Part shown: piece after piece, positions 1-64,000 of the stretch | Layout: every line of letters starts with the position of its first letter | Numbering within the stretch: position 1 is the stretch's first letter | Assembly: GCA_951813565.1 (NCBI GenBank) | Contig: OX638351.1 | Location: 4,768,001 to 4,832,000 of the forward strand | DNA from: an uncultured Poribacteria bacterium | GTDB lineage: Bacteria; Poribacteria; WGA-4E; WGA-3G | DNA: 64,000 bases | Direction: 5' to 3' | Translations under genes and position numbers: made by a program | The notes under the pieces: generated by a model | What the model was told of the DNA's origin: nothing | Databases searched by the model: none | What the model saw: the letters and a program-made list of their open reading frames with translations, nothing else

Positions 1-156
1 TTGCCAATTGCCGTTAGCAACTTTCCAGTCCCCGTAATCTTTCTCAAAATCCCACAGTTGTGTCCCTGCGGATGCTGGAAAAGAAATCAGCACACTACAA
101 AGAATGAAAAGACCCAAAACGGCTAATTTCGTCAATACGCTATAATTTTTTAACAT
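1..156 (-). CDS. Partial (5' end only) secreted protein, MLKNYSVLTKLAVLGLFILCSVLISFPASAGTQLWDFEKD...
   Basis: ATG at 156 with AGAAAGGAG RBS upstream; signal-peptide-like N-terminus; frame open to the window edge. Confidence 0.75.
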   Translation of the reverse strand, partial: MLKNYSVLTKLAVLGLFILCSVLISFPASAGTQLWDFEKDYGDWKVANGNWQ

Positions 157-433
157 TTTAACTCCTTTCTTTTTGTCAAATTCTACGATCTTAATATACA
201 TAAGATATGAATTGAGTTTCACTTGGTGCGTCCTGTTCAATTATATCCTGTTGTAGTGCATGGTCCGCTTGCACAACGAGGAGACAAACATTGAAGTATT
301 CTCCAATGCAACAACAAAAACCCGCGACGATATGCCTCGTTTGATAACGAAGCACGTGCGGGCACAAAAATATCGCAGCATATAAATCCTGCAATAAGAC
401 CTTGTGATATATATGAAAAATTAACGAATTTTC

Positions 434-452
434 GGGGGGGGGGGGGGGGGGG
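434..452. repeat. Poly-G tract (19 nt)
   Basis: Counted directly; immediately followed by TATAAT. Confidence 0.85.
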
Positions 453-1018
453 TATAATGAAGCTCTGGTTAAAACAAATCCAGCGGGTATTGTGCAAAAA
501 CAATCCTGTTCAGAAAGTAGGAACCCTACGAACTTATTTCCGATTGACGATTTCGCATATCTATACTTCATTTTATCCTCAGGTATCCAGTACTAAACTG
601 CGTGGCATTATAATATTCTATTCGCGTCATGCGATTTGTAAAATTCATTATACTTAACATCTTGTAGAATGTCAACTTTTCTTGAAAATGGGTGTGTAAA
701 TATTTTGGCATTAACCATGTCATTTTCTTGTTGGAGGGCTTCGTCCGCCCGATAAATCCAAATCAACGCCTCATGCGCGTATGGCATTCACATTAAACAC
801 CGCTAACCTTAAGAAAATGTCCAGGTGTTTTTAGATTTTACTGTAATCTGAAAGTATAGAGCTGGACACCTGTTCTTACAGAAGATAGGCATTTAACAAA
901 CGATTGAAAATATGGAGAACTAAATGACCTGTGAAATTGAGTATGTAAAATTGCCATGAAGAATTACGGAGACTGTGTGTCGGACATGAATGTGCGGATT
1001 CGAGGTCATACTCATTAT

Positions 1019-2677
1019 TTATCTTCTTTCCTCTATGACAAGCACTTGATTCGGCTTAACGTTTTTAAAGGTTTCAATATGTCCACAAACCCAGTGAACT
1101 GTAACTGAGCCAACCTGCTTGATATCTCCTAATCCGAAGTGTAGGCGTAAGTCGTTCTGACTAAGATAACCCGATCCGCTTTTGACCTCTCTTATTTGTG
1201 ACGATTTACCTGCCGTAACAGTCACACGTGCCCCAATCGCATCACGCGTACAATGTGTGCCAACCAACTTTAGACTTAACCAATTCCCAAAATTACCGCC
1301 ATCATTCCGTAAAACGGTAGGACTATCTTTCAAATTAGCGACAACTATATCTATGTCGCCATCATTATCAATATCTCCGAACGCTGCACCGCGACTTACC
1401 TTTGGTGGCACATTGACTTCAGCTATTTCAAAGATGGTACCCCGATTGTTCCAAAAAAGTTGATTTACTTGGGCATACTTGCCAACTGGATCAATCTCCG
1501 CGATATTGTCATCAAGGTGACCGTTAGCGACGAACAGATCAAGCCAACCATCATTGTTAAAATCCACAAAATCGACACCCCATGCCAAATAGGGCAAACT
1601 CTTTTCACCTATTCCTGTGGCGAAGCTAAGATCGTTGAAAAACCCGTTTTGTGAGTTATGATACATGTTATTCACTTGGTCTTGAAAGTTAGTTATAACG
1701 ATATCCAAAAAACCATCGTTGTCAAAATCACCGAGGTTAGCACCCATGCCGCTAAAGGCGCGTCCATCTTCACTCAAGGCAACCCCTGCGAAAAGTGCAT
1801 CTTCAGTAAATGTTCCGTTGCCATTGTTTAGATAGAGAAGATTGGGAGTGGTATCATTTGCAACAAAGATGTCAATGGCACCATCATTATCAACGTCACC
1901 GCAAACAACACCCAATCCTTTGCCAGGTAATGCAGTAATCCCTGCTTTTTTTGTCACATCAGTAAATGTTCCGTTGCCGTTGTTATGGTAAAGTCTATCT
2001 GATTCACCTTCAAGGGCTTCAGGGGTACAATAAGTTCGAATACCATTTCGCGAGCATATCGGATTCGCATCCAGGTCAAATTTGACATAGTTGACAACAT
2101 AGAGGTCCAAATGCCCATCTGCATCATAATCAAGAAACGCACACCCGCTGCTGAGTTGATTGCCGCCAATGCCTGTGTGACCAGTTACATTTGAGAACGT
2201 ACCGTCTCCATTATTTTCATAAAGCACATTCGGGCCGTAGTTTGTTACATAGATATCCATGTAGCCATCGTTGTTGTAATCACCTACGCAACATCCTAAA
2301 CCGTAACCTGTGTCACCTACAGACGCTGCAGATGTCACATCAACATATTTACCATTATCATTGCGATAAAGCGTATTTTTAGAGGCAGTTGGAGAGGCTG
2401 TACTGGTTAAATCTCGCCCATTCACGAGATAAAGATCTAAATCGCCATCGTTATCAAAGTCGATGAGTGCGATTCCTCTTCCGAGTGGTTCAATGAAGTA
2501 TTTTTTCCCACTTTCGCCATTTACATCATAAAATTGGATACCGATTTCTGTTGTAACATCAGTAAACCGTACTTTTTCATTTTTATAAGTAGCTTCCTGT
2601 GCCTTGCAACTGTTTCCTTCGGATATCAATAACGCGATAGACAATATCGTGAGAAATATTAAATGTTTATACTGCAT
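1019..2677 (-). CDS. CRTAC1 family protein (FG-GAP/VCBS repeats + ASPIC/UnbV domain)
   Basis: Repeated D-x-D/N-N-D-G-x-L-D motifs; C-terminal GSGYLSQNDLRLHFGLG; signal peptide from MQYKHLIF (ORF track extends to 2830). Confidence 0.92.
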   Translation of the reverse strand: MQYKHLIFLTILSIALLISEGNSCKAQEATYKNEKVRFTDVTTEIGIQFYDVNGESGKKYFIEPLGRGIALIDFDNDGDLDLYLVNGRDLTSTASPTASKNTLYRNDNGKYVDVTSAASVGDTGYGLGCCVGDYNNDGYMDIYVTNYGPNVLYENNGDGTFSNVTGHTGIGGNQLSSGCAFLDYDADGHLDLYVVNYVKFDLDANPICSRNGIRTYCTPEALEGESDRLYHNNGNGTFTDVTKKAGITALPGKGLGVVCGDVDNDGAIDIFVANDTTPNLLYLNNGNGTFTEDALFAGVALSEDGRAFSGMGANLGDFDNDGFLDIVITNFQDQVNNMYHNSQNGFFNDLSFATGIGEKSLPYLAWGVDFVDFNNDGWLDLFVANGHLDDNIAEIDPVGKYAQVNQLFWNNRGTIFEIAEVNVPPKVSRGAAFGDIDNDGDIDIVVANLKDSPTVLRNDGGNFGNWLSLKLVGTHCTRDAIGARVTVTAGKSSQIREVKSGSGYLSQNDLRLHFGLGDIKQVGSVTVHWVCGHIETFKNVKPNQVLVIEERR

Positions 2678-2914
2678 AAGATGTATATGTGTAATGGAAA
2701 AAAGAGGATAATTGTATAAAGGAGATAGGACCCACTTTTTGTGAGACAACTTTTTGAATATAGAGGTACTTTGAAATTTGGGAAAATCCTGAAATTGATT
2801 AAAAATTTTAATGTTCACGTTAGCGTACAACGCATTTTTTTATAGAATCTGATATAATATACAGAAAAATATTTTTATGGGCAAATTTGTATAGCGGTGT
2901 TCGGATTGAATATA

Positions 2915-3349
2915 TAGTAAAACCTATAATTAATGGGACACTTCTGTAGTGCAAACTTTATGAAGATTAATTTATTAATTCGGTCCTTCTGATCTCTTTT
3001 CTGTCTGAATCACGGATTATCGCGGAGAACGCAGAGGACGCGGAATTAAGAGTTTCTTTGTTACCGACCCGTCTCTTGCGAAAGGAAATGTAGCAGACAC
3101 AAAAGCATTTTCCGCGTCCTCTGTGTTCTCTGTGCCTTCCGCGATTCAGACAACCAGATAATGCACCTCATACAAGAAAAACATAAAACAAGATGTCTAT
3201 CGTTAGAAAATTACCGAAATATATTCTTAATCTTCATTTAGTTTGCGTCTCATAAGGCACAAACTAAAAGTTTGTGCTACAACTTCTATTGTCCATTATC
3301 TTTCCAAGACAAGTTTATCAAAGTGTCCCAATAATTTCAAAGTTCACTA
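2915..3349. mobile_element. IS630-related MITE with a nested inner MITE (about 2960-3237)
   Basis: Ends TAGTAAAACCTATAATTAATGGGACAC / GTGTCCCAATAATTTCAAAGTTCACTA with TA flanks; near-identical parts at 33424-34979. Confidence 0.8.
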
Positions 3350-3353
3350 TAAT

Positions 3354-3965
3354 TTAGTCTTGTGCATCCCTACTGAACGCAGTTTCAAAGCGTTGCCGCA
3401 ATATATCTGGGCTGGTATGCATATAGATAAGCGTTGCGTCTAAACTTGTGTGTCCTAATGCAATGCGTACCGATTCTAAATCGTGCGTAGCGCGATAGAG
3501 TTCTGTGCCGAAGGTATGGCGTAAATCGTGGGGGGTGAATCTTAGCCCTAACATTGCTGATGCTGCTTCCATGATTCGCTGAAAGTCTCGGGGTGCGAGG
3601 CGGTTTTTTGTGCGGAGCGTGCAAAACAGGGGACTGTCCACATCGTCTTTTTCGCCTTGTTCAGTTTTCCACATTAAGAAATCGTGGAGTGCGTCTCGGA
3701 CATCGTTGACGAGAGGAAGTCTCCTTGAAACCTTATTTTTTGCGATTTCTGACCGGACTTCTAACGTAGTAACAATGTTTCCAAATTTGAGCACATCCCC
3801 GATATTCATGCCGCATGCCTCAGCGTTTCGGAGTCCTGTTCGGAGGCAAAAGAGTACGAGCATTCTATCGCGTTCTCTATTTTTGAGTGTTTCTAAAAGG
3901 ATTCTCTGTTGTAATTCGTCGAGTACTCGGGGTTGTTGTACTTTTTTTCTTTTTGATTTCGCCAT
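3354..3965 (-). CDS. Tyrosine recombinase, catalytic domain only (203 aa)
   Basis: TGLRNAE (R), AKNK (K), PHDLRHTF (HxxR), LGH and TLIY motifs; GGAG RBS before MAKSK. Confidence 0.92.
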   Translation of the reverse strand: MAKSKRKKVQQPRVLDELQQRILLETLKNRERDRMLVLFCLRTGLRNAEACGMNIGDVLKFGNIVTTLEVRSEIAKNKVSRRLPLVNDVRDALHDFLMWKTEQGEKDDVDSPLFCTLRTKNRLAPRDFQRIMEAASAMLGLRFTPHDLRHTFGTELYRATHDLESVRIALGHTSLDATLIYMHTSPDILRQRFETAFSRDAQD

Positions 3966-3995
3966 TTGGCTCTCCATAAAAATTTGACGATTTTG

Positions 3996-4024
3996 ATTGT
4001 ATCATTTTTCGTTTTCAGGGTCAA
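3996..4024 (-). promoter_or_regulatory. Sigma70-type promoter of the recombinase
   Basis: TTGACC-17 nt-TACAAT on the minus strand. Confidence 0.65.
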
Positions 4025-4027
4025 CAT

Positions 4028-4063
4028 TTTAATGACGTTTTGCACGTACAATACGTCATTAAA
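4028..4063. other. Putative tyrosine-recombinase core site (15-6-15 palindrome)
   Basis: TTTAATGACGTTTTG-CACGTA-CAATACGTCATTAAA; arms match at 14/15. Confidence 0.6.
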
Positions 4064-4488
4064 TGCCTGTACAGTTACATTTCGTATTCTGTTATTTCTA
4101 TTTTCCAACCGTTACCTGTTACAAATTTTTTTGATCTAACCCGCCGACAAAAATGTTGCATTTGCACTCGCAATGGTGTATGCTAATTAAAAATAATTTT
4201 TTCACCCGTTTGTTCCATTTTTTAATTTCATATAACCTCGTCAAAAATTTGGTGTGTTTTCTTATCCCGCACATTTTCATGTCTATCTTATTTCTGTACA
4301 GGTAACACCTTAAATATATTTGTGCCAATTCGTTCCATTTAACAGTTTATGTTTCCCATGTGGGATATACGTTTAATTAAGGTCCGTCTGTCAATGTTAA
4401 TTTTTCAGATTGTATTTCACAAACCATTTATACTTTATAAATCTAATTCACTTCTTCAATCCAATATTTTCGAACAGGAGGAATCGTC

Positions 4489-5502
4489 TTGAAAAAAAAG
4501 TGGCGTCTTCTTATCCCTATTTTTCTTACATGCCTAATAATTATAGAAACCACCCCCGCAGCAATTAAGGTCGGTTTAATTTACGATGTGCGCGGTCGAG
4601 GTGATCTCTCTTTTTGTGACGCTGCATACACAGGTGCTAAAAAAGCTGCTGATAAATGGGATATTAAACTTACCGAGGTTAATCCCGGACAAAGCACCGA
4701 TACGGAAATAACATTGCGCCGTCTCGCAAAATTGAAATACGATCTCATCATCGGTGTCGGTTTCCTTTTTAGAGAACCGATGAACCGTGTTGCAGTTGAT
4801 TATCCAAATGTCAACTTCGCACTGATTGATGCTGAAGCTGAACCTGACAATGTGGCATCACTTATTTATAAGGCGCATGAGGGGACGTTCCTCGCTGGTG
4901 TCATCGCAGCATTAAAAACAGATACAAAAAAGGTGGGGTTTGTCGGCGGTATGAAGATTCCACTCGTTGAAGCATTTGAAATCGGATTTGCGGCTGGCAT
5001 AAAAGCAACTAACCCAGAGATTGAACTTCTTGTCAATTATGTTGGCGTTACCCCGCAAGCTTTTGATGACCCGGCAAAAGGAAAAGAATTAGCACTCGCA
5101 CAATATAATAAAGGGGTAGATATTATTATTGCAGCTGCTGGGGCAAGCGGATTAGGTGCGCTTGAAGCAGCGAAACAGACAAACAAATATATTATTTGGG
5201 TGGATTCAAATGGGAACGGTTTAATTCCGGGTCAGGTACTCACAAGTATTATTAAAGGTGTAGAATTGTCTGTTTATCAGATGATAGAAAATGTTGTGTC
5301 CGGAACTTTCACAGGTGGGCTAAAGAATTATGGTTTAAAAGAGGGTGGTATAGAATATATTGTTGATGAAGACAACAAAACGTTGTTATCTGAAGATATT
5401 TTGAAAAAGGTTGAGGAATTTAAGGCAAAGATTATTGCAGAAGAAATTGTGGTGCCGCATCTGCGTTCGCAAACCAAGTCAACCGAGAAAAAGAGGAAAT
5501 AA
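4489..5502 (+). CDS. BMP family ABC transporter substrate-binding protein
   Basis: GRGDLSF, YKAHEGTFLAG, FDDPAKGKELA, AAAGASGLG motifs. Confidence 0.9.
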   Translation: MKKKWRLLIPIFLTCLIIIETTPAAIKVGLIYDVRGRGDLSFCDAAYTGAKKAADKWDIKLTEVNPGQSTDTEITLRRLAKLKYDLIIGVGFLFREPMNRVAVDYPNVNFALIDAEAEPDNVASLIYKAHEGTFLAGVIAALKTDTKKVGFVGGMKIPLVEAFEIGFAAGIKATNPEIELLVNYVGVTPQAFDDPAKGKELALAQYNKGVDIIIAAAGASGLGALEAAKQTNKYIIWVDSNGNGLIPGQVLTSIIKGVELSVYQMIENVVSGTFTGGLKNYGLKEGGIEYIVDEDNKTLLSEDILKKVEEFKAKIIAEEIVVPHLRSQTKSTEKKRK

Positions 5503-5505
5503 TTT

Positions 5506-6465
5506 GTGGATCGACTCAAAATTGTTGTTCCCGGTGACGCACCGCCCCAAATTCAAGGATCGCCGCATCTGGAACGTTTAAAACCTTATGGCGACGTTGA
5601 AGTATATACGGATCGTCCAGAAACTGCAGAAGAAAAAGTCCGCCGTGCTGAAGATGCGGATATTCTCATTAATTCACGCGGAATGGTAAAATGGCACGCA
5701 GATGTATTACCATATCTGCCAAAACTAAAACTCATCTCACTCTGCTCAATTGGCACTGATATGATTGCACTTGATGCGGCAAAAAAGAGAGGGATCGTTG
5801 TTTGTAATCAGCCCGGCAGAACTGCCCCTATTGTTGCAGAACACAGCTTCGGTTTAATGTTTGCGCTCGCGAAACGTGCCGCTTTTATGACTACATCTAT
5901 GCAAGTGGGGAAATGGCCGCGTATGGATAACGTTTATTTGCAAGGTAAAACGCTTGGGATTGTCGGCACAGGACACATCGGTTCGGAGATGGCACGCCTC
6001 GCTAAATCAATCGGGATGAACGTTATCGCATGGACATATCATCCGTCTGCTAAACGTGCGAAACAACTCGGCATCCGATATGTTTCTTTTGAGGATCTGC
6101 TGCGGATGTCTGATGTTGTAAGTCTACACGTTAAATTGACAGATGATAGTTTTCATCTTATCGGGGAACGCGAACTTGCATTGATGAAACCGAATGCGCT
6201 TTTAATTAATGTAGCACGTGGACAAATAATTGACACAGACGCACTTGTTCATGCACTAAACAGCGGACACCTTGGCGGCGCTGCGATTGATGTTTATGAA
6301 CAGGAACCGCCTCCCGCAGATCACCCGCTTTTAACATGTGAACAGGTAATTTTAACGCCGCATTGCGCTGATATGACGCCCGAAGGTGTTGACCTGCTTA
6401 ATGAAGGCGCGGTTGACAATATCATCTCTTTTTTAGAAGGCAACCCGAAAAACGTGGTTGTGTGA
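5506..6465 (+). CDS. D-isomer-specific 2-hydroxyacid dehydrogenase
   Basis: GIVGTGHIG Rossmann motif, INVARG, DVYEQEPP, LTPH. Confidence 0.9.
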   Translation: MDRLKIVVPGDAPPQIQGSPHLERLKPYGDVEVYTDRPETAEEKVRRAEDADILINSRGMVKWHADVLPYLPKLKLISLCSIGTDMIALDAAKKRGIVVCNQPGRTAPIVAEHSFGLMFALAKRAAFMTTSMQVGKWPRMDNVYLQGKTLGIVGTGHIGSEMARLAKSIGMNVIAWTYHPSAKRAKQLGIRYVSFEDLLRMSDVVSLHVKLTDDSFHLIGERELALMKPNALLINVARGQIIDTDALVHALNSGHLGGAAIDVYEQEPPPADHPLLTCEQVILTPHCADMTPEGVDLLNEGAVDNIISFLEGNPKNVVV

Positions 6466-6501
6466 CGATAAATCGGATAAACAGACTGTTACCTTAATAT
6501 A

Positions 6502-7309
6502 CTATAGTTTGGACAATTTTTAGAGTTCTTAGGTAATAGTCTGCCTTAAAAGAACAACTCTTGACATCAATATCGGTTTATTGATACACCTTTCGCCCCG
6601 CTGGGGCTAAAGAGGGTTTGTTCACGATGTTTCTATAAACATTCCGCCCCGACAAATGCCATACGGGGAATGCCAAAAGGCATTCATACCCGGTGAATGA
6701 CTAAAGACGAATGCGCTTGGTAGAATACGCTTTTGGTATTCTACATGATTCGCCATGATTCATACCGTTGATTTCTTGATTTGGCGCATTTGGCGTTGAT
6801 TTGGCTGGGGCTGCTCTTATTTGCCATGAGGATCTTTTTCTGTGAGTTACGTCCCCGTGAAAAACTCAACGAAAAATGAGAAATACTTGAAAACAGACCA
6901 TGAAATAGTAGTTCGTCCGTCGGGTAGAGCGAATGCGAAACCCATAGGTGTCAACTTAAAGAAATTTACGCGTGCTAAATACCCAACTTATGAGATGACG
7001 ATAGGTGCGCGTTGTAAGTGCGCTGTTTTATCTTCCTGTAGGAGCGACCTCCTGGTCGCGACATATTACGAACGGTCGCGAGCTGGAGATCGCTCCTACA
7101 AGAAGAAAATCGAGCGGACAAGGTTTCCCTCCCACAAGAGAAAATCCAGCATTTTTTCTTAAGTTTACACCTATGGGTAGAGCGACTGCGAAACCCGACA
7201 CGTTTACTCCATGTCGGATTTCGCATTCGCTCTACCCGACCTACACCCCACCCACAGACAAAACAGATGAAACTCAATTTCACCAAGACAAAAATTGTCC
7301 AAACTATAG
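6502..7309. mobile_element. MITE with CTATAGTTTGGACAATTTT terminal inverted repeats, containing nested REPs and smaller elements
   Basis: TIRs at both ends; 8-bp duplication TTAATATA (6494-6501, 7310-7317); same TIR as the IS at 56711. Confidence 0.85.
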
Positions 7310-7316
7310 TTAATAT

Positions 7317-9344
7317 ATGCAGAAACAGAAAGTTATAAGAAAAATTGGCGTTGACACGGGCGGCACTTTCACCGACATCATCATGTCTGTGGAAGATTCT
7401 ATTTGGACACATAAAGTGCTTTCCACACCACGCAATCCTGCTCACGCTGTTATAAAAGGTGTGAGTGAAATATTGAATACTCACAACATAGATTCTTATG
7501 ACAATGTAGATATTGTTCACGGTTCTACTGTTGCTACAAACGCCCTACTTGAACGTAGAGGCGCACGTATTGCCCTTGTTACCACAAAGGGTTTTGAAGA
7601 TGTTTTAGAAATCGGAAGGCAGGCGCGCCCCAATCTCTACGATATATTTGTCGAACGCCCCGCACCACTTGTGTCTGCAGAACGCCGATTCGGTGTCCGA
7701 GAACGAACATTGCATACGGGTGAAATTCAAACTGAAATTTCTTCCTCCGATCTTGAGACACTCGCAACACGTCTCGCAACGTTAAATTTAGATGCGATTG
7801 CGATATGTTTCCTTTTCTCTTATGTCAATCCGAAAAATGAACAGATTGTCGCAGATTATCTCGCAAGTCTCAATATACCGATTTCATGTTCTTACGAAAT
7901 CCTGCCCGAATACCGTGAGTATGCGCGTTTTAGTACCACTGTTGCGAATGCATATATCCGTCCCACGTTGGAAAGGCATCTATCTACGCTTACCGAATCG
8001 GAGCGTTTTCCCAAGTCCTTTCGTTTGATGCTCTCAAACGGTGGTTGTATCTCTACAAGGAATTTTAAATCTGCGGGTATCCAAACGGTGCTTTCTGGAC
8101 CCGCTGGTGGCGTTATCGGTGCGTACCACGTCGCCAAAACTGCAGGATATGAAAAGATTATCACTTTTGATATGGGTGGAACTTCTACGGATGTCAGTCT
8201 GTGTGATGACGGCATCTCTATGACAACTGAAAGCACAATCAGCGGTTTGCCGATTAAAGTGCCGTTAATTGACATCCATACTGTCGGTGCTGGCGGCGGT
8301 TCTATCGCCACTGTGGATTCGGGGGGTGCGTTACGCGTCGGTCCTGAAAGTGCAGGGGCTGACCCCGGACCGATATGTTACGGTAACAACGGAAAAGAAA
8401 TTACTGTGACTGATGCTAATCTATTTTTAGGACGTATTTCACCAACGCAGTTTTTAGGCGGACAGATGTCGCTTGCTTATGATGCTACGCAACAATATAT
8501 TGAAAAGTTTGCTGATCGTATCGGACTGTCGGCACTTGAAACTGCAGATGGTATTTTAAAGATTGCCAACGCAGCAATGGAACGTGCTATCAAAGTAATA
8601 TCTGTTGAACGCGGGTTTGATACACGTGATTTTACGCTCGTGTCATTCGGTGGGGCAGGCGGGTTGCACGCCGCATTTCTTGCTGAAAACCTCGGAATAG
8701 GTACTGTACTTATTCCACCAAACGGGGGTTTGCTCTCTGCTTACGGTATGCTATTTGCCGATGTTGTCAAGGATTACTCACAGACGGTGTTATGGAAAAC
8801 TGAAGGTAGTGGCATGGATTTACACAAACAATTAGAGAACGGTTTTGACGCGCTGCTCATCCGCGCAAAGAGCGATATGGAATCGGAAGGGTTTGATTTA
8901 TCACAACTCAATATCAAACGTTCACTGGATATGCGGTATGAGGGGCAATCTTATGAGTTGAATGTGTCTTATATAGATGTGGATACGGATTTTGTGCGTC
9001 AATTTCATGCCATGCACGAACAGCGATTTAGTTATGCACGTCCTGAGGCAACGGTTGAGGTGGTAACCCTACGCCTCTCTGCCATCGGTGAAACTGAAAA
9101 ACCAGCTCGGACTTCTGAACCGCTGACAGATGCTGACCCTTCCGATGCTCGAATATCGCAAAACAGTGTTATCTTTGATGGTGATGTTTATCCAACTGAC
9201 TTTTATCAACGGGAGTCGCTGCGTCCCGGTAATCGGATACAGGGTCCGGCAATTATAACAGAATTCAGCGCGACGACTGTTGTCCCACCCAATTTTTTTG
9301 GTGCTGTTGATGTGTATGGGAATCTGATTTTGGAGCAGAGGTAG
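7317..9344 (+). CDS. Hydantoinase/oxoprolinase family protein (subunit A)
   Basis: GVDTGGTFTD, HGSTVATNALLE, DMGGTSTD, GAGGGS, GPESAGADPGP. Confidence 0.93.
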   Translation: MQKQKVIRKIGVDTGGTFTDIIMSVEDSIWTHKVLSTPRNPAHAVIKGVSEILNTHNIDSYDNVDIVHGSTVATNALLERRGARIALVTTKGFEDVLEIGRQARPNLYDIFVERPAPLVSAERRFGVRERTLHTGEIQTEISSSDLETLATRLATLNLDAIAICFLFSYVNPKNEQIVADYLASLNIPISCSYEILPEYREYARFSTTVANAYIRPTLERHLSTLTESERFPKSFRLMLSNGGCISTRNFKSAGIQTVLSGPAGGVIGAYHVAKTAGYEKIITFDMGGTSTDVSLCDDGISMTTESTISGLPIKVPLIDIHTVGAGGGSIATVDSGGALRVGPESAGADPGPICYGNNGKEITVTDANLFLGRISPTQFLGGQMSLAYDATQQYIEKFADRIGLSALETADGILKIANAAMERAIKVISVERGFDTRDFTLVSFGGAGGLHAAFLAENLGIGTVLIPPNGGLLSAYGMLFADVVKDYSQTVLWKTEGSGMDLHKQLENGFDALLIRAKSDMESEGFDLSQLNIKRSLDMRYEGQSYELNVSYIDVDTDFVRQFHAMHEQRFSYARPEATVEVVTLRLSAIGETEKPARTSEPLTDADPSDARISQNSVIFDGDVYPTDFYQRESLRPGNRIQGPAIITEFSATTVVPPNFFGAVDVYGNLILEQR

Positions 9345-9428
9345 TTTTGTCCAAATTGATTGACTTCTAATGTAGTATTGTGGTAAACTTCAACTTGTGA
9401 ATCACAATCCTTTTAGCGGAGTTAACCT

Positions 9429-11045
9429 ATGCCTACACTTGAATTCAACGGAAAACACCATATTTATACCTACCACCTCACTGTTCCCTACCGCCCACTT
9501 GAAAAAGACGAAAGCCGCTCCTGCAACGCGACCAGTGAAAACGATAACCTAATTATTCACGGTGACAACCTGCATGCCTTAAAAGCATTGTTGCCTCGCT
9601 ATGTGAACCGAATCAAGTGTATTTATATTGATCCACCCTACAACACGGGCAACGAAGGATGGGTTTACAACGACAACGTAAACAGTCCGTTGATGCAGGA
9701 ATGGCTAAAAGAAAATGGACCAGTTGATGAAGAAGACCTTGAGAAACATGAAAAGTGGCTCTGTATGATGTGGCCAAGGTTGCACCTGCTCAAAGAACTC
9801 CTTGCCGAAGATGGCGTAATTTTTATTTCTATTGATGATAACGAACAACACCGCTTGCGGATGTTGATGGATGATATTTTCGGAGGACAAAACTTCGTCA
9901 CAAACATAATTTGGCAGAAAAAATTTAGTCCGCAAAATGACGCAAAATATTTTTCGGATAATCACGATTTTGTGGTATGTTACGCAAAGAATAAAGAGAC
10001 ATGGAGGCCGGTTTTACTGCCGCGAACCGAAAAACATAACAAGCGATATTCTAATCCCGACAATGATCCCCGAGGACCTTGGAGTTCAAGCGGATTAGAT
10101 GTTAAAACCTATCAAGAAGAATACGACTACCCAATCACTACTCCATCAGGACGAATTGTTAATCCTCCGACAAGTAGATGTTGGAGGTGTAGTAAAGAGA
10201 AATTTGATGAACTAATTAATGACAATCGGATATGGTTTGGTGAAGAAGGCAATAATGTTCCTCGCGTAAAGCGGTTTCTATCAGAAGTTAAGCAAGGTAT
10301 CACACCTCTAACTGTATGGCTACATGAAGATGTTGGACATACTCAGAGTGCAACGCAGGGACTTAACAAGATCGGTGTTGCATTTTCAAACCCTAAACCG
10401 CATACACTGATAAAACGCATCTTACAAATCGGTACTGATCCCGATTCTATTATCCTTGACTCTTTTGCAGGCAGCGGTACTACCGCCCACGCTGTACTTG
10501 CCTTAAATAAGGAAGATGGTGGCAACCGCAAATTTATCCTCATTGAGTGTGAAGATTATGCCGACACTACCACTGCAGAACGGATTCGGCGCGTTATTAA
10601 GGGTGTTCCCGATGCAAGTGATGATGGACTGCGTGAAGGTTTAGGAGGATCTTTTACCTACTGTACCTTGGGTGAATCGCTTGAAATTGAGGCGATGCTT
10701 ACCGGAAAGAAGTTACCAACATACACAACACTTGCTACTAATCTGTTGTTTACTTCTGCAGGTATTTCTATTGAGGATAATACGTTGGATCAGAAAAATG
10801 ATGACGGACTTTTTTACAGTGATGACAAAAACGATTACTATCTGATTTACAAACAAGACTTTGATTATTTACGTAGCAACGAAGCAATCCTAAATCTGGA
10901 GCATGCCAAACGTATCCAAGATTCCAGTACCGAAAACGGCAAAAAAGCGATTGTCTACGCGGCAGGAAATTATATCGGACAGCGCGAACTTACAAAGATG
11001 GGAATTGCATTTTGCCAACTACCATATTGCATACATGAAAGATAA
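9429..11045 (+). CDS. mod: Type III restriction-modification methyltransferase (Mod)
   Basis: IYIDPPYNTG and DSFAGSGTT in beta-class order; adjacent res gene. Confidence 0.9.
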   Translation: MPTLEFNGKHHIYTYHLTVPYRPLEKDESRSCNATSENDNLIIHGDNLHALKALLPRYVNRIKCIYIDPPYNTGNEGWVYNDNVNSPLMQEWLKENGPVDEEDLEKHEKWLCMMWPRLHLLKELLAEDGVIFISIDDNEQHRLRMLMDDIFGGQNFVTNIIWQKKFSPQNDAKYFSDNHDFVVCYAKNKETWRPVLLPRTEKHNKRYSNPDNDPRGPWSSSGLDVKTYQEEYDYPITTPSGRIVNPPTSRCWRCSKEKFDELINDNRIWFGEEGNNVPRVKRFLSEVKQGITPLTVWLHEDVGHTQSATQGLNKIGVAFSNPKPHTLIKRILQIGTDPDSIILDSFAGSGTTAHAVLALNKEDGGNRKFILIECEDYADTTTAERIRRVIKGVPDASDDGLREGLGGSFTYCTLGESLEIEAMLTGKKLPTYTTLATNLLFTSAGISIEDNTLDQKNDDGLFYSDDKNDYYLIYKQDFDYLRSNEAILNLEHAKRIQDSSTENGKKAIVYAAGNYIGQRELTKMGIAFCQLPYCIHER

Positions 11046-11054
11046 GGGGGAAAG

Positions 11055-13640
11055 ATGCTGGAATTAAAAACATATCAGCGCGATACACTCGACGCATTTA
11101 GCAACTGGTTAGAGGTGCTTAATGAGGAGCGGCAAGCTTCAAAAACTACAATTGAACATTTGGAACAAGCGGGGAGTAGTATTAGTGACGATGTTCTCAA
11201 TGAAATAGGTAATTATCCCAAAACTGCGTGGCGGAAATTGAAAGAAAACGATGGCGTTGCAGCAACTGCAGGTGAATACGTTGATCGTAAGGATGGCGCA
11301 AACCGACCAATTCCGCACATCTGTTTTAAAGTGCCGACAGGTGGCGGTAAAACGTTGCTTGCTGCATCTGCATTAGAACAACTGCATCGGCAGCGAGGAC
11401 TGACATTATGGGTTGTGCCAACAAAGGCTATCTTTGATCAAACAAAAGCTGCATTGTGGAACAAAGAACACCCCTATCGTAAAGTTTTGGAACGTGCAAG
11501 TGCTGGGCGCGTCAAGATGCTGGAAAGAGAACATCCATTTAACAGAGATGACATTACTAATTACCTTTGTGTCATGCTACTCATGTTGCCAGCAGCGAAT
11601 AAATCGCCTGATAAAAAACTGAAAGACAAAGCGTACTACCGCATGTATAGAAATTCGGGGCGTTACGCGAGTTTTTTCCCTGACCATGACGACAAAGAAG
11701 GCAATGCACTTATGCGAAAGAAATACTGCGATCTTGATTATAACGCTGAAAATGACTTTCCTATGCAAAGTCTCTTTAACGTAATCAAGTTACTGCGTCC
11801 TGTAGTTGTTCTTGACGAGGCACATAAGGCTTATGGCACTAAAAATGGACAGGAATTTGCAAGTTCTATTAACCGCCTTGACCCGCAAATGGTTATTGAA
11901 CTCTCTGCTACACCGAACAGCGGCATTAGCAATTTGCTTGTTGATATTGCAGGCCCCGATCTCAAAAAAGAGGAAATGATTAAGTCGCCTGTACAAGTAT
12001 CCTCATTTTCAGGTATGACGTGGCAAAATACGTTGAGCGAGGCTTCCAAGGAACTTGAAAGGCTTGATGAGGAGGCAAGTTTGCTTGAAAGCAGTACGGA
12101 TCGATATATCCGTCCGATCGCTGTTGTGCGCGTTGAGGTAACGGGTGCGAATCTGCAAGATGGCAAGCGAATCCATGCCGAAGATGTTCGAGATTACCTT
12201 ACACAAAACTTAAATGTGCAACCAGAGGCTGTCCGCGTTAAATCTGCTTATAATGATCAACTCCGTGGGGAAAACTTACTATCCAAGGAATCACAGGTAA
12301 AATGGATAATTACAAAATCTGCTTTGATGGAAGGATGGGACTGTTCGTTTGCATATCTGTTAGTGATGTTAGACAATACACGGTCGCAAAATGCAATTAC
12401 GCAACTCATAGGAAGAGTAATGCGGCAACCACATGCGCAACTTACGGGTAGAGAATCACTTGATCAATGTTATGTTTTTTGCAATGAGACCGATGTTGAT
12501 GACGCTGTCAAGCAAGTTAAGAGAGGGTTAGAATCACAAGGACTTACTGGCATGGAAGATAAAATATTTGCTAAGGGTAATACCCAGGATCAAGCAGATT
12601 TCAAAATAGAAAAGATACGCCGTCGCGAGCAATTTCGTGGGCAAGAGATTTATTTGCCAGTGGTACGCCATAAGGACGGTGACGAATGGATTCAACTCAA
12701 TTATCAGGCACATATTTTGCCACATATAGATTGGCTTAGTATTAAACCACCCGATCTGAATGCGTCATCACCCGACGGACCAAGATTGCGAACAGCAACA
12801 GTTCCTATTGACGATGTGCCGCCTGTTTTCCATGAAGATCAAGAGCCTTATGTTGAAAAACAGGTTAGTGTTGCCGATTTTGCTCTCAGTTTGATTGACA
12901 TTGTATCAAATCCATGGCAAGCTGGTCGCATTGCAGAAGAATTGGTAGAAGGTCTAAAAAGAAGTGGAGATACTGATGAAAAAATCTACGACAGACGTTC
13001 ATATCTCATTCCTATGTTACATGAACACGTGGCAAATGAATTAGAAAATCAAGCTGAGCAAATTTTCCAAAAAAAGTTGGATACTGGCGAAATTCAATTT
13101 GACTTAGCGGTAGGTGAACCGAATTATAAACTGCGTCAAAATTACAAAATTGAGGTACACGCCAATCAGAATTTACTTACAAAATATGGTAAACCTGTTC
13201 AACTCAGTCTGTTTGAACCTATGTATGAATATCCTTCAGATAACGAATTAGAAAAGAAATTTGCACATTTTCTTGATGGTGAGAAAGCACTGCAATGGTG
13301 GCATCGGGTAATAGCACGTCAACAAGGTGAATATTACGTGCAAGGTTGGAAAGATAGACGCATTTACCCAGACTTCGTTGCGATGGCGAAGGAAGTTGAT
13401 GACATGACGCGTGTTCTGATTTTTGAGACAAAAGGAACACATTTGGAAGGTAACCGTGACACAGAGTACAAGGAAAAGGTATTGAAAGTCCTTGAAGAAG
13501 TGTTTAATAGCTCAGGTACTACAGGAATGTGTGAAAAAAGGACACATTCAGGGATCTTTCAATTAGTTTTTGATAATGATCCGCAGTTTTCAGCAATACG
13601 TGCTCGATTGAATGAAGGTGCATATTCTACGGAAAATTAG
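11055..13640 (+). CDS. res: Type III restriction endonuclease subunit (Res), SF2 helicase + PD-(D/E)xK
   Basis: VPTGGGKT, LDEAH, SATP, EGWD, QLIGRVMR, YPDF...FETKG. Confidence 0.88.
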   Translation: MLELKTYQRDTLDAFSNWLEVLNEERQASKTTIEHLEQAGSSISDDVLNEIGNYPKTAWRKLKENDGVAATAGEYVDRKDGANRPIPHICFKVPTGGGKTLLAASALEQLHRQRGLTLWVVPTKAIFDQTKAALWNKEHPYRKVLERASAGRVKMLEREHPFNRDDITNYLCVMLLMLPAANKSPDKKLKDKAYYRMYRNSGRYASFFPDHDDKEGNALMRKKYCDLDYNAENDFPMQSLFNVIKLLRPVVVLDEAHKAYGTKNGQEFASSINRLDPQMVIELSATPNSGISNLLVDIAGPDLKKEEMIKSPVQVSSFSGMTWQNTLSEASKELERLDEEASLLESSTDRYIRPIAVVRVEVTGANLQDGKRIHAEDVRDYLTQNLNVQPEAVRVKSAYNDQLRGENLLSKESQVKWIITKSALMEGWDCSFAYLLVMLDNTRSQNAITQLIGRVMRQPHAQLTGRESLDQCYVFCNETDVDDAVKQVKRGLESQGLTGMEDKIFAKGNTQDQADFKIEKIRRREQFRGQEIYLPVVRHKDGDEWIQLNYQAHILPHIDWLSIKPPDLNASSPDGPRLRTATVPIDDVPPVFHEDQEPYVEKQVSVADFALSLIDIVSNPWQAGRIAEELVEGLKRSGDTDEKIYDRRSYLIPMLHEHVANELENQAEQIFQKKLDTGEIQFDLAVGEPNYKLRQNYKIEVHANQNLLTKYGKPVQLSLFEPMYEYPSDNELEKKFAHFLDGEKALQWWHRVIARQQGEYYVQGWKDRRIYPDFVAMAKEVDDMTRVLIFETKGTHLEGNRDTEYKEKVLKVLEEVFNSSGTTGMCEKRTHSGIFQLVFDNDPQFSAIRARLNEGAYSTEN

Positions 13641-13827
13641 CATCGTAAGGCACGAAATCAACGAGTCGATTCACACCTACCAATATCCTCCCAAAATTGA
13701 CATTTTTTATCGGGTATGTTAGTATTCTGTTTATTAGGCGTGAAAGCTGGAGCCAATCACCTAACGACTCATAATTGAACAAAATTATCAGATTTGATAG
13801 AGAATTATATTATAAGGAGTGATTACG

Positions 13828-14592
13828 ATGAAAGTATTGATATTCGTTATGTCATTTACCTTTCTCTTGGCGTGGATGACTATAGGTGTTACCGCTGAAG
13901 AAGCTGCATTAGTGGCTTACTATTCGTTTGACGGTAATTCTGATGATACTTCTGGAAATGGAAACAACGGTGTAATTAAAGGTGATTCTAAGTGGGATAA
14001 AGGTAAATTTGGAGACGCAATCCATCTGAATGTAGGGGCGCACGTTGAGATGCAGGCATCCGATACACTACATGGTGACCTCTTTAAAAGTGATCCTTTT
14101 ACAATCTCTGTCTGGATCAATCCAACCTTTGAAGGCGGTGCATGGCAACAGATTTGGCGGAGTTTACCCGGTGCTTCCGGACATAACACCTTCTTTGTCA
14201 ATAAAGATCAAGGCTTACTGTCTTGGCGAGGACAGGTCGGCGGATGGACAATCCTGTGTCAAACAGATGGAGGTGTGGTCAAAAAGAGTGAGTGGACTCA
14301 TGTGGTTGTTCAAAGCGATGGTAAGAATTTCAGAATTTATGTAAATGGTGAGATGGCTAAAGAAACGGAATTCCAAGAAACCAGAGGTGCTAATGCAATT
14401 TATCGGCTTGGTGGAGAAGGTGGTGAAGGTTATGGCGGTGCAATAGATGATGCCGCTGTCTATTCCCGTGCTTTAGACGAAGATGAGATCACCGCTTTGG
14501 GTAAAGGACTTGATGAGTTTTTACCTGTTGAACCTCAAGGCAAGCTTACTACGAAATGGGCATACATTAAACGTTCAGGGTTTTCGCGATAG
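13828..14592 (+). CDS. Secreted LamG/concanavalin-like domain protein
   Basis: LVAYYSFDG, GKFG, WTHV, IYVNG, IDD..VYSRAL; C-terminal VEPQGKLTTKWAYIK. Confidence 0.88.
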   Translation: MKVLIFVMSFTFLLAWMTIGVTAEEAALVAYYSFDGNSDDTSGNGNNGVIKGDSKWDKGKFGDAIHLNVGAHVEMQASDTLHGDLFKSDPFTISVWINPTFEGGAWQQIWRSLPGASGHNTFFVNKDQGLLSWRGQVGGWTILCQTDGGVVKKSEWTHVVVQSDGKNFRIYVNGEMAKETEFQETRGANAIYRLGGEGGEGYGGAIDDAAVYSRALDEDEITALGKGLDEFLPVEPQGKLTTKWAYIKRSGFSR

Positions 14593-14684
14593 AAACGTTT
14601 ATCCTTACGTTATAACGTATTGCGCGGTAGAAATCGATGGATGTCGTCCTTCCCTCTGTTAAAGTAAGTAAAACGCAATTAAAG

Positions 14685-14713
14685 TTGACAAATCATGTCT
14701 TGAATAGTATCAT
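14685..14713 (+). promoter_or_regulatory. Sigma70-type promoter of accD
   Basis: TTGACA-17 nt-TATCAT. Confidence 0.6.
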
Positions 14714-14755
14714 TTAAAGGGTATAAGTTGCGATTTACATCAGTAGAGGAATAGA

Positions 14756-15529
14756 ATGGACGACACTCCAAAAACCGTTGTCTGCAGAAATTGCAACGCA
14801 GACATCAAAATAAAAGCATTAATTGATAACCTCAAGGTTTGCCCCGCTTGCAATGTGCATTATCCGATGAGTGCTCAGGAACGGCTTGATCTGCTTGTGG
14901 ATGCCGACAGTTTTCAAGAAACCGATACGAATCTTTACTCAATTGATGCACTGGAATTTCCAGAGTATCCAGACAAACTTGAACGCGACATCGCAAAAAC
15001 AGGACTCCGCTCGGAGATGCTCTCTGGGACAGCAGAAATCGGTGGTTATCCGGTAGCAATCGCAATCGGAGATGTTGGGTTTATCGGTGGCACGTGCGGT
15101 GCTGTCATTGGTGAGAAGGTCACTCGATGTATTGAACGTGCTGGTCAAAACCAATTGCCACTCGTCATCGTATCTGTGAGCGGTGGGATGCGGATGCAGG
15201 AAGGCACTTTAGCGTTAATGCAGATGGCAAAAACCGCCGCCGCTTGCACTCAATATGCCCAAAAAGGTGGGTTCTATATATCAGTTGTCACGGATCCAAC
15301 GTTTGGTGGTGCGACAGCGAGTTATACCTCTCTTGGTGATGTAATTATTGCCGAACCCGGTGCGCGTATCGGCTTTGCTGGTCCCCTTGCTGTTGCGAGT
15401 TTACAGGAAGAACTGCCCGAAAATTTCCAGAAAGCAGAATCCTTGGTTGCGCATGGGTTCATTGACCATATTGTTCATCGTACAGGCATGCGGCAGTTAC
15501 TGACCGATCTCATCTCATTCGTCTACTAA
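14756..15529 (+). CDS. accD: Acetyl-CoA carboxylase carboxyltransferase beta subunit
   Basis: N-terminal C4 zinc finger, SGGMRMQEG, LMQMAKT, DPTFGG, AEPGARIGFAG. Confidence 0.9.
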   Translation: MDDTPKTVVCRNCNADIKIKALIDNLKVCPACNVHYPMSAQERLDLLVDADSFQETDTNLYSIDALEFPEYPDKLERDIAKTGLRSEMLSGTAEIGGYPVAIAIGDVGFIGGTCGAVIGEKVTRCIERAGQNQLPLVIVSVSGGMRMQEGTLALMQMAKTAAACTQYAQKGGFYISVVTDPTFGGATASYTSLGDVIIAEPGARIGFAGPLAVASLQEELPENFQKAESLVAHGFIDHIVHRTGMRQLLTDLISFVY

Positions 15530-15602
15530 TACACTTCGCATCTCTTACTAATACCAAATTAACCGGATTTATGTTATTTTATAAGTACTTAGGTGCGCTT
15601 AG

Positions 15603-15717
15603 ATAAAGTTTAAGAAAATGAATCGGTAATTTTGCGAGGTTAGGAAACCTCGCCAGCAGAGGTGGACACATGGCTTGTGCAGACAGGAAATTACCGAATT
15701 AAAAAATTAATCTTCAT
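15603..15717. mobile_element. 115-bp MITE inserted in a REP-like palindrome
   Basis: Near-identical to 34753-34867; splits TAGGTGCGCTT...AAGCGCGCCTA. Confidence 0.8.
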
Positions 15718-15960
15718 GAAAGCGCGCCTACCGAGTGAGATTAAGTTAACACCGACACAATGCAAAACAGGTATGAATTGGCGAATCTCACCTTTTTCTG
15801 TCACTTTATCGGATTTTAGACGTTTTAAATAAAAGCAATCATAATGCATAGACCTTTGCAGAATAGTGAAATATGCATAACATTTTAGGTAGTGTCCGAC
15901 TGTCTACTCACTTTCACATCCAAAACGCATTTATAATATAAAGAACACTCGGAGTAGAAA

Positions 15961-18243
15961 ATGCCGAAATCATTAGTTGTTGTTGAATCACCAGCGAAAG
16001 CGAAAACTATCGAAAAAATATTGGGAAAAGACTATATCGTCGACTCGTCTGTTGGACATATCCGCGACCTGCCGAAAAACGGACTTGGGGTTGATGTTGA
16101 GAACAATTTTAAGCCGAAATATGTGTTGATTCGTGGAAAAGGTCCCGTTGTTAAAGCAATTCAAGAAAAGGCAAAAAAAGTCGATTGTATCTATCTTGCC
16201 GCAGACCCTGATAGGGAAGGTGAAGCGATCTGCTGGCATCTTGCGACCGAATTAAAGAAGACAAAGAAACCTATCTATCGCATTATTTACAACGAAGTGA
16301 CACAAACTGCGATTTTAGAAGCAATTCAAAATCCTGGCACGATTGACCAAGCACTTGTTGATGCACAACAGGCGCGGCGTGTTTTAGACAGACTGATCGG
16401 ATATAAGATTAGTCCGATTTTGTGGAGCAGTGTTAAACCCCGTCTGAGTGCAGGTAGAGTGCAATCCGTTGCTGTACGGCTTATTTGTGAACGTGAAGCA
16501 GAGATTGAGGCATTTAAACCGGAAGAGTATTGGACGCTTACTGCTACACTAACACCAACAGAAAAGGAAAATCTCTTTCTCGCCAAATTACATAAGGTTG
16601 GCACAAAAAAGGGTGAGATTAATAATTACGGATTCCGTATTGATCAAGCACGCGCAAAAGAATTAGAAGCAGACGCAAAGGAACAGACCTACGTTGTTGA
16701 GAAGGTACAAAAACGGGAACGAAAACAGAGACCTGTTCCACCATTTATCACAAGCACGTTACAACAGGAAGCATCTCGGAAACTTCGGTTTACTGCTAAA
16801 CGGACAATGATGATTGCGCAGCAGCTTTACGAGGGACTGACAATTGGAAATGAAGGGTCTGTTGGTCTCATTACCTACATGCGTACCGATTCAACCCGTG
16901 TTGCGCAGGATGCTCTTAGTGCAGTACGAAAATATATTGATACAATCTACGGTGCCGAATACCTCCCTGGCCGTGCTGTTAATTATAGAAGTAAAAGTGG
17001 GGCACAAGACGCACACGAGGCGATTCGACCAACATTGCAACTGCGCCCCCCTGAATCTTTGAAACCACATTTGAGCAATGACCAATATCGTCTTTATGAA
17101 CTGATTTGGAAGCGGTTTATCGCGAGTCAGATGAATCCCACTATCCTTGACTCTACGACAATTGACATCAAAGCAGGACGTTATCTTTTCCGTGCCACCG
17201 GTTCCGTTATTAAGTTTGATGGCTTCAGGCGTATTTATATGGAAGGTCAAGACGATGTTACTTCTGATGAAAACAGTGCAGGCGAAGAAAACATTATTTT
17301 ACCGGACGTTAAAGAAGGCGAAACGCTTGATTTACGTAAGTTAGAACCCAAACAACACTTTACACAACCACCACCCCGTTATAACGAAGCAACGCTTGTC
17401 AAGGCGTTGGAGGCGAAAGAGATTGGCAGACCGAGCACCTACGCTACAATTCTTTCTACAATCCAAGACCCAGACCGCGGGTATGTAATAAAGGAACAGC
17501 GCAGACTTCTCCCCACAGATGTAGGGAGACTCGTTAATGAACTTCTAATTCACGGATTTCCGGATATTGTTGACGTTGAATTTACGAAGGAGATGGAGCA
17601 AAAACTTGATACTATCGCCGAAGGAGAGGTAGATTGGGTTGACACTCTCGGTGAATTTTATCCATCGTTCCAAGAAGCATTGGAAGAGGCACCTGATAAG
17701 ATGTATGAGGCGCGAAAAGCGATGGAAACCGAATCGGGTGAGCAGTGCGACAAGTGCGGCGGAAATATGATTATCAAATGGGGTAGATATGGACGTTTTC
17801 TCGGATGTTCCAACTATCCTGAATGCGAAAATATCAAGGCTTTGAATGGCGATGAAACCGCCGCTGCTGAACCGGAAGAAACCGATACGCTCTGCGAAAA
17901 GTGTGGTGAACCGATGGTTATTAAACAGAGTCGTGCAGGTGCGCGTTTCTTGGCATGTAGCGGTTATCCGAAGTGTAAGAATGCAAAACCTGTCCCGATG
18001 GGGGTTGATTGTCCAGAGGCTGAGTGTGACGGTTACTTAGGTGAACGTCGTAGTAAGCGTGGAAAAGTATTTTACGGGTGTAGCAACTATCCAACATGCG
18101 GATTTGCAAGTTGGAACAAACCGATCGCTGAGTCGTGTCCAAAATGTGACGCTTCCTATATCGTAGAGAAAGTGCAAAAAACAGGTGAAACTCTGCACGC
18201 CTGCGCTGCAAAAGAGTGTGACTATACCAAAACACTTGAGTAG
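15961..18243 (+). CDS. topA: DNA topoisomerase I
   Basis: VVESPAKAKTI, DPDREGEAI, SAGRVQS, GLITYMRTDS, C-terminal zinc ribbons. Confidence 0.97.
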   Translation: MPKSLVVVESPAKAKTIEKILGKDYIVDSSVGHIRDLPKNGLGVDVENNFKPKYVLIRGKGPVVKAIQEKAKKVDCIYLAADPDREGEAICWHLATELKKTKKPIYRIIYNEVTQTAILEAIQNPGTIDQALVDAQQARRVLDRLIGYKISPILWSSVKPRLSAGRVQSVAVRLICEREAEIEAFKPEEYWTLTATLTPTEKENLFLAKLHKVGTKKGEINNYGFRIDQARAKELEADAKEQTYVVEKVQKRERKQRPVPPFITSTLQQEASRKLRFTAKRTMMIAQQLYEGLTIGNEGSVGLITYMRTDSTRVAQDALSAVRKYIDTIYGAEYLPGRAVNYRSKSGAQDAHEAIRPTLQLRPPESLKPHLSNDQYRLYELIWKRFIASQMNPTILDSTTIDIKAGRYLFRATGSVIKFDGFRRIYMEGQDDVTSDENSAGEENIILPDVKEGETLDLRKLEPKQHFTQPPPRYNEATLVKALEAKEIGRPSTYATILSTIQDPDRGYVIKEQRRLLPTDVGRLVNELLIHGFPDIVDVEFTKEMEQKLDTIAEGEVDWVDTLGEFYPSFQEALEEAPDKMYEARKAMETESGEQCDKCGGNMIIKWGRYGRFLGCSNYPECENIKALNGDETAAAEPEETDTLCEKCGEPMVIKQSRAGARFLACSGYPKCKNAKPVPMGVDCPEAECDGYLGERRSKRGKVFYGCSNYPTCGFASWNKPIAESCPKCDASYIVEKVQKTGETLHACAAKECDYTKTLE

Positions 18244-18309
18244 CCTAATGCGTGCTGAATACGTCTCCAAGCAATGAACGATTAGCAATTGTGTAGAATG
18301 TGAGCAATT

Positions 18310-18981
18310 ATGATTCAACTGCATCAAGTCAGTTTCGCTTACCAGGACCTAAGCGTTCTTGAGAGGGCAAGTTTCCGTCTTGAACGCGGCGAATTCGGCT
18401 TCCTCGTTGGCGAAAGCGGTGCTGGTAAGACAACGCTGTTAAAACTACTCTATCGCGAATTAACGCCTACTGAGGGTTCCTTAAGTGTGCTGGGACAATC
18501 CCTTGCTGATCTTACGCCTTCAACGTTGCCATTTTTTAGACGGAAAATCGGTGTAGTCTTTCAAGACTGGAAGTTAGTTAACACTAAAACAGTTGAGCAA
18601 AATCTTGCCATTCCTCAGAAGTTAATTGGCACGAAACATAGAATATTGCATGAAAACGTAAACAACCTTTTGCACCAAATGGGGTTGGTCCACCATAAAA
18701 ATGCGTTACCTACCCAAATATCAAGTAATGAAAAACAACGGCTTGCTATTGCAAGAGCGATTATCAATAGCCCGTTGTTACTTCTCGCAGATCAATCTAC
18801 AGAGACGCTTGACCCAAAACTCGCGCTTGAAATGCTTTCGCTTTTTGACACACTCAATTTTCAAGGTGTTACAGTTTTAGTCGCTACGGCAGATCCTGAA
18901 CTTCCTGAAAGATATGTCAGCACCAAAAATGCGGCGCCAAAGCGAGTTTTTAAACTCAAGGATGGCTGTATTACAACATGA
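18310..18981 (+). CDS. ftsE: FtsE-like ABC ATPase with degenerate catalytic motifs
   Basis: GESGAGKTT, RRKIGVVFQD; followed by ftsX-like gene. Confidence 0.8.
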   Translation: MIQLHQVSFAYQDLSVLERASFRLERGEFGFLVGESGAGKTTLLKLLYRELTPTEGSLSVLGQSLADLTPSTLPFFRRKIGVVFQDWKLVNTKTVEQNLAIPQKLIGTKHRILHENVNNLLHQMGLVHHKNALPTQISSNEKQRLAIARAIINSPLLLLADQSTETLDPKLALEMLSLFDTLNFQGVTVLVATADPELPERYVSTKNAAPKRVFKLKDGCITT

Positions 18982-19041
18982 CGCTTTTGTCTGTATGAAA
19001 CTGTATCTACAAGACCAAGATAGAATAAGTTCTAATTAGAA

Positions 19042-19911
19042 ATGCGATATAAAATACAAAATGTCTTTACCCATATTGGTCGCACCGGCTTAAACAATCT
19101 CTTAAGTCTCATAGCGCTCGCTTTTTTCACGGTGTTACTGAATACGTTTCTATTTATTCATAGTTCTGTCTACAAGGAACTTGATCTTAAGGAAACGGTG
19201 CCGTCACTTATCGCTTTTGCAAACGATACAGTTGTTGAAGAAGATGCCCAAGTTTTTGCAAACCAGATTCAAAAGAAAGATCACATCCTTTACATTGACT
19301 ATATCTCTAAGGAAGAAAACTTTAACAGAGCAGAAAAACAGTTTGGTAGCTTAGGCGGCTTGATTAAAAACGGAGTTTCAGACAGCAACCCCTTCCCCGC
19401 ATCCTTAGAAATATATGTTAATCCTATAGATGGTTCACGGAAAAAGTTGGAAGAGATCGCTTTTGATATAGAATCCTATGATGAAATTGATGATGTAATA
19501 TTTACAAGGCAAGGTATACTTACGGATCTATTTCGCCAGACAAACCGGACGACAATTGCAAGTATCGCCATCGCAATTCTGATCACTCTCTTTATTATCC
19601 GCGCTGCCGTTCTTAAAACTGCTCAATCTCGTCACGAAGAAATTCAACTCTTAGACCTTATCGGTGCCACACGGGTACACCTTAGAATTCCTTTCTTTAT
19701 ACACGGTATTTTCCTCGGTCTCAGCGGCACTATCTTGGGGCTAACCTGTTTCTACCTCCTCTATTGTCTCCTTACTTTCCAACTCGGTGTGCTTGAATTC
19801 CTCCCATATTATCAACTCATCAGTATTGTTGTAGCCGGTATAATAATTGGTCTGTTCGCGGGCATATTTGCCCAACGAAAGTATTTTAAATCGTATAGAA
19901 CAAATCTGTAG
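19042..19911 (+). CDS. ftsX: FtsX-like permease
   Basis: YISKEE, NPFPASLEI, EEIQLLDLIGAT...IPF; four hydrophobic segments. Confidence 0.82.
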   Translation: MRYKIQNVFTHIGRTGLNNLLSLIALAFFTVLLNTFLFIHSSVYKELDLKETVPSLIAFANDTVVEEDAQVFANQIQKKDHILYIDYISKEENFNRAEKQFGSLGGLIKNGVSDSNPFPASLEIYVNPIDGSRKKLEEIAFDIESYDEIDDVIFTRQGILTDLFRQTNRTTIASIAIAILITLFIIRAAVLKTAQSRHEEIQLLDLIGATRVHLRIPFFIHGIFLGLSGTILGLTCFYLLYCLLTFQLGVLEFLPYYQLISIVVAGIIIGLFAGIFAQRKYFKSYRTNL

Positions 19912-19987
19912 TATGGGTAGTAAATTTGTGAAACCTCCAATGTAGGAAGACAAATAGGTATCCACCGTATAAAAATCAGTTGTTTTA

Positions 19988-20076
19988 TACCAAATTACCC
20001 TAAATCGTAGGGGCGGGTCTCTGTGCCCGCCCTTACCATCGGCAGTGAAAACAATACAATTCTCGTTAATTTGGTA
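19988..20076. mobile_element. 89-bp MITE (TACCAAATTA...TAATTTGGTA) with a GTAG-type REP hairpin
   Basis: Near-identical copy at 48102-48190. Confidence 0.85.
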
Positions 20077-20156
20077 TTAGTTCTCGGTTATCAGTAAAAC
20101 AGTCTCTTCTGAAAGATAACCGTCTTTTAATGTACTTATGTGGTAGCACACATTTA

Positions 20157-20465
20157 TAGTAAAATCCATAATTGTTTGGACACTACGAATCAACGCCTCA
20201 TGCGCCAAATCAAGAAATCAACGGTATGAATCATGGCGAATCATGTAGAATACCAAAAGCGTATTCTACCAAGCGCATTCGTCTTTAGTCATTCACCGGG
20301 TATGAATGCCCTTTGGCATTCCCCGTCCGGCATTCGTCCAAATCAACGCTGAATACACCTATGGCATTTGTCGGGTCGCTCCTATAGGAAGAGGCGCAAT
20401 GAATTGCGCGACTACAAACGCCTCTAACCTTAAGAAAATGTAGAAGGTATTTTTAGACTTTACTA
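20157..20465. mobile_element. IS630-related MITE with nested hairpin micro-elements
   Basis: TAGTAAAATCC...GACTTTACTA ends; flanked by 29-bp direct repeats. Confidence 0.75.
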
Positions 20466-20529
20466 TAATGTACTTATGTGGTAGAACACATTTAAATCAC
20501 ACCGAATCTATACAATTTAATTATAGGGC

Positions 20530-22311
20530 ATGACTTATACCATGAAAAACATAGAAATTAGCAATATATTCAGCAATATCGGAGAACTTTTACAAATCCG
20601 AGGAGACGCTTCGTTTCGAATTAGATCTTACGAAAAAGCTGCTGATATAATTGAGGGATTAACTGTTGATGTTGGTGAACTAATTGAGGCAGGAAAATTC
20701 CAAAATATCTCTGGAATCGGCAAAACAATTGAGGAAAAGACACGAGAGATCATTGAAACTGGCACCTGCCAAGCTTATGAAAAACTCATCGCGGAGATGG
20801 GATTGGAGGTCCTGGATCTTTTGGATATCCAAGGGATTGGGAGCAAAACAGCAAGCCGACTCTATAACGAACTTGGCATTAAAAATCTAAATCAACTCGC
20901 TGAAGCACTTGAAGATGGAAAACTGCAAGGCATGAAAGGATTAGGAAAAAAGACGCTTGAAACCATCTCAGAAAGTCTCAAATTCCTAAACACTTATCGT
21001 GGTACACGTCTGATTTCACAAACCATAAACCTTGCTGGAAAACTCTCTGAAGTTTTCAAAAGTTGTGAAGCGTTAGCGCGGCACGAATTTACTGGTAATT
21101 TACGCAGACGCGAAGAGGTATGTCGTAGTCTTGAAGTTGTGGTTGAATGTACCGAGGACATTGGTACAACACAAAACACACTCATTGAACACCTTGCTAC
21201 GCATCAGGAACAACTTACAGTTCAAATGGTAGATACCCCCCAAGATACACCTATTGGAACACTGCAATTACAACCTTTACAGAAAATTCACCTCCTTATT
21301 AACAACGATTTTCCAGGAACGATTTACCTGTGTTCAGCTGCTCATTACGAGGCAACACTGTTCCTAACAACAGCAACGGACGAACATCTCGCAGCGCTCC
21401 CCACTGATACACCTTTAAAAATTAGTGATCTAAGCAAAGCACCAGATTTTTGGCAAGAGACTCAGAATAACACCGAAACAGAAATATATAGCAAATTGGG
21501 TATGTCTTATATCCCTCCAGAACTTCGCCAATTTCCCGACTCGGTTGCGTTAGCAGTGGAAAACAAGCTGCCATCGCTTGTTGAATTCAATGACATACGA
21601 GGTGATTTACATACCCATACTGATTGGAGTGATGGCGCACATACTATGAATGAGATGGTGGCGGCAGCCATAAAACGCGGTCTTGAATACTACGCTATCA
21701 CGGATCATTCTGTCTCCTCTTCAGTTGCCAACGGCTTGGATCAGGGACGTTTGTTGGCACAGATGAAGCAGGTACGTGAATTAGATGCTGCAACCGAAGG
21801 TATCACAATTTTAGCAGGTTCTGAAGTGGATATTCGCAGAGATGGCACACTTGATTTTACTGACGAGATTCTCGCGCAACTTGATATTGTTGTAGCGAGT
21901 GTTCATAGCCATTTTACGTTATCCGAAGCAGAGATGACAAAACGGATGATCCGCGCGATTGAAAATCCGTATGTCAAAATCATTGGACATCCGACAGGAC
22001 GATTGCTCGGTAGAAGACCGATGTATCCGATTAATCTCAATGAGATTATCAGTGCTGCAGCAGAAAACAACACCATTCTGGAGATTAATGGTTCACCGAG
22101 TCGTTTAGATTTGGGACCAGAATATGTCCGTAAGGCAAAAGAGGCGGGTGTTCTCATTGCTATTAACACAGACGCACACTCTGTCCCAGAATTTGAACGT
22201 TATCAATATGGTGTAAACGTAGCACGTCGTAGTGGATTAACGCAGGATGATGTCATCAATACATATTCTTTAGAAAAGTTGCGCGGGACTTTACACAACA
22301 ATGTAAGCTGA
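20530..22311 (+). CDS. polX: DNA polymerase X / PHP 3'-5' exonuclease
   Basis: HhH motifs (GIGK, GIGSKTA, GLGKK), YIPPELR, PHP motifs DLHTHT, TDHS, GHPTGR, NTDAH. Confidence 0.92.
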   Translation: MTYTMKNIEISNIFSNIGELLQIRGDASFRIRSYEKAADIIEGLTVDVGELIEAGKFQNISGIGKTIEEKTREIIETGTCQAYEKLIAEMGLEVLDLLDIQGIGSKTASRLYNELGIKNLNQLAEALEDGKLQGMKGLGKKTLETISESLKFLNTYRGTRLISQTINLAGKLSEVFKSCEALARHEFTGNLRRREEVCRSLEVVVECTEDIGTTQNTLIEHLATHQEQLTVQMVDTPQDTPIGTLQLQPLQKIHLLINNDFPGTIYLCSAAHYEATLFLTTATDEHLAALPTDTPLKISDLSKAPDFWQETQNNTETEIYSKLGMSYIPPELRQFPDSVALAVENKLPSLVEFNDIRGDLHTHTDWSDGAHTMNEMVAAAIKRGLEYYAITDHSVSSSVANGLDQGRLLAQMKQVRELDAATEGITILAGSEVDIRRDGTLDFTDEILAQLDIVVASVHSHFTLSEAEMTKRMIRAIENPYVKIIGHPTGRLLGRRPMYPINLNEIISAAAENNTILEINGSPSRLDLGPEYVRKAKEAGVLIAINTDAHSVPEFERYQYGVNVARRSGLTQDDVINTYSLEKLRGTLHNNVS

Positions 22312-22324
22312 AAGGAGTTTTATC

Positions 22325-24256
22325 GTGAAACGAACGAGACTTGCACCTGCAAAACGCGCTATCATTATCGGTATGGATGGGGCAAGCATGGAACTGGTCA
22401 ACAACATGATTGCGTGGGGACACGCCCCGAATATGGCAAAATTACGTGATGCAGGTGTCTACCGTGCGATGATTGGCGTATTTCCTACATTGACTCCACC
22501 CGGATGGACCGCGCTCTCCACGGGTTCTTGGCCCGGCACGCATCGGGTAATGGATTTTAACATTCGTGCCATCGGGGAACAACTGAATAAAACGGTCTGG
22601 GGTATTAACACTGGATTGTGCCAATCCGAATATCTCTGGAATCTTGTTGAGCGGGCAGGTGGAAAACCGATTCTGGTGAAATGGGAAATGTCTTGGCCTC
22701 CCACTGTCCAAACAGGCATTCAGGTGGAGGGAACTGGCCCTGGCGTTTCAAACCATCATCAAATTGCGGGCTATCATCTTTTTGTTGCGGGCAAGTGGGC
22801 ACCCCGTCCTATCGGTGGGCAGCGCGATCCAGAAACACTTGACCCCAGCGCATTACAGAAAGTTAAACACATTGATCCGGTAACGATCAGACCGGTTGAT
22901 ACAAGCAAATGGGAAGGGATGCTGCCTGATTCTAACAAACCTGTGCAGGAGGTAGAGCTCACTATCCAACCTTTAGCACGCGGTAGAGAGAATATGAATC
23001 GCGGCAAATCGGGCACTCCTAAATCTTTTTATGGAATAATTTATGCTTCCGGTCAAGACGGTTACGATAGAATACGCGTATGTAGCAGTCGTTCTATAGA
23101 TAATGTTATCGCGGACCTTGGTATTGGTGATTGGAGTGATTGGTGGTTGGATACGTTTGAAATTGATGGCAGTGATGTTGAAGGCTATGTTCGCATGAAA
23201 CTGGTCACGTTGACGGCAACGGCAGATGCCTTTGAGCTCTTTGTGCCACAGATTTGGCCCAGAACAGACTACACTGTGCCTTCAGAGGTGGCGGCTTCAA
23301 TTGACCAAAATGTCGGTTCATTTCTCCAAAATCCTGCCCGTGACGCACTCGGACAGGTGGACGATGGGACCTATTTTGAGCTATTAGATTACCACCACCA
23401 ACGTTTGGCAGATGTTGCGACACATCTTGCATCCGAAAACGATTGGGATGTTCTTATGGTAGAGACACATGCGCCGGACTACGCGAGTCACTTCTTTCTC
23501 AGCCAAGCGGATGAAATCAGTGGTGCCGCGCCCGAAACTATCCATCGCTGTCGAGAGGGATTGCGCCGCACTTATGAGTCTGTTGATCAGATGATTGGAC
23601 AAATTGCAGAACTTGCGGATGACGAGACAGTTGTCCTCATCTGCGCTGATCACGGCGGCACACCAAATCAATTCCGTGCTATAGATATTGAAAAAGTATT
23701 GGAAGAGACAGGGTTCATTGTTAAAGGGACAGATGGTGCAATAGATTGGACGAAGACACGGGCACTCAACGTTGGATTGGTGCATATTTTTATCAACCTT
23801 GCTGGTCGTGAACCGAACGGTATTGTTTCACAGGAGGATTACGAAGCAACACAACGTGAGATTATTGCAGCGCTACATGCCTACCGTGATGCGGAAACAG
23901 GGAGACATCCGTTTTCATTGGCGGTGACCCGAGCAGATGCAGAGATGTTAAACCTACAAGGTGACCTCGTTGGTGATGTTGTTTATGCACTGCTTCCAGA
24001 ATTTGATGGTGCACACGGCAAGCAGTTGCCATCGGTTAGCTTCGGCATCGGGGGTCAGCATTCAACGTTTATTCTCTCTGGTGCGGGTGTTCGGAAAGGT
24101 GACGCCTTAGACAGGCAGGTACGCGTGGTGGATGTTGCACCAACAATCTGCTATCTGTTAGGATTGCCGATGCCTACAAATGTTGAAGGTGGCGTAGTTT
24201 ATGAAGCGTTAGTGGACCCAAATTGGCATCTCACGCGACTTGCGGAATTAGAATAG
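22325..24256 (+). CDS. Alkaline phosphatase superfamily / nucleotide pyrophosphatase-phosphodiesterase
   Basis: IIGMDG, PTLTPPGWTALSTG, ADHG, DVAPTI. Confidence 0.85.
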   Translation: MKRTRLAPAKRAIIIGMDGASMELVNNMIAWGHAPNMAKLRDAGVYRAMIGVFPTLTPPGWTALSTGSWPGTHRVMDFNIRAIGEQLNKTVWGINTGLCQSEYLWNLVERAGGKPILVKWEMSWPPTVQTGIQVEGTGPGVSNHHQIAGYHLFVAGKWAPRPIGGQRDPETLDPSALQKVKHIDPVTIRPVDTSKWEGMLPDSNKPVQEVELTIQPLARGRENMNRGKSGTPKSFYGIIYASGQDGYDRIRVCSSRSIDNVIADLGIGDWSDWWLDTFEIDGSDVEGYVRMKLVTLTATADAFELFVPQIWPRTDYTVPSEVAASIDQNVGSFLQNPARDALGQVDDGTYFELLDYHHQRLADVATHLASENDWDVLMVETHAPDYASHFFLSQADEISGAAPETIHRCREGLRRTYESVDQMIGQIAELADDETVVLICADHGGTPNQFRAIDIEKVLEETGFIVKGTDGAIDWTKTRALNVGLVHIFINLAGREPNGIVSQEDYEATQREIIAALHAYRDAETGRHPFSLAVTRADAEMLNLQGDLVGDVVYALLPEFDGAHGKQLPSVSFGIGGQHSTFILSGAGVRKGDALDRQVRVVDVAPTICYLLGLPMPTNVEGGVVYEALVDPNWHLTRLAELE

Positions 24257-24558
24257 TAATAGATATTGATCGGGTACAACTCTGGACTATAAGAGGGAGA
24301 AAAAGCAAGCAGGACCGAAACAAATACTTTGCTCCATGAATCAACGCCAAATGCGCTTTTGGGTATTTGGCGGCATGTGCGGACTACCTTTAAGCACATA
24401 TTTAACATCGGAATTATTTATACACACACCCTCATACATAATTGGAAAGTGTAGCAGAGATTGAAATTATTAAAAGTGTAAATATATACAAGAAATGGTA
24501 TCATTCCTTAAAACTATTCCAGTAAAATGTTTATTTTAATTTGACAAATGATTATATT

Positions 24559-24599
24559 GATAATGACATTCATTTTCATTGATATTGAGTATCATTATT
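24559..24599. promoter_or_regulatory. Two tandem Fur-box-like sites
   Basis: GATAATGACATTCATTTTC (24559-24577) and GATATTGAGTATCATTATT (24581-24599) versus consensus GATAATGATAATCATTATC. Confidence 0.65.
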
Positions 24600-24726
24600 A
24601 TATATACACATAATGGAAAAAACAATATTTCAGTATAGCATTGCGTGGAATGATCGTATAATTTCCTAATTGCAGATAATTATCTACCATTTTGAGCAAT
24701 GTAAAAAAATGAGAAAATTGCAGATA

Positions 24727-24953
24727 TAGTGGATTTTACAATTAAACGGACATTGTCACTCGGCACGGACAAGGTGTTCTACAGTTTTAAAGTCGCGACC
24801 TGCGAATCAACGCCAAATGCGCCAAATCAAGAAATCAAAGGTATGAATCATGGCATTTGTCGGGTCGCTCTACAGGAAGAGGCGCAATGAATTGCGCGAC
24901 TACGAACGCATCAAACCTATAAAGAACTGTCCAAGTAATTTTAGATTTCACTA
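24727..24953. mobile_element. IS630-related MITE with REP hairpins
   Basis: TAGTGGATTTTACAATTAAACGGACA...TGTCCAAGTAATTTTAGATTTCACTA with TA flanks. Confidence 0.7.
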
Positions 24954-25149
24954 TAATTTAAAAATAATTAGGTAAAACTCTTAAGTTGTTACATTTTTGG
25001 GGATATAGGCGAGCATGACACACCCGCCCGACAACCAAGAATCCTGTAATTAACGGTTCTGTAAGAGTTCTTTCAATGCTGCTTTTTTCTTTTTTAAACG
25101 GCGTAACTGACGTTGGCGAATTTGTGTGCGCCGTCTGATCTGTCCACTT

Positions 25150-26274
25150 TTACTCCGTGCCATCAGTGTCACCTCCTTCTTCGTAAGTTTTAGCGAGAAA
25201 CATCAAAGCCGATTGGCAATGGGTTTCCAGTTCTTTCATTGCTACATTCAATTCAGTTTCAGAATGCGCGTGGAGTTGTATCCGACTTTCGGTTACTGTG
25301 ATATAAAGTTCATGGTCCTCGTTGAAAAAATCAAGTTGTGCCGCTGTCTCTTTTTTAAGGGTTTGTCCCTCCCATGTTTCCAAAACTTCCTTGATTGCTA
25401 AACCGTCAAAATTTTTGTAAAGTGCTTTCGCAGGCAGTGAATCGGGTGAAGGTGCAGGTTGTGACACAGACGGTTCTGGTAAGGTTGGAACAGGCAATGT
25501 GTCTGTGCTATCAATTGGTTGTGATTCAACATTTGCAGAAGATGGATCTTTTGCGATAGCATCTGATAACATATTTGACAGTGTTTTGTCCGGTTGGGAT
25601 CCGGAATCTTCGTTTTCAAGAACTTCCGAAAGGATGTTTCTTACAACAGGATGTTCCTCATTTAAAGGGGGCGGATCTTCAACCATCAGGCAGAGCGTTT
25701 GCATGACAACACCTTGGATTAACGGATGTTCCACGAAAATGTCACGCGGTGCTACTTCAAATAGGGATTGTGTAACAAATGCGACATCTGCAAGATCACG
25801 ATTTCCTATCCGTCTGAGGCGGTTTTCACACGCAGTTAGGGCAGAAAATAAAGTCCGCGTAAATTTAGGTGTGATCAGACGAGGGAGAACTTCTGTGCGG
25901 AATCTTTCACAAATTTCGTCTGAATCTTGTATCTCATGATCTTTGAGAAGTTGTGTATCCTCAGCTACTTCTAAGGTTTCAAGTTCAGCATTAACTGGAA
26001 ATTTAGGTTTTAATTCAACTTTTTCGTCTTTAAGAAATATCACTACCTCATCGTACATCAAGTCAAGATCAAAGTGTAGTCTTTCAAGTTCTGGCTCTTC
26101 AAGCAAATCACGGCTTTTTATAAGATACGTGAATAGACGCTCCTCGTCCATCTTTTCATAAGGAAGTCTTCGTTGCTTTTCAATTGCCAATTGTTTATGT
26201 CTGGATTTTCGGTCACGATTCCGTTTTTCCCGCTTTCGGGCAACGTTCGCCGACCTACCTTTTTTCTTTGCCAT
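25150..26274 (-). CDS. Hypothetical protein (basic N-terminus, Pro/Ser-rich linker)
   Basis: 374-aa ORF with protein-like composition; no family recognised. Confidence 0.8.
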   Translation of the reverse strand: MAKKKGRSANVARKREKRNRDRKSRHKQLAIEKQRRLPYEKMDEERLFTYLIKSRDLLEEPELERLHFDLDLMYDEVVIFLKDEKVELKPKFPVNAELETLEVAEDTQLLKDHEIQDSDEICERFRTEVLPRLITPKFTRTLFSALTACENRLRRIGNRDLADVAFVTQSLFEVAPRDIFVEHPLIQGVVMQTLCLMVEDPPPLNEEHPVVRNILSEVLENEDSGSQPDKTLSNMLSDAIAKDPSSANVESQPIDSTDTLPVPTLPEPSVSQPAPSPDSLPAKALYKNFDGLAIKEVLETWEGQTLKKETAAQLDFFNEDHELYITVTESRIQLHAHSETELNVAMKELETHCQSALMFLAKTYEEGGDTDGTE

Positions 26275-26674
26275 GATAATATAATTGTACTTGATTGAAT
26301 TGTCACATTTTACATTCCACGAAACATGTAATCCGATCTGAATTTTGTATCTATTAAGTATACATAAACACTACCTTACTGTCAATATAAATTTTTGTGA
26401 AGATCGTTGGCGTAGAGAAATATAAACCGTATAGATGGCTTATAGTGAAACCTAAAATAATTAGACACTTTCCTCCCACGGTAGGCGAGGAATGCTTAAA
26501 TGGCATTCCCTGTATAACATTCGCCATGATTTGTAGCATTGATTTGGAGGTTTACTAATACCAATTCTAAAATACAATGTCCCATTTACCATACTGTAAT
26601 TTAATGGAATATCAACAGAAGAAAGAATGTCCGAGGCGACAAGTCATGGCGAATACCATACGGGGAGTGCCTAA

Positions 26675-27077
26675 TACCACATTAACTTGATTCATATTTA
26701 TGGAGCAGTTAGGAAAACGTACCTTATGCGTCAATTTAAGGATATACCCTCTTGTGGGAGGGAATCAACGCAGCATGCGCGTTTGGCATGCTGCCAAATC
26801 AACGCCAAATGCGCTTTTTGGCATTTGGCGGGTTTTCAACCCCGATTTTCTTCTGTAGGAGCGACCTCCCGGTCGCGAGCTGGAGCTCGCTCCTACAGAA
26901 TGTCCGAGGCAACAAGTCATGGCGAATACCACGCGTATTCGCCCAAGTGCGCTTGGCGTTGATTTGGCAATGAATTGCGCGACTACAAACGCTTTTTTTC
27001 TTAAATTGACAGTTATGGAGCGGTTAGGAAACCGCTCCTACCGTCCGGAAAATGCGATAAATCCCGTTAATTTGGTA
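26675..27077. mobile_element. 403-bp composite MITE (TACCACATTAAC...GTTAATTTGGTA), inside a larger element at about 26559-27198
   Basis: Near-identical copy at 50437-50839. Confidence 0.88.
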
Positions 27078-27316
27078 TAAATGGCATTCATACCGTTGAT
27101 TTGGCGTATTCGCCCAAGTGCGCTTGGCGTTGATTTGGCAATGAATTGCGCGACTACGAACGCGTTTTTGTTAATGAGAAGTTATTATTTAGAAATGGTA
27201 TAACCTCGCTGGTGCGGCGTGTCCGATTAATTTCTAAAGCCTACTATAAATAGGTATTGATAAAAAGAAAAGGCAGATACCCAAAATGGATACCTGCCTG
27301 TAGAAGTTGTCGGTAT

Positions 27317-28689
27317 TTAGTCACAAAGATCACACGTATGTGAAGGTTCACTACATTTGTGGTGGGCGGTCGTCCATGTTGGACAATAAGGTGTGACGTC
27401 CCCGCAATCTTTCCACGTCCCACCACACCATTTGCATGTCTTAGTTCGGTGAAAATCCACCTGCGATTGCACAGTGGTATCATAGGTATGCCCATACGCA
27501 CACGTCATATACTGCGACTGAGGTTCGGGATACTGGTGCATATGAGACTGACACGCATAGTAGCCCCCAACGGTACAAGTATTTCCGTTCGCATCGGTTA
27601 CATAGCAGTAAGTGTAAGAATGATCTGAACCATCACACACATAGTGACCAGAGTAGCCACAACCCGCAGCAGAATGATCCCCCGATTGCCACGTCTCATG
27701 AGAACCGCACATGTGGTAGGACGGCGCAGGCGTTGGTTCGGACGTTGGTTCTTGGAATTCATTTTGTGTCGTCTCTTCCGTGCTGTCATCATCGTCATCA
27801 GAATGCTTCGTTTCCCAGTTTATCCAGTCAGACCAATTATGATCTTTCTTGGGTCCAACACACCGCCTAAAACCATCTCCGCAAGTGTTGGTCACACCCG
27901 ATCCGTTTGTAAAGTCTCTGGTGCAGCTGCGCACTCTATGCCTATCATTTGCCGCTGTATCACAGGTGTAGTAGGCAATCCCATCCCCCGAAATAAGCGT
28001 TCTTATAGCCGTAAGCGTCGACTTCTTCGCCACAGACCTCGCGATGCGTATAGAAAGCCTCATGCGGTGTGCCATAAGACACGTTACACACAGTCTTACC
28101 CGCAGCGTGGTTACTCCGACACAAAAATGATGGCAAACTATCACGACACGTCTTCGTGTCTTTAGAAGGCACGAAATGATTGGTGTTAGATGGGGACGCA
28201 GCATCATGGTGCTGGGCATAATGCTTATTGACAGTCTTTTCAGCATACGCATGTGCACTATAATACACAGAAACCATCCGATAAAATAGGTCTATCGCTC
28301 TTCACATTAGATAACTCATCACTATACAAATCCATTAGACTCTTATTCGCATAGTAGGACCTCATTTCTGATTCAAGTCTACCGTCTAATCCACCCGTTA
28401 AAGCCCAAAAACCTGTACCCATCGCTTCTATAAGAAAGTTGGGAGCCGTTTTTCGACGGTTCTCATCTAACATCGTTGCCCATTTGGCACTTGCCCTGTC
28501 TACAAGATCCCACGCTGAATTCACATCAACTTCTTGCTGAATGACTTGACCTTCCGTTGCGATCAAATCGAGCACAGCATTAATGGGGATTATGTCATCA
28601 ATGGGCGTCGCAAAGGACGAAACGGTGCAGAAACTGAAAATAGATAGACAAATAACGTAAAATCCGATCATTAAAATATTTTTTCGCAT
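27317..28689 (-). pseudogene. Secreted Cys/His-rich protein split over three frames (two apparent frameshifts)
   Basis: Signal-peptide ORF 28258-28689 continues into 27960-28277 and then the Cys/His-rich part of 27317-28258; shifts near 28290 and 27988. Confidence 0.65.
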
Positions 28690-28698
28690 AATATCCTC

Positions 28699-29439
28699 CT
28701 ATTTAGGTAAAAGCGTTTTTGAGGCAAATCCTTCGGGATCTATGATGAGCCCTTCCGTGACTCGCGTCCATAATAACCTGCTTAAATCATTTATCCGCGC
28801 TAACTTCCACCTGAACTGTTTGTATTCCTCACTCGGAGGCACCCTATCTTTATATGTGAACGCATCACTTCGCTTTGATAACTCACGACCCTTCTCATGA
28901 ATTGCCTTGTACCACGCCTCACTATCCCGAAATGCTTTTTGGCAGATCGGGTTGGTCGTGTCGTCAATGCTGTCATAGTATGTTATCAGATATGTGAAGC
29001 GTGCAATTGCTGCTGCCTCTGTGTCGTCCGGTGGGAATGGCGGTATCCATTTCGCGCTCCAGTGTCCACGTTCTTTGGCTTGCAAACGGAGTGCTTCCAC
29101 AGGATGTTTCTCTAAAAGTTCCTTGTGGTAGGTTAACGGACCAGTATATGTTTGCGGCACTAGCGCAGGTTGCGTTGTAGGCGCCTCTTGCCACTCATCA
29201 GGTGCGTCAATCGGCACTTCATGGAAATGGTCATCATGCGGCACCCACTTTTTGCCCGGTTCGGCAGGCCGTAGGTTATTTTCTGCAAGGGGGTTACGCT
29301 TTTCTTCAAGCATTTTCTCGTCCTGTGCAAGCTGTTCTTTGAGCTGCGCGACTTGTGACCACTGATAGTAGATAAAGCCACCAGCAGCAATCAGGATTAT
29401 AATGAGGGCTGCGATGCCCCAATACATTTTGCGGTTCAT
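28699..29439 (-). CDS. Hypothetical single-pass membrane protein with HDDHFH motif
   Basis: N-terminal TM helix, coiled coil, GKKWVPHDDHFHEVP; AGGAGG RBS. Confidence 0.85.
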   Translation of the reverse strand: MNRKMYWGIAALIIILIAAGGFIYYQWSQVAQLKEQLAQDEKMLEEKRNPLAENNLRPAEPGKKWVPHDDHFHEVPIDAPDEWQEAPTTQPALVPQTYTGPLTYHKELLEKHPVEALRLQAKERGHWSAKWIPPFPPDDTEAAAIARFTYLITYYDSIDDTTNPICQKAFRDSEAWYKAIHEKGRELSKRSDAFTYKDRVPPSEEYKQFRWKLARINDLSRLLWTRVTEGLIIDPEGFASKTLLPK

Positions 29440-29697
29440 CTAACGATCCTCCTGTCTAAGATTCTTGTTATCCCTGCTGTTCGTTGTGTCCAGTGTGCAG
29501 GGCTGTCTCGGATTTGGACAAATCAAGTTCGGTTTCAGGACCCCTTGTCTCGATGTACATTCGCGTTTGAATTGTTCATCGCAAGCAGACGTATTTATCT
29601 GTGTGGCATCTATTGTGCCAAACAGCAAGAAACCGCTTCCGATGATGAATGCGAAAGTAAGAATGGAGAGAAGAAGGACTTTGTAGTCTCGTCTCAT
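29440..29697 (-). CDS. Small hydrophobic/secreted hypothetical protein (85 aa)
   Basis: AGAGGAGG RBS, hydrophobic N-terminus, stop abuts the next gene's start. Confidence 0.65.
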   Translation of the reverse strand: MRRDYKVLLLSILTFAFIIGSGFLLFGTIDATQINTSACDEQFKRECTSRQGVLKPNLICPNPRQPCTLDTTNSRDNKNLRQEDR

Positions 29698-29904
29698 CTT
29701 GTGCCTCCTCTTTATATAGAGTAGGTTAATTGTTTTGACAGACTACAGAAATAGGTGGGGAATGCCTAAAGGCGAATGCGCCAAATCAACGATCCGAATG
29801 CCCTTTGGCATTCCCCGTCCAGCATTCGCCATGATTCATACCGTTGGTTAGGTATTTGTACAGTTTTAACTATCCCTGTAGAGGCCGCTGGTCTCTAAAG
29901 TGCA

Positions 29905-29933
29905 TTGACACTTCAGAAGGTCTCTGTTAAAAT
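29905..29933 (+). promoter_or_regulatory. Promoter of putative small RNA
   Basis: TTGACA-17 nt-TAAAAT. Confidence 0.65.
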
Positions 29934-29940
29934 AGACACC

Positions 29941-30048
29941 AGCGCTGTCAGACTATTCCTGGCAGTGCTTCGCATCGGCAGTGATCGGTTCACTGTCGGT
30001 GCATCTAAAAAGCACCTCCGACGTAATCCACGCAAGGCGGATTTTTTT
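29941..30048 (+). ncRNA. Putative structured (antisense) small RNA of about 108 nt
   Basis: Two hairpins whose non-Watson-Crick pairs are all G-U on the plus strand, then an imperfect hairpin + T7; upstream promoter. Confidence 0.55.
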
Positions 30049-30062
30049 AACGTCTACAAGGT

Positions 30063-30090
30063 ATTATAGGACTTTTGCATTTTTTGTCAA
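30063..30090 (-). promoter_or_regulatory. Consensus promoter for the leftward secreted-protein operon
   Basis: TTGACA-16 nt-TATAAT on the minus strand. Confidence 0.65.
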
Positions 30091-30328
30091 CAACTTTTTT
30101 GAATTTTATCAAAAAATATAATTTACAGAGCGGACGCACAGTGGGTAAATGTCCAAAAACGCCAAATGTCAAATGCGCATGCTGCGTTGATTCCCTCCAA
30201 CAAGAGAAAAGAGTATTCATGTCAAAAACTTTACACACTCTTCCAATCGCAATCATTGCTGAATCTCTGACTTTGTGTTATAATTAAACCGAGATGACAG
30301 AAAAGATTATAGACATCAGGAGAAAGGG

Positions 30329-31489
30329 ATGACAGATAAAAAAGAAAACGGACATCGCGGCTTACCTATTTGCACGCTCGGTGCAACAGGACACGGGAAA
30401 ACGACATTGACAGCGGCGATAGCAAAGGTCGTTGCAAGAATAGGGTCAATCCGTTCAAACATCGGAAATCAATTTGAACAACAAGTGCCTTTTCACCATC
30501 CTATCCGCGAAGGGGTTAGTATTACCTATCGTGCAATTGATTACGAAACCAGCGGCAAGTTCTATTCACAGGTGGACTGTGAAACACAGTTGGATATTGT
30601 CAAATTGTTGGTTAGTCGTTCATTTGCTATCCAAGGAGCAATTTGGGTGGTGGATGCTGTTGATGGTGTTACGCAAGCGTCTGAGGAACATCTTCGCATA
30701 GCGAATCAAATAAATATGCCTACAGTAATTTCCTTTCTCAATACACGAAATATAGCAAAAGACGATGAATTGATAGATATCTGTCGCCAAGAGATGCGTG
30801 ATTTACTCACTAAATATGAATGGGAAGAACAAACCAGTCCGATAATTGTCGGTGATGCCAATAAGGCTTTGAACTATAAAGGCGATCGGATCGGTTCTGA
30901 TCAGTGGAAACCAATTGTTGATCTCATATTTGCGATGAATCGGTGTATGCCAGCACCTATCAATCCTGAAAGTTTGCCGCCGATTATGCCGATCTATGAA
31001 ATTGTTGAGGAGTTGAAGGAACGTGTAACGGTGCGTGGTGAAATTGTACAAGGACATCTTGCTGTTGGACAAGCGGTAGATATTGTTGGTAAAGGCGATC
31101 GGATAAAGACAAAGTGTCTTAGCATTAAAGAGAACGAGGTGAGTGTTGAGTCTGAACCGGATTGGTTGTCTGTTGGACAGGTGCTGTGTCCACCGAAGAC
31201 TATAAAGGCGCATTCTGAATTTACTGCTCTCATCTATCTGCTTACACAAGAAGAGAGCGGCACACATATCCCACTTATTGAGAATGATAAACCTGAAATA
31301 CACTTATGGGGTATTGATATACCATCGCGTTTACAACTTCCACCAGATTTATCAATTGTTACACCCGGCGCGAATGCCCATGTTTCATTTGTTCTTGAAT
31401 TACCGCTTGCAATGGAAGTCGGCACAACATTTGAGGTGAAGAAAATGGGATCACGGATAGGACTCGGTGTTGTGACTGCGGTTGTATAA
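30329..31489 (+). CDS. Divergent EF-Tu-like protein with degenerate GTPase motifs
   Basis: HGKTTLTAAI, REGVSI, YET, SPIIVGDA, YLLTQEESGTH, PLAMEVG, IGLGVVT; collinear with EF-Tu. Confidence 0.85.
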   Translation: MTDKKENGHRGLPICTLGATGHGKTTLTAAIAKVVARIGSIRSNIGNQFEQQVPFHHPIREGVSITYRAIDYETSGKFYSQVDCETQLDIVKLLVSRSFAIQGAIWVVDAVDGVTQASEEHLRIANQINMPTVISFLNTRNIAKDDELIDICRQEMRDLLTKYEWEEQTSPIIVGDANKALNYKGDRIGSDQWKPIVDLIFAMNRCMPAPINPESLPPIMPIYEIVEELKERVTVRGEIVQGHLAVGQAVDIVGKGDRIKTKCLSIKENEVSVESEPDWLSVGQVLCPPKTIKAHSEFTALIYLLTQEESGTHIPLIENDKPEIHLWGIDIPSRLQLPPDLSIVTPGANAHVSFVLELPLAMEVGTTFEVKKMGSRIGLGVVTAVV

Positions 31490-31506
31490 TTTGCCTTTGA
31501 ATCGTA

Positions 31507-32214
31507 CTATCGCGCAGTGGTAATTGCATCACATAATGTGAGGTCACCAGTATACAAAGCACGCCCTATAATCGCGCCACTCGCACCGATTTCCTTCAAT
31601 GCTTCAACATCAGAAAGTGACGTCACCCCTCCTGAAGCGATAACATTTGCGGACACTGCTTTAATAATATCTGCAGTAGCGTCAACGTTAGGTCCTTTGA
31701 GCATACCGTCGCTTTTGATGTCGGTGTAAATAAGTGTTTGGACTTCAGCCATCTCCACAGCAAATTCAACTGCAGATTTTTGAGATACTTCTAACCATCC
31801 GTGTGTTGCGACCATACCGTCTCTCGCGTCAATACCTACAGCAATACGTTCCCCATATTTTTCACAGGCTTGTTTCACTAAACTCGGTTGCTTAAGTGCT
31901 GCAGTGCCTAAAATCACGCGGTGCACACCTAACGCCAAAACGGCTTCCAACTGCTCCATATCTCTTATACCGCCTCCAAGTTGAATAGGGATGTCAAGTA
32001 CATCAACCATCTCACGGACAATGTGTAGATTTGCCGATTCACCCTGAAACGCACCATCTAAATCAACAAGGTGTAAGTATTCTGCGCCTTCTGCATGCCA
32101 CCGCGTTGCCATTTCCACAGGTGAATCTGAAAAGACAGTCTCCTGTTCCGCGATTCCCTGTACCAGATTTACACACTTGCCACCACGTAGGTCTATTGCC
32201 GGTAAAATTTGCAC
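31507..32214 (-). CDS. hisA: ProFAR isomerase (histidine biosynthesis)
   Basis: ILPAIDLRGGKCV, LHLVDLDGA, QLGGGIRD, YTDI..DGML.GPN, IASGGV. Confidence 0.96.
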   Translation of the reverse strand: MQILPAIDLRGGKCVNLVQGIAEQETVFSDSPVEMATRWHAEGAEYLHLVDLDGAFQGESANLHIVREMVDVLDIPIQLGGGIRDMEQLEAVLALGVHRVILGTAALKQPSLVKQACEKYGERIAVGIDARDGMVATHGWLEVSQKSAVEFAVEMAEVQTLIYTDIKSDGMLKGPNVDATADIIKAVSANVIASGGVTSLSDVEALKEIGASGAIIGRALYTGDLTLCDAITTAR

Positions 32215-32229
32215 TGTTGTTCCTTTCCA

Positions 32230-33129
32230 CTATTCTTCTCGGAAGATTCCGAGTAACTTCAATTGCGCTATTGAGATAATAGCGATAATGATAAATAACA
32301 CCCATCCGATTGTTGCTGCGTAGCCGAGACGCATAAACTGAAAGCCGTTTTTGTAAAGATACATCACAATGGTTGAGCCAGCATCAGCAGGTTCACCGCC
32401 ATTCGTTAAAATATATGGCAGGTCAAAGAGTTGAAATGAACCAATCATAGATACGACAATCACAAAGGCAATAACTGGTCGTAAAGAGGGGAGCGTGATA
32501 TGCACAAACGACTGCCACCAATTCGCACCGTCGACCGCCGCTGCCTCATACAATTCCTGTCGAATTCCTTGTAATCCTGCTAAAAAGTAGATCATGTTGA
32601 ATCCTGCCCACTGCCAAACACCTGTTAGTATAACCGCAGGCATTACATATTTACCCTCACTTAGCCAGCCTATTTCCTTACCAAATAGTATAAATTCATT
32701 GTTGATTAATCCGGCGCGTTGGTCATAGATAAGATTAAATATAATTGCAACAAATACACCAGCAACCAGGACAGGGGCGAAGAAGGCGAGTCGCAGAAAA
32801 TTCTTTCCTTTAACGAACTTTGCGTTGAGCAGAATTGCGAGTAGTAATGCTATCGGTAATTGGAGTATGAGCGTGCCAAGTGCAAAATATGTCGTATTCC
32901 ATAGTGATTTCCAGAAAATCGGGTCACGAAATAGGTCTGTAAAGTTACTGAAGCCAACAAAGATTCTACTTTGGAATCCGCGCATCTCATAAAAACTCAT
33001 GATGAGCGATGAGATTAGCGGGTACCCCATAAAGATTACAAAGAGAATATAAAATGGCGCAATAAAAAGATAAGGAGCGACTTTCTGTTGCTGATTCCAA
33101 AAGTTATATCTATTCCGTTCCGTTTTCAT
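32230..33129 (-). CDS. Carbohydrate ABC transporter permease
   Basis: ELYEAAAVDGANWWQSF EAA loop; multiple TM helices. Confidence 0.93.
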   Translation of the reverse strand: MKTERNRYNFWNQQQKVAPYLFIAPFYILFVIFMGYPLISSLIMSFYEMRGFQSRIFVGFSNFTDLFRDPIFWKSLWNTTYFALGTLILQLPIALLLAILLNAKFVKGKNFLRLAFFAPVLVAGVFVAIIFNLIYDQRAGLINNEFILFGKEIGWLSEGKYVMPAVILTGVWQWAGFNMIYFLAGLQGIRQELYEAAAVDGANWWQSFVHITLPSLRPVIAFVIVVSMIGSFQLFDLPYILTNGGEPADAGSTIVMYLYKNGFQFMRLGYAATIGWVLFIIIAIISIAQLKLLGIFREE

Positions 33130-33144
33130 CAGTAACTCCTAATT

Positions 33145-33418
33145 TAACGTGATTTTGATATAAGAAATTGGTTCATCACGTAGATCCAATTGAACCAAGA
33201 CAGACCCAACGTAACACCCAAAACGTCAGTCTTTGCTCCAGCGGAGCAATATGTCTATAGCAGCTATCCGAACCGACGTTTCCGCTCCAGCAGAGCGGTC
33301 CGTAATTTTATCACACATAGCACTCCGCTGGAGTGCTGGAACATATCCGTCATCAAATATGCGATAGCGTGATATTATTGTGTTGGATTTCTCTAACCTA
33401 CATGTCGAACTCACGTTA
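33145..33418. mobile_element. MITE/REPIN (TAACGTGA...TCACGTTA) with GCTCCA/GCGGAGC palindromes
   Basis: Terminal inverted repeat and internal repeated hairpins. Confidence 0.55.
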
Positions 33419-33443
33419 ATTTATAGTAAAACCTATAATTATA

Positions 33444-33811
33444 CTATACTTTGGACAATTTTAGCTGTTTTCGTGAGGTTGGGTTAGAGAAAAACATATA
33501 GTTTTCATATTGGACACCTGTCGCCCCGCTGGGGCTGAAGCGGGTTGTTTACCGCGTTTCTATACACCTATCGCCCCGCTGGGGCTGCCCAAAAGGTATT
33601 TTTGGACGAGTTCTTTCAGCAAGCAAAATCGCAGAAAATATAAATAATATAAGATGACACCTTAGCCCCAGCGGGGCGACAGGTATATAGAAGAAGGTAA
33701 TTGCCGCTGTCTAAAGCCCCAGCGGGGCGACAGGTGTCCAATATTTTGCTTTGGACACCTAACAGTTTCTCAGCAAGTCCTCGAACAATATGTAAATTGT
33801 CCAAACTATAG
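33444..33811. mobile_element. MITE with CTATA(C/G)TTTGGACA TIRs and four GCCCCGCTGGGGCT-type palindromes
   Basis: 10-bp duplication TATAATTATA at 33434-33443 and 33812-33821. Confidence 0.85.
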
Positions 33812-33819
33812 TATAATTA

Positions 33820-34723
33820 TAGTTAAAATCATAAATATATTTACATTTTTCCGTTTTTGTGATAATAGTTATATTATGAGATATTCACAAGACGGACGAA
33901 AACGCGTTCTTGATTTCATAGCAGATGGTAATAGTAAAGCAGAAACTTCTCGCAGATTTCAAGTTTCACGCCGTTGTATCTATAACTGGTTAGACGCAGC
34001 CGACCCTTTTACTTACGAAAAACCGGGGCCTCGTAAACCTTATCGGCTTGACCCAGAAGCACTCGCTGAACATGTCAAAGAGTTCCCAGACAGCACGCAG
34101 AAAGAACGCGCTGCACATTTTGGCGTGTCGCAGCGTTGTATCTGTTATCATCTGAAAAAGATCGGATACACACGTAAAAAAAGACATTCACCTACAAGGA
34201 ACAATGCGCTGTAAAACAGGATATCTATCGCGCTCAGCTTCAGATGGCACTTCAAAACGGAAAAATACCTGTTTTTGTTGATGAAAGCGGTTTTACTACA
34301 GAAAGTGTTCGGCAGTATGCTTATGCGCCGAAAGGAGTTTGCGTTACGGATAAAATCTCAAGTAATCGGTATAGAAGCACGACGCTCATTGCTGCGCAAA
34401 TCCAGGGGCGTTTTACAGCACCTGTGCTTTTTGAAGGTGCTTGTGATACGCTTGCCTTCAATGCGTGGCTTGAGAATGTGCTGTGTCCACTACTTGACGC
34501 ATCGCATGTTGTCATATTGGATAATGCGTCTTTCCATAAAAGCCAGCAAACAGAGGCATTGATTACTGCTTCCGGTGCGAGTTTACTTTTTTTACCTCCG
34601 TATTCGCCTCAACTTAATCCTATTGAAAGAGATTTTGCGAACATAAAGCGCAAATGGGAATACAATGCCGAAGCGTCAATTGACGAAATCATAAAAATGT
34701 CCAAGTAATTATGGTTTCCACTA
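33820..34723 (+). mobile_element. IS630 family insertion sequence
   Basis: TA flanks, imperfect TIRs, HTH orfA + DDE orfB. Confidence 0.9.
33876..34708 (+). CDS. IS630 transposase (orfA 33876-34214, orfB to 34708; probable -1 frameshift)
   Basis: MRYSQDGRKRV HTH; VDESGF, LDNASFH, LPPYSPQLNPIE; A7 run in CGTAAAAAAAGAC. Confidence 0.88.
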
Positions 34724-35066
34724 TAATGGGACACTTCTGTAGCGCAAACTTTATGAAGTTTAAGAAAATGAATCGGTAATTTTGCGAGGTTAGGAAACCT
34801 CGCCAGCAGAGGTGGACACATGGCTTGTGCAGACAGGAAATTACCGAATTAAAAAATTAATCTTCATTTAGTTTGCGTCTCATAAGGCACAAACTAAAAG
34901 TTTGTGCTACAACTTCTATTGTCCATTATCTTTCCAAGACAAGTTTAGCAAAGTGTCCCAATAATTTCAAAGTTCACTATACATAAAAATATTAGATGTT
35001 TATCTTTCAGTTTGTGGCGTTTGTAGTCGCGCAATTTATTGCGCCTCTTATATTTACAGTATATGC

Positions 35067-36422
35067 CTACATTTTCCCCCAACGTTCTTGATCTTTTGCA
35101 ATAATTGATCTGACCCTTTCAGCGAGTTCCGTCAAGGCTTGCCGAGGTGTCTGTTTTTCAGTAACGGCATTGAAAATCGCATCATTCAACAAATCCGCTG
35201 CTTCAGACCAATAGGGATTCTGATAGCGTGGCGGTAAATCGGGCGCAAGCTCAATAAACAATTCTCCAAGTGGCTGCCCTCCCAAGTAAGCATCTGGTTC
35301 TTTGTAAATTGGTGCGTCCCATGCTGCTTTGAGAGGTGGAATAATCCGCGTTGTTTCATAACGGTTAATCAGACCTGCTTTATCAAAATAGGCGAATTTC
35401 AGTAGTTCCCATGCCAAGTCTGGATTTTTGCACTGCTTTGTGATACCGATCATTGTACCACCACGTGTTGTGGTGCGTCTATCTCCTACTTCCCACGCTG
35501 GCATACCGATAGCCTTCCACTTACCTGTCATCTGTGGCACTTGACTTTTGAGGATACCGACATACCAATCCGGTGCGAGGATAGAAAGTATCTTACCGTC
35601 TTGCATTGCAGCGAAGTTGCTTGGATCACCATGCCAAGTCCCATAAACCGGCGTAGCGATTTTGTGTTCATTGAACAGCGATGTAAAAAACGCTAAGGTT
35701 TCAATTGCAATATCACTATCAATAACAACGTTTCCTTCTGCATCAAAAAATCCACCGCCTCTTTGCAGCAGCAGGTTAAAATAGTCGCTTTCTGTCTTGT
35801 TATCCAACACAATCGCATATTGGTCAATTTTACCGTCACTATCAAGGTCGCGAGTAGCTTTCTTCCCAGCAGCAATAAAATCATCCCACGTTTCAATATC
35901 GGTCATTTCAACACCGGCTGCTTTAAAAAGGTCATCTCGGTACAGCAGAACAACGGGATGTAAGTCATGTGGGATACCAAAGATTTTCCCACGGTATGAC
36001 CACGGTGTGAAGCGGCTGACGACAAGTTTATCCATCCAACCTTCACTTTCTAAACGGGGACGAAGGTCAACAAAACCAACCTCGTCTATATCTCCTTTTA
36101 AGAAACGACCAATAGATGTAATTTCCACTTCAACAACGTCCGGTGCACCAAAATCGGATAGCAGGGCGGTGAGAAGTTTATCGTGCATCGTGCCACCATA
36201 ATTGATGAGTTGAATGTTAATTTCTGGATGTAATACCTCAAAGATTGGCACGCGTGCCTGATATTCTTCGTAATGGGTGTTGGCGAAAATCCAAAATTCC
36301 AGATTTTCACCTTTTTCTTTCGCAGGCGCAAAAATGAAAAGGCAGGAGATGAGAAAAAGAACCAACATGACCATCGGTCCCTTGCCGAGTGGAAAACCCT
36401 CTATATCATAAGGAATACGCAT
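35067..36422 (-). CDS. Sugar ABC transporter substrate-binding protein
   Basis: APDVVE, GKIFGIPHD, LLYRDDLF, TWDDF motifs; start uncertain (ORF track extends to 36494). Confidence 0.88.
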   Translation of the reverse strand: MRIPYDIEGFPLGKGPMVMLVLFLISCLFIFAPAKEKGENLEFWIFANTHYEEYQARVPIFEVLHPEINIQLINYGGTMHDKLLTALLSDFGAPDVVEVEITSIGRFLKGDIDEVGFVDLRPRLESEGWMDKLVVSRFTPWSYRGKIFGIPHDLHPVVLLYRDDLFKAAGVEMTDIETWDDFIAAGKKATRDLDSDGKIDQYAIVLDNKTESDYFNLLLQRGGGFFDAEGNVVIDSDIAIETLAFFTSLFNEHKIATPVYGTWHGDPSNFAAMQDGKILSILAPDWYVGILKSQVPQMTGKWKAIGMPAWEVGDRRTTTRGGTMIGITKQCKNPDLAWELLKFAYFDKAGLINRYETTRIIPPLKAAWDAPIYKEPDAYLGGQPLGELFIELAPDLPPRYQNPYWSEAADLLNDAIFNAVTEKQTPRQALTELAERVRSIIAKDQERWGKM

Positions 36423-36550
36423 AAATGCCTCTAATGTAAGCCTAATTGATTTCAGCATTGTCAAATTTGACTTGACTTTTTCAAATTTAACCATTAAAAT
36501 TTATCAAATCATGTGTATTTTATCAACAAAGAAATGAAGGAGAATTTTAT

Positions 36551-36859
36551 ATGCCTACGTATGATTATAAGTGTCTTGAGTGTGATATTCAGTTTGAGAA
36601 GTTTCAAGGTATTACAGCACCACCGCTTGAAGAATGTCCTGAGTGTAACGGTAAAGTAAAACGACTCATCGGAGCGGGTGCTGGATTGATTTTCAAAGGG
36701 TCCGGTTTTTACATTACCGATTATCGGAGTGAAGGATACAAAGAATCCGCAAAGAAAGATAAAAACGCATCGTCAGACAAAAGCGAAAAAAGCAAGAAAA
36801 AAGAGAAGAAAACTGACACAAGTAGTGAATCAAAGACCAAGCCCAGTGACTCCGACTAA
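36551..36859 (+). CDS. FmdB family zinc ribbon protein
   Basis: MPTYDYKCLEC...CPEC...FKGSGFYITDY. Confidence 0.92.
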   Translation: MPTYDYKCLECDIQFEKFQGITAPPLEECPECNGKVKRLIGAGAGLIFKGSGFYITDYRSEGYKESAKKDKNASSDKSEKSKKKEKKTDTSSESKTKPSDSD

Positions 36860-36987
36860 ATGATAGTAAAATATGAGAATATACGTACTCCCTTGTAGGC
36901 GCGGTTTGAAACCGCGCCTATCGCAGTGATAAGAAAATCACGGTTTGATAATAATAGTTGCTAATACGCAACTTTTTAGGAGATGCT

Positions 36988-37932
36988 TTGCACAATCATA
37001 GCCACCAACATCACCATCACGAGGAAGAACATTCACATAACCATCAGACACATCTGCAGAAGAAATTTAAGATTGCGGTGTTTGTTACGTTTTTTGTCTT
37101 CCTTGGAGAAGTTATCGGAGGAATCTGGTCAGGAAGTCTTGCATTGCTAAGTGATGCTGCGCATGTGATGTCTGATGTGATCTCACTTCTGATAAGTTGG
37201 TTGGCTATCTATTTATCAACTCGTCCTGCAACATCATCCCGCACTTTTGGGTATCATCGCGCTGAAGTTTTCGCAGCGTTTCTCAACGGAGTGTCGCTCA
37301 TCGGTATCTCCGGTTGGATTTTTTACGAAGCATACAACAGATACAATTCACCTACTGAAATTAAGGTGACCGGCATGTTTATTGTGGCATGTCTCGGCTT
37401 TGTTGCGAATCTGTTTATCTTATGGCAACTGCATGGTGAAAGTCATGGCAACCTAAACGTTCGGAGCGCGGTGCTTCATGTGATAGGGGACACGCTTTCA
37501 TCTGTTGCTGTTGTCGTTGGTGGTGCGATTATATTTTGGACAGAATGGTACCCAATTGATGCGATCCTCAGCTTCCTCATCGGTGGGGTAATACTCTTTG
37601 GTGCCATTAATGTGACGAGAGAAGCGGTTCATATCCTGCTTGAGAATTCGCCGCGCAATGCTGACGCACACACTGTGGCTAAACATCTTTGCGATTTAGA
37701 TGCCGTTAAAGATGTGCACGACATGCACATTTGGTCATTATGTTCCAACTATAGCGCATTGAGCGCACACGTGGTCATTCACGAAAATACTACCCTTGCG
37801 CATGACCAGATTCTGCAACAAATTAACACCGAATTGCAACAACGTTTCGGGATTAACCATACAACCCTCCAACTTGAACAGGTTGCGTGTACACAAGCAG
37901 GAAACCTGCTTTGCAATGCGCAACACTCATAA
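36988..37932 (+). CDS. Cation diffusion facilitator (CzcD/ZitB-like)
   Basis: His-rich N-terminus, SLALLSDAAH, TFGYHRAE, NVRSAVLHVIGD, HDMHIW; TTG start after AGGAG (ORF track begins at 36958). Confidence 0.92.
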   Translation: MHNHSHQHHHHEEEHSHNHQTHLQKKFKIAVFVTFFVFLGEVIGGIWSGSLALLSDAAHVMSDVISLLISWLAIYLSTRPATSSRTFGYHRAEVFAAFLNGVSLIGISGWIFYEAYNRYNSPTEIKVTGMFIVACLGFVANLFILWQLHGESHGNLNVRSAVLHVIGDTLSSVAVVVGGAIIFWTEWYPIDAILSFLIGGVILFGAINVTREAVHILLENSPRNADAHTVAKHLCDLDAVKDVHDMHIWSLCSNYSALSAHVVIHENTTLAHDQILQQINTELQQRFGINHTTLQLEQVACTQAGNLLCNAQHS

Positions 37933-37957
37933 CCCTGCTTCTTAACAACTTAACCAT

Positions 37958-38566
37958 TTAACCGTGTTCTTCTTTTAAACGGTGTGCTTTCCGAATCAGC
38001 GAGACATCTTTTGAAAATCTTTGAGTTGCTCTGACGAGTCCGTCTACATGGGACACCATATCTCTTTCAACTTGCACAATGCGATTCATCAAATAAGGTT
38101 GGTTGCTTTTTTGTATGGCTTTTCTTATTATTGAGAGAAGGTACATATAGATCGTATCTGCTTCACTTCCCTCAATAGCGATTGCTATGGCAAACGCCTC
38201 ATCTAATGAAATTTTCCCACTTTCTACCTTCGATTCATGAGCATTGAGAGCGTCTATAATTTCTTGAATCGAAATATCAGGTAGTGGTGCTATCGGTGAG
38301 GAAGATTTTTCAGTGTTTCCAGCAGATATAGGCGTGTCAATTCCGAAAGCTTCTACACACAAAGCGCGACCGAAATCTACAAGAATATAGTGTTGCCACT
38401 CCTCGGTACTCATCCTTTCCCAAAATCGCGCTATCCGTTCATCAACATCCCCCAAAAGTAGTGCGAAAGATGCGTACAATTTGGCTTGTCGCAGTTCAAG
38501 GTCTTGACAAATATCAAAGAGTTCTTCTAAAGTCAATGGTTTTCCTTTCTTAAAAGTAGTAGGCAC
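37958..38566 (-). CDS. Ferritin/rubrerythrin-like protein
   Basis: E..Y / EEWQH / IE..Y / ..H four-helix pattern. Confidence 0.6.
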   Translation of the reverse strand: MPTTFKKGKPLTLEELFDICQDLELRQAKLYASFALLLGDVDERIARFWERMSTEEWQHYILVDFGRALCVEAFGIDTPISAGNTEKSSSPIAPLPDISIQEIIDALNAHESKVESGKISLDEAFAIAIAIEGSEADTIYMYLLSIIRKAIQKSNQPYLMNRIVQVERDMVSHVDGLVRATQRFSKDVSLIRKAHRLKEEHG

Positions 38567-38671
38567 ATGCCGTGTACCATAATTATCGTTAGATATAAAA
38601 CATTCACTGGTAGGCGCGCTTTGTGAGCGCGCGGGTGATGGGATCGTTTATTGTAATATCTACTATATCTT

Positions 38672-39709
38672 CTATATTTGAAGCGGCAAAGAAATTGCAG
38701 CACCAGACGATATACTCCGCGTGACCGCTTCCGTAAACTCCATATACTTAACCCCAGTGTCAAAATCGGTATGTGTGATAATCTCCTCACCGCGGATAGC
38801 ATTCACAAACTCTTCTTCTACTCGCCACGCACCTTCTTCCTCAGCGGGAATATCAATTTCATTCAATTCATCGTCTTCTTTTTGACCACCGTAGAGTTTA
38901 TTTCCTGAGAATCGCAAAGTCCCTTGACTGCCAAAAATAAAAACCTCAGGCGCACCAGCCAACCCAGTTACTGCAGAGATTTGCATGTGAAGTTGTGCAC
39001 CGCAGGCAAGTTCACCGACAACATCAATATGTTCAGGAATACGGACTGCCCGCATGACACCTTCAGCATCAGGACGCATTTTGACGAACGTTTTACCTAT
39101 TGCCATAATTTTTGTTGCTTCTCCGACCCAGCGCATCAATGCCTCATACCAAATTCCCATACTCATGATATTCATGCCACTGAGATCAAAATCTTGCCGC
39201 CACTGCAGCGGTGATTCGCTATCCAGAAACGCGCCGCCTGCACACACTTCAATGGCAAGCACGTCTCCGATATACCCTTCAGCAATCAGACGTTTTATTG
39301 TTTTGTCAACTCGGAGTGTCATCGGTGAAGGAACAATCTGCGCGGTAAGTCTTGATTTCCGACGTGCCATCATACGCATTGCGTGTGCTTCACGGGCGTT
39401 CATTGCCATTCGTGCCTCACACATCACATGCTTGTTTGCCATAAGTGCTGAAACGGTTGCACGGCAGTGCATGTAGGGCCATGTTCCAATGACGATCGCA
39501 TTCGTTTCTTTATCGTCAATTGCATTCTGCCAGTTGTCGTAGATTTTAGGGATGCCGAACTCGTCCGCTACCCGTTGCGATGACTCACGACTCCGATTAC
39601 AAACGCCAATAATCTCAACGTCATCAATTGCTTGTAGTCCTGGGATATGTCGTGATGTTGTGTTTCTGCCTGCGCCAATGATACCGACTCGGACTGTTTC
39701 TGATGCCAC
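38672..39709 (-). CDS. Gfo/Idh/MocA family oxidoreductase
   Basis: VGIIGAG, IVIGTWPYMH, KHVMCEARMA. Confidence 0.92.
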   Translation of the reverse strand: MASETVRVGIIGAGRNTTSRHIPGLQAIDDVEIIGVCNRSRESSQRVADEFGIPKIYDNWQNAIDDKETNAIVIGTWPYMHCRATVSALMANKHVMCEARMAMNAREAHAMRMMARRKSRLTAQIVPSPMTLRVDKTIKRLIAEGYIGDVLAIEVCAGGAFLDSESPLQWRQDFDLSGMNIMSMGIWYEALMRWVGEATKIMAIGKTFVKMRPDAEGVMRAVRIPEHIDVVGELACGAQLHMQISAVTGLAGAPEVFIFGSQGTLRFSGNKLYGGQKEDDELNEIDIPAEEEGAWRVEEEFVNAIRGEEIITHTDFDTGVKYMEFTEAVTRSISSGAAISLPLQI

Positions 39710-40134
39710 TTAATTTGCTCCTTCACCTTCTGTATTGTAATTTTGATTTTATCAGAAAATCGCAGTCCTGTCAAGGGAACTTCTTCAACAAGGTGTGTAA
39801 AGTTTTTGTAGAAATCCGCACAACTCCTATTTTAGGGGGGGAATGCCAAAAGGCATTCATACCCGGTGAATGACTAAATGTCGTTCATACCGTTGATTTC
39901 TTGATTTGGTGCCTGCTGCCCGTTGCATGGCACGTCCTGCGCAGTAGCGGGACAGGGACCCCGCCCTACAGTGGAAAACGCCGCGTAATCATTGCAAATT
40001 GAACCTATGTAACCAATATTTACACACCTTTTTCTGCAGATTTTCTTGACATTCCTGATAATACCAAGTATAATTAACGAAAATCGTGTAATAATAACCA
40101 ATTTGCCACGGTTTTTGATATTAGCATGATATAA

Positions 40135-40229
40135 GATAATGAGATTCGTTATCAATTTACAATTAACTCTCAAGTCTATTTGGAATTTGATTTGACGGAC
40201 TATCTAATATGATATTGAAACTCAATATC
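40135..40229. promoter_or_regulatory. Two Fur boxes upstream of the iron uptake cluster
   Basis: GATAATGAGATTCGTTATC (40135-40153) and GATATTGAAACTCAATATC (40211-40229). Confidence 0.8.
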
Positions 40230-40251
40230 ATATTAGATAGGGTTTATATTT

Positions 40252-41466
40252 ATGAAAAAACAAATGATTTTCCCGACAATTCTGGGGATTTTTATTTTAC
40301 TTAGTGTTGGTGCTGTTGCTGATGACAACCCATTTTCCGTTTCTGGATACGGCATAATTAATTACGCTAACTTTGATTGGGAACTTGACCCGAACAGACG
40401 TGCAGCCATTGACGTAGAACGATTCGTTGTCGCACCGAAATACCGTATCAATGACACCATCCGACTTGAAGCGGAAATAGAATTTGAACACGGTGGCACC
40501 GGTAGCACGATGGAATTTGACAAATTTGAAGAGTTTGGCGAGTTCGAAACGGAAATTGAAAAAGGCGGTGAAGTGATCGTAGAAAAACTCGCTGCTGTTT
40601 TTTCTATACAACCTGCCCTTAACTTCCGCGTTGGGCATATCATTGTCCCTATAGGGCTTGTTTCGAAACGGCACCGACCACAACACTACTTTACCACAAC
40701 CCGTCCTGAAGCAGAGGCACATATCATTCCGACTATATGGCACGAAACCGGTGTTGAAATTTTTGGCACACTCGGTGCTTTGAAATACCAAGCGCAAATT
40801 ATCAATGGTTTGGACTCAACCGGCTTCAGTTCTCGGCACTGGATTGTCCGCGGACATCAGTTGCGGTTTGAGACGGTCAACGCTGAGGCACCCGCGTTTG
40901 TCGGACGACTTGATTATGCGTTTCATGAAAACGCAACCGTCGGTATTTCTGGTTATTTTGGAGACACTGCGGCAAATCGACCGAAACCGGATGTGAATTT
41001 TGATGCTCATGTCGGGATTGTAAGTCTACACGGATTTTACGAGGTGAATGCAGTAAGAGTCCGAGGATTGTTCTTATGGGGAGCACTTGAAAATGCTGAC
41101 AAGTTGTCTAAAGTCAACCGCACTCTCTCCAATAACCTCAATGTGAAGCGCACACCGATAGGTAGTTCAGCAATCGGTTGGTATATTGAAGCGGGTTACG
41201 ATGTACTATCATTGTTCAGAAAAGCCAAAACATCCTCACATGTATTGGATGTGTTTGCACGTTACGATTATTACGATACGATGGCGAGTGTTGAAGGGAC
41301 TATCTTTGACAATCCTCGGTGGGAAAGAACCACGTGGACTTTTGGGATTAACTACCACGTGCACCCGCAGTTGGTATTCAAGAGTCACTATTCACTACGA
41401 CGGTTAGCTACCAAAGACAAAAACAAGGAAAATACTTTGGCAGTTGGTTTCGGTTTTCAATATTAA
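40252..41466 (+). CDS. Outer-membrane beta-barrel/porin-like protein of imelysin loci
   Basis: Signal peptide, EIEFEHGGTG, IIPTIWHETG, C-terminal GFGFQY. Confidence 0.75.
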   Translation: MKKQMIFPTILGIFILLSVGAVADDNPFSVSGYGIINYANFDWELDPNRRAAIDVERFVVAPKYRINDTIRLEAEIEFEHGGTGSTMEFDKFEEFGEFETEIEKGGEVIVEKLAAVFSIQPALNFRVGHIIVPIGLVSKRHRPQHYFTTTRPEAEAHIIPTIWHETGVEIFGTLGALKYQAQIINGLDSTGFSSRHWIVRGHQLRFETVNAEAPAFVGRLDYAFHENATVGISGYFGDTAANRPKPDVNFDAHVGIVSLHGFYEVNAVRVRGLFLWGALENADKLSKVNRTLSNNLNVKRTPIGSSAIGWYIEAGYDVLSLFRKAKTSSHVLDVFARYDYYDTMASVEGTIFDNPRWERTTWTFGINYHVHPQLVFKSHYSLRRLATKDKNKENTLAVGFGFQY

Positions 41467-41520
41467 CACATATTTGCGCGGTAGGAGACCGCGTTTAAAA
41501 ACCAAAAAACGGAGATTTTT

Positions 41521-42603
41521 ATGAAGTTCTATAAAATTTGGACAATTTTTTGTTGTTTGCTCATCACACCTGCTCTAATAGTAGGATGTGGAGACGATGT
41601 AGAGGATGTGGATCTCGGTGAATCTTATGATGCTGGTACTATGCTTGATGATTTTGCTAATACAGTGGTGTTAGCAACCTATTCTGATTTAGATAGCAAA
41701 GCAGGTGAATTGTTGGCTGCAGTCAAGGCATTAGAGGCTGATACCACGCAAGCAAATCTTGAAAAAGCACAACAGGCGTGGAAGGCAACGCGAACACCGT
41801 GGGAGCAGAGCGAATCGTTTCTGTTCGGCCCTGTTGATACACAGGGACTTGATCCAGCTTTAGATAGTTGGCCGGTTGATCACGTCAACCTACAATCTGT
41901 TTTAGATAGCGATGATGATCTAACCGTAGATTATGTCAGTGGATTAGAAGATACTCAGAAAGGTTTTCATACCATTGAGTTTCTGTTATTCCGAGATGGC
42001 GATCAGCGCAAGGCATCGGATATAACTGAACGCGAACTTGAATACCTTGTATCGTCAACTGAAAATCTCAAGGCGAGCACTTCTCAACTGAAATTGGCTT
42101 GGGCACCAGAAGGTGAAAATTTCAGCAGGACTGTTGCGTCAGCTGGTGAGGAGGGAAATGCTGTCTATCCTTCACAGAGTTCCGCTGTGCAAGAAATGGT
42201 CAACGGTATGATTACTATTGCCGATGAAGTTGCTAACGGGAAGATATCTGACCCTTACAACGAATCGGACACAACCCTTGTTGAATCCCAATTTAGCTTC
42301 AATTCCATCTCAGATTTCCAAGACAATATCCGAGGAATTCAGAACGTCTACATGGGGAAATTCGTAAATGATGGTCAAGGGTTGAATGAATTTGTTAACC
42401 GTAAAGATGCTGACTTAAATTCCCGTTTCCAAACGGAGATACAGAAGGCGATTGACACCATTGGAGAAATTCCGGATCCCTTCCGCGATTCAATTACTGG
42501 CAGTCGTTCTGCAGTTCAAGCAGCTATTGATGCTGTCAGTAAAGTTCAGTTGACGCTTGAGCAAGATATACTTCCGCTTGTTCAGGGTAGTGAGTTTAAT
42601 TAG
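41521..42603 (+). CDS. Imelysin family (IrpA-like) lipoprotein
   Basis: Lipobox IVGC, WEQSESFLFGP, LDSWP, KGFHTIEFLLF (GxHxxE). Confidence 0.9.
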   Translation: MKFYKIWTIFCCLLITPALIVGCGDDVEDVDLGESYDAGTMLDDFANTVVLATYSDLDSKAGELLAAVKALEADTTQANLEKAQQAWKATRTPWEQSESFLFGPVDTQGLDPALDSWPVDHVNLQSVLDSDDDLTVDYVSGLEDTQKGFHTIEFLLFRDGDQRKASDITERELEYLVSSTENLKASTSQLKLAWAPEGENFSRTVASAGEEGNAVYPSQSSAVQEMVNGMITIADEVANGKISDPYNESDTTLVESQFSFNSISDFQDNIRGIQNVYMGKFVNDGQGLNEFVNRKDADLNSRFQTEIQKAIDTIGEIPDPFRDSITGSRSAVQAAIDAVSKVQLTLEQDILPLVQGSEFN

Positions 42604-42645
42604 CACAACATAAGCGTGTTTTGTCAGCACGCAAGACTATTTCGT

Positions 42646-42680
42646 TTTTGTTGGAACAGTCACTGACTGTTCCAACAAAA
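42646..42680. other. Perfect 17-bp-arm palindrome inside the operon
   Basis: TTTTGTTGGAACAGTCA-C-TGACTGTTCCAACAAAA. Confidence 0.7.
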
Positions 42681-42692
42681 GTAGCAATAAAT

Positions 42693-44096
42693 ATGAAGTA
42701 TTTTCACACAGTTCTATATCTTACAGTGTTGGTATCTATCCTAATTGGGTGTAACTCCGAACAGCCAACAAATATCTTAAATTCCAATGCCTCTATAGAT
42801 TCCACAGGTGCGCTTTCTGGTGGTGATACAACTATTTTTGACGCATCAAGCCACGCATTTTCTATTCCTGCTCCTAATCTTTCCGCAGCAGCACTTGAAA
42901 AACACTTGGAAGGCGATGTTGAATTTGAAGCAGTATTTGTCACTGCACCGGCTGTGGTGAATCCCGGTTTAGGACCTATCTACAACAACGTTTCATGTAT
43001 CAACTGCCATAGCCGTGATGGCAGAGGTCGCCCGCCAGGTGTCAATGAAGGGCTGGTATCATTGCTCTTAAGACTAAGTCTCCCGAAGAATGATAATATG
43101 GCAGATGGAAAGCCTCCAATTCCCGTGCCAGGCTATGGGAGGCAGTTGAATAACCGCGCAATCGTTGGAACACCCGCAGAAGGCACAGTTAAAATTGAGT
43201 ATTCCGAGCAACCGTTAACAACGGAGGATGGAACGCGCGTGCATCTCCGCTATCCAAATTATACCATTACGAACACTTACCACCCGCTACCTGAAAATGT
43301 AGAGGTATCACCGCGTGTGGCACCAGTTGTCTTTGGACTCGGCTTATTAGAAGCAATTCCTGAAAGTACGATTTTGACTTACGCTGACGAAATTGATGTT
43401 AACGGAGATGGAATCTCTGGCAAACCCAACTATGTGTGGGATGTAGTTAAAAAGCGTTACGCGCTTGGTCGTTTCGGATGGAAAGCGAACCAACCGACAC
43501 TTCTTCAACAGGTCGCTTCTGCCTATCATGATGATATGGGTGTGACGACCTCACTGTTCCTCATAGAAAATTCGGCGGGACAACCACAACTTACCGAAAA
43601 CAGGACAACCCCTGAGGTTAGCGATGAAATTTTAGACGTGGTAACGTTTTACGTGCAAACGTTGGCGGTACCTGCCAGGCGAAATGTGGATGACCCACAG
43701 GTCATGCATGGTGAGCAGCTTTTTGCACAAGCACAATGTGCGAGCTGTCATATTCCAACGTTACGAACTGGCGTTCTGTCGGGCGTTCCTTCAGTCAGCA
43801 ATCAGACTATTCATCCTTACACAGACCTATTGTTGCATGACATGGGACATGGTTTAGCAGATAATCGTCCTGATTTTCACGCAAGCGGAACAGAGTGGCG
43901 GACACCTCCATTGTGGGGTATCGGTTTAGTGAGAACAGTTAATGGACACACCAATTTTCTCCATGATGGCAGGGCGCGCAACCTAATGGAAGCAATTCTC
44001 TGGCACGGTGGGGAAGCAGAAAAATCACGACAAGCCGTTTTGGAGATGTCAAAAGCGGAACGCGATGCACTTATTGCGTTTTTAGAGTCTTTGTGA
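42693..44096 (+). CDS. Di-heme oxidoreductase family (DHOR/DUF1111) lipoprotein
   Basis: CINCH and CASCH heme motifs, GRFGWKA, TDLLLHDMG, WRTPPLWG, LHDGRAR. Confidence 0.9.
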   Translation: MKYFHTVLYLTVLVSILIGCNSEQPTNILNSNASIDSTGALSGGDTTIFDASSHAFSIPAPNLSAAALEKHLEGDVEFEAVFVTAPAVVNPGLGPIYNNVSCINCHSRDGRGRPPGVNEGLVSLLLRLSLPKNDNMADGKPPIPVPGYGRQLNNRAIVGTPAEGTVKIEYSEQPLTTEDGTRVHLRYPNYTITNTYHPLPENVEVSPRVAPVVFGLGLLEAIPESTILTYADEIDVNGDGISGKPNYVWDVVKKRYALGRFGWKANQPTLLQQVASAYHDDMGVTTSLFLIENSAGQPQLTENRTTPEVSDEILDVVTFYVQTLAVPARRNVDDPQVMHGEQLFAQAQCASCHIPTLRTGVLSGVPSVSNQTIHPYTDLLLHDMGHGLADNRPDFHASGTEWRTPPLWGIGLVRTVNGHTNFLHDGRARNLMEAILWHGGEAEKSRQAVLEMSKAERDALIAFLESL

Positions 44097-44123
44097 GAAA
44101 TCTCATTCTATAAGGAGAAAATA

Positions 44124-44480
44124 ATGATAACAGTAGCAAATCGAATTTATGTTGCACCTGAATATTACGAGGAATTTGAGGAACGATTCCGAAATCGGGC
44201 ACGACTCGTTGATGGAATGCCTGGATTTATCTCTAATCAGGTTTTGCGACCTGTCAATGATGGTGATCCTTACGTGGTATTTACACTCTGGGAATCACGG
44301 AAGGATTTTGAAAACTGGGTTGATTCTGAGGAATTCCGTAAGGGACACGCACAATCTGGCACTATGCCGAAAGAGGCGTTTACACAATCCAACAAACTGG
44401 AATTGCACGAGGTGTTTCTGGATTCTACTCAACCCGACCTAAAGGAAGAACCGCGGGGAGGTCCGTTTAAGGTTCACTAA
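44124..44480 (+). CDS. ABM-domain protein, IsdG/MhuD-like heme-degrading monooxygenase
   Basis: ITVANRI, FEERF..R, PGF, WES..F..W..SEEFRKGH; heme-uptake context. Confidence 0.8.
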   Translation: MITVANRIYVAPEYYEEFEERFRNRARLVDGMPGFISNQVLRPVNDGDPYVVFTLWESRKDFENWVDSEEFRKGHAQSGTMPKEAFTQSNKLELHEVFLDSTQPDLKEEPRGGPFKVH

Positions 44481-44702
44481 AAATAAAAGCAGAAAAAGCG
44501 ACGTTAGAACTGGGTATACCCTCAACTGCCAATTGTAAGTTATTACCCAAGTTTCTAATAGAATCAAAAATTGATTGCAAAATGACCGCATTTTCGTTTG
44601 CGGGTTTTTCGCACGCGCGCCTTTTCTGTATCTATTAGGATACGCTACCATCCTTGCAATTGTCAAGTAAATTGTAGGATGACTCAAGCGAAGGAGAACG
44701 TT

Positions 44703-46658
44703 ATGGTTTTCAATTGGAAAAAATGGGTTTTGTCAACACTCATCTTTTGGCTTGCCTCTACAATATCAAGCTACTCCGAAAACGGGAATGAAATATCTAA
44801 AAGCGGCTATCACGTAGAATTAGATCCTGTTGTGGTAACTGCCACAAGGACACCCCACCGTCTAAAAGATACACCTGTTATTACAAATCTGATTACACGT
44901 GCAGAAATTGAAGCAACAGGCGCTGAGAACATCGGAGAAGTGCTGGAGCACAAAGCTGGCATTATTATTCATCGTGATGGGCATGGGGACGGCGTGCAAC
45001 TTCAAGGGCTTGATTCGGAATACGTGCTAATTCTCGTGGATGGTGAACCGCAGGTTGGGCGCATCGCCGGTAAACTTGACATGGCACGAATGGCTGTTGA
45101 AAATGTTGAACGGATAGAAATTGTCAAAGGCGCCACTACCTCCCTTTTCGGTAACGCCGCACTCGCTGGGGTAGTAAATATCATCACTCGCAAAGCTGTG
45201 TCACCTTTCTCTGTTCAAGTTTCTCAAAGCATTGAGCAAAACAACAAGTTTGATAGCAGAGGCACTGTTGGATTGCAACAGGGGAAACTCAACGGGTTAT
45301 TTACGCTCAGTGCAAACCGCCGAAATCCAATTGATTTAGATACATCTGATCTCACAACTACAATTGATGGTTATGCTAATATAACGAGCACAATTCGGAC
45401 AGAATATCTACTTACAACCGCAACAAATCTTGTATTTTCTGGACAATATTTCACGCAGGACCAAGAAGGTATCAGTGAAACCGATTCCATCATATATGAC
45501 CGTCTCGGTGATATTAAAAACTTCAGTGGAAGTATGGGAATAGAACATGAATTTGGCTTTGGCAACCCGCAGCGTGTCTCTCCGACTTTACTGACAGGAA
45601 AAATTTACGCAACCCGATATGACGATGAGTCAACTGTTATTGATAGGGGGACGAAGGCAACATCATCTCAAAATCTCAACATTCAAAACCTCCTCAAGGG
45701 CGAAATTCAGTTTGATACGACTCTTTGGAAAAAACACCGGCTAACGCTCGGTGGTGAGGTGATTCTTGAAAATTTACAATCTCAACGGATTGAAGGTGGG
45801 GAACGCGGTATTTTTACGAATTCTCTCTTTATCCAGAATGAGTTCCGACCTATTTCTACGTTTGCCCTTGTCATTGGTGGGCGTTTAGATAATCACTCCG
45901 AATTTGGAACACATTTCAGTCCAAAGTTGAGTTCCTTATATCGCGTGACAGACGATTTTCGGATTCGTGCTTCTTATGGACAAGGCTTCCGCGCACCAGA
46001 CTTTAAAAACCTTTACCTCAACTTCACAAATGTCACTTCCGGTTACCAAGTCTTGGGCAATCCAAGCCTTCAACCTGAATCCTCACACAACTGGAATCTG
46101 GGAATAGAATATCAGATATTCAACGGTTTGCTTGGTAGAATCCACATGTATCGCAATGACTTGCACAATCTGATAGAAGCAGAACGGATCGGGCAGAGTG
46201 GAGCAGGTGGAAGCAAGTTTGAATATCAGAACATTAGCGAGGCATTTACAGAAGGGATTGATCTGGAAATCATCATTGGTAGTATTGGCGGATTTACTTC
46301 GGGTGTCGGATATGCGTATCTGCGCGGTGCGAATAAAACGACTGGGTTGCCGTTACTGAACCGTTCAACACACAACGGCACACTCAAATTAGTATATTCA
46401 CATCTCAATAGTGGTTTTCAAGTTGATCTGCGTGGAAGATACGCAAGCCAGTGGGGTTTCTTTGACGATGGAGATAAAGTACTTGAACCTCAAGAACTTG
46501 CACCGAGTTATTGGGTATGGAACATCCGTACTGCAAAGACACTCTTCAAATCACTCAAAGCCTCAATTGGATGTAACAATATATTTGATTTCAAAATTCC
46601 AACATTTTACACGTTTGTTGGCCGTTCATTTTATGGCGGCTTGTCTTTGGCATATTAA
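44703..46658 (+). CDS. TonB-dependent receptor (probably heme)
   Basis: VVVTATRT, ERIEIVKG, GVVNIITR, GNPSLQPE, NNIFD; AAGGAG RBS. Confidence 0.92.
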   Translation: MVFNWKKWVLSTLIFWLASTISSYSENGNEISKSGYHVELDPVVVTATRTPHRLKDTPVITNLITRAEIEATGAENIGEVLEHKAGIIIHRDGHGDGVQLQGLDSEYVLILVDGEPQVGRIAGKLDMARMAVENVERIEIVKGATTSLFGNAALAGVVNIITRKAVSPFSVQVSQSIEQNNKFDSRGTVGLQQGKLNGLFTLSANRRNPIDLDTSDLTTTIDGYANITSTIRTEYLLTTATNLVFSGQYFTQDQEGISETDSIIYDRLGDIKNFSGSMGIEHEFGFGNPQRVSPTLLTGKIYATRYDDESTVIDRGTKATSSQNLNIQNLLKGEIQFDTTLWKKHRLTLGGEVILENLQSQRIEGGERGIFTNSLFIQNEFRPISTFALVIGGRLDNHSEFGTHFSPKLSSLYRVTDDFRIRASYGQGFRAPDFKNLYLNFTNVTSGYQVLGNPSLQPESSHNWNLGIEYQIFNGLLGRIHMYRNDLHNLIEAERIGQSGAGGSKFEYQNISEAFTEGIDLEIIIGSIGGFTSGVGYAYLRGANKTTGLPLLNRSTHNGTLKLVYSHLNSGFQVDLRGRYASQWGFFDDGDKVLEPQELAPSYWVWNIRTAKTLFKSLKASIGCNNIFDFKIPTFYTFVGRSFYGGLSLAY

Positions 46659-47020
46659 CCATACGGTAGGGACTTCCAAAGAACCTTACCGAGAATTGGG
46701 CAAATCACTAATTGCTAATTATCGAAACCTTGGCAGAATACTGTATGGTATTCTGCACTAAAAACAAAAGGAGTTATCTGATGAAAAGGTTCATGTGCTT
46801 ACATAACCTAATTTTTAGCACAATTTTACTTTTCGTCTTAACTTTCAGGATCGCAGTTTTTACTGCGAATGCTGAACTTCACCAGAATACTCACGGTTGA
46901 CACAGCCGTGAGTATTGGACTTATGTTATTCACAGAAGGCAACTACATTGGTAGAACTTAAAAACTAAAACGTATGTAATTCGCAATTTAGCCACGTATG
47001 TGCTAAAAAAAGGAGGGAAC

Positions 47021-47251
47021 ATGGGTTACAAAACCAACTTTTTATCACAGTCCGAAACATGTGCCATCTATCAATGCCTTGATGGTCATATTCACCTTAA
47101 ATACCGATCCTTGGACATTACTATGGATCCTGATGAATTCTATCAGGTTGCTGAAGTTTTTTCTGACGCCTTACGCACGTTACGTAAGGCCGAAGAACCT
47201 GCGAACGATACAATCAACCTTGCAGACTTTGAAGTGCTGCCAAAAGTTTAA
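47021..47251 (+). CDS. Small hypothetical protein (C-x-x-G-HIH motif)
   Basis: AGGAGG RBS; lies within the iron cluster. Confidence 0.7.
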   Translation: MGYKTNFLSQSETCAIYQCLDGHIHLKYRSLDITMDPDEFYQVAEVFSDALRTLRKAEEPANDTINLADFEVLPKV

Positions 47252-47299
47252 TTATTTCATGTTACGCGCCTATGCTGGTGCCTCTAAAAGGAGAAAATC

Positions 47300-47986
47300 A
47301 TGGATAGAATCAAAGAACACCTCAATTGGAATATTGTGATCTGGTTTATGTTATTTCTCGGTGTCTTTATCTTTTTCAGTTGCGTTTCCGTAGATGAAAG
47401 CGAGGTTGAAAAAATACTCGCGGACTCTAATGCTACAGATGAAACGTCAGATCCATCTACGACTACTGATGATCTGGCTTTGATTGACGAACCCGTTGGC
47501 TTGGAAGCACATACATTCACAATTGATGCCACAAACAGAGAGGAGTGGGTTTACTTTTCTTTTCAAACTGGCGGTGTGATTGAAATCGCGGATGCTGAAA
47601 ATTCTGAAGATTGGGATATTGGATTTCAAATAACAAAAGTTAAGCTTAACGGTGGCATCAGCGGACCGGGAATGGGAAGTGTTGTTATGCTTACTGACAC
47701 AACTTTTGAAGATGTAACAGTTGCCCCAGAAGACGGATATCGCGCTGATACAGAAGACACGCTTGCTATCGTTCCGCAGAGTGAAAAAGGATGGTATATC
47801 TATACGGGTCCACCAACACATTGGATTCTACCTTTAGAAGACCGCGTGTTTGTGGTTAAAGGCGCAGATGGAACTTTCGCTAAAATCCGTTTTATAGGAT
47901 ATTACAAAGACAACGAAAACAAGCAGGACAGCGGTTTTGTGACGTTTGAGTATGTCCATCAACCCGACGGAAGTCGTAATTTCTAA
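47300..47986 (+). CDS. hmuY: HmuY family heme-binding lipoprotein
   Basis: Lipobox FFSC, IDAT..EEWVYFSF, WDIGF, LNGGISG, GWYIY, FAKIRFIGYY. Confidence 0.85.
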   Translation: MDRIKEHLNWNIVIWFMLFLGVFIFFSCVSVDESEVEKILADSNATDETSDPSTTTDDLALIDEPVGLEAHTFTIDATNREEWVYFSFQTGGVIEIADAENSEDWDIGFQITKVKLNGGISGPGMGSVVMLTDTTFEDVTVAPEDGYRADTEDTLAIVPQSEKGWYIYTGPPTHWILPLEDRVFVVKGADGTFAKIRFIGYYKDNENKQDSGFVTFEYVHQPDGSRNF

Positions 47987-48101
47987 TTTCGGTCAAACAT
48001 TTATATAGTCTTATAGGGTAACTTATAAAGATACCCTTTCAATCGTATATACAGAAGAACTGAACACTGAGTTCATGAAACGTTGGATATGGAATCTATA
48101 A

Positions 48102-48190
48102 TACCAAATTACCCTAAATCGTAGGGGCGGGTCTCTGTGCCCGCCCTTACCATCGGCAATGAAAACAATGCAATTCTCGTTAATTTGGTA
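48102..48190. mobile_element. 89-bp MITE
   Basis: Copy of 19988-20076. Confidence 0.85.
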
Positions 48191-48282
48191 TAAAACTTAT
48201 TTATGCACTATGCATAAATACGCATCAAATCTCCTTAACCTCAATAGGTTCCATGCCAACTATTCATCTTCAGGAGGGTAAA

Positions 48283-49236
48283 ATGCAAATTATTCGCTCA
48301 AACTTTGGCAAAGCATGGATTTTAAGTGTTTTAATTTTCACTTTGTTTGGTGTAGTTGTATGTTTTGTTGCTGCCAATCCAATTGAGGTCAAAGATACAG
48401 AAGAAAAGACAGTAATGATTACTTCTTCGGAACGTATCGTGAGTCTCAACGGTAGCACAACTGAGATACTGTTCGCGTTAGGTGTAGGTAAGAAGGTTGT
48501 CGGATGTGATGCCTCATCAACATATCCCAAAGATGTAAAGAAAAAGCTGCGAAGTGTTGGGTATCAGTACGGATTAAACGCAGAGGGAATCCTCTCTTTG
48601 AAGCCGACACTGGTAATCGGACGTGACGATGTAAAACCACCACAGGTCGTTGAACAACTCCGCATGGCGGGTGTGACTGTTCTATTGCTTAAAGAGCCTC
48701 GTACTTTTGAAACAGCCAAAAAACGGTTGCTAACTATTGGCAAAGCAGTTGGATGTGAGAAGAAAGCTAAGGAGTTAACAAAAACTTTAGAAACAGACAT
48801 CAAGAAATTGGAAAAGAAACTAAGCTCACGTGAAGGGAAACCAAAACAGAAAGCGTTGTTTTTATATCTGCGGGGCACACAAACCACTTTGGTGTTAGGC
48901 AAGGATACTGCACCGGGAGCAATGTTTGAGATTGTCGGTGCAGAAAACGCTGCAGAGAACATCAAAGGAAACAAACCGATGACTGCTGAAGCAGTAATTG
49001 CTGCACAACCAGATGTGTATGTGCTGTTTACCACAGGGCTGGAATCGGTTGGCGGCGTTGACGGGTTACTCAAATTGCCAGGATTGGCACACACGCCAGC
49101 GGGTAAAAATAAACGTGTCGTGGCTTTAGATGGGCAATATTTATCTGGATTTGGACCCCGTTGTGGGCGCGCCGCGCTTGAGCTTTTCAGAGGCATCTAT
49201 GAAGTTGAAGGCCATTTTATCGCGACAGGTGAATAA
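48283..49236 (+). CDS. hmuT: Heme ABC transporter substrate-binding protein
   Basis: RIVSLNGSTTEILFALG, DASSTYP, VGYQYGLNAEGILSLKP, GFGPR. Confidence 0.88.
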   Translation: MQIIRSNFGKAWILSVLIFTLFGVVVCFVAANPIEVKDTEEKTVMITSSERIVSLNGSTTEILFALGVGKKVVGCDASSTYPKDVKKKLRSVGYQYGLNAEGILSLKPTLVIGRDDVKPPQVVEQLRMAGVTVLLLKEPRTFETAKKRLLTIGKAVGCEKKAKELTKTLETDIKKLEKKLSSREGKPKQKALFLYLRGTQTTLVLGKDTAPGAMFEIVGAENAAENIKGNKPMTAEAVIAAQPDVYVLFTTGLESVGGVDGLLKLPGLAHTPAGKNKRVVALDGQYLSGFGPRCGRAALELFRGIYEVEGHFIATGE

Positions 49237-49261
49237 TCTTGGCTCCAGCATTTAAGGGAAT

Positions 49262-50257
49262 ATGCAAAAACGGACAAAGATTCTTCTAATCCTCATCGGT
49301 TTACTTCCGGTATCGATTTGTGTAGCGGCAGGGATAGGTGCATATCAAATTCTACCTTGGAATATTCCAAGAGTTCTTCTTTTTCGAGAGGACGGTTTCG
49401 CGGTACTTGTCTATGTTCGTTTTCCGCGTGTTGTCTTGGCGGCACTTGTTGGGGCAATGTTAGCAATATCCGGGACAACCCTTCAAGGCATTTTTCGGAA
49501 TCCATTGGCAGATCCAGGATTAATCGGTGTCACCGCAGGGGCAGGTTTAGGCGCATCGTTATGGATTGTGCTGATTGGTGGCGGTGCATTGGGTATGTGG
49601 GGACTTCCTGTCGCTGCATTTGCATGTGGGATGCTCGTGACTATCGGTGTCTGGAAAATATCGGAGTCACACGGCAAGGTCCAAACAGTAACACTATTGT
49701 TGGCGGGAATTGCTCTCAACAGTCTCGCGGGTGCATGTATTGGGTTAATGACGTTCTTGGCTGACGATGAACAACTGCGTAGTCTAACTTTCTGGTTGCT
49801 TGGTGGTTTTGGTGGTGCAACATGGAATGTTGTCCTTGTAACGCTCCCGATTACAATTGCAGGAATGTTTGTGTTGTTACAACAAGCATCCGCGCTGAAT
49901 GCAATCAGTCTCGGTGAATCTGAAGCATACCACCTCGGCGTACCAACTGAAACTTTGAAAAGATGGTCTGTTTTTGGAGTCGCTCTAACAGTAGGTGCAG
50001 CAGTTTCAGCCGCGGGTGGAATCGGTTTTGTTGGACTCGTCGTTCCGCATCTGTTGAGACTCATGGGCGGTGCAGATCATCGGTATGTATTGCGCGGCTC
50101 AGCATTGGGTGGTGCAATACTGTTGATCTTAGCAGACCTCTTCTCACGAACCGTCGTTGTTCCTGCCGAATTACCGGTCGGTGTGGTTACCGCATTAATC
50201 GGTGGGCCATTCTTTTTGTGGCTTCTCATCAGATTCAAACGCGAGGTTTTTCTATAG
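49262..50257 (+). CDS. hmuU: Heme ABC transporter permease (FecCD family)
   Basis: RFPRV, FRNPLADPGLIG, GFVGLVVPH, ELPVGV. Confidence 0.9.
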   Translation: MQKRTKILLILIGLLPVSICVAAGIGAYQILPWNIPRVLLFREDGFAVLVYVRFPRVVLAALVGAMLAISGTTLQGIFRNPLADPGLIGVTAGAGLGASLWIVLIGGGALGMWGLPVAAFACGMLVTIGVWKISESHGKVQTVTLLLAGIALNSLAGACIGLMTFLADDEQLRSLTFWLLGGFGGATWNVVLVTLPITIAGMFVLLQQASALNAISLGESEAYHLGVPTETLKRWSVFGVALTVGAAVSAAGGIGFVGLVVPHLLRLMGGADHRYVLRGSALGGAILLILADLFSRTVVVPAELPVGVVTALIGGPFFLWLLIRFKREVFL

Positions 50258-50282
50258 GTTCACAGGAATGAAGGGTAAATTC

Positions 50283-50447
50283 ATGATTGAATTGGAAGAA
50301 GTTGGTTATCAGATCAACGGAAATTGGTTAGTGCGAGACATCGACCTTACAATTAAGAATGGTATGTTATGGGGATTCGTCGGTCCTAATGGTGCAGGTA
50401 AATCCACACTTCTACGTTTAATTTCAGGTGAACTTATACCACATTAA
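50283..50447 (+). pseudogene. hmuV: Truncated heme ABC ATPase (N-terminal ~51 codons only)
   Basis: GPNGAGKSTLLRLISGEL, then runs into a MITE and stops; no continuation after the MITE. Confidence 0.85.
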
Positions 50448-50839
50448 CTTGATTCATATTTATGGAGCAGTTAGGAAAACGTACCTTATGCGTCAATTTA
50501 AGGATATACCCTCTTGTGGGAGCGAATCAACGCAGCATGCGCGTCCGGCATGCTGCCAAATCAACGCCAAATGCGCTTTTTGGCATTTGTCGGGTTTTCA
50601 ACCCCGATTTTCTTCTGTAGGAGCGACCTCCCGGTCGCGAGCTGGAGCTCGCTCCTACAGAATGTCCGAGGCGACAAGTCATGGCGAATACCACGCGTAT
50701 TCGCCCAAGTGCGCTTGGCGTTGATTTGGCAATGAATTGCGCGACTACAAACGCTTTTTTTCTTAAATTGACAGTTATGGAGCGGTTAGGAAACCGCTCC
50801 TACCGTCCGGAAAATGCGATAAATCCCGTTAATTTGGTA
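50437..50839. mobile_element. 403-bp composite MITE
   Basis: Near-identical to 26675-27077. Confidence 0.88.
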
Positions 50840-51159
50840 TAAAAACACCGTACCAACCAATAGAAATAGAGTAACACTATTTTTCCAAGTCATTTTGCCC
50901 CTTAAAAAATTGAAGATTAAGAAATTAAGTTTGCCTTATTAACGAGATTTATTCCATTAAGTTTAGGCTGGTTGCAGTCAGGGTTATTTAGTTTTAGGGT
51001 TTTGGCACATTTTCGTCAAAAAGTCGCGAGCTGGATCTCGCTCCTACAAGAAGAGGCTTTTGAGATAAGTCAGAAACTACTGGAAAATTGAATGGCTCTG
51101 GGGTATAATTACAAAAGCATTTGTAAAACGTATTGCGCATTGTGATGCTGGAGAAAAAG

Positions 51160-52965
51160 ATGTTCAATCGCCAAGAGGCAACAGATACCCCGCACCTAAA
51201 CCTGACCTTAATTGAAAAAATTAGGCGAAAATACGATTTAACACCTTCCATCACGCTAATCCTCGGACTGACAACACTATTTTTTGTCATATTCCTTATA
51301 TACCCCCTCCTTTATGTTTTTAAAGAAGCATTCTGGGTTGAAAATAAATTGACCCTGAAATATTTTGAACTCATGGTAACCGATCCAAACAAAAGAGAAC
51401 TGGTTATCAACAGTTTCAAGATCGGCATAATGGTTACACTGATGACGAGCATCATTAGCCTTCCGTTGTCATACTTTCTCACCCGTTATCGGTATCCAGG
51501 TCGGAATCTGTTGCGTTCCATCATTCTAATTCCGATGATAATGCCGCCTTTCGTTGGTGCCATCGGCATGCAAAAGTTTTTCGGACAATATGGCAGCATA
51601 AACATGTTTCTTGCCAAACTTAATCTGATGGATTTTACCGAAGCTGAACCCATTGACTGGTTTGGTGGCGGGTTCTGGGGTGTAGTGTTGCTGTCAACTT
51701 TGCATCTTTACCCGATAATGTATCTAAACATTGTTGCTGCACTGGCAAATGTTGATCCGAGTTTAGAGGAAGCAGCAGAGAATCTTGGGGCATCAAGGTT
51801 TCAAATATTCAGGAGAATAACACTGCCTTTGATGATGCCCGGTTATTTTGCTGGCGCGATTCTCGTCTTTATCTGGGCATTCACAGACCTCGGCACGCCA
51901 CTCATTTTTGACTATAACAAAGTGATTGCAGTAGAAATCTTCCGACTTGTGGTTGCTGCAAACTTGAATCCGATGGGTTATGCGCTTGTAGTCCTTGTTA
52001 TTGTGTTGACAGCACTCGCTTTTTACGCCTCTAAACGATGGACAGGAAGCAAACATTATGAAATGCTCGGACGGGGACACGTAACCTCACGGGAGGTAGA
52101 TGCAAAGTGGGGGATGCGATGCATCATTTACACATTTATCGGCGGATTGACGTTTACTGCATTACTACCACATATCAGCGTTATTTTGGTATCCTTAACA
52201 CCGGATGCAAGCCAATGGAACTTAACTGTGCTGCCGAAATCGTTGACCTTTTCACACTATATTGAGACGTTTACACATTCCGACACACTACCGAGCATTC
52301 TCAACAGTCTGAAATACAGTATCTTCAGCACGTTAATTGCACTTATTGTCGGTGTAGCAATCGCATATCTCCTCACACGTAAACGCATTCCGTTCCAAAA
52401 TTTGTTAGATGCGGTTGCAATGTTACCCTTAGCACTACCTGGTGTCGCGATTGCCTTCGGATATATGGGCAGTTTCTCAGACACTTCTTTTCTGCTACGG
52501 AATCTTCCAGAGGGTCTTATTGCTGTTATTGATCCGAGAAAAAATCCAACGTTTCTCTTAATTGTTGGTTATGCTGTGCGGCGGTTGCCGTATATGTTAC
52601 GTTCAATATATGCGGGTTTCCAGCAAACCAGCATAAGCTACGAAGAAGCATCACAGAACATGGGCGCAACGCCAGTTAGAACCCTTTATAAAATCACGTT
52701 ACCATTGGTATTTGCGAATATCCTTGCTGGTGCTATTCTGGTTTTCTCCTTTTCTATGCTTGAGGTAAGTGAAAGCCTGATTTTAGCAACGCAAAATCAG
52801 TACTATCCCATTACAAAAGCAATTTGGTCGCTCTCCCAACGCGTTGGACAAGGCCCGTACATCGCAAGCGCACTTGGCGTTGTCGGGATGTTAATATTAA
52901 TTGCTTGTTTGCTTGGGGCAGGTCGTGTTCTTGGTGGAAAGTTAGGCGAAATATTCAGGATTTAG
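51160..52965 (+). CDS. Fe(III)/thiamine-type ABC transporter permease (FbpB-like, two TM domains)
   Basis: Two EAA loops (LEEAAENLGA, YEEASQNMGA), MPPFVGA, DLGTP. Confidence 0.88.
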   Translation: MFNRQEATDTPHLNLTLIEKIRRKYDLTPSITLILGLTTLFFVIFLIYPLLYVFKEAFWVENKLTLKYFELMVTDPNKRELVINSFKIGIMVTLMTSIISLPLSYFLTRYRYPGRNLLRSIILIPMIMPPFVGAIGMQKFFGQYGSINMFLAKLNLMDFTEAEPIDWFGGGFWGVVLLSTLHLYPIMYLNIVAALANVDPSLEEAAENLGASRFQIFRRITLPLMMPGYFAGAILVFIWAFTDLGTPLIFDYNKVIAVEIFRLVVAANLNPMGYALVVLVIVLTALAFYASKRWTGSKHYEMLGRGHVTSREVDAKWGMRCIIYTFIGGLTFTALLPHISVILVSLTPDASQWNLTVLPKSLTFSHYIETFTHSDTLPSILNSLKYSIFSTLIALIVGVAIAYLLTRKRIPFQNLLDAVAMLPLALPGVAIAFGYMGSFSDTSFLLRNLPEGLIAVIDPRKNPTFLLIVGYAVRRLPYMLRSIYAGFQQTSISYEEASQNMGATPVRTLYKITLPLVFANILAGAILVFSFSMLEVSESLILATQNQYYPITKAIWSLSQRVGQGPYIASALGVVGMLILIACLLGAGRVLGGKLGEIFRI

Positions 52966-53575
52966 AGATGTCGCGAGCTGGATCTCGCTCACAAGATTCC
53001 GTGTGGAATGTCTTGAAAATTATCACAAAGCATGGTATATTTTAAACACCCGCTAACAGATATTTTGAGGTAGAAACATAAGGATTCCATCTATGAATCG
53101 TCATGCATAAGTTAGCTAAAAGCCCTTTGCGGTATCCGGGTGGTAAATCCAGAGCATTGAAACAGATTTTTCCACTAATTCCGCCGAACATTTCGGCGTT
53201 TCGCGAGCCATTTGTCGGTGGCGGTTCCGTTTATTTTGCTGTCCGAAGCATTTTTCAAAACCATATTAAATCCTACTGGATTAATGGCCTCAATTACGAT
53301 CTCTACTGTTTTTGGAAGCAGACGCGAGACAATGTCGCTGAATTAGTCGAGACACTAACAAACATAAAAGCGGACTATAGCAATGGCAGAACCCTATTTG
53401 CAAAATTAACGGAAGATAAGGATTTATTGAACCAAGACAGAGATATGCTACCTGAATTTGAACGTGCTGTGCGGTTCTTTGTTGTCATAGGTACCCACTA
53501 CCTAAAGGTAGGGGCTTGTGCTTCCTTGCGACTGCGGTTTTCTCAGAGAGTTGACCGTCTTATTGTCGCTCCACT

Positions 53576-54688
53576 TTAGGCAGCCAAGCCTGCCCGTTTG
53601 ATATTGATAGCAGCGTTGGTGTCTCTGTCGTGGTGTGACCCACATTCGGGACATGTCCACTGCCTATCAGAAAGAGAGAGTTCTTTGTTATGGTATCCAC
53701 AATCACTACAAGGTTTTGTTGTTGCTATCCATTGAGAGATTCGCACAAGTTTTTTGCCGTGCTTCACACACTTCTGTTCCAATATCTGAAGAAACTGGTA
53801 GAAAGAATGGTCAGAAACTTTACGTCCCCATAATCGTTTCATACCGTCAAGGTTCAGCGTTTCAAAAATGAGTGTGTCAAACTCTACACAAAGTTCGTGG
53901 GCAAGTTTCCACTGCCAATCTTCTCTTTGTCGGGCAACTTTTCTGTGTTGCCTTGCCAAAGCACGACACGCACGATAATAGTTGTTAGAACCTTTGACTT
54001 TACGACTGAGTGCTTTGTTGAGAGATCGCAGCGTCTTGAGTGATTGTTTGAAAAACTGCGGGGATTCTATCTTGTTGCCTTCGTCGCTTGTGAGGAATGT
54101 TTTGTTTCCGTAATCAAATCCTGCGCTCTTACCCGTCTTAGATTTAGGTTCGGAATCGTCAACATTCTCGCACGAAAAGCATATCCAATAGTCACCGCAC
54201 CTGTCACATTTGATGGTGATCGTCTTGATTAGCCCTTTGATTTCACGGTGTTTGTGAAACGAAAACCATGTATCTATACAGTTGATTTTGATACGATTAT
54301 CTTCAAGTTTGTAGCCCGCTTGTGTGAAGGTCATGGAGTTGTATTTGTGTCTCGGTTTGATTTTCGGTCTACCCACTTTACGCGTTGTTTTACCTGATTT
54401 GCGGCTTGCTATATTTTGGAAAAATGCGTCTTGAGATTTACCATAACGTAGGACAACGTCTTGAACAACTTGACTTGGCAAGTCCGCCCAGTGTGGTTTA
54501 GTTGTCTTTTTAAGTTTTGTGACGTGTGCCTTCAGACGATACGCAGACAAATTTTTGCCGAACATGCGATAATACCTACGTGCCAAACGCATGATATGCA
54601 CATGGATTTGCCACATATCATCAAGCATATTACCAAGTTTGATTGTGTTAGATTGGTGTTGAAGTTTGAACTTGTGAGATTTTCTCAT
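53576..54688 (-). CDS. tnpB: RNA-guided endonuclease TnpB
   Basis: RuvC residues in GFDYG, FETLNL and DRDTNAAINI; CSDC/CPEC zinc finger. Confidence 0.95.
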   Translation of the reverse strand: MRKSHKFKLQHQSNTIKLGNMLDDMWQIHVHIMRLARRYYRMFGKNLSAYRLKAHVTKLKKTTKPHWADLPSQVVQDVVLRYGKSQDAFFQNIASRKSGKTTRKVGRPKIKPRHKYNSMTFTQAGYKLEDNRIKINCIDTWFSFHKHREIKGLIKTITIKCDRCGDYWICFSCENVDDSEPKSKTGKSAGFDYGNKTFLTSDEGNKIESPQFFKQSLKTLRSLNKALSRKVKGSNNYYRACRALARQHRKVARQREDWQWKLAHELCVEFDTLIFETLNLDGMKRLWGRKVSDHSFYQFLQILEQKCVKHGKKLVRISQWIATTKPCSDCGYHNKELSLSDRQWTCPECGSHHDRDTNAAINIKRAGLAA

Positions 54689-54738
54689 TGTCCACTTTGA
54701 CCTTCAATATAGTCTTTTATCACTTCAAGAGCTACAAT
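54685..54738 (-). pseudogene. tnpA: C-terminal remnant of Y1 transposase TnpA
   Basis: Reads IVALEVIKDYIEGQSGQ*, resembling the YIxxQ catalytic-Tyr helix; ATGA overlap with tnpB start. Confidence 0.7.
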
Positions 54739-55321
54739 ATAGTATGATATATTATACCACATTGTGATTAGATTGAAAGTATATTTTAAATCAAAACTTT
54801 CGCCGTCTACATCCCCTACCTAAAGGCAGGGGGTTTGACGGGGAGTGCTAAACCGAATTACCTTCTCTGGTATTGTCGATTCAGGCGGATATTCACAAGC
54901 AGCTTATGAAAAACGATTTACTGATTCATCTATTGCGCGAGCTAAGATGATTTCGCAATATCTTTCGGGAGTCAAAATCACATGTGGAGATTACACTGAT
55001 TCGCTCTTCCAAGATGGTCAAGATGTCTTTATTTTTCTTGATCCTCCCTATTGGAAGGCGACTGAATCAAAACTGTATGGCACAAGAGGCACGTTGCATA
55101 CTTCATTTGACCATGCCCAATTCGCAGAAAATATGAAAAAATGTTCTCACAAGTGGTTGATAACCTATGATGATTCGCCTGTTATTCGGGAACTTTTTGA
55201 TTTTGCAGAAATTCAAGAATGGACTTTACAATATGGAATGAACAATTATAAAAAAGATTTCGCAGCAAAAGGGAATGAGTTGTTTATCAAAAATTACTGA
55301 TATAAGAGTAAGGAATTAGGT

Positions 55322-56503
55322 GTGAACACGGAAATCTTAAACTATTTTCTACCACCACGTATTGAATTTGGGGAAGGTGCCATCGCAAACTTGGCTGAAC
55401 ATGTTGCGGCTTTTGGTGGCAAAAAACCGCTTATCGTTAGCGATGCGGGTATCCGCAAAGTGGAAATATTAGATCAAGCGGTCGCGCCGTTAGACGATGC
55501 AGATTTACCTTATGCGACTTATGAGGATATTGAACCGAATCCCACAGATATAAGCATCGGGCAAGGTGTAGAAACCTATCGAAAAGAAAAATGTGATGTT
55601 GTTGTTGCCGTTGGTGGTGGGAGTGTGATGGATGCTGCAAAGGCTATCCGTCTCTTAACAACCCACGAGCCGCCATTGGAACCGTACTATGTTGACTCGG
55701 ATGGGGCAGATAGGATTCGCGGAGATATGCCACCTTTGATATGTGTGCCAACGACAGCGGGGACCGGTAGTGAAGTATCTCAAGGAGCAATCATTACCGA
55801 CACCTCATTACAGACGACTGATCGTTGGCGAAAGCGCGCTATTGTCACCCGCTATAATATGTCAAATCTTGCGCTGCTTGATCCTGTGTTGACCGTGGGA
55901 ATGCCACAAGCATTAACTGCAGCAACTGGCATGGATGCAATCACACATGGGATTGAGGCGTATGTAGCGACAAAATATCACCCAATTTCTGAAGGCGTAG
56001 CGTTGCAAGCATTGCAAATATTAGGAGCAAATATCCGAACAGCATATCACCATGGAGAAAACATTGAGGCGAGAGGAAAAATGTTGTTAGGTTCATGTAT
56101 GGCAGCATTTGCGTTTCAGAAAGGTCTCGGTGCGGTTCATTCCATTGCACACCAATTGTCAACAGACGCACCTATCCCGCACGGTGTCGCTAATGCAATA
56201 CTCCTACCTCCTGTGATGGAATTTAACCTGCCCCATGTGATTGACAAGTATGCTGATGTTGCTGATGCTTTAGGCGTTAATGTAGCAGGTATATCTAAAG
56301 GTGAGGCAGCGTGCGCCGCAATTGATGAAATTCGTGAATTAAACAAAGAGTTTAATATGCCCGAAGGACTCGGGGAAGCTGGATTAGACAGAGAAATGAT
56401 TCCGAAACTTGCAGCCGATTCAATGCTTGACCACTGTCATAAACTCAATCCGAGACAGTGTTCAGAACAAGATATGCTTTATTTGCTCAAGGAGGCTTTC
56501 TAA
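55322..56503 (+). CDS. Iron-containing alcohol dehydrogenase
   Basis: GGGSVMDAAK, PTTAGTGSE, GMDAITHGIE, HSIAH, PHGVANA. Confidence 0.93.
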   Translation: MNTEILNYFLPPRIEFGEGAIANLAEHVAAFGGKKPLIVSDAGIRKVEILDQAVAPLDDADLPYATYEDIEPNPTDISIGQGVETYRKEKCDVVVAVGGGSVMDAAKAIRLLTTHEPPLEPYYVDSDGADRIRGDMPPLICVPTTAGTGSEVSQGAIITDTSLQTTDRWRKRAIVTRYNMSNLALLDPVLTVGMPQALTAATGMDAITHGIEAYVATKYHPISEGVALQALQILGANIRTAYHHGENIEARGKMLLGSCMAAFAFQKGLGAVHSIAHQLSTDAPIPHGVANAILLPPVMEFNLPHVIDKYADVADALGVNVAGISKGEAACAAIDEIRELNKEFNMPEGLGEAGLDREMIPKLAADSMLDHCHKLNPRQCSEQDMLYLLKEAF

Positions 56504-56533
56504 CTGTTTGAATGCAACGGGAAAGACAAACTA

Positions 56534-56699
56534 TGGTGGATTATTGTAATAATTGGACACTTTACTTGTAGGAGCGATCTCCGAATCGCGACGAAACGGC
56601 TTGATAGTCGGGAATCGGAGTTCCCCCCGCCAAATACCATACGCGCATTTGGCGTTGATTCACAGTTCAAGAATGTCCAATTAATTCTAAAATCTACCA
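56534..56699. mobile_element. IS630-related MITE with REP pair
   Basis: TGGTGGATTATTGTAATAATTGGACA...TGTCCAATTAATTCTAAAATCTACCA with TA flanks. Confidence 0.65.
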
Positions 56700-57578
56700 T
56701 AATTACGCTACTATAGTTTGGACAATTTGATCCTGTCAGGACTTCCGAATAAGTGTAAAAACTGCAATATAAAGGCTCTTGTATCTCTGAGTTTTGTATG
56801 AAATCACTGTATTTTGCGATATTTTTTGCCAAGATCGTCAAAAATGTGTAAATCTGCTCAGTTTCACGTAGTGTCTTCATCTATTTTTAGATTTTTTTCT
56901 AAGTTTTGTTTCGGATCGTTACTCGCAGAAAAATATTGTTGTTGGAAACATTGTCGCAAATAAGCGGTCATCAATCCGCGTGTCAGATGTTTCGCTTTAT
57001 ACCAATGCATATTTAGGGCAAGCAACACGTCTGCTACGCCAAGAGACACATCCTCGTTTTCTATATCCGATACTGTGTTTGTGAAAATGAGTTGTGTGAG
57101 ACTTGCTGCGACAAAACTCAGTTGTGCGAACCGGTTCAAACTTGGACGCTTTCGGATTTGATATGTATCAAAGCCGAAGTTCTGTTTAACATCCCGAAAT
57201 GCCGTTTCAATCTTCCACCGATTTTTATAGTGTCGGATGACATCGGCTACTGAGAGTTGTCCATCAGAAGTGAATAAACAAAAATACTGATAGGGTTTAG
57301 ACTTCTTTTTGCGTATGCGTATCACAACGAGCCTGACATCCTCTGGACACATCTTTGTGCGCACGATTTTATCTGCGACAGAAAGTGTCTCGTTTTTCAC
57401 GACAATATCTCTATACTTCAGATAGGGTAGATGCACACGATTTCCATAACGCCGTGGTCTACCTTGTTTCGGTTGTTTCGGTCGCGTAGGTATTTGATAG
57501 AACACAGCATTTGACTTTGCGCGACAGAGTAAATGATGTCCTTGTGAAAGGATCAAGGTAAACACTTTGCGTTTATTA

Positions 57579-58486
57579 TAGTAAATCCCGTAATTACTTA
57601 TACACTTTTATAATATCATCAATAGAGGTCTCAGCGTTGTATTGACGTATCCGCTTGATGTTGGCGAAATCCTTCTCAATCGGGTTCAACTCCGGTGAAT
57701 ACGGCGGTAAAAACAACAAACTCGCACCGCAATCCCGGATCAATGCCGCCGTCTGTGAACCTTTGTGGAAAGACGCATTATCCATAATCACAACATGGCT
57801 ATCGTCAAGCAATGGACACAACATTTCCGAAAGCCAACTGTTGAAGGCGACCGCGTCGCAACTGCCCTCGAAAAGCACAGGTGCTGTGAAACATCCATCA
57901 AGCCTTGCAGCAATCAGCGTCGTGGTGGTATACCGATGGCTTGGCACTTTATCTTCAACACGGACACCTTTCGGGGCATAAGCATACCGACGGAAAGTGG
58001 TTTCAGTGAAACCACTTTCGTCAAGATAAACCGGTGTTTTGCCATGCGCCTGTGTCTCTTGTTGAAGTGCCGAAAGATACTCTTGGCGTTTTATCGGACA
58101 CTGTTCTTTGTAGGTCGTGGTCTTTTTTTTCGCGTGATATTGAGTTTTGAGAAGGCATAAAAGATGCCATTTGTTGAAACACCGAAGTGTTTAGCACGTT
58201 CGGCGAGTGTGGAATCTGGGAAATCGGCAACATGTTGCTGAAGTGCGTCATAATCAATATCTCGGGGCCCTTTGGGTCCCGGTTTTTCACAGGCGAAGGG
58301 GTCTTCTGCTTCCAACCAGTTATAGATCGTTCTTCTTGAGACACGAAAAGTGCGTTCTGCGGCGGCTTTACTGCCACCATTATTGATGAAATCAAGCACG
58401 CGTTTGCGTAAATCTGTTGAATATGCCATAATTATAAAGGCTAGCATAAATCCCAGAAAATGTAAACTTATTTTCAAGATCTACTA
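57579..58486 (-). mobile_element. IS630 family insertion sequence
   Basis: TA duplication (57577-57578, 58487-58488); paralog of 33820-34723. Confidence 0.92.
57594..58429 (-). CDS. IS630 transposase (orfA/orfB, probable -1 frameshift)
   Basis: MAYSTDLRKRV HTH; LDESGF, MDNASFH, LPPYSPELNPIE; A8 run at the junction. Confidence 0.88.
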
Positions 58487-59175
58487 TAAAACCTCTGTCA
58501 AATACGATGAGACCGGGTGGTATATTGGCACAGATGCGCTTGAGCACCTCAAGACTTGTATCCCGTTTTTTTTCCGGGACACATGACCCTCGCAGCTAAC
58601 GGAAAAAGCTGCGTGCCTTGTGGCGTTTCACAGAGCCATCCTATCGCACCGAACTCGTGTCCGTGGTGGAACTTGGATTGGTTCTTGTTTCGCTTCTGAT
58701 AACGGGTGTTTCTGAAGAAATGCGTGCCATATTGGTGAGAACCCGCATTGGTAGACTTGGTTTCATCATAGACATAGACACCCTCGCTGAAAACGGATTG
58801 AACTTGTTGTGTCAGAACTGATGCAAGTTCATCAGCACACCACAGGCTACGATTGAGAAACTTCGGCAACGCCCAATAGGTCGTTGAAGGTCTTGTTGAT
58901 TGATATATCTGTGTCATTGTTCCACGATGCGGTGTATTTATCAAACCTGAGACAATGGTGCGAAAATGATTAAAATTGTTATACTTGAAGAGAGGTCTAA
59001 AATCTGATAGCATGTGTTCTAAGCGGAAAAGAGGATCCATTTTGATGTCCTTTCAAAATAGTGTTGTTATATTCTGAAAGGATAACCTCTTTTCTGCTTT
59101 TGTGTCAAAAAAACTTAAAACTGTCCAAAGTATAGTAATAATAAGCGAAACGTAAAAATATTTCTTCATATCAAA

Positions 59176-59928
59176 TTACTCCTTTGATAAATTTAAAAAA
59201 ACGTAGGGATCAATACCCCCATCGGGGTATGTGTAAATTTTGAAGTGACTTGGTATATCAGATTCTAAAATGATACCCTTTGTTATGTCACGAAAACCAT
59301 CGTCTGGATGTCCCGTAGAACGAGCAACATATCTTTCAACACTACCGTCCGGATATTCCCGTGTATCCCATTCAACGTAACGGACACCTTTTATGATCGG
59401 ATAAATGAGTCCACTTCGTTTATAAGTTGCTCCTTCAGCTTGTATACCTTGTTGATATAACTTAACTCGAACACGAACGAGTAACTCTTGATGAGGAATC
59501 TTTGACATATTCTCCCAGAAAACATTCTCCTTATCCTTTGGAATACCCATCTCCTCTGGAATTTCTGGATAGGGTCCAAAGCCATTTGGTGACACTGAGA
59601 CTTTTGCATCCGTTAGTGTTTCAGATTGCTGTTGTTCTGCCGCTTCCATATTACTTTCAGCTTCAGCGGTTACTTCTGTTATAGCTTTCTCTGCGGTTGG
59701 TGTCTCGCTTTCTGCAGGTACTATATCCATAGTCTGTTCCGCTACGCTGTTCGTATCATAGACTTTTTTGGCTGCCTCCGATTGGTGCAGCAGTTCCTCT
59801 GCCTCAGCAGCAGCCTTTCTCTCATCTGCCGTATCGTGCTGATACCACAACACGCACGCAACAGCAAACACAATCAGGAAGCCAATACCACCGAGAACCC
59901 ATTTGTTGGTGAGAATATCGCGATACAT
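59176..59928 (-). CDS. Hypothetical single-pass membrane protein (cargo)
   Basis: AGGAGG RBS, MYRDILTNKWVLGG TM segment, VSPNGFGPYPEIP. Confidence 0.85.
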   Translation of the reverse strand: MYRDILTNKWVLGGIGFLIVFAVACVLWYQHDTADERKAAAEAEELLHQSEAAKKVYDTNSVAEQTMDIVPAESETPTAEKAITEVTAEAESNMEAAEQQQSETLTDAKVSVSPNGFGPYPEIPEEMGIPKDKENVFWENMSKIPHQELLVRVRVKLYQQGIQAEGATYKRSGLIYPIIKGVRYVEWDTREYPDGSVERYVARSTGHPDDGFRDITKGIILESDIPSHFKIYTYPDGGIDPYVFLNLSKE

Positions 59929-60087
59929 CGTAAACCTCCTTATGTTGTATGAAAAGAATAGAACAACCACGCCAAGCAAAATATAGATTTGCTTGCAATT
60001 TTAAACAATTATAACGTGAGTTTCATAAATTATTAGTATAACTACTTGTGCTAGTTACCCCTCTGTAAAGAACTAACCACTATATAT

Positions 60088-60232
60088 CCTACACTCCGCA
60101 CTTGTTTTAATAGGTTTTTATAATATCTGTGTAAACTCACATCACACATCTAAATTGTTTGCTAAATATAGACCACACAAGGGTTTATCAAATAAATATC
60201 GAAAAACGCGAATCAGAAGTGCGGAGTGTAGG
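60088..60232. mobile_element. MITE with CCTACACTCCGCACTT TIRs (IS1634-like ends, tentative)
   Basis: 16-bp perfect TIR; ATATAT 6-bp duplication. Confidence 0.75.
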
Positions 60233-60259
60233 ATATATCGTTACAAGACATATATATAA

Positions 60260-60450
60260 CCTACATTCCGCAGTTCTTTTTTAGTATTTTGGCACTTATT
60301 AAAGGTCTATAAACCCTTTTAGATATTGGATTCTTCAATTTTTTGTAATCTGATTGAATCCTGGAATTAATTCACATTAGGTCAAAAAACAGTGAAATTT
60401 GGGCATCAAAATTGCCATAAATCCTGTATTCATGCACTCCGGAATATAGG
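60260..60450. mobile_element. Second MITE of the same TIR family
   Basis: CCTACATTCCG...CGGAATATAGG; ATATAA 6-bp duplication. Confidence 0.7.
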
Positions 60451-60476
60451 ATATAATATTTTGTCTTATAACGATA

Positions 60477-60585
60477 ATTATACTTATACTTCATACAAAA
60501 GTCAACATAAATTTGCGCAATTTCTGTGAAATTTCGCAAATTATCGCAAATTTCTATTGACTTTTTGTATGACTTCTATTATAAC
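60477..60585. promoter_or_regulatory. Back-to-back divergent promoters with central operator-like repeats
   Basis: Minus TTGACT-17-TATAAT; plus TTGACT-17-TATAAC; central TTTGCG/CGCAAA repeats. Confidence 0.6.
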
Positions 60586-60698
60586 TATAGTTCGGACAGT
60601 TTGCAATTAATGTTATCATACTTTTTCTAAAGTCCCAGCGGGCGAAATGTGTATAACTACAATTACAAATGAAAACTCAAAAACTGTCCAAACTATAG
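60585..60698. mobile_element. 114-bp MITE with CTATAGTT(C/T)GGACAG TIRs
   Basis: TIRs match the IS at 56711-59135. Confidence 0.85.
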
Positions 60699-60706
60699 TA
60701 ATTACG

Positions 60707-62917
60707 CTACGGAGACAGGTTAATAGGCACAATCCATCCCTTTGTGTCGGCAGGTTTGTAGGTATTATCCCGTAGATAATCCGAAGTGTGCCATAAGCAG
60801 AGGCTTTTTCCGTCCGGCATCCAGACGATAGAGGCGAGTTTCATTGATGTACGGGCAATCGGATATTTCTTGCCACTATCTAAGTCATATATCCAAATCT
60901 TCCAACGGAGTCCAACACAATCTTCACGTTCTAAATATGCTAACCGTTTCCCAGTTGGCGACCATGCAGGTGCAGTGTGCTTGATAATTTGGTGTTTCGC
61001 TGATTCGTCAGTAATTCCTGCAATGTGAAGCCGTTTATCAAAAAAAGGGTCAGCACGATTGCTTCCGGAAAGCACGTAAGCGATTTGTGTGCTGTCGGGT
61101 GACCACCGCAACTGCCGGACACGTTGATGTTGCGTTGGAATCTGTTTCAAACGTTCCCCTTCTACATTTTGGATACGTATCGCTGCGTACGGCACTGTTC
61201 CGTTGCCGACTTTTTGATCTTGTGTCACCTCAAAAGCGAGTGTATCTCCATCTGGCGACCAAGAAGGCGCGTGCCAATAGGTGTACTCTTGCCGAGTTCG
61301 TTTAAATAAAACTCGCGCAACGCTCCTACTGCCGCTACCGTCACTGTTAATCCGATAAATATAGTCATAACCCTTTTCGCGCCGTCTAAACGCCAATTGA
61401 TTAGCAGTAGGTGACCAAGTTGGTGCTGCACCTTTTACCAGTTTTTTGATATGTCCAAATTTCCAATCGGCAGTCAAAATAAATCGATCACCATCTATTT
61501 CGGCTTCAAATGCCAATAGACGACTATCCAATGACCAAGAAACATGTGGATTGTAAAACTGACCGGTATGGAGTTTTCGCGATCGTTTCCCCTCTTTGTC
61601 CATAATCCAGAGTTCACTCGCCTTCCAATAACTTCCACTCAGATCGGTTCTTTTCAGCATGGCAACGCGTTCACCATCTGGACTCCAATAAGGGTATTCT
61701 GCACCTTTGATCAGATGTATTATCCGAGGCTTTCCACAAAAGTTGGTGTTCAACAGCATCCCATCTGTTTCTTCAAATTGCCCAAAAGCAAATCTATCTA
61801 TCCATACTTGTTCCTTATTCGGTAGTTCAACCTGATACCAATTCTGTGCGGTTTGAAGAATCGGCAAGTACGTGCCATCATTGAGTCGGTATAAAGGTGA
61901 AGTTCCATTTTTCTCTGCATAAACAGGCGCATTATCACGCGTAACAAAACCATGCTCACGTGTATCATCTGCAATCGGTGTACTTTCGGTGGCATTGGCA
62001 AACGCATAGATTGCACCGTCAGTAGATGCTGCATAGAGGACACCATCTGAAATCGCAGGTGCTGCATTCACAGGACCGCCAACCTGATGAGACCAAACTT
62101 CTGTTTTAGACGTTGTATGAATCGCATGAATTTTTCCATTGAGCGCACCGATATATACGAAACCGTTTGCAGTGATCGGAAAACTCTCACTTCCTTCTGT
62201 ATATTTACGCCATAAATTCGTGTTATACTGTGGAATAACGGGACGAAACTCTGCATTCGTACATCCATATTCTATTCCGTTGATTGTAACCATGCGTTGA
62301 CGTTCCGACTTAAGTTTACCAGTGATGGCATCCAGTAGGTAAATTCGTGTTGGAAATGCGCCAGTATAGACTGTGCCATCAAAAACAACTGGCGGTGAGT
62401 CCATCCAACCTCTGGCTTTGAATTCCCAAAGGACGTCTCCCGTTTCTGCATTAAGCGCGTAGAATAGGTTATCACGTGTGCTGAAATAGACGCGTCCTCC
62501 CCAAACAACAGCTGAAAAACGGATTGCACTGCCAGCATTGAAAACCCATTTTATTCCCCATTCTTTAGCATCTAAAGCATAAAGTTTGCCATCTGTAGAA
62601 CCGATATAAAGTATCTCGTTAGCTACCACCGGAGATGCGCTTATAGGACCGCCAGTCTTAAATTGCCACAACAACTGTAGTGGAGGCTTAAGTTTCTTGT
62701 CCGGGCTTTTGCCTGATAACTGCAAGTCGTGCATAAACATGTGCCAATCTTCAGCACGAAGAGGGGTAATAGGCGGCGTAATGACTTCAGGAGAATCGGT
62801 CTTTGGGGCAGGTGAATTCTGAGGTTTATCTGGCGAATTACAAGCCAAAAGGAAAAACAGAGGGACGAAAAAAAATAAAAATGCTATGAAAATTATGAAT
62901 TTTGCGTTTTGAAGCAT
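60707..62917 (-). CDS. Lipoprotein with PQQ-like beta-propeller, SH3-like segment and TolB-like (PD40) repeats
   Basis: Lipobox LLAC; YIGSTDGKLYALDA repeats; WSPDG repeats. Confidence 0.88.
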   Translation of the reverse strand: MLQNAKFIIFIAFLFFFVPLFFLLACNSPDKPQNSPAPKTDSPEVITPPITPLRAEDWHMFMHDLQLSGKSPDKKLKPPLQLLWQFKTGGPISASPVVANEILYIGSTDGKLYALDAKEWGIKWVFNAGSAIRFSAVVWGGRVYFSTRDNLFYALNAETGDVLWEFKARGWMDSPPVVFDGTVYTGAFPTRIYLLDAITGKLKSERQRMVTINGIEYGCTNAEFRPVIPQYNTNLWRKYTEGSESFPITANGFVYIGALNGKIHAIHTTSKTEVWSHQVGGPVNAAPAISDGVLYAASTDGAIYAFANATESTPIADDTREHGFVTRDNAPVYAEKNGTSPLYRLNDGTYLPILQTAQNWYQVELPNKEQVWIDRFAFGQFEETDGMLLNTNFCGKPRIIHLIKGAEYPYWSPDGERVAMLKRTDLSGSYWKASELWIMDKEGKRSRKLHTGQFYNPHVSWSLDSRLLAFEAEIDGDRFILTADWKFGHIKKLVKGAAPTWSPTANQLAFRRREKGYDYIYRINSDGSGSRSVARVLFKRTRQEYTYWHAPSWSPDGDTLAFEVTQDQKVGNGTVPYAAIRIQNVEGERLKQIPTQHQRVRQLRWSPDSTQIAYVLSGSNRADPFFDKRLHIAGITDESAKHQIIKHTAPAWSPTGKRLAYLEREDCVGLRWKIWIYDLDSGKKYPIARTSMKLASIVWMPDGKSLCLWHTSDYLRDNTYKPADTKGWIVPINLSP

Positions 62918-63088
62918 GATTAGCAAAGTAAGCGTAACATGTAGAATATATGAAGTAACGAAAATCCGTTACCACTAATATAACATGTGGACACATATAT
63001 GTCAACTTTTCTTGAAATTGTGTCAATTTTGTGATAAAATTCCTTTTTTACAAACATAACCCGATGTCAAGCACAAACGGTGAAAGAA

Positions 63089-64000
63089 ATGAATAAATTA
63101 TTGGCAGAGGTAGACCCACAAATTGTTGAAATTACCACCAAAGACTTGGCACGCCAGCAAAATTCTCTTATGCTGATTCCATCGGAGAACTATGCCAGCC
63201 GAGCTGTTATGGAAATTCAGGGGAGTATCTTAGCAAATAAATACGCAGAAGGGTATCCTGGTGAACGTTACTATAATGGTTGTGAGTTTATGGATGACGT
63301 GGAATCGCTTGCAATTGAACGCGCTAAAGCACTCTTCGGTGCTGAGCACGTCAACGTCCAACCACATGCTGGCACACAGGCGAATATGGCAGCCTATCAT
63401 GCACTGCTTGACCCTGGCGACACTATCTTAGCAATGTCTCTCAGTCACGGTGGGCATCTAAGTCATGGCGATAAAGTGAACTTTTCTGGTCGTTATTACA
63501 ATGTGGTTGCTTACGGCGTAGATGCTGAAACTGAGTTAATTGATATGGAAACGGTTGCGAGTCTTGCAGAGCAGCATCGTCCAAAACTAATCGTTGTCGG
63601 GGCAACCGCATATCCACGTCACTTTGATTTTGCTATGTGGCGGCAGGTTGCCGATTCCGTTGGGGCATACTTGCTTGCAGATATAGCACATATTGCAGGT
63701 CTGATCGCGGGTGGTGTTCATCCTGACCCGGTCCCATACAGTGATGTGGTTACAACAACAACACATAAAACCTTACGCGGTCCTCGCGGCGCGATGATAA
63801 TGTGTAAAGCTGAACATGCAGCCAAGATAGATCGTGCTGTTTTTCCCGGTTTACAAGGTGGGCCCTTCCTGCATACAATCGCTGCAAGGGCAGTTGCCTT
63901 TAAGGAAGCGAGCGAACCTGAGTTTAAAATATATCAAGCACAGATTGTAAAAAATGCTAAAGCACTTGCCGAGAGATTAATTGAAAATGGGTTTAGATTA
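63089..64000 (+). CDS. glyA: Serine hydroxymethyltransferase (3' truncated by window edge)
   Basis: [44 protein letters not shown]. Confidence 0.96.

Follow-up and report, generated by a model that had tools for sequence, protein, structure and literature searches.

What does a bacterium do with a second EF-Tu-like gene whose GTPase motifs have changed? The question is raised by one gene in a window of 64,000 nucleotides (the whole stretch of DNA analysed here) from a Poribacteria chromosome, contig OX638351.1. EF-Tu is among the most conserved and most abundant of bacterial proteins. A first-pass annotation of the window read the gene as a full-length EF-Tu paralog with dismantled GTPase motifs, and proposed that it encodes a maintained pseudo-GTPase with a new role, such as an RNA- or tRNA-binding scaffold, or a decoy for toxins or antibiotics that target EF-Tu.

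A second tuf-type gene and its surroundings

The open reading frame is intact and is preceded by an AGGAG ribosome binding site, as first described (Table 1). A Shine-Dalgarno-like core is found within 20 nt of the start codon in 35 of 39 orthologs, and 23 of the 39 orthologous loci display an element of the form TGnTA[TAC]AAT in the 90 nt that precede it. In the window, the extended -10 element TGTTATAAT would act as the promoter of the paralog gene. It was missed by a consensus promoter scan because it has no -35 match. A consensus terminator scan showed no terminator after the gene.

Table 1. Features of the EF-Tu-derived gene and its protein. Nucleotide positions are those of the window, and residues are those of the window protein.
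Feature	Residues	Nucleotides	Strand	Basis
CDS, EF-Tu-derived paralog, 386 aa		30329..31489	+	ATG to TAA, stop codon included
Putative extended -10 promoter element TGTTATAAT		30276..30284	+	Pattern match, ~45 nt 5′ of the start codon
Shine-Dalgarno AGGAG		30318..30322	+	6 nt before the ATG
G domain	~1-205	30329..30943	+	Pfam GTP_EFTU at residues 14-198; motif map
G1 / P-loop GATGHGKT	18-25	30380-30403	+	Sequence and alignment
Switch II DCETQLD	83-89	from 30575 (DCETQ 30575-30589)	+	Sequence and alignment
G4 NTRN	138-141	30740-30751	+	Sequence and alignment
Helix D	~146-162		+	Conserved residues
Shortened domain II	~206-290	30944..31198	+	No GTP_EFTU_D2 match; equivalent of E. coli 260-273 absent
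Domain III	291-386	31199..31486	+	Pfam GTP_EFTU_D3 at residues 291-385

Its neighbours are hisA, an ABC permease gene and unannotated open reading frames. The canonical tuf gene of the genome (TIGR00485, 717.4 bits) lies at another place on the chromosome, next to an EF-G-like frame. The paralog gene is additional to this normal tuf and is placed outside the str-type operon, in agreement with the earlier remark that it lies outside any ribosomal operon. When 21 loci (the window and 20 others) are compared, the paralog alone is common to all; the next most frequent cluster, hisA, is found in 9 of the 21, and the Pfam names of the neighbours point to unrelated metabolic or housekeeping functions. 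No operon partner is shared across these 21 loci, and the neighbours are not conserved between families. The Pfam family Host_attach (PF10116), which is linked to a Balon-type hibernation partner, was not found in the window genome, which is 95% complete.

Kinship to EF-Tu extends over all three domains, and the collinearity seen at first reading is borne out. The solved EF-Tu structure 6gfu aligns to residues 11-385 of the protein (E 6e-62), and the NCBIfam EF-Tu models cover residues 9-386. However the NCBIfam scores, 220-228 bits, are far below the cut-offs of 449-522; with the equivalog TIGR00485 the paralog reaches 219.6 bits (213.8 in the genome search) against a cut-off of 522.4. Pfam GTP_EFTU (PF00009; 3e-19, 69.6 bits, gathering cut-off 26.5) and GTP_EFTU_D3 (PF03143; 3e-13, 50.3 bits, gathering cut-off 27) are both matched, which places the protein in the translation-factor GTPase superfamily, and no match to GTP_EFTU_D2 (PF03144) is found. 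Identity to the canonical EF-Tu of the same genome is about 31%. A search for longer, fused forms gave five matches at E ≤ 1e-30, all of canonical type (27-30% identical) and none from the paralog family, and an atlas search for look-alikes returned ordinary EF-Tu/EF1A clusters only.

Switch motifs, aminoacyl pocket and domain faces

Residues were compared in a map of 159 rows of the paralog family (clade A), in which duplicates are kept and most rows share 70% identity or more with one another; positions of EF-Tu follow E. coli numbering. The changed motifs of the window protein, GATGHGKT, DCETQLD and NTRN, are each read directly from sequence and alignment, as annotated, and GDANKA stands in place of GSALKA at G5. 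G1, however, cannot be called dismantled, since GATGHGKT still matches the Walker A consensus GxxxxGK[ST]. G18, G23, K24, D80 and N135 are present in 159/159 rows, and T25 in 158, with S in the remaining row. The protein thus displays what defines a P-loop NTPase: an intact Walker A, a Mg-ligand Thr/Ser and a Walker B-type Asp. From this invariance, binding of phosphate or nucleotide is probably kept. The constancy of the P-loop could also reflect a structural constraint, with no ligand binding implied.

Other parts of the switch are gone. Position 61 is G in 121 rows and S in 31 (S in the window protein) and is never T; position 83 is T in 140 rows and S in 12 (T in the window protein) and is never G. 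T61 and G83 are the gamma-phosphate sensors of EF-Tu, and H84 is its catalytic His. The paralog thus has neither the G2 Thr nor the DxxG Gly of G3 that characterise EF-Tu. The NKxD of G4 and the SAL of G5 are also missing from the window protein, which has NTRN and DAN. Within the family, K136 is replaced by T in 132 of the 159 rows and S173 by D in 153, and position 138 is G in 65, N in 53, D in 16 and E in 10, with S among the remaining variants. The 26 rows with D or E at this position belong to families f2-f4; aligned members of f3 read NK[AS]E at G4, and those of f2 NQT[DE] or NQSE.

The catalytic His had been reported as lost. This holds for the window genome, which has Q, but not for the family: H is found in 127/159 clade A rows and in 9/9 rows of clade B, its sister group, and Q in only four clade A rows, the window genome among them (the other variants are Y, N and D). 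With H84 in 127 rows and D or E at position 138 in 26, nucleotide turnover may thus persist in part of the family. The designation pseudo-GTPase is supported at the level of sequence. It fits the loss of switch and catalytic motifs in a protein that is under selection and is predicted to retain its fold, and it fits the constant absence of T61 and G83 and the erosion of NKxD and SAL. The invariant Walker A, D80 and N135, with T25 in 158 of 159 rows, go with the probable retention of phosphate or nucleotide binding.

Helix D is strongly conserved, with E144 in 158 rows, L145 and E152 in all 159, and L148 changed to I in 156. H19, D21, Q114 and E348, which are EF-Ts contact positions of EF-Tu, are altered to A, G, D/E and S, respectively. 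In the available text of one study, helix D of EF-Tu is a contact for L7/L12 and EF-Ts, and an effect of the L148A change is described (PMC5770553).

Domain II is shortened, as first noted, by about 20 residues. E. coli positions 260-273 are deleted in 151-154 of the 159 rows, and H66, E215 and T228 are replaced in the clade A map. These positions together form the aminoacyl/A76 pocket of EF-Tu, and a domain II with such a pocket is not found in the paralog. In domain III (residues 291-386 of the window protein), H313, N319, D320, W327, K371 and K372 are invariant residues specific to the family, and E378 of E. coli EF-Tu is changed to K in 159/159 rows. The canonical T-stem contact residues of EF-Tu are replaced, yet the remodelled domain II/III face is highly constrained. 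An RNA- or tRNA-binding scaffold, one of the roles first proposed, would be a possible but not a demonstrated function. The proteins are acidic, with a median net charge of -17, and therefore give no support for general RNA binding.

Inheritance, selection and predicted shape

Of 176 species genomes of Poribacteria, 152 have an intact ortholog, and none of the matches listed is interrupted by a stop codon; identity reaches down to 44% with the frame still intact. Canonical tuf is also present in every paralog-bearing genome where this was checked. The median pairwise dN/dS is 0.106, with a range of 0.057-0.232 (173 of 741 pairs), and by domain dN/dS is 0.046 in domain II, the most constrained, 0.103 in domain III and 0.141 in the G domain. 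Inside the paralog family the gene tree tracks the genome families. The view that the gene is maintained is thus upheld: the orthologs are conserved, and dN/dS is far from the value of about 1 that the first-pass annotation had associated with a decaying duplicate. By a rough sum of branch lengths in the same tree, the paralog has evolved roughly four times faster than canonical tuf.

The paralog family is found only in Poribacteria. In BLAST comparisons of clades A and B, the scores with 14 canonical Poribacteria EF-Tus are no higher than those with 106 other EF-Tus, and so do not favour an origin by duplication within Poribacteria over acquisition. In a quick tree, midpoint-rooted only, clade B (the P0123 group, from two other Poribacteria families) is the sister of clade A with an SH-aLRT support of 100; its members are 35-38% identical to the window protein. 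As in clade A, T61 is lost (to P) and G83 is lost (to N/D/T), the signature C15, N319, D320, W327, K371 and K372 is present, and canonical tuf coexists in the genome. Unlike clade A, clade B keeps GHxGHGKT, NKxD and SA, so that G1, G4 and G5 are intact, and it keeps E215, D216 and F218 with a full-length domain II region. Decay would then have been stepwise: changes in the gamma-phosphate sensors and in the face of domain III preceded the split of the two clades, and clade A lost G4, G5 and the aminoacyl pocket afterwards. Natural intermediates, in which the order of dismantling of a GTPase switch is visible, are provided by clade B and by those families of clade A that still have NKxD/E.

The AlphaFold model of the paralog displays the three-domain EF-Tu fold (pLDDT 91.9, pTM 0.89). 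It matches GDP-form EF-Tu at TMq 0.85-0.90 and, in VIA comparisons with GDP-bound open structures (for example 1tui, 1efc, 6mij and 1d8t), at Z 42-46 with an rmsd of 2.1-2.5 Å over about 370 residues. The match to EF-Tu:EF-Ts complexes is weaker (Z 34-35), and that to the GTP-analogue form 2c78 is poor (Z 30.6, rmsd 7.8 Å). The equivalent of switch I is modelled as a beta hairpin, with strands at residues 55-60 and 63-74 and a pLDDT of 91-94 over residues 51-80. As a control, the canonical EF-Tu of the same genome was folded in the same way. Its model is closed and GTP-like, with TMq 0.91 to 1exm, 1eft and 1ttt and only 0.53-0.55 to GDP forms, and its switch regions are of low confidence. The paralog is predicted to take an open, GDP-like shape; an ability to close remains compatible with this prediction.

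Possible roles and comparison with known systems

It is probable that the paralog is an EF-Tu descendant, vertically inherited and selectively kept, that serves as a non-switching binding protein with the shape of EF-Tu·GDP and is not a carrier of aminoacyl-tRNA. The parts needed for sensing GTP and for carrying charged tRNA are lost, and a different job is therefore expected. The protein would be locked in the open conformation of GDP-bound EF-Tu. Its intact P-loop probably continues to bind a nucleotide phosphate together with Mg, and base specificity would be relaxed or lost in the family of the window genome. Binding would probably occur through helix D, the truncated domain II and the remodelled domain III face, and candidate partners are EF-Ts, the ribosomal stalk or factor site, or an RNA. 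On this account, strong purifying selection has maintained, across an entire lineage of bacteria, a copy of EF-Tu that is without switch and tRNA pocket but still has its phosphate loop, its helix D and a domain II under tight constraint.

A more specific form of this proposal is speculative and rather unlikely as it stands. The paralog might be a permanent mimic of EF-Tu·GDP, with helix D docking on EF-Ts or the L7/L12 stalk, domain II on the ribosomal factor site, and the P-loop letting the nucleotide pool gate docking; it would then be a dedicated translation brake or parking factor in slow-growing sponge symbionts. We know of no bacterial EF-Tu relative that regulates translation as such a docking mimic. 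If the partner is EF-Ts, the stalk or the ribosome, uncultured sponge symbionts would have a way of controlling translation that is new; with any other partner, the family would offer a clear example, in bacteria, of how an essential translation factor is taken over for a new function.

Other explanations should also be considered. The protein might be an NTPase that still cycles, with changed base specificity (e.g., for ATP), and drives a new process instead of tRNA delivery. The invariant Walker A, T25 (158/159), D80 and N135 would suit such an enzyme, as would H84 in 127 of 159 rows and the G4 motifs of f3 and f2, which resemble NxxE, presumably the G4 motif of YchF, an ATP-using relative of these GTPases. 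However both gamma-phosphate sensors are absent in 159/159 rows, the model is confidently GDP-shaped, and positions 84 and 138 are variable, so that the family has no one conserved solution for catalysis or for reading the base. This reading is thought unlikely, though it has a precedent, in the available text on SpoIVA, in a TRAFAC GTPase that turned into an ATPase (PMC7952092). A specialised carrier of an unusual tRNA or acyl-tRNA, comparable to SelB, aSelBL or mitochondrial EF-Tu2 and binding RNA without a GTP cycle, would account for the strong constraint on domains II and III (0.046 and 0.103), and for the invariant W327, K371 and K372 of the former T-stem face, with its change of E378 to K; aSelBL, as far as its available description goes, likewise joins a degraded G domain to conservation for tRNA binding (PMC3037878). 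The loss of the aminoacyl/A76 pocket, by deletion of 260-273 and replacement of H66, E215 and T228, makes such a carrier improbable, and the genome seems to have a separate putative SelB-like frame of 662 aa. In addition, the shape predicted for the paralog is open, and the open form of EF-Tu has no domain I/II cleft for the acceptor end of tRNA.

A decoy or guard for EF-Tu-targeting toxins, phage proteins or antibiotics, as put forward in the first-pass annotation, is more doubtful still. Tse6, CdiA toxins and several antibiotics are known to target EF-Tu or to use it as a cofactor, and toxin or antibiotic complexes of EF-Tu (4zv4, 7vmc, 1d8t) are among the structural matches of the model; sponge symbionts also face heavy pressure from phages and competitors. 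However the protein is only about 31% identical to the EF-Tu of its own genome, and none of the EF-Tu positions at which kirromycin, GE2270A and pulvomycin act, Lit cleaves or Doc attacks is retained, each being substituted or deleted. PADLOC-DB returned no family for seven proteins, i.e., the paralog, the clade B member P0123 and five window neighbours, no conserved defence genes are found beside the paralog, and the steady purifying selection gives no sign of an arms race. There is hardly any probability left for a decaying tuf duplicate or an annotation artefact without function. The degenerate GTPase motifs and the fast rate, roughly fourfold in the branch-length sum, are what decay would produce, but the frame is intact in 152/176 genomes and down to 44% identity among the matches listed, dN/dS is 0.057 to 0.232, the ribosome binding site and promoter element are conserved, and the predicted fold is confident. 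Decay is refuted by these conservation data, barring an assembly artefact common to all these genomes.

The binding protein that we favour can be set beside several known systems. Canonical EF-Tu shares with it the three-domain architecture, the length, Walker A, D80, N135 and key residues of helix D, and differs in having T61 and G83, intact NKxD and SAL, the aminoacyl pocket and the T-stem contacts. Ski7, of the eukaryotic eEF1A/Hbs1 family, is likewise a paralog of translation GTPases, and it works as an adaptor that binds other proteins and not as a hydrolysing switch. This is similar to the role proposed here; however Ski7 is eukaryotic, of independent origin, and has known partners, the exosome and the Ski complex.

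A literature search, covering main texts as distinct from supplements such as the subfamily tables of PMC4342817, gave no description of a Poribacteria EF-Tu-like protein of this kind; in the available text of one of the papers found, ordinary EF-Tu alone is mentioned. Peptides from Poribacteria are abundant in a sponge holobiont proteome of 2026 (10.64898/2026.10.20.760564). The 2015 survey of translational GTPases (PMC4342817), in its available text, includes Ski7 as a subfamily, and there actEF-Tu (EF-Tu3) of some Actinomycetales is the only clearly distinct EF-Tu-like subfamily of bacteria. Like the paralog, actEF-Tu is a second, divergent tuf-type gene. It differs, in the same available text, in being a working, condition-specific, antibiotic-resistant factor, whereas residues of switch and pocket that a factor of this type requires are missing from the paralog. 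A further parallel is aSelBL, an archaeal SelB-derived paralog of unknown function (Atkinson, Hauryliuk and Tenson 2011, PMC3037878). According to the available part of that paper, it likewise occurs lineage-wide, as a paralog of a GTPase that delivers tRNA, and its GTPase domain is severely disrupted; it is archaeal, derives from SelB and shows conservation for binding of ribosome and aminoacyl-tRNA, whereas the paralog described here is bacterial, derives from EF-Tu and has had its pocket removed.

The EF-Tu-derived gene and its surroundings

Solved EF-Tu structures match the paralog along its full length (best match 6gfu, query residues 11-385, E 6e-62), and the NCBIfam EF-Tu models cover residues 9-386 with scores of 220-228 bits, below their cut-offs of 449-522. 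A Pfam search of the 386-aa protein detects the G domain (3e-19) and domain III (3e-13), with no match for domain II. Collinearity with EF-Tu over three domains, as proposed in the first-pass annotation, is therefore borne out, as is an intact reading frame with a ribosome binding site, AGGAG being placed 6 nt ahead of the ATG. The motifs GATGHGKT, DCETQLD and NTRN read the same on re-examination of the protein sequence; in addition, GSALKA has become GDANKA and Ser occupies the place of the switch I Thr. Its curated score and four defining features place the protein outside the EF-Tu equivalog, and it belongs to the translation-GTPase superfamily.

The gene is located outside any ribosomal operon, as first noted. 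It is flanked by unannotated minus-strand ORFs on one side and convergent hisA on the other, and the canonical tuf of the same genome (a single 5.43-Mb contig) is found elsewhere, scoring 717 bits and adjoining an EF-G-like frame. Coordinates are collected in the table.

Features of the paralog locus and of related loci (positions are those of the window unless a genome or locus is named)
Feature	Positions	Strand	Remarks
Paralog coding sequence	30329-31489	+	ATG to TAA, 386 residues
Extended -10 element TGTTATAAT	30276-30284		upstream of paralog ATG
hisA	31507-32214	-	histidine-biosynthesis gene, convergent to paralog
Block of four ORFs	27317-29697	-	313, 143, 246 and 85 aa; no Pfam or PADLOC match
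Two adjacent ORFs	33876-34708	+	112 and 154 aa; by eye, HTH part then DDE part
Sigma-70 consensus, perfect	30090-30063	-	TTGACA, 16 nt, TATAAT (12/12)
Sigma-70 match	29905-29933	+	11/12, with TG extension
hisD, loci L033, L034, L040	about 3616-4920		convergent to paralog
Clade B, loci L057 / L067	about 1501-2691		match; clade B proteins are P0123, P0272-P0284
Clade B, locus L068	420-1655		match
Short EF-Ts, genome G000	C1:2709879-2710469		197 aa
Short EF-Ts, locus L069	1501-2094		

The neighbours are ordinary metabolic genes. Among 21 loci compared, the paralog alone is common to all; hisA adjoins it in nine, all of family f1, and no neighbour is conserved across families. The gene looks monocistronic; of 39 orthologous loci, 23 have the extended -10 element and 35 an SD-like core. 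Defence models gave no match, and no fused forms of the paralog were found. In three loci of family f3 (genus g7) it is hisD that is convergent to the paralog; a convergent histidine-biosynthesis gene in two separate lineages may be left over from an ancestral arrangement, or be coincidental.

Both sigma-70 matches lie upstream of the paralog, in a gap of 630 bp that is much shorter in sister genomes (locus L043: about 155 bp). The four-ORF block, whose 313-aa frame is Cys- and His-rich, looks like a lineage-specific insertion; other f1 genomes carry a cytidylyltransferase-like gene and a gene of 456-505 aa at that place. The two adjacent ORFs look, by eye, like two halves of an IS630/Tc1-type transposase.

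Conservation and residue changes in clade A

A search of a 5.8-billion-protein set gave at least 120 relatives of the window protein, with 70-100% identity and 98-100% coverage among the matches listed; those with a taxon name are Candidatus Poribacteria. In a library of 1.84 billion representatives, only P0122 (440 bits), of the same clade (clade A, the window protein and its Poribacteria orthologs), and P0123 (260 bits) exceed ordinary EF-Tu scores, the third match being at 180 bits. At E <= 1e-68, orthologs are found in 152 of 176 Poribacteria species genomes: 111/112 in f1 (the family of the window's genome), 11/11 in f2, 28/29 in f3, 2/7 in f4 and 0/17 in f5-f11, the families that do not belong to the order of the window's genome. 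Seven f1-f4 genomes of 80-94% completeness have no ortholog; since three of these form genus g12 and are 91% complete, a true loss in g12 is likely.

None of the listed ortholog matches contains an internal stop. Over the 173 of 741 pairs among 39 orthologs that have 0.05 < dS < 1.5, the median NG86 dN/dS is 0.106 (range 0.057-0.232), not near 1. By domain (98 pairs with 0.2 < dS < 1.2) the values are 0.141 for the G domain, 0.046 for domain II and 0.103 for domain III; the strongest constraint is thus on the shortened domain II. The paralog is a conserved family and no decaying copy, and its earlier description as maintained stands.

The annotated E. coli tuf served to number the residues of 159 clade A rows; the set is redundant, most rows sharing at least 70% identity with one another. 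G18, G23, K24, D80 and N135 are kept in all rows and T25 in 158. Never retained are T61 and G83, which we take to be the gamma-phosphate sensors. K136 is T in 132 rows, D138 is G/N/S in 128 and D/E in 26, and S173 is D in 153. Further changes are H66 to A/S, E215 to Y/H, T228 to R, Q329 to D/E, T338 to P (104), A375 to E (156), E378 to K (159) and T382 to R (124). The roles of the mapped positions (catalysis, aminoacyl end, T stem, antibiotic resistance) are presumed from general EF-Tu knowledge. Positions 260-273 are absent in 151-154 rows, in agreement with the shortened domain II first seen by eye.

The initial observation on this gene is confirmed with two refinements. The GTPase motifs described as dismantled are changed in NTRN and DCETQLD, but G1 still satisfies the Walker A consensus. 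The catalytic His is indeed Gln in the window protein; however this is peculiar to a few genomes, since 127 rows keep the His at position 84 and four have Gln.

In f3 members (L031-L034, L038-L040) a variable, acidic, low-complexity insertion of roughly 10-30 residues occupies exactly the site deleted in other clade A members, and in the paralog of genome G108 (L041) domain II carries two distinct insertions, of 17 and 10 aa.

Predicted shape and possible function

An AlphaFold2 model from a 63-row family alignment (pLDDT 91.9, pTM 0.89) shows the switch I equivalent as a confident beta hairpin. Its best Foldseek matches are open EF-Tu, GDP-form or nucleotide-free (TMq 0.85-0.90). In VIA-align, GDP forms give Z 42-46 (rmsd 2.1-2.5 A) and EF-Tu:EF-Ts complexes Z 34-35, and 2c78, a GTP-analogue form, Z 30.6 (7.8 A). 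Identical folding of this genome's canonical EF-Tu from 44 rows yielded a closed form (TMq 0.91 to 1exm, 1eft and 1ttt; 0.53-0.55 to GDP forms), with low confidence in switches I and II. With this control, the open shape predicted for the paralog is no habit of the method, and it agrees with the absence of both gamma-phosphate sensors.

Helix D is nearly invariant in clade A (E144 158/159, L145 159/159, L148 to I 156/159, E152 159/159). In the available text of PMC5770553, this helix of EF-Tu contacts the L7/L12 C-terminal domain, analogously to the EF-Tu:EF-Ts complex, and an effect of L148A is on record there.

We regard as best supported, and as fairly probable, the reading of the paralog as a non-switching binder with the shape of EF-Tu·GDP. 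Delivery of aminoacyl-tRNA would have been given up, binding of the nucleotide phosphate is probably retained, and the protein probably acts by holding a partner with helix D and the constrained surfaces of domains II and III. Confidence in any named partner is far lower.

The earlier term pseudo-GTPase appears apt by sequence in that the switch sensors, NKxD and SAL are changed, but Walker A, D80 and N135 are invariant in the 159 rows. An NTPase of altered specificity that still cycles is accordingly a reading to weigh, and an unlikely one; a special tRNA carrier is somewhat less likely still. A decoy, as also suggested at first, is improbable because the surfaces that it must copy are those that have changed. 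Decay of a duplicate can practically be dismissed, given the dN/dS values and stop-free frames.

The closest described analogue in kind of this presumed non-switching binder is the divergent archaeal aSelBL family, which differs in that, in the part of PMC3037878 available, aminoacyl-tRNA-binding conservation is reportedly kept. As far as the accessible text of the 2015 trGTPase survey goes (PMC4342817), actEF-Tu is the sole distinct bacterial EF-Tu-like subfamily named. No description of the Poribacteria family was found in the literature, supplements aside.

The sister clade and the canonical factors

Clade B, a less degraded sister group, consists of P0123 and 13 relatives with 54-84% identity to it, three of them named Candidatus Poribacteria. 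It is present in two of the 176 Poribacteria genomes (families f9 and f10; 73% and 79% complete), one of which also has a canonical tuf (714 bits). A quick IQ-TREE was built from all 75 rows passing a length filter of 380-415 aa (26 clade A, 9 clade B, 14 Poribacteria canonical, 26 other EF-Tu-like representatives). Clades A and B are together split off by a branch of 100 SH-aLRT, in a tree that is midpoint-rooted only and has many long-branched outgroup representatives. The clade A stem measures 1.06 changes per site, and branching within the clade mirrors genome families. BLAST scores show no preference of either clade for Poribacteria EF-Tu.

Clade B retains GHxGHGKT, NKxD, SA and E215/D216/F218, with T61 as P in 9/9 and G83 as N/D/T. 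Common to both clades are C15, N319, D320, W327 (from R333), K371 and K372 (from E378). In clade A, G4 reads NK[AS]E in f3, NQ[TS][DE] in f2, NKAD and NEVD in the two f4 members, and NTRN, NTGG or NIHN in f1. It follows from these residue patterns that the switch sensors and domain III face changed first, with the loss of guanine recognition and of the pocket in domain II coming later. Clade B is an intermediate stage in the same decay, with G1, G4 and G5 intact, the switch I Thr changed to Pro and the DxxG Gly lost.

The canonical Poribacteria EF-Tu (L001 and 13 other loci) is unusually acidic, with a median net charge of -32; E. coli EF-Tu has -16 and the paralog -17, and the difference is mostly in the G domain. 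The EF-Ts of Poribacteria is a short form of 197 aa; all 31 genomes sampled have it, with 57-100% identity.
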